A stretch of DNA of 63,015 nucleotides, filler included, from Collodictyon triciliatum (GCA_043381765.1; 13 parts of 13 records of this genome joined end to end with filler, not necessarily neighbours in it); one strand, 5' to 3'; counted from the whole stretch's first letter, positions 1 to 63,015 are shown. Numbers and translations: made by a program. Notes: generated by a model from the letters alone, not told the origin.

Positions 1-13500: not shown

Positions 13501-14922
13501 GGTAAGGCTGGTTGCTGAGTTGGGGCTGTGTCAAATCGATTCAGTACAGAAATTTTCAGATGTTCACTCATCTTGAGCCTTGATTCCAATCTCGAAGCAC
13601 TCCCGACCGAATCTTTATGATATAATGTAATAAGTCACAAGTATTTTAATGCAAGTTTTTTTTTATTAAAATCTACAGTATGTTACATCAATATACCATT
13701 CGACGTTCCGATTTCGCTGTTGAGAATCTTTGATAGACGAATAATTTCTGCAGTTGCGTTTCTTTTTTGGGGAATTGGAGAGAGAGAAAAACATCTTACT
13801 TTTACTCACGCACAATTTTTTTCGATTAACCCTTCGGGTTTTCATAAGAGCTATGTTCATTCGTTTAACTCAGAAGTTGGGGAGAGAATACTCACACATA
13901 ATATTTCTCTTGGACCAAGGGGTCCAATACCTCAGTAATATAGCATGCAACATAGATATGAGACGGGTCATTCTCGGAGCAGGCATTCGAAGCTTGATTC
14001 GATCGCAATCCGTATATGACCTTATTTTTTCTGTATAGATGCACATACTCATCCGAGAGAGGTGGTGGCCCAAGCACATCATAACCGTCTGCAGATAATG
14101 AATTCAAAAGTAAGTTCCAGTTGATATTTTGAATTTAGATAATAACGTAATAATGCTTCAATAGTATTCATGCTAACGTGAAACTAAACCCAGGTTCTTT
14201 TGAATGATTGCTCTGTTTTTTGTCGATTCGCCAATAATTTTGTAACGCGATGATTGTGTGGTTGATATGGTTGTTTCTGAAACTGGTAAGGATCTCTGTT
14301 GCCAGCTTGCTCCGTTCCAAGAGTATGCATAGATACTGTTTTGTGCTCCTTCTGATAGGACCTGGACTATGCCGCTGGCATAATACACGCTTTTTCCGAA
14401 ATACTGATTCGAAAAAGATCCGTCTATTCTTGAATGCAAAAAGAACTGAGTGTCGATGCGGTTGTAAATGTAAACAGCTCCAGAGTTTTGCAAAGAGGCA
14501 TCAGAAGCACATTTCTCGCATCCAACCACAACGACTTTGGAAGCAACAGCAACCGATGAACCAAACTCCACATTTTGATACGGGGTCGGCATTATGATTC
14601 GCTGGGTTTGAATCCACTCATCAGCATTCGAAAGTGTAAATAAATAAACTGCACCAGCCTTATCCAAATCATCAACTATTTCAAAGGGAGCACTAACTAT
14701 TGCATAGCCTTCCATAATGGAGACAGCTTTACCAAACCCCATATGGATTTGTACTTGCTTCGGTTGAAGCATTTGCATCACAGTCCACGACAACTTGGAG
14801 GTTTTCGTGTTTCCATTCGCAAGGAAATGGGATGCGAATATTGATTCCAAAAAGAAGGAATAAAGAATAAGTCGCGCTATGCGACAACCTTGAATGCTGC
14901 CCGTTGGGTGGAACCTCGCCAT
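10537..14922 (-). CDS. Adhesion-GPCR-like receptor: FG-GAP repeats + GAIN/GPS + TOM1/THH1/GPR137-like 7TM
   Basis: N-terminal hydrophobic segment and three FG-GAP-like repeats (FGKAVS...AGAVYLF; FGSSVAV...SGAVYIY; FGKSV). GPS motif PTCKSWNEATKSWVSDG...VCTSTHL|SDFAIYL across exons 12189-12345 and 11815-12044. Seven hydrophobic helices splice in phase to TGA at 10537, including LRLVYFVM and SLPFFFLYMVHSLMAFLW. Junctions between 12960 and 13900 are not fully resolved. Confidence 0.75.
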
Positions 14923-15028
14923 CACGCTTCGTTGTCCTTGTATGGGTCGGGCGAGCGTACTTCTTTCTTTATTTGATGTTGTCTAATTTAAAGAGTTGAG
15001 TTTAAAAGGACAGGCTTGCTGGAATGCC

Positions 15029-15030
<2 letters not shown>

Positions 15031-15122
<92 letters not shown>
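15031..15122. repeat. (TAT)n microsatellite at contig end
   Basis: Perfect trinucleotide array. Confidence 0.95.
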
Positions 15123-15482
15123 NNNNNNNNNNNNNNNNNNNNNNNNNNNNNNNNNNNNNNNNNNNNTTAATTAATTAANNNNNNNNNNNNNNNNNNNNNN
15201 NNNNNNNNNNNNNNNNNNNNNNAAAAAAGAAGAAAAAAAGAAGAAAAAAAGAAGAAAAAAAGAAGAAAAAAGAAGAAAAAAAGAAGAAAAAAAGAAGAAA
15301 AAAAGAAGAAAAAAAGAAGAAAAAGAAGAAAAAAAGAAGAAAAAGAAGAAAAAGAAGAAAAAAAGAAGAAAAAAAGAAGAAAAAAAGAAGAAAAAAAGTA
15401 GAAAAAGAAAGACTATACTACAACTAAATCAGCATTTTTTTTTAACATCGCAATATCTGGCGTGTTACTGCTATGTACTTAC

Positions 15483-17505
15483 ATCCATTATAACTGTGGA
15501 TGAAATTTTAAGGGCGTGTTCAGGTCCTTTGAATGTGAAGCCACTTCGACCTTCATCATCAGTTAAAATGAGCCCCCGGACGAGCCCAAATAGAGGCATC
15601 AGCACATCTTTAGACTTTCAGATGTTGGACGGTATTATTATTCATTTGTTCGATTAAAAGGATAATACCAAAATAAATATTTAAAAATTGTAACTTGAAG
15701 TTTTGAATTTGAAATACATGTAAAATGAATCACACGATGAATTGTACTGTTGTTAAATACCACATTTAAATTGATCAAATATTAAATATCACATACTAAG
15801 TGGGTTGCAATTACAATTTCCATTAAATCGACCACATTATTTTCTACAAGAAAGACACGGTTGGATTCATTTTTTATGCATGAATTTTTTAGTGCGTTAC
15901 ATCCAGATATACAAACCTATGCATTTTTTGTAAGACTTTCTATTTAAAAAACAAGCAATCTTTGAAATCACACTGATCCATCGATTTGATAAAAGAGACG
16001 TTTTCATTATGAGGTTGCATTTCTCTGAGCTCTTAAGATGAAAGTCAATATTATTGAATGAGAATGCAAATATAATATTTCATTCAGTACTCACTTTGGG
16101 CATATGAGAATTTTCTCGGATTATGCGCATGACAAGCTCAAAGTTGGCGGGAGAAATAAAGTCTCTGAATGCAGGAACGCGAAGTGAAGTAACCAACGCA
16201 GATAAAACATCTGCGACAACAGTGACGAAGGATTGTTCATCGAGAAGTGCAAAGAGAATATTCAATCCGCCCATCCTATCAAAAATAGCTTTCCCTTGTT
16301 CATCCTATTCCCAAGTACGAATTTGGTACTTTTTAAAATAAAATAAAATAAAATAAAATAAAATAAAATAAAATAAAATAAAATAAAATAAAATAAAATA
16401 AAATAAAATAAAATAAAATAAAATAAAATAAAATAAAATAAAATAAAACAAAGTAAAGTAAAGTAAAGTAAAGTAAAGTAAAGTAAAATAAAATATAATT
16501 AAGTAAAATAATTTTAAATGCAATCAAATGATTTCTGGACGTTCGACAATAGTTATCAAAGAAATTATGGTTCCTATTTTCACTTTCGATGTTCTCTGAA
16601 TTACCTGTCCGATTTCCCTCTGCAGGGATTTGAGAACCGGCACTATTCCGTCGCAGTTATTGGATTCTTTCATAAAATTGAGGTCTGTCATGATTTGGTT
16701 CATGACATGAGCTAACTAATCACCCGTTAGTATGCCGATTACAGTGCGAATGATATTAAATACTTCAGTTCCCATAACTAAACAATAGACATAAAATAAA
16801 ATATGAACCCGAAATTAAAACAAAGAACATATGAGCGAATAAGCCAATGATGAAACATATGATGGGGTTTGCTAGATTATGCACATAGTGCTTATGTTCT
16901 AAACAAACAAACAAACAAACAAACAAACAAACAAACAAACAAACAAACAAACAAACAAACAAAAATATAAATAAATAAATAAATATAAATAAACCGTGAG
17001 AAACAAACAAACAAAAATATAAATAAATAAATATAAATAAACATAAATAAATATAAATAAATATAAATAAATAAATATAAATAAACCGTGAGAAACAAAC
17101 AGACAAAAAAATATAAATAAACAAATAAATATAAATACATCGCGAGAAACCTCTTTTTCCTTGCGAAGCTCTGGAGGAGTTCTGTCAATATGTGCGAGGT
17201 CTGCCCCTTGTAATTTCATCTGGCTCTCTGCGTCCTCCACGGCTTCTTCATAGCTCATATCTTGTATGCATTTATATTATTAATTGCGAATGACTAATGA
17301 TTCATTTTTATCAGATAGCTACGACATTCCGATTATTATTTTGTGAACATATCCGACCCGCACGAAATATAAACATGCTGGTCCTTGCAATCGGTTGTGG
17401 TGTTTGTAAAGAGAAGTATGTCAAGGACAAAAGAAAAACCTCACCAAACTCAGCCATGTTTTCAGACACAATCGAGTCGAAAGTCTCCTGTGATATCTTT
17501 GACAT
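15483..17505 (-). CDS. ARMC6: Armadillo repeat-containing protein 6-like, 3' partial
   Basis: MSKISQETFDSIVSENMAEF-DMSYEEAVEDAESQMKLQGADLAHI matches the ARMC6 N-terminus. A later exon reads VRGLILTDDEGRSGFTFKGPEHALKI. Confidence 0.8.
16335..17140. repeat. Intronic (AAAAT)n, (AAAGT)n, (AAAC)n and composite AT-rich repeats in ARMC6
   Basis: Direct tandem arrays at about 16335-16495 and 16900-17140. Confidence 0.9.
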
Positions 17506-17946
17506 GGTGCGCAGAAGTGTTTCTTTTAAAGTTTTTACATATGATCAGTAACAAGACATGTAATTATGGCTCGTTGCACGCGTGTGTGTCAAACGTGGCG
17601 GCAGCACCGAAGGCTTCCTGTAGGGCAACTGTCTTCTTTCTAGAAAACAGGTGACTAGCCACAAAGAAAAGAAGAAGAAAATAAAAAAGAAAAAGAATTA
17701 AAAAGAAAAGAAAAGAAGAAGAAAATAAAAAAAGAAAAAGAATAAAAAAGAAAAAGAATAAAAAAGAAAAAGAATAAAAAAGAAAAAGAATAAAAAAGAA
17801 AAAGAATAAAAAGGAAAAAGAATAAACAAGAAAGAATAAAAAAGAAAAGAAAAAGAAAAAGAAAAAAAAGTAAAAAACCCCAGAGAAAATGTCAAGTGGA
17901 AAAGAGAATCAAGGGCAAAGAAGTAACATATGCTTTCGAAAAACAA

Positions 17947-18056
17947 GGTTTATTCGGACTGAGAATTGCTTGAGCGAACAGAGTCAGGGTTGACGAGTTT
18001 GCTGGCTTGAACACAGCCGACGGCATACGGAAGACTCTCGCTTGGGGGAATAAACC
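17947..18056 (+). ncRNA. Candidate structured small RNA or miniature inverted-repeat element
   Basis: Terminal stem GGTTTATTC/GAATAAACC; inner stems CTTGAGCG/CGCTTGGG (G-U), AGAGTC/GACTCT, GTTTGCT/GGCATAC, GGCT/AGCC. No family recognised. Confidence 0.3.
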
Positions 18057-18175
18057 AGAGTATCATAAAACGAATAGATATAGTCATTGGAAGGTGAGCA
18101 TGAACAGCGCATCAGCAAAGGCCTCCGTGTCACATTTGCTCATATAGAAAAGCTGCAAAAAGCCAAAGGGACTAC

Positions 18176-19808
18176 TCACACAATACCCGAGCGAACTTCG
18201 CCTTCACACTGATGTATTATTGTTGAAACTCCGTCATCTCTGTTTGATGCCTCAATCATACTTGACCAAAGCAAAGCAACAACCTTGCGGGCCTTGACAG
18301 ATGCAACGAAATCATAAATTGTGTATAAAAATGACGATGAGTGCAGGAAAGTGAAGCCCAAAGAAACAGATATAATGTTCGGTCAACTGTGGCAATCTAG
18401 CAAAATAATAATAAAAAAAATAATATATTATTTACATATGACGAGAAAAAACGAGAGGAATTTTACACAGGATTCCCGAAATCCCCAGTCTCTCATAGAC
18501 AACTCGCATTTAGTGGCTGTTGTGTTCTGCTGCTCAATAAGTGCCGCAAGCGTTTCAGCATATATGAAGTGTTTTGAATCATCTCCTTTAACATTCATCG
18601 CCTGCGTTATTTAATGCCCCATTATTTTGATAAGCAAGAAGGTTTGACTGCAAGCGAAAAAGAAGAACTTTGACGAATCCAAAAAAAATGGAAAGCATTT
18701 TTTATATTGAAAAAATTATAATCGCATGATGCCCAACAAATAAAATACAAACTCCGTGGAGAAGGTGGTATATGAATGGCCGAAAACGATGAAAGTTAAT
18801 ATTTTTTCGATTCATTCGAAGTTTGTACTCCGGTAGTCCCGTTACTAGCTTGTTTGTTGCTAGTATCTTTAATTTCCAGTGGTATCTCTTCATTCTCTTC
18901 ATTTGAGCTTTCTCAATCTAGATAAATAGTTCATACTTTGACAGGAAATATATGCATATACAAAGTATATTGTTTGAAAGATGCCAGTAAATTTAAGAAC
19001 TTTAAACATTTAACACATAATAATAAACTCAAAGCAAAGTGCTTTTGTGACTCTTTTTGAATTGTCTTTTTTCCCCTTCTTGATATCTCTTAAATATGGT
19101 TTCTAAAACTTACACTGTTTGAATGTTTCATGGGGAAAACAAGCTTTTCAGTCAATATGTCATATTTAGCCCCGGCCTTTTTCATCAATTTTTCATCATT
19201 TGTTTCGCAAATACCTTATTTTTATAAAGTTTTGAAACAAAAGACCGAATATAATATCAAAAATAAAAAACTGTTACTAGCCTTATTTATGAATCTAAAA
19301 ATGTTGCCATAATTTAGAATAAAACATTTTCTTTTTTCTTTGCATTCATCATAAACACGTGTTTGAGCACTAGCCATCGAGTCTCAATGAAAATCGTCCA
19401 GAGAGTTAATCACGACCCAATATAATAAACAATTCTTTTCTAAAAAAAGAAAAGAAACTATCAAATACCTTCTACATCTCTCATGATTAAGTGGAGACGA
19501 AAACAGAGGGACTATTGTTGGTAATTATGACTTCATTAATGACGTGTTCCCTGTATTTTGCCACTGATTCTTTTTATATTAGATGTAGATAGATGAAAGT
19601 GTAGGGATGATGTCTGAATTACCGTCGGGTCGGATGTAATGACCTGGGAGAAGCAAGTATCTTCATATATGTCCCCTTTCTTTTCCGCCAAGGACACCCC
19701 AGGATAAACTTTCGACACTTCTGCTAGGTTTGCTTCATTTGCATCCAGCCCAAGTGGTCTACTGTCCTCTGGAAGGCGATGCCTCTTTGCTGGCGGGGTT
19801 TCTACTGT
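18176..19808 (-). CDS. Hypothetical multi-exon gene, 5' partial, possibly degenerate
   Basis: Exon-like blocks TVETPPAKRHRLPEDSRPLG..., ICETNDEKLMKKAGAKYDILTEKLVFP, IEKAQMKRMKRYHWKLK and AMNVKGDDSKHFIYAETLAAL, bounded by AG/GT. Confidence 0.35.
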
Positions 19809-19984
19809 GCGATTAGAAAAAATAGATAGAAAACATCAAAATAAAACATCTTTTTAGGCACATGAAGTAAGCAAGTAATGACGCACACAAAAAAGAGTAA
19901 GGAACACCATCAAATAAACTTTTTTAAAAAAAAGGAAAAGAAAAAAGACTCAACAAGACTCCGATAAACTTAGTAAAATGGCAC

Positions 19985-20195
19985 AAAAAAAGAAACAAAA
20001 AGAAACAAAAAGAAACAAAAAGAAACAAAAAGAAACAAAAAGAAACAAAAAGAAACAAAAAGAAACAAAAAAAGAAACAAAAAAGAAACAAAAAAAAAGA
20101 CACAAAAAGACACAAAAAGACACAAAAAGACACAAAAAGACACAAAAAGACACAAAAAGACACAAAAAGACACAAAAAGACACAAAAAGACACAA
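19985..20195. repeat. (AGAAACAAAA)n / (ACACAAAAAG)n 10-mer arrays at contig end
   Basis: Direct tandem arrays. Confidence 0.93.
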
Positions 20196-20840
20196 NNNNN
20201 NNNNNNNNNNNNNNNNNNNNNNNNNNNNNNNNNNNNNNNTTAATTAATTAANNNNNNNNNNNNNNNNNNNNNNNNNNNNNNNNNNNNNNNNNNNNGAGTT
20301 CTCCGTATGGCGGAGGAATGTGCGATCGTTCTCGCGCTCTTGAGCAGAAACAGCTTTTGTACCAGTTCAACTATGTCGACCTTTTGGTTTCTTGCTTCTG
20401 AAACAGAATTTTTCGAAGGTCAGAAAATCAGGGTTTTTTTTTTGAAAAGAGGCAGTGTCGTAAGGCGTACAGCCATCCTTTTTCTCTTCCAATCCAAGAA
20501 TTAAACACGATGGGAAAATAACACTCATACTAGAGTGTTTGATCGAAAGGAGCTTGTCATTGTAGCTGCCTGAATCATTGCTACTCTCGATGAACCTTTC
20601 CTTCTCAAAAGGAAAAAAAAAAAAAAAAGAAGAAAACTTCTGACTAACATGCACCCCTGTCTGTCTGAGTCGAGTCCTAACACAACGCTTGCTATAACCA
20701 ACGCCATAAGAAAAGAGAAATCGCTTCAATATAATAGGGACGAATAACAATATTCTATAATGTAAAGTGCTCTGCGCTTGCTTCAACTTCCACATACTAA
20801 TCCCATTCATCACATACACAAAACGCAGAAATCGCAAAAA

Positions 20841-23800
20841 ATGCTTTCACGTTTCGCTCGCCAGTCCACAAAGACTGCCGCGCTGGTCATGTCTGCTCGC
20901 ACAGGTTTGCTTAGACTCTCGACTTAACTTCAAATCAATAGGCCAACTTGACCAGAATACTCAAGGCCTGTAGTACCTCCAAATTGAAGAATTATCCTAC
21001 TACACGCAATTATGATATTAAATATATCAATACGAATAAAGACTCTCTGGATAATATTTTAATGGAAATAAACTAAATCCTACTTCAGTACCCTCTGCGT
21101 TTGTCCGTCACAACACCACCGAAGGGAAAAAGAGCTTTGGTAACCTAAAGGATGAGGATCGCATCTTCACTAATCTTTATGGCCAGCGCGACTATGGAAT
21201 CAAAGGCGCCATGCTTCGTGTAAGTCGATCGTGCTATACACATATAGTCATATAAACCGGAGCTGACGTGGATTGATATAAAAATTAGCTATCTAAAACT
21301 ACATGTCCACTAAAAGCTATGTTTGTTATCTATTTTGTAGGGCGATTGGCACAGAACCAAAGACATTCTGCTGAAGGGACAGGACTGGATCATTGAGGAG
21401 ATGAAAAAGAGTGGGCTTCGCGGACGTGGTGGTGCTGGATTCCCCTCGGGACTCAAATGGTCATTCATGCCAAAAGTGTCCGATGGGCGGTAATGATATT
21501 CACATATATATCCATGACTGCCTCCTTCTCTTACAAATTAGTCAAGGGCTTCTGGTGGATTCAGCTGTTCCATCCATCAACCAGGCTCTGTGACGTGTGT
21601 GAAGTCCTGGCCCGAATTTTTTTTTTTTATTGTCCATCTGGTCCCCTTACACTCCACTAGTTGCAAACGCCTCTTTTGTGTTTTCTCACTCACTATATCT
21701 CATAGACCGCAGTATCTAGTCGTCAATGCCGACGAAGGTGAACCTGGAACATGCAAAGACAGAGAAATCATGAGGCACGATCCCCACAAACTCGTCGAGG
21801 GCTGCCTCCTGGCCGGCTTCGGCATGCGCGCCTGTGCTGGTACTGTGTCCCTCTCAGAAAATCCAAAAACTGGAATACTAATTAAGGAGAAAAGAAACTA
21901 CTCGTTTAATCGCATTCATGCATAACAATAATCCTCTTGTGCACCGGCTCGCACTCCTTCATATAGTCACGTATGAATTTCTATCATTCGAGAGAGTTTT
22001 CCAAACATAATTTCAATATTAGCATACATTTACGTACGTGGGGAGTTTGGATACGAAATTCAGCACCTCCAGGAGGCCATCGACCAAGCATATGCAGGTT
22101 TTTGTCGTATTTAAAGCATATTCAGGAGCTATTCTCGGCAAACCATGGAATAATCCTCGTAATACATCACCCAAACAGCTGGTTTCATCGGAAAGAACGC
22201 TTGCGGATCTGGTTATGACTTTGATGTCTACGTACATGCTGGTCTGTCATTAATATTGTTGTACCTATGGTTATGCATTCCCAATAGACACGTCCAACTT
22301 TTTTTTAAAAAAAATATGTATATAAGGCGCTGGCGCTTATATTTGTGGAGAGGAAACAGCGCTTATCGAGAGTTTGGAGGGAAAGCAAGGGAAGCCCCGC
22401 ATGAAGCCTCCATTTCCAGCAAACATTGGTTTGTGGGGATGCCCAACTACCGTTGCAAACGTCGAGACTGTTGCTGTTGCACCCACCATCCTCCGCCGGT
22501 AATCCTTTCATCTCTTCCCTACACCACAACAAATTCGAGAACACATAGACATCTTTGGTTACATGTGGTTGATATGGTATGTTGTAATCCATTTATGAAT
22601 CAATGCAATGGCTAGTGGTCCCGAATGGTTTGCCTCATTTGGACGCCCGAAGAACAGTGGTACCAAACTGTTTTGCATATCTGGCCATGTCAACAACCCT
22701 TGCACTGTTGAGGGTATACTTCAACTTCACTGTTATGACTTAGTTTTATGATTTTCTGTTTAAAACATGGGTCGCTGTGCGTTTTACTTCCTCTTCTCTT
22801 TACTTCAGACTGCTTAATATCAAGTAAATCATAACGGCATGAACTGTATTTACTCTGTAATATTCGTTATTGTTTTACATTCTACATACTTAACAAGTTT
22901 TCAAACACAACAGAGGAAATGAGCATCCCCTTGAAGGAGCTGATCGAACGTCACGCCGGTGGTGTCCGTGGCGGATGGGATAATCTTCTGGGCATCATTC
23001 CCGGTGGCGCCTCTGTCCCAATTCTTCCCAAATCTACCTGCTCCGAAGTCCTGTATGTAAACTCACGCTTCATATACCATGCACATAGAGAGGGAAATCA
23101 AGTTGACTAGCAAAAAAAAAAAAAAAAATCAGCCACCACACCCCCTTTGCTTGGATGACATTTTACTTTCATAACCATTTACCCTTCGACATTTCCAGGA
23201 TGGATTTTGATGCTCTTCGTGACGTCCGCTCTGGTCTAGGGACCGCTGCTGTGATTGTGATGGACAAGTCCACAGATGTTATCGAGGTCAAGAATGAAAG
23301 ATATTGGCTTCAGCCTTTAAACCCTAATCCACTGGCTTATACTTTTCCTGCTTTCTTCTTTTCCCTCCCATTCTAAGTACACTATCAACATTATCTGAGG
23401 AGTAAGAACATATGTAAACACATACTACATAATCCAGGCCATTGGACGACTTTCCACCTTCTACAAGCACGAAAGCTGCGGCCAATGCACTCCATGCCGC
23501 GAAGGCACCGGTTGGATGATGAAGATTATGGAGAGGATGCGCACCGGTGACGCGGAAATCGAAGAAATAGACATGCTCCACGTATGTTGCAGTACCTTCT
23601 ACACACAACGCACAATAGCTCTTGCCACTGAGTGAGACAGCCCCTGCTGATAATCCGAATCCAGAGTATTGCTAACACCTAACCCCGCCCATCACAGGAA
23701 ATCAGCAAGGAGATTGAAGGCCACACAATCTGCGCTCTGGGAGACGCTGCTGCTTGGCCCGTCCAGGGACTCATCCGCAGCTTCCGTCCCGAAATGGAGG

Positions 23801-23847
23801 AGCGCATCCGCAAGCGCAAAGCGCAGTTGGCCACCAGCAGCAATTAA
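20841..23847 (+). CDS. NDUFV1: Mitochondrial complex I 51 kDa flavoprotein subunit (NuoF), 12 exons, complete
   Basis: Presequence [15 protein letters not shown]; motifs [105 protein letters not shown]. All 11 introns are GT-AG and in phase. Confidence 0.98.
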
Positions 23848-24390
23848 ACACTTTACCTGAAACCCTTTTATTAAGAAACACAGTATTGCAAGAATGAGAG
23901 AAACCAGGCTGAAGAACACAACAAGCACCACAAGCGGCGATGAACTGATATTGGAATCAGTGGGAAAAAACTATGCCTCACAGATAATAGTTACAAAGGC
24001 ATCCCGTCCAATCAGATCCACTTTTCTTCTCCTCCCCATCTCCAACAGAAGCGACATCTCATGCGCTTCGCTAGGAATAATATTAACAAAAAGAAAAAAA
24101 AGAAAAAGAAGACAATGATTGATAATCACATAGGTTTACAAGCACCACTCCTTCGCACGCGCGTAACATTCAGTCATATTGTGGCTGTCCACAGTCAAAG
24201 TTGCACCTTTCTCACCAACACAAGACACGATCTTGATTGTAGGTGTTTTTGGCCGAAAGATTCGCTTGCCCTTCAACATTTTGCGATCCGCTGTATCTTT
24301 TATCAAACGGCGTCGCATCCAAAGCCTCACATATACATCTCACACCCAATAACCGAACTGATCCTGCTGCGGTCTTTGTAGGCCTCTCTC

Positions 24391-25054
24391 TCACGCTCTC
24401 TGTCGCGCCTTCGTGCGGTCAGCAACCTCGATTGTCGGGTTATCCAAGAGAATCTCGATCAGGGGTTGCCTACACAAGTCAGAGCCAGAGCAACTACTTT
24501 GATAAAAAAGCAACCGAAGCTACTCATCACTGTTTCAGTGGGAGAATATCTGGAAACAAGATGGCCATGGAATGGATAAGGAGGGTACCAATCGCTCTCG
24601 TTGCCACATTCAACGCTCTTGACGAACCCATGGGCTGCAGAGTCCATTTGGCCCAAGTGCATCAGGCAAAAGGAAAGTAGGTGTTGCGCCTCTTTTCGGG
24701 TGGGCTCGTGCCGAAGACAACTGGCAAGCGCCTCCACCGCATTGTGATATTGCCCCAGGCGATAAAATCCTCGAGCGGCGTAGAGCCAGGCCACGGGATC
24801 TAGAAGAGGAAGAGATCTTTTAATGATCTGGATAAGAGCATGAGGATCCAACATCATTATTCCGCAACTTATGCATATTGAAAGAAAGAAAAAAGGCAGC
24901 AGTGGCTAAGGAGCCTGCGTTGGCATTCAGAGAGGAAATCAAAGTCATATATAGGGCTGCTAAGAAGGCTTTGGCTGGCAAGGAGACCTTGAGGGAGAAA
25001 TCCAACGTTTGCCTTTAGCGTTGCCTTCACGTTCGATCGGTCTTCTTCAGCCAT
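24391..25054 (-). CDS. Small TPR-repeat protein (about 118 aa), 3 exons
   Basis: Spliced MAEEDRSNVKATLKANVGFLPQ-DPVAWLYAARGFYRLGQYHNAVEALASCL...AQHLLSFCLMHLGQMDSAAHGFVKSV...DW-QPLIEILLDNP...*; two TPR-like helical pairs. Confidence 0.7.
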
Positions 25055-25204
25055 GGCTATTTCTAGCGCCAGCACTTTTTACCTGGTCATTCGCAAATGG
25101 ACAGGTTTTTGCTCAGATGGATTGGTTTGAGTCACTGTTGTTCATCGATTCATGTTTTGTTTTTTGTTTTGTTTTTTGTTTTGTTTTTTGTTTTGTTTTT
25201 TTTT

Positions 25205-25267
<63 letters not shown>

Positions 25268-25382
25268 NNNNNNNNNNNNNNNNNNNNNNNNNNNNNNNNN
25301 NNNNNNNNNNNTTAATTAATTAANNNNNNNNNNNNNNNNNNNNNNNNNNNNNNNNNNNNNNNNNNNNGTCCACAACACGTGC

Positions 25383-25500
25383 TACCCCAACCCTCGCCTA
25401 ACCCTAGCTTAACCCTACCCTAACCCTAGCTTAACACTCGTCTGGCCTGCCTCCAGCCCTACTTTCTGCCCTGCCCTACCCGCTAGTTACCCTGGCCCTC
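25383..25500 (+). repeat. Degenerate telomere-like (CCCTAA/TAACCC) repeats at contig start
   Basis: CCTAACCCTAGCTTAACCCTACCCTAACCCTAGCTTAAC, then C-rich variants. Confidence 0.45.
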
Positions 25501-28369
25501 ACATTCATACTATTTTGAGTGCCCCTAAATAACAATGAAAAGGAACTGCCTGCTCTGGTATCCTGATAGTAAGCTTCCTTAAACGAGTCCACATGTACTT
25601 GCTTGAAACTCGGGATTTCTTGCACCAGAGTTGAAACCAGAAGACTGACGCATGTTACGAAGCTTTCGATAAGTCACCTTTCCCTTCGTGCTCCCAGTTT
25701 TGACTGTTTTATATATATCAGGTATGGGATTGTTGATTGAAGAACAAGAGTTGGAAGAGAAATAAAGAAGATATTGCTCATCATAACTGGTCTCCAATAA
25801 GTAGCAACCTAAGTTATTACATCCACGGCCAGTCTATGACACATTCAAAAAGTGTATGGGTTAAAACAGTCTGGTTATCTTCGCCCGAAATTCTTACATC
25901 AGAAGAGCAACATTTCAGCATATGATCCCAATATTATTGCAAAAGAGCCCAATACAAGACATACATATGTGATTATATCCGAATTGTTAGTTTTCAGACT
26001 AAAATAGAGGTTAATTTTTCGTTTAGGGCAAAATAAGTCGTAATATAAAGTTTAAATGCCATGAATTTCGCATTTTTGGGAAATTCTACTTTTTTTTAAT
26101 ATAAGAATTTATGCTTTCGATATTAGCCACAAAATATATCGTTTCAGATAATCTTATAAAATTCTCTACATTATATTTTTCTGCATAAATCAATTTTTGG
26201 ATCACATGTTTCAATTATTGCCCTCCTGAGCATTTTGAAGTATCAAATATGTTTTCTGAATGCGTGTAATTTATATCAAAGTAATTTGTTTCTAAAAAAA
26301 TTGTGACAAATTATAAAGCAAATTTCCCTTTTATTTATAAGTCTCAAATATTTTCCGCTTTTTTATATGTTTAAAACATGAAACTCAAGAACCAGATGAG
26401 AAAGTATGCTGATTCATAGATGATTGTATCAGTTTACAGAACAGTAAAGATGTGTTAAAATAAATATATCGGTAATTAAATGAATTCCACTTAACACTGT
26501 ACAAATTAAATCAGATAGAATTTCGGGTATTCATCAATTTTGAAAGGTCGAAGTAGTAGGTATGAGGAAACAGTACGACCTAAATTATAGTATTTTTGTT
26601 TTTTCTTTGTAATAACAGGCACTGACCAGGCAAATTCTAAAATAGAAAAATAACCGAAGCAAATGAATTTTAGTGACTGTAATAAATTCAAATTACATTT
26701 TCAGACATAGAAATAAAGCGATGACCAGCTAAAAGATGCTTCAGCATCAAATTCGAAAAATTGTGATGCGCTTCTTTATTAAACAATGATGGTTGGTAGT
26801 GGAAATTTCAGCCAAAGAAATTTGATATAAACTGTATGATTTGTATTTGTTTCAGGAAAATCTCAAAATTATAGTTTAGTACCTCTTACTATACAACTAT
26901 GTATATTTGAAAGTGTTTTTTGAGCTTTTAGTGCATCTATTTATGAGACAGATGAATATGATATGATAAGTGAGAGCATTTCAATTCAGAATTGTACAGG
27001 GCAAAAATAAAATAAAATAAAATCGGTTTCCTAAAATTCAGCATAACGTTATTTTTACTGGTTCACTAACGAAATAAACTTTGGTATTGCAAAAACCATT
27101 TAATTGCATAAAAAGAGCAAAAAAAAAGAGTAATTTTTTTTGAATTTCTAGGATGTATAGAACCTCAGAATTGATTGTTTAAGTAATACAATAGTCATAA
27201 TCATTGTCTCAATATTGATTTTCCTAGCCCATTCATTCAATTGTACGAAGTCGTAATCAAATTTTATACTATTAGGAATATGACGTCATATTTTTGAATA
27301 AGCAGATAGAGCAGCACGTAATAGAACATTTTTATAGAGATAGTTTTGAATCAAAAGATCAGTAGTTTCCATAACCAATGGATGGTAAATAGTCCTTGTG
27401 CCTTTTCAAAATGAGGTTCCGATAGTATTTTTTGTTTTGCCAAAAATCACCGCCATTATAAATTTATATTGGGTCGAGTATAATGACGAAATAATGAGGA
27501 CCATTAAAAAAATTCATATTTAATATGAACCGGAATATTTTTCCATAACAAGAGAGATCTAATACTGCAAATCATTTTACAGCATTTCGAATAAAATCAA
27601 AGAAATTAGTAGCGTAATAGAACCCGCTTTGGTTAAATGTGCAGGTGAAATCATTTAAACAAGTAGGACACAACTTCAAATTTACTAAAGAATATAGAAT
27701 GGCATAGTGAGGTCGCCACAAAGATATATACGTAATGACATGAGTATTATTTTTTAGGGGTTCTAATGAACAAGATGAGGTCTTTTAATATTTGTATGTG
27801 TTGTGAAAAGGGCTATTTAAATTAAAAATTGATTAAAATTGGAGTGTCCTTTACAATAATGATTCAATAAATTACAGAAACAATAGTTGTTTTTAAAAAA
27901 TTCAAATGATTTAACCAAAATATTCACCCGGTACGCAAAGTAATCATTTGATAGTTTTGGTTTCCAGATTATTTCTTCAAGAGTATTAGTCATGGATATA
28001 AACACAATTTCGCCCATGATTTCTAAAATTAATTTAACATTTCATGCCAATTAAAATCGGAAGAAATGATGGCGTGATTTTGGGAAACAAATCAAAAGCT
28101 TGCACCTCCATCACCCCGTGCTTCACAGATGCGGGCATCTTTCGCTGCCGTGTGCGTTGCTTTCCCTGATGTGGAAGATTAATATTTCCGGAACCGTATA
28201 AAAAGGAGAGAACCGTTAGCGCTTCACAAGGCATGTGTGGGCGGGGATTACACGATCGCCCTTCGCAAACGACCGAACTCACAGCAAACACCGCCCCAAA
28301 CTCCGCGTTAACCCCCACAGACCCGCCTTGCGTCTTGCGTCTTGCCTCCCACCGGTCGTCGCCTGTTCG

Positions 28370-28576
28370 ATGGTGCAGCAGCTCCGGTCCCTCCTGGTGC
28401 TTGCCGGGTGCCTGGGCGCGCCCTTCCTCGTGTTCGTGGCGGTATACTACCTGCGCGAGGCATCCAAGGCCGCCACCCAGGCGCGCAGGGAGAAGGATCT
28501 GGCGGCCCTCATGGCGCGGTCCAAGGCCTTCTTCGAGCGTCCGCAGCAGGATCCGCGCTCTGCAAAGAAGGACTAG
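28370..28576 (+). CDS. Small single-pass membrane protein (68 aa), intronless, GC-rich
   Basis: MVQQLRSLLVLAGCLGAPFLVFVAVYYLREASKAATQARREKDL...; strong G/C third-position bias. Confidence 0.55.
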   Translation: MVQQLRSLLVLAGCLGAPFLVFVAVYYLREASKAATQARREKDLAALMARSKAFFERPQQDPRSAKKD

Positions 28577-28646
28577 CCCTGCCCTGCAGCCCAGCCAGCC
28601 AGCTGCAGACGAAGCGGCACGCTTACATAAAGACGCATATACATGC

Positions 28647-28779
<133 letters not shown>

Positions 28780-28856
28780 CATACACAAAGAGCGTTTAAG
28801 GGGAGAAGGCCAAGAGAGCGGGGAGGAGGGGCTTGTGGCTATCAACAGGGCGGGGG

Positions 28857-29876
28857 CTAGACCGAGGCGTGGACGCGGGCGCGGGCAAGCAGGGTCTTGC
28901 GGTCGCGGCGGTTGATGGTGAGGGCAAAGTCGCCGGAGGCCAGGACCTCGGAGGGCCCGAGGCAGTGGGGCTCGCCCTGCATGAAGTTGTCGGCCACGGT
29001 CTTTGTGGCGGGATGGTAGCCGACGAGGCGCTTGTTGCCGTCCTCGAAGAGGATGCGGACCTCGAGGGAGAAGCGGTGGATGCCGGCGGGCAGGGCGCAG
29101 AGCAGGCGGGCAAAGCGGACCCAGCACTCCTGGTGCGCGTGCAGCGGCCCGGGCGCGGCGGCGCTCTCCGTCTCGGGGTCGGGCACAAGCACCAGGGGCA
29201 GCGCGGTCGTGGCGGCCAGGTCCTCGGGCGGCAGCCGGTACACAAAGAAGGCCGTGCCGAAGATGTCGTGCGGGTCCAGCCGCTCCTCGTCCTCGTCCTC
29301 GCCGTCCGACTCCACCTCCACCTCGTCCTGGTCGTACACGTGCTCAGACTCTGCCGACCCGGAGCGCCGTGGCCCGCCCGTGCCCGTGGCAGTTGCTGTG
29401 GCAGTTGCTGTGGCAGTAGTTGTGGCTGTGGTTGTGGCTGTGGCTGTGGCCCGGTGCGACGAGGGGCAGACGGCCTTGTCGTCCGCGTAGAGGTAGTACG
29501 CCACCCATGCGCCCTGCGTGGGCGTCAGGTAGCAGAAGTGGTGCAGTGGGCGCCACATCTCCTGCGGCCGCTTGTAGCCCACGCAGTAGCGCGTCATGCG
29601 GCACCGCAGAAACGCCGTGCCGAAGATGCGGTCCTGCGTGTTGAAGCGCGAATACACCTTCGGCTCCGCCTGCTTGGCAAACCCGGCGTCCTTGCCAAAC
29701 ACAATCTGCCCCGCGTGCGCCTGGTGCAGCCCCGACGGCGTGAACTTGTCCGGCCACACCTCGAACAGCGGCGTCCCGAGCTCCCCGGGATTCAGCCACC
29801 CGGCCGGCCAGAACCCTTCGCTCAGCGACTTTGCAGGCCCTGCCGCCCCGCTGTTGCCGTTGCTGTTGCCGTTGCC

Positions 29877-29923
<47 letters not shown>

Positions 29924-29954
29924 CGCCGGCCTCTGTGCTTGCGCCTGCCCCCAT
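28857..29954 (-). CDS. Intronless GC-rich hypothetical protein (365 aa) with N-myristoylation-like start
   Basis: Starts MGAGAS (MGxxxS). NS and AT dipeptide runs separate globular segments; IFGTAF occurs twice; G/C-ending codons dominate in this frame. Confidence 0.7.
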
Positions 29955-32900
29955 CCCCTTCGGTCCTTGATCTGCCGGCGGGTTGCTGGCTGTCTGCTAT
30001 CGAGGCCCCTGCTGAAAGGTGTGCAGCCCAGAAGGTCTTGGTTGTTGCAAGGGGAGAATGAGTCTGCTGGAACCATGTTTGTCTCTCCTCATCGACCCCA
30101 GCATCCGGCTCATTGCCTCTTTGTTCCTTTTCTTTTTCTTTTTCTTTATTTTTTTCATCTTTTTCATCTTTTTCAATTTCTTCTTCTTTTTTCTTTTTTC
30201 TTTTTTCATCTTTTTCATCTTTTTCAATTTCTTCTTTTTTCTTTTTTCTTCTTTTTCTTCTTTTTCTTCTTTTTCTTCTTTTTCTTCTTTTTCTTCTTTT
30301 TCTTCTTTTTCTTCTTTTTCTTCTTTTTCTTCTTTTTCTNNNNNNNNNNNNNNNNNNNNNNNNNNNNNNNNNNNNNNNNNNNNTTAATTAATTAANNNNN
30401 NNNNNNNNNNNNNNNNNNNNNNNNNNNNNNNNNNNNNNNTTGGTGGATCGGCGGCTCCTAGTTTTCCCGATGGTCTGAAGTAAAGGTCTAAGAACGTACG
30501 GTGGGGGTGTTGGGTTGTGTTGTGTGTGGAAGTAAGTATGTCTTTATCCAGTCATTCATGACCAAAAAAATAATAATAAAAAAATCAAACTATTCTTTGT
30601 AAATTTCTGTAATCAAAAGTCGTGTATCCTCTTTTGCGGTAAGGAGACTTTGTTTAATTTGAAAACGTTACCTATTTAACATAAAAATAAAGCATGCATA
30701 AAGTCGAATAGTTTTTAATTAAAAATATTTCACTTGTAAAACTATTACTGATGATGATAGAACAAAAATCTATAGAATTAAGAATTATCATCGGAGTCTG
30801 GCCATGCTAGTTATTTTATTATTAAGTTGATAGATTTAAAAATAGTATGCAAACATGGAATCAATATTTTAATATTTACAATATAATTGCCTCAGCTATA
30901 TATTTTGTAATGAATTTTAATCAAGATGAATGGTCTGCCTACAGAATCGTCAAGCTACGTCGTTTATTTTTCAATAATTGTATTACGTATCGCCTTTTGA
31001 ATACTAAATCTGTAGAAAAATTTAAAATACGTATCTACCAGAAAGTCTTTGTTATCTACAGGATTCTTAGTGTCCATATTTTAAATTCCCTTTTAATTAA
31101 ATGAATATATACACTTTTGCATCAAATACGAATTAAAAAAACCAACTAACCAAAATATAAACCATTCTAATATCCAAATCGAAAAACACATACCATATAT
31201 CCGCTAAAAACCAGTTTGCCGCTAAATGATACACCACCCCTCCCCTTGACCGACCTGCAATCATTTGTCCACAGCTTCACGCCCATACCCCTCACCTTAC
31301 TAGACCTTGTTCGTTTCTCCAAGTGAAAATGATTTGTAAGTTTACCGCTCAATAAATAAACCAATATATATATATACATATATTAGTTAATCGTTGCTGA
31401 ATCATCTAAATTAGTTTAATTTTCTCCCTTGGTTATATAGATGTCGATTTATCAAATCCAACAAACCCACCCTCCCCTTCCAATTCCAAATCAATCAGAG
31501 GTAAGAAAGCATACCGATATTCGTTTTTGCGGTGCCCGACTAACCAAGGATTTGATAGATGGCTCATGTCCTTTCTATTTTTTTACAATTGTTATCATTC
31601 ACGTGTATTCATAAAATCCTTTTTTTGCATCTGAAATATGTCTCGTATATTTATGTTGATTTCTTAACGATTTATCTATCTAATCCACCCCATATACATA
31701 TGACTTCTATGATTGTTTCATATTAGTGATTCTATCATATTATCAAGTCTCTGATATTGTTCAGTTTATTATGTTTGGTCAAATATGGTCGAGTACTAGA
31801 ATTAAATACGATTGCAATTTAATTTATCTCTGTATTATTCATCAATTTTCAACTAGGAACATTATCTCTGTATTGGTGCACACGTAAAATACCTCAATGA
31901 CTAAATTCTCAATTAAAAATTACCTTTGAAACGATTGCGCTAGTAAATTTATTAATATTCAGACTTTTTTTTGCCTTTCTTATACATTAATAACTATATT
32001 TTGTATCAAAATTTTAGTACTAACTTTAGTGTAATAGACTTATTTTATTCAGAGCTCCAAAGAACCTTTATAGCACATAGTCTACAAATTCTCAATGAAA
32101 TTATATATAGGATTTACATACGACATATCACTATTAATAGTCAAAATAATAAATCAATTTTTTTTATCAGAGTGCATTTTTTATTAGTATAGCTAGTTTT
32201 AGTTCAATGAATCATTTCAATATGGCTACTGTGACAAATATGTCATTTAAAGAGGATCAATTATAAATCACTATATTTGACACTTATGATAGGGAATTTG
32301 ATAATAATTGACATTAATCAGGAAAATAAATGCAAAATAATACTGAAACTGGTTGTGAATCATGAAATCTACTAGAGATGATATCCAATACTCACACAAC
32401 ACCTTTTAAAACTGAAATCGGTTGTTAATGAAATTTTAACAAATAATAGGGTGTGATTCATCGCTTGAGCCCCTATTTTGTACATAGACGGTTATACTTC
32501 AAGAGTTAACATATTTTAAATATAGTCAATAATATAGTTAACTGAAAGACAATTTGCAAAGTTATATTAAATCATAGTTTTAATTTCCAAACAGAGCTTA
32601 TCGAAACTATGTTCTAAAGGAAATATTTTTGCTTGCTCCTATATGATATCCATTCGATGTAGTCAAGCGTACAGGATTTATTTTATCATTGAACAATATA
32701 AGATATCTAATAATATGAATATTTTTACAGCTATGATTGTTTGATTAAGTATATATAATGTTATACGGAAACATTAAAATGATTCGAATTCATATATCTC
32801 GATAAATATGCACATTAAGATAATATATAATATCCTGATTAATTTTATTGGAATATATTGGTATTCATAGTTTTTCATTTAGAGGAATATTAAAATATAT

Positions 32901-34292
32901 GTTAAACAAATAAAGTAATTTTTCAAAGGATACCGCTGATTCTGGAAATGAATATTTTATGATATTATATTTTACAATATTCATCTGATGAAGAATCTAT
33001 TAATACTTGAACTTAAATTAATTATCTTATATGTCATTTCAATTTTAATGTTATTTCCATACATATTTCATAATTAATCAATATGCCAATTAATTAGTTA
33101 TTAAAATTATATCTCTTAAATCACTTATTACTTTTAAATATTATATCATCCGCTCATCCAATTTTTGTAATGCTGAGAAAACAAGGACTTAATGTATGAT
33201 ATATTTTTGATAGATTAAATAAATAAATAAATTGGATGTTTTGTGAATTTAGACGCTGTTTTAAAGAATACATGATTGAACAACCAATTTACTAATTATT
33301 TCTTTGTTTTTGTCAATATTATATACGAAATATGTGAACAAAAATGTAAGCAAATGATTGACATATGATTTCCTTGATGACATGTTTTATTCATAATTTT
33401 AATATACATTTAATTTCTTGATACACATAACATATAACTGTTTTTTCATATTGCATTTTTTAAAATCATGCAAATTGTTTGAATAATAATTCATTCTATA
33501 TTTTTAAGAATAGGTGTGATATGTTTTGATTTAAAAGTGCATATAATTGATTGAAAAAAGTCTGTTGTGAAATCATCGGCTATTTTGGTTATCACAATTT
33601 ATTGATTTATAACATAGACAAACCAAACTTATTCTTCTCAAACTGATCCATGTATTATTCTATCATTTAAATTTAAACTTAATTTTCCCTTTGCTTTATT
33701 GTCATATCCTATTCATAATGAGGCTATTTTGCATGATTCCCATACTTTATATTGTGTTCCGTATGTCGTTTAATGATTTATTTGTATTGAAAAAATAAAT
33801 CATCTAATAATTTAATAGTGATTTTCCTTCAAGTACCACATTTAAATTTACATATTATTGATAGAAAAACGACTTTATTAAAAACATTAAATTAGACTAA
33901 TGAATTATTTTAATAAGTATTTATGAAAAATTTTGATTTGATATCGATTTATTTCGAGATGATTACCATGTTTTTTTAATGATTTTTCATGAATTAATTT
34001 GTCAAGTCACTATACCATCAAATAAAATAGTCAAAGCTTAACAATTGATATGAATCAGAGTCTTTTTACATTTGAGATTTTATTTCTATGAGTATTATTG
34101 AAGCCTTGCGTAGATAATCTATTTATGTATTTCTGAATAAATTAATTAAAATTTAAGTAGAATGATTCAATATTAGATGTTTAAGAAAATGTGTTGATTG
34201 GGTATTACACCATTTCATAAAATTTTGTATAAATGTTTAAACACTCTTTCCATGAATTTAGAATGAGATTGAACTCAAATTCTTTTGCAACC

Positions 34293-35410
34293 ATGTTGCT
34301 GTTGGGTGAGTCATTACATTTTAATTGTTTTATTTTATTTATCATTAATTGCTAAAGATTGCATAGAATTTTAAGTAATATATTTTTAGGATTGATGCTC
34401 CACTGCCTATTTTGTCTTGTTGAAGGGCGAAATGATTCGATACGCACACTAACTGGTCATACCAGTAGTGTTGACAGTGTTGCCATTACTCCTGATGGTT
34501 CAAAAATTGTTTCTGGAAGTTGGGATAGAACAATCAAAATCTGGAATCTTTCTAATGGAACTTTGATTCACACATTGACTGGTCATACTAGTGAAGTTCG
34601 TTATGTTGTCATTACTCCTGATGGCTCAAAAGTTGTTTCTGGTGGTGGTGATAAAACAATCAAAATTTGGAATCTTTCTGATGGAGCTTTAATTCGCACG
34701 TTGAATGGCCATACTAATTATGTTTACAGTGTTTCTGTTACTCCTGATGGCTCAAAAGTTGTTTCTGGTGGTGATAAAACAATCAAAATTTGGAATCTTT
34801 CTGATGGAGCTTTGATTCGCACATTGATTGGTCATACATATGAGGTTTACAGTGTTGCTGTCAGTCCTGATGGCTCAAATATTGTTTCTGGAAGTAGAGA
34901 TCAAACAATCAAAATCTGGAATCTTTCTGATGGAGCTTTGATTCGCACATTGACTGGTCATACTAGTATTGTTTACAGTGTTGTTGTCACTCCTGATGGT
35001 TCAAAAATTGTTTCTGGAGGTTCTGATAAAACAGTCAAAATTTGGAATCTTTCTGATGGAGCTTTGATTCGCGCATTGACTGGTCATACAAGTACTGTTT
35101 GCAGTGTTGTTGTCACTCCTGATGGTTCAAAAATTGTTTCTGGAAGTTATGATAAAACAATCAAAATTTGGAATCTCACCTATGGAACTTTGATTCGCAC
35201 ATTGAATGGGCATACTAATTGGGTTCGCAGCGTTGCTGTTACTCCGGATGGCTCGAAAATTGTTTCTGGAAGCTGGGATATAACAATCAAAATTTGGGAT
35301 GCTCCAGAGTTACTTTGTTCTGCTGGTCAGTTTTATGATTCAGTTTCAAAGTCTTGTCAAATATGCCCATCTGGAAGCTATAGTGCTGGGGGTGCTACAT
35401 ATTGTTCCTT
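34293..35410 (+). CDS. Secreted/surface WD40 protein: signal peptide + 7 highly similar WD repeats + Cys-rich (ephrin-receptor/GCC2-GCC3-like) repeat, 3' partial
   Basis: Exon 34293-34305 (ATGTTGCTGTTGG|GTGAGT) splices to 34390, giving MLLLGLMLHCLFCLVEG|RNDS. Seven GH...WN/WD units of 126 bp (one 123 bp) follow, then CSAGQFYDSVSKSCQICPSGSYSAGGATYC. Confidence 0.9.
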
Positions 35411-36212
35411 NNNNNNNNNNNNNNNNNNNNNNNNNNNNNNNNNNNNNNNNNNNNTTAATTAATTAANNNNNNNNNNNNNNNNNNNNNNNNNNNNNNNNNN
35501 NNNNNNNNNNTCACTCCCATCTCTGACACTTCAGCCCTGCGCGATGCTTTCCAAGAATACAACCTGACCAGCATCCAACCGATCAACTTCAACGAGTTCA
35601 CGCTGCCCCAATTTCATCAAATCCAGGCAGAGTCGCAAAAATCAGATGCAGACTCCCAGGTTCGTATTCCATCAGAAAGATACTAATCACAGAAAGGGAA
35701 AATAGCTCTTGGTACCAACCCACAGGCCTTTCATTGTCTCGGCATGTCTGTTTTATCATGTGATTTTGGGTTGAGAGAAAATTAAAATAATGGCTTCTTT
35801 TGAAGAAATAAAGGTGTATGCGCATAGAGGATATTGATGTTTCTTCTTTCTTTTTCTTTTTTTCTTGTCTTCTTCGGCACAGAACTCGTCCAGGAGAGAA
35901 TCTCGCGTCTCACAGACTCACCAACCACTGACCGGGCCTTGAATTGTTGTGTGCGAGGGCTCTCCTATCCTTGTCATCATTTCCTTTTCATTCAGAAGCT
36001 ATGACTTTGCTGGAAAAGCAGAGTCGGAATCAAAGGAAAAAAAAAAGGTGCCTGTTAATATTATGTACATTTATAACAATAAAAATAAGAAACAAATGAA
36101 GAGGGAAATGCAAGCGCCAACGATAGTGCGAATCAGTTAATGCTGAACACGAAGGCATGATATCGAACAGCAATCATATCATAAAAGGTGGGATAGAAAT
36201 GTAAACTACTGC

Positions 36213-37956
36213 TCAAACTCTACCATCCGACTTTGACACAAATATGTATTTGTGGACAACGGACAAATCCGTCTGCCAGGAGAGTTTAGAGCGAACCGCC
36301 CACATCTCCAGCGTGTAATCAACATATGACCGAGATTCATCCAGCGTCCAATTGTTGACCTGCATGCGATTCAAAATATATATATATCAGACGGCAATAT
36401 GCAAACAAACATTCAGGCATGCAGAAGAGGAAGAAGAAGGAAAAAAAAAACCAGCGCACACTCTCAGATGATGAAAAAGACTTATCAAGGCAAAGGAGAA
36501 AGAACATAGAAAATAGAGAGATACTGCACAGGAAATCACAACATACACCAGCGAGATGCTCGATGACTTCCTCGAGCTTGCCCTGCATCTTTGCAAGATT
36601 GGCATGCTTGACAAGGTGGCACAGCGGACAGAGGGACGTCATGCCAAGGAGCCTCAAGCGGCGATTCTGGTCATCAAACGACCACTTCTCATGCAGCTCC
36701 ACGGGCCACCGGTCGCCCATCCCGCCGCAGATTTCGCAGCGATACTTGCAGCGCTCATGCTGCTCTTTCCTCAGCTGCTCCCAGTACTTTTTCTTCATCA
36801 GCAGCCGCACGTTCTGGACCTTGAGATTGCGCGGCGCAATGTCTACCGTCAGGCGCGGCGGGTCGGGATACTTCTCAGCGAGCTGCGGCGGCATCCCGTG
36901 GTACTCCATGCCGCCCTCGGCCTTGGGCACCATCCGCTCGCGGAACCTGGACCGGTCTGCGGCCTGCTGCCTGCTAAGCTGCTGCTGCTTCAGCTCCGAT
37001 GCTGTGAGTCTCGGGCGGCCGCCGTCCGTCGCCTCCTCATTACACACGCTCTGCTCGGCCTCGGCGCTCTCGGGCGGCCCGGCATGCAGAGTCTCCTCCT
37101 CCACCTGCACGCGGGCCTGCTGCAGAATCTTTGGCGGGGCGATGCTGCGGAGGCTGGCGTGAAGCGGCGTTGACGAGCCGGGCTCTGTCTTGAGGAACGA
37201 TGTGTCTGTCACGAGGTTGCGCGTGCTGCGGCTCTTGGCCGGCTTTCGCATCACAGGGTTTCTTGTGCTGTCTTCCGTGGCTGTCTGCTTCTCTGGCGCC
37301 GCCTGCGGTTCCGACTCTGTGTGGACGGAGGCTGCAGTTGAAATGATGGCGTCCAGTGAAGCTCCATCCAGCGTCGGCACGACCGATGATATCGTGGTCA
37401 CGCGCTCGCTTCCTTGGCCCTGATTGTTCTCCGCCTATTTTTTTTTTGTTTGCAGATATTATAGGTGGTATATGATTGAGTTAGTGAGTAGGATGTCGAA
37501 TAGATAAATAAACAAAATAATTAATAAAATAACCAAATAACCAAAATAAATAAACATGCCATCAAGTAAGGTGAATAAGAGATAATAATAAATTAAAAAA
37601 GGGACGGCTAGGAAGATAAAGACCGTCTCAGACAGATCCACGACGCTTGGTGGCCGAGTCTTTGAGGACGAGGTCTTTTTTCTTGGCGGCTTTGGTCTGG
37701 CCACAACGGGCTCTGCTTCCGATCCCGAGCTTGTTGCCACAGCGGGAATCTTTGGTTTGCGCTCGGCAGGCTTCTTTGCTTGTTGCTTAGGTTTGGTCTC
37801 TTTGGACTCATCTGCAGCTTTGCTCTCCTCTTTGGGCTTGGCCGAGGTTGTGCCGAACGGGGCAGCGCGGGCGAATATGCTCTGTGGGAAGCGAGACGAC
37901 GAGTGCGAGGCGGCGAGCCGAACAAGAGCCCGTGCAGAAAACAGGCTGGAATGCAT
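36213..37956 (-). CDS. HNH-type (His-Me finger, zinc-binding) nuclease-like protein with mitochondrial-like presequence, 3 exons, 455 aa
   Basis: Exons 37624-37956, 36547-37434 and 36213-36359 join in phase 0. C-terminal domain PRLTVDIAPRN...NVR...WEQLRK...YRCEICGG...PVELHEKWSFDD...LCPLCHLVKHANLA...HLAGVNNW...WAVRS..SWQTDLS. N-terminus MHSSLFSARALVRLAASHSSSRFPQSIFARAAPF is Arg/Ser/Ala-rich and acid-free. Confidence 0.85.
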
Positions 37957-38411
37957 CGGATTTCGGACTCTACTTCCTTGCGTTTGCTTTGGCCTTGTCG
38001 GACTTGTGTACGGTAGGTCGCGGGCTTAGAGAGTGAAAAAGAGAATGTGCAGATTTCTGGCTTCAAGCGAAACGGGATTAGATCCATCTTCCTTTTTGTG
38101 GTTTGCTTGTGTCTATATGTGGATTTTACAAGCAAACAACAGTGCGCGGCTTTACTTGCTAGTCGAGAGGCTGGGCTTTGCAGCATATTTGTATTTATTT
38201 GACTCATTCTGCGTGCAGAGGGGAAAGGGGTTGATACTTTGGATATGGGTAGAGGTGGCTGCCTAGACCATGTTATCTACGCACAAACATCCTTCATGCT
38301 TTTCGTGCGAGCAATTTATTTTATTTTATTTTGACTGTTGTGAGATATATGCAACATCTTGAGGCATGAGAAACCAGTTTTTCTTAAAGACAGAAACACT
38401 GGAAGCTCACC

Positions 38412-63015: not shown

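Follow-up and report, generated by a model that had tools for sequence, protein, structure and literature searches.

A seven-bladed WD40 propeller joined to a Cys-rich module in Collodictyon triciliatum: a candidate secreted or surface protein

Does the gene fragment that ends at position 35410 encode a WD40 propeller that is displayed outside the cell, and is this propeller a receptor that diversifies by repeat exchange? The first-pass annotation had proposed both. We analyzed the window, that is, the whole stretch of 63,015 nucleotides, filler included, from Collodictyon triciliatum (GCA_043381765.1). The window consists of 13 short contigs with spacers of N44-TTAATTAATTAA-N44 between them and is not one locus. 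The WD40 gene is at the 3′ end of the contig 30440-35410 (4,971 nt), which is AT-rich (GC 0.288). The gene is cut by the contig end, and its 3′ part lies beyond the contig. The features of the fragment are collected in Table 1.

Table 1. Positions of the features of the WD40 gene fragment, counted from the first letter of the window
Feature	Position	Strand	Remarks
4-codon upstream ORF	34253..34267	+	Stop overlaps ATG 34263 (ATGA); read from the sequence
Predicted exon 1	34263..34305	+	43 nt from ATG 34263, 13 nt from ATG 34293
Predicted intron	34306..34389	+	84 nt, GT..AG, GC 0.18, T-rich tract before TAG/G
Exon 2	34390..35410	+	Open to the contig end; P0001 = 34392-35410, 339 aa
Signal-like segment	34281..34427, including the intron	+	Sequence heuristics only
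Seven WD40 units	34437..35315	+	42 aa each, unit 3 = 41
Unit boundaries	34437-34562, 34563-34688, 34689-34811, 34812-34937, 34938-35063, 35064-35189, 35190-35315	+	
Start of Cys-rich module	35316..35410	+	C-x12-C-x2-C-x12-C, 36 residues, cut by the contig end

Most of exon 2 is occupied by the WD40 units, of which unit 3 is one codon short in the b-c turn. TRF gave a period of 126 with 6.8 copies and 84% matches. The Pfam WD40 family (PF00400) matched seven stretches of the protein (E 3.4e-85, 277 bits against a cut-off of 27). Thus, the protein is a member of this family. An AF2 model was made from a 30-row alignment. The model (pLDDT 91.7, pTM 0.87) contains 28 strands (7 x 4), and the array is predicted to be a closed seven-blade propeller with four-stranded blades. 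The first strand (residues 17-20 of P0001) forms strand d of the last blade, which is an ordinary velcro closure, and residues 1-14 are unstructured in the model. The best structure found by Foldseek was 7big_A, a designed seven-blade WD40 protein (TM 0.97, rmsd 0.7 Å), followed by PkwA (5yzv, TM 0.97) and the repetitive propeller of Nostoc (2ymu). By sequence, the best PDB match was 2ymu_A (E 6e-285), and the identity to the designed consensus propeller WRAP-T was 50%.

The repeats had been described as homogenised and nearly identical in DNA. This description was overstated. The pairwise DNA identity between the units was 0.74-0.90, and the mean amino-acid identity was 0.725 (0.60-0.85), with 85.4% over 42 aa for the best pair. 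The mean pS between units was 0.26, and the dS was about 0.32. According to the accessible part of Dyrka et al. 2014 (PMC4986451), 85% internal identity is the threshold for the high-internal-conservation repeats of fungal NLRs, and the value of 72.5% is below it. Since dS is about 0.3, there is no sign of a recent homogenisation. When six hot codons were left out, dN/dS was 0.21-0.35. H8, S26, D30 and W36 did not vary between the seven units, in agreement with the DHSW tetrad that stabilises repetitive WD40s according to the available text of PMC5587647. Only one Cys was found in the seven blades; it is at a variable site, and none is conserved.

In the available text of Hu et al. 2017 (PMC5587647), the cut-off for Highly-Repetitive WD40s is an internal identity of 0.7. 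Our array reaches 0.725, a value from our own count and not from the procedure of Hu et al. These proteins also gave the best matches in sequence and in structure, and they share the invariant tetrad residues in the seven units and the diverse residues at the predicted hotspot sites. By its sequence and its fold, the array would be grouped with the highly repetitive WD40s. The difference is in the partner domains: the known members described in the accessible part of PMC5587647 are mostly joined to STAND NTPase, kinase, peptidase or caspase-like domains.

What is joined to the propeller in this gene? As the first-pass annotation had noted, a Cys-rich repeat follows the propeller, and we found it directly after blade 7, in the same exon and frame. 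Ephrin-receptor-like, TNFR and ELAPOR TNFR-like families are extracellular or luminal disulfide modules. The 36-residue piece matched three Pfam families of this kind: PF23091 (TNFR_ELAPOR1_6th; E 3.3e-4, 21.0 bits against a gathering score of 33.2), PF07699 (Ephrin_rec_like; E 5.5e-3, 16.9 bits against 23.1) and PF00020 (TNFR_c6; E 0.012, below the gathering score). All three scores fall short of the gathering thresholds, since the piece is only 36 residues long. The PDB matches of the tail were ELAPOR1 (E 0.01, several repeat matches), EphA2 and a viral TNFR-like protein, with no others. In the ESM Atlas, the tail was nearest to Ephrin_rec_like clusters of protists with a score of 0.81, which is a lead only. 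AF2 modeled the tail as small hairpins with falling confidence. Three methods (Pfam, the PDB search and the ESM Atlas) therefore led to one extracellular or luminal repeat class. A metagenome locus that shares words of the tail (L020) supports this assignment, since it encodes a protein made of Ephrin_rec_like repeats (E 7e-28). On its residues, the tail would be an ephrin-receptor-like, ELAPOR or TNFR-like Cys-rich module, at scores below the thresholds.

The likeness to the Ephrin_rec_like (GCC2_GCC3) and ELAPOR1 repeats (PF07699, PF23091, PDB 9vqm, L020) is in the C...C-x2-CP-x-G-x-Y-S...C spacing and in the residues themselves, and the protein of L020, which is made of such repeats, bears a signal peptide. 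In contrast to our fragment, these proteins of protists and animals have no WD40 head, and the piece seen here is limited to 36 residues and is below the curated cut-offs.

The connection between the propeller and the tail was examined in contigs from environmental sequencing runs. A 166-nt contig of a freshwater metatranscriptome (X9) covered 35218-35364 with 0 differences and bridged the junction between the propeller and the Cys-rich module (35303-35316). An 892-nt contig of the run X1 covered 35119-35410 with three differences, one of which is a replacement at unit position 10, and runs 600 nt past the contig end. Thus, the WD40-to-Cys junction is present in the contigs of two studies. A 153-nt metatranscriptome contig (X8) was an exact match to 34643-34795. 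One loose end in X9 leaves the array after W-N-L and continues into a start of the Cys-module that resembles C-G-Y-G-Y-F-D. The signal-like peptide, the seven-blade WD40 array and the extracellular-type Cys-rich module follow one another in one reading frame, in the layout that the first-pass annotation had given.

Relatives of this whole arrangement were sought in several ways. Homologue searches with P0001 returned generic WD40 proteins only; the protein itself and close relatives were absent from the results. The best protein matches were NACHT-, NB-ARC- or nSTAND-WD40, kinase-WD40 and similar proteins from cyanobacteria, fungi and Reticulomyxa, with at most 60% identity. The Cys-rich ephrin-like module was present in 0 of the 383 retrieved WD40 relatives. 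When blade 7 plus the tail was used as the query, giant WD40 proteins, whose scores are summed over the blades, filled the best 150 matches, and in the five of them that were aligned to the tail there were no cysteines at that place. Residues 262-339 matched WD40 clusters only in the ESM Atlas (scores of at most 0.85), and a comparison of residues 296-339 with longer proteins gave no candidate, which is weak evidence. A search for related loci in metagenome contigs gave at least 22 loci among the at least 597 pattern matches listed. In the seven of these loci that were examined (L001, L004, L005, L007, L018, L020 and L021), none joined both modules: they encode plain WD40 proteins, one Ephrin_rec_like protein and one unrelated protein. 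The domain order of signal, WD40 and Cys-rich module was thus not found in the protein and cluster searches or in the seven metagenome loci examined. In the literature searched, the only match for GCC2_GCC3 combined with WD40 was a general survey of domain combinations.

The result that no relative with the same domain order was found could mean that the arrangement is an evolutionary or assembly accident without function, in which a recently acquired or duplicated WD40 array, possibly bacterial, came to lie beside an unrelated Cys-rich coding sequence, or that the gene is a decaying pseudogene. The nearest solved and database relatives are cyanobacterial, and the contig has a GC content of 29% with 3.85 kb of non-coding DNA upstream, as this explanation would suggest. 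However, 339 codons are open, dN/dS outside the hotspot codons is 0.21-0.35, and the tetrad is intact in all blades. Moreover, the junction is bridged in contigs of two studies, and exact matches were obtained with contigs from RNA libraries. Given the 50% identity to WRAP-T, the bacterial likeness is a closeness to the consensus and not necessarily a sign of gene transfer. We therefore regard an accident as very improbable.

To be exported, the propeller needs a signal peptide, and the first-pass annotation had claimed that a 13-nt first exon completes one. Both ATGs (34263 and 34293) are within an in-frame ORF (34233..34355), with no stop between them. The predicted donor is tgttgg/GTGAGT at 34305/34306, and the predicted acceptor is TTTTTAG/G at 34389/34390. 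The predicted splice puts the ATG in frame with the long ORF that runs from 34356 to 35410 and beyond. Predicted exon 1 would supply the n-region and the initial part of the hydrophobic core. According to sequence heuristics, the spliced product would contain a core of 19 residues, none of which is D, E, K, R, N or Q, with a Kyte-Doolittle(19) value of 2.21; this core ends in V-E-G and is followed by R-N-D-S, and the cleavage would likely occur between 34427 and 34428. The propeller begins 4 residues past this predicted cleavage site. Without removal of the intron, the upstream frame would end at the stop codon 34353-34355, and a start at the first usable Met (34396) would leave only about 9 hydrophobic residues. 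Thus, the donor and acceptor, the frame and the hydrophobic core agree with the claim, whereas the 13-nt length does not hold as well: translation from ATG 34263, with an exon of 43 nt, gives a better signal peptide than that from ATG 34293, with an n-region that contains an Arg. The splice itself is a predicted one. A contig of lake-water DNA (X2) spans 34202-34352 unspliced, as expected of genomic DNA. Among the contigs of the RNA runs, none extended over 34092-34423. Two contig joints were found by mapping reads and contigs, neither of them at 34305/34390; both are within the repeats and were rejected as repeat artefacts, not splices. Secretion of the protein is plausible, and because the predicted splice and a Cys-rich match below threshold carry it, our confidence in it is moderate.

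Is the N-terminus misread? If translation started at Met 34396, or if exons beyond the contig encoded, for example, an NB-ARC or NACHT domain, the protein would be cytosolic, and the tail would be an intracellular metal-binding motif. This possibility is raised by the best matches, which are STAND, kinase and similar WD40 proteins at no more than 60% identity, and by the fact that the splice is predicted and the Cys-rich matches are below threshold. We analyzed the 3.85 kb before the WD40 gene, where the longest ORF has at most 92 codons. No NACHT or NB-ARC domain was detected in the Pfam search of the 34 upstream ORFs of at least 35 aa (30440-34300), and the same 34 ORFs showed no Pfam family of any kind at E < 0.03. 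An upstream NACHT exon, which the first-pass annotation had raised as the alternative to the signal exon, was thus not found in these 3.85 kb; exons past the contig are possible. STAND proteins normally end with their WD40 array, which counts against a cytosolic protein with a module after the array. Furthermore, the hydrophobic stretch is directly before blade 1, and a canonical donor and acceptor complete its 19 residues. The C-x12-C-x2-C-x12-C spacing fits the repeats of ELAPOR1 and ephrin-receptor-like proteins, not paired CxxC zinc motifs. On balance, a cytosolic protein seems rather unlikely to us. We consider it reasonably probable that the gene encodes a secreted or surface protein in which a WD40 head is carried on an ephrin-like Cys-rich stalk.

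The first-pass annotation had also pointed to the N-glycosylation sequons at the ends of six blades. These were present as five WNLS and one WNLT, and the seventh blade ends in WDAP. The sequons number 8 in total, including N-D-S and N-G-T, and shuffles gave 3.0 +/- 1.5. They are located where strand c ends and in the c-d loop, on the bottom face of the standard WD40 topology. The same motif was found in at least half of the repeats in 10 of 357 related proteins with five or more repeats, and in at least 80% of the repeats in 4 of them; bacterial proteins are included. Since the repeats are copies of each other and the same regularity is seen in bacteria, the sequons are weak evidence for glycosylation. 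As evidence for secretion, their regularity was downgraded because bacterial relatives share it. As far as the sequence goes, the sequons are compatible with secretion and are not evidence for it.

Is the propeller a variable receptor? The variable residues had been quoted as GHT-SSVD/SEVR/NYVY/YEVY/SIVY/STVC/NWVR and SG-SWDR/GGDK/G-DK/SRDQ/GSDK/SYDK/SWDI, and both strings are correct. The per-column entropy was highest at unit position 11 (six residues in seven units), followed by position 29 (five in six) and positions 13, 31 and 40 (four each). Positions 16, 6, 10 and 42 came next. In the AF2 model, the d-a loop comprises positions 6-11, strand a positions 12-17, the b-c turn positions 29-31 and the c-d loop positions 38-42. 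The rule of Wu et al. 2012, in the accessible part of PMC3419727, defines the top-face hotspots by a V/L/I, R1, R2, V/L/I pattern and by D-1, which precedes the tetrad Asp. By this rule, position 13 is R1, 11 is R1-2 and 29 is D-1, which are the three top-face hotspots; position 31 is D+1. According to the available text of Paoletti et al. 2007 (PMC1805685), codons 7, 9, 25 and 27 are under positive selection in the NWD family of Podospora. Positions 11, 13, 29 and 31 are the pairs that flank the conserved Val and Asp, and they correspond to these four codons. The claim that the variable residues are at top-face positions therefore agrees with our results (R1-2, R1, D-1 and D+1), and the match extends to the selected codons of HET-E.

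The substitutions between the units were counted at these positions. The four codons (11, 13, 29 and 31) had a pN of 0.55 with 9.4 sites per pair, and the other 38 codons had a pN of 0.12 and a pS of 0.25. Only 2 of 5000 random sets of four codons reached the pN of the hotspot set. This comparison is suggestive rather than a formal test: it comes from few sites in seven non-independent units. We compared the profile with that of 206 of the 383 retrieved relatives, namely those with at least six units in register and an internal identity of at least 0.55, which are mostly bacterial and fungal. Within these repetitive WD40 proteins, the most variable positions were 11, 29, 13, 10, 31, 6, 42 and 39, and the variability profile of the gene correlated with theirs (Spearman 0.67, p 1e-6). 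Diverse hotspot sites had already been noted for HR-WD40s in the available text of Hu et al. 2017 (PMC5587647). Since the hotspot variation is common to the 206 relatives, it is a property of the class and by itself is no mark of a diversifying receptor. Read from the alignment, the variability pattern shows where the putative binding face is located, not that it has a diversifying role.

Contigs that differ from the gene were also found in the environmental runs. In contigs of X1, X2 and X9, the identity to the array is 90-100% over 45-190 nt, after which the sequences diverge. Further X1 contigs match at 90-99%, with replacements at unit positions 10, 18, 19, 23, 29, 30 and 31, and one X1 contig is shorter by 3 nt in the b-c turn of unit 2, within its Gly run. 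The loose ends of the X1 and X2 contigs, translated by hand, are WD40 units with other residues at positions 9-13 and, in some cases, at 16-17. Thus, more than one related copy or allele exists, and the variant contigs may be paralogues, alleles or copies from other strains or species. In the window, no paralogue of P0001 or of its tail was found, as tblastn matched the gene itself only.

These variant contigs, together with the concentration of variation at four HET-E-type codons with pN above pS, are what would be expected if the gene belonged to a family of surface receptors that is actively diversified by repeat exchange and positive selection, as an extracellular counterpart of the HET-E/HNWD recognition domains. 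In such a family, a highly repetitive WD40 of this freshwater protist, and perhaps of its relatives, would have moved to the cell surface as the variable head of receptors on ephrin-like stalks, and the blades and hotspots would be exchanged between paralogues for the recognition of prey, mates or non-self. The protein identity of 72.5%, which is below the 85% given in the accessible part of PMC4986451, and the dS of about 0.3 do not agree with this. Moreover, the same positions vary in the 206 relatives, no paralogue is present in the window, and the organisms behind the metagenome contigs may be other strains or species. We consider such a diversified family unlikely, both as an explanation of this gene and as a broader scenario.

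As in HET-E, HET-D and NWD of Podospora (PMC1805685, accessible part), the units are similar to each other, have 42 residues and vary on both sides of the conserved Val and Asp. In contrast, the available texts of PMC1805685 and PMC4986451 describe HET-E/HNWD proteins as cytosolic, with an array that is preceded by HET and NACHT domains, and with repeats of about 85% identity or more that undergo concerted evolution and show repeat-number polymorphism. The protein here has a signal-like N-terminus, no NOD within 3.85 kb, repeats of 72.5% identity and a Cys-rich C-terminal module. In sequence, the gene thus resembles HET-E/NWD in its variability pattern, whereas the two defining features, the NOD and the 85% identity, fail as far as they are testable.

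The closest architecture is that of the plant CRINKLY4 receptor kinases, which are analogues of our protein and not members of the same family. In the accessible part of the structure report (bioRxiv 10.1101/2020.08.10.245050), the ectodomain of ACR4 and PpCR4 consists of a signal peptide, a seven-bladed 'WD40' propeller and a TNFR-like domain, followed by a TM helix and a kinase, and a ligand-binding groove is proposed on the propeller. Our fragment shares with that description a signal-like peptide, a seven-blade propeller near the mature N-terminus, a short linker and a weakly TNFR-like Cys-rich domain. However, each blade of CRINKLY4 has a conserved disulfide, and its N-terminal strand plugs the pore, according to the same text. 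Here, the repeats are canonical G-beta-type repeats with GH and WD signatures, a full DHSW tetrad and no conserved cysteines. Membership in the CRINKLY4 family fails because the single Cys of the blades is not conserved and the velcro closure is an ordinary one, and no sequence relationship to CRINKLY4 was seen.

Exported WD40 arrays were also found in bacteria. Two of the metagenome loci (L021 and L007) encode bacterial T9SS cargo proteins, in which the WD40 array is preceded by a signal-like peptide at the N-terminus and a Por_Secre_tail scored above threshold. Thus, exported consensus-like WD40 arrays do exist in bacteria. In the available text of a review (PMC7475262), the WD40 of cyanobacterial membrane orthocaspases is predicted to be extracellular. 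As predicted for our protein, a signal peptide is directly before consensus-like blades in these arrays, and the blades are predicted to be outside the cytoplasm, but they are prokaryotic, have a Por_Secre_tail or a TM helix and no Cys-rich stalk, and contain at least 14 blades. PfWLP1 of Plasmodium was considered as an extracellular WD40 protein and rejected, as it has no signal peptide and is intracellular (PMC4634918). In the literature searched for extracellular, secreted or periplasmic WD40 proteins, only the CRINKLY4 structure paper and the cyanobacterial orthocaspase review were found.

For a secreted or surface protein, the parts would act as follows. The fragment would be the 5′ part, two thirds at most, of a protist gene whose protein is secreted or membrane-anchored. 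A cleavable signal peptide, or a signal anchor, would be followed at once by a stable closed seven-blade consensus-like propeller, and the propeller by ephrin-receptor-like or TNFR-like repeats that probably form a stalk. The propeller would be a ligand-binding head. Its top face would be made of the d-a loops and b-c turns, where nearly every blade differs at R1-2, R1, D-1 and D+1; since the hotspot residues differ blade by blade, they would form one asymmetric binding surface. On the bottom face, the N-x-S/T sequons of the c-d loops may be glycosylated.

WD40 propellers are among the commonest interaction platforms of eukaryotes, and they were treated as intracellular in the literature searched. 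In NLR-like proteins of fungi and bacteria, the highly repetitive WD40 module is a recognition domain in the cytosol, and its use outside the cell in this organism, if true, would be unusual. A eukaryote would then export a canonical, disulfide-free, consensus-like WD40 protein, and the very stable highly repetitive form would be able to function there. An ectodomain with a propeller head on a TNFR-like stalk would have been invented a second time, independently, and nature would offer a binding scaffold that is small and designable. Should there be a family with exchangeable blades, the diversification logic of the NLRs would be extended to a surface receptor.

In a 191-nt contig from X1, a sequencing run with contigs matching the WD40 array, 3 nt were missing from the GGTGGTGGT run at window position 34640, in the b-c turn of unit 2, while the rest was identical. 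This length variant falls at D-1, the top-face hotspot at unit position 29, and resembles the one-codon gap of unit 3.

At the start of the WD40 gene, initiation could be shifted to ATG 34293 by a four-codon upstream ORF, whose position is listed together with the other features below.

Features of the window and of two bacterial metagenome loci
Feature	Position	Strand	Remarks
Whole window	1-63015		13 contigs, each ~5 kb except the last (2.2 kb)
ORF with FG-GAP_2 repeats	14176-14982	-	E 1e-13
Multi-exon gene	21500-23700	+	many short introns
Very GC-rich island	28000-30339		GC 0.63; surroundings 28-45% GC
Four-codon upstream ORF	34253-34267		TGA stop overlaps candidate start ATG 34263 (ATGA)
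ORFs with leucine-rich repeats	51788-52720 and 53705-54337	- (both)	LRR_1 E 8e-7; LRR_4 ~2e-4
L021, bacterial metagenome gene	4080-6236 of L021		Por_Secre_tail E 2e-9
L007, bacterial metagenome gene	1049-3070 of L007		Por_Secre_tail E 3e-10

The spacer between contigs is N44-TTAATTAATTAA-N44. The window consists of concatenated contigs, and no linkage exists between the apparent genes on either side of a spacer. Like the probably extracellular WD40 units, FG-GAP_2 is a propeller repeat of extracellular type. Short introns are numerous in the multi-exon gene, which in its conserved motifs resembles the NADH dehydrogenase 51-kDa flavoprotein subunit, whereas the WD40 gene has an intron-free exon of more than 1 kb. 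Both strands of the GC-rich island carry long open frames, and no Pfam match was detected for its 513-aa frame (28800-30339, + strand).

The bacterial metagenome genes in L021 and L007 share one layout. Each encodes a signal-like peptide at the N-terminus, a long series of consensus-like WD40 blades and, at the C-terminus, the T9SS sorting domain Por_Secre_tail. Their products are predicted to be secreted WD40 arrays.
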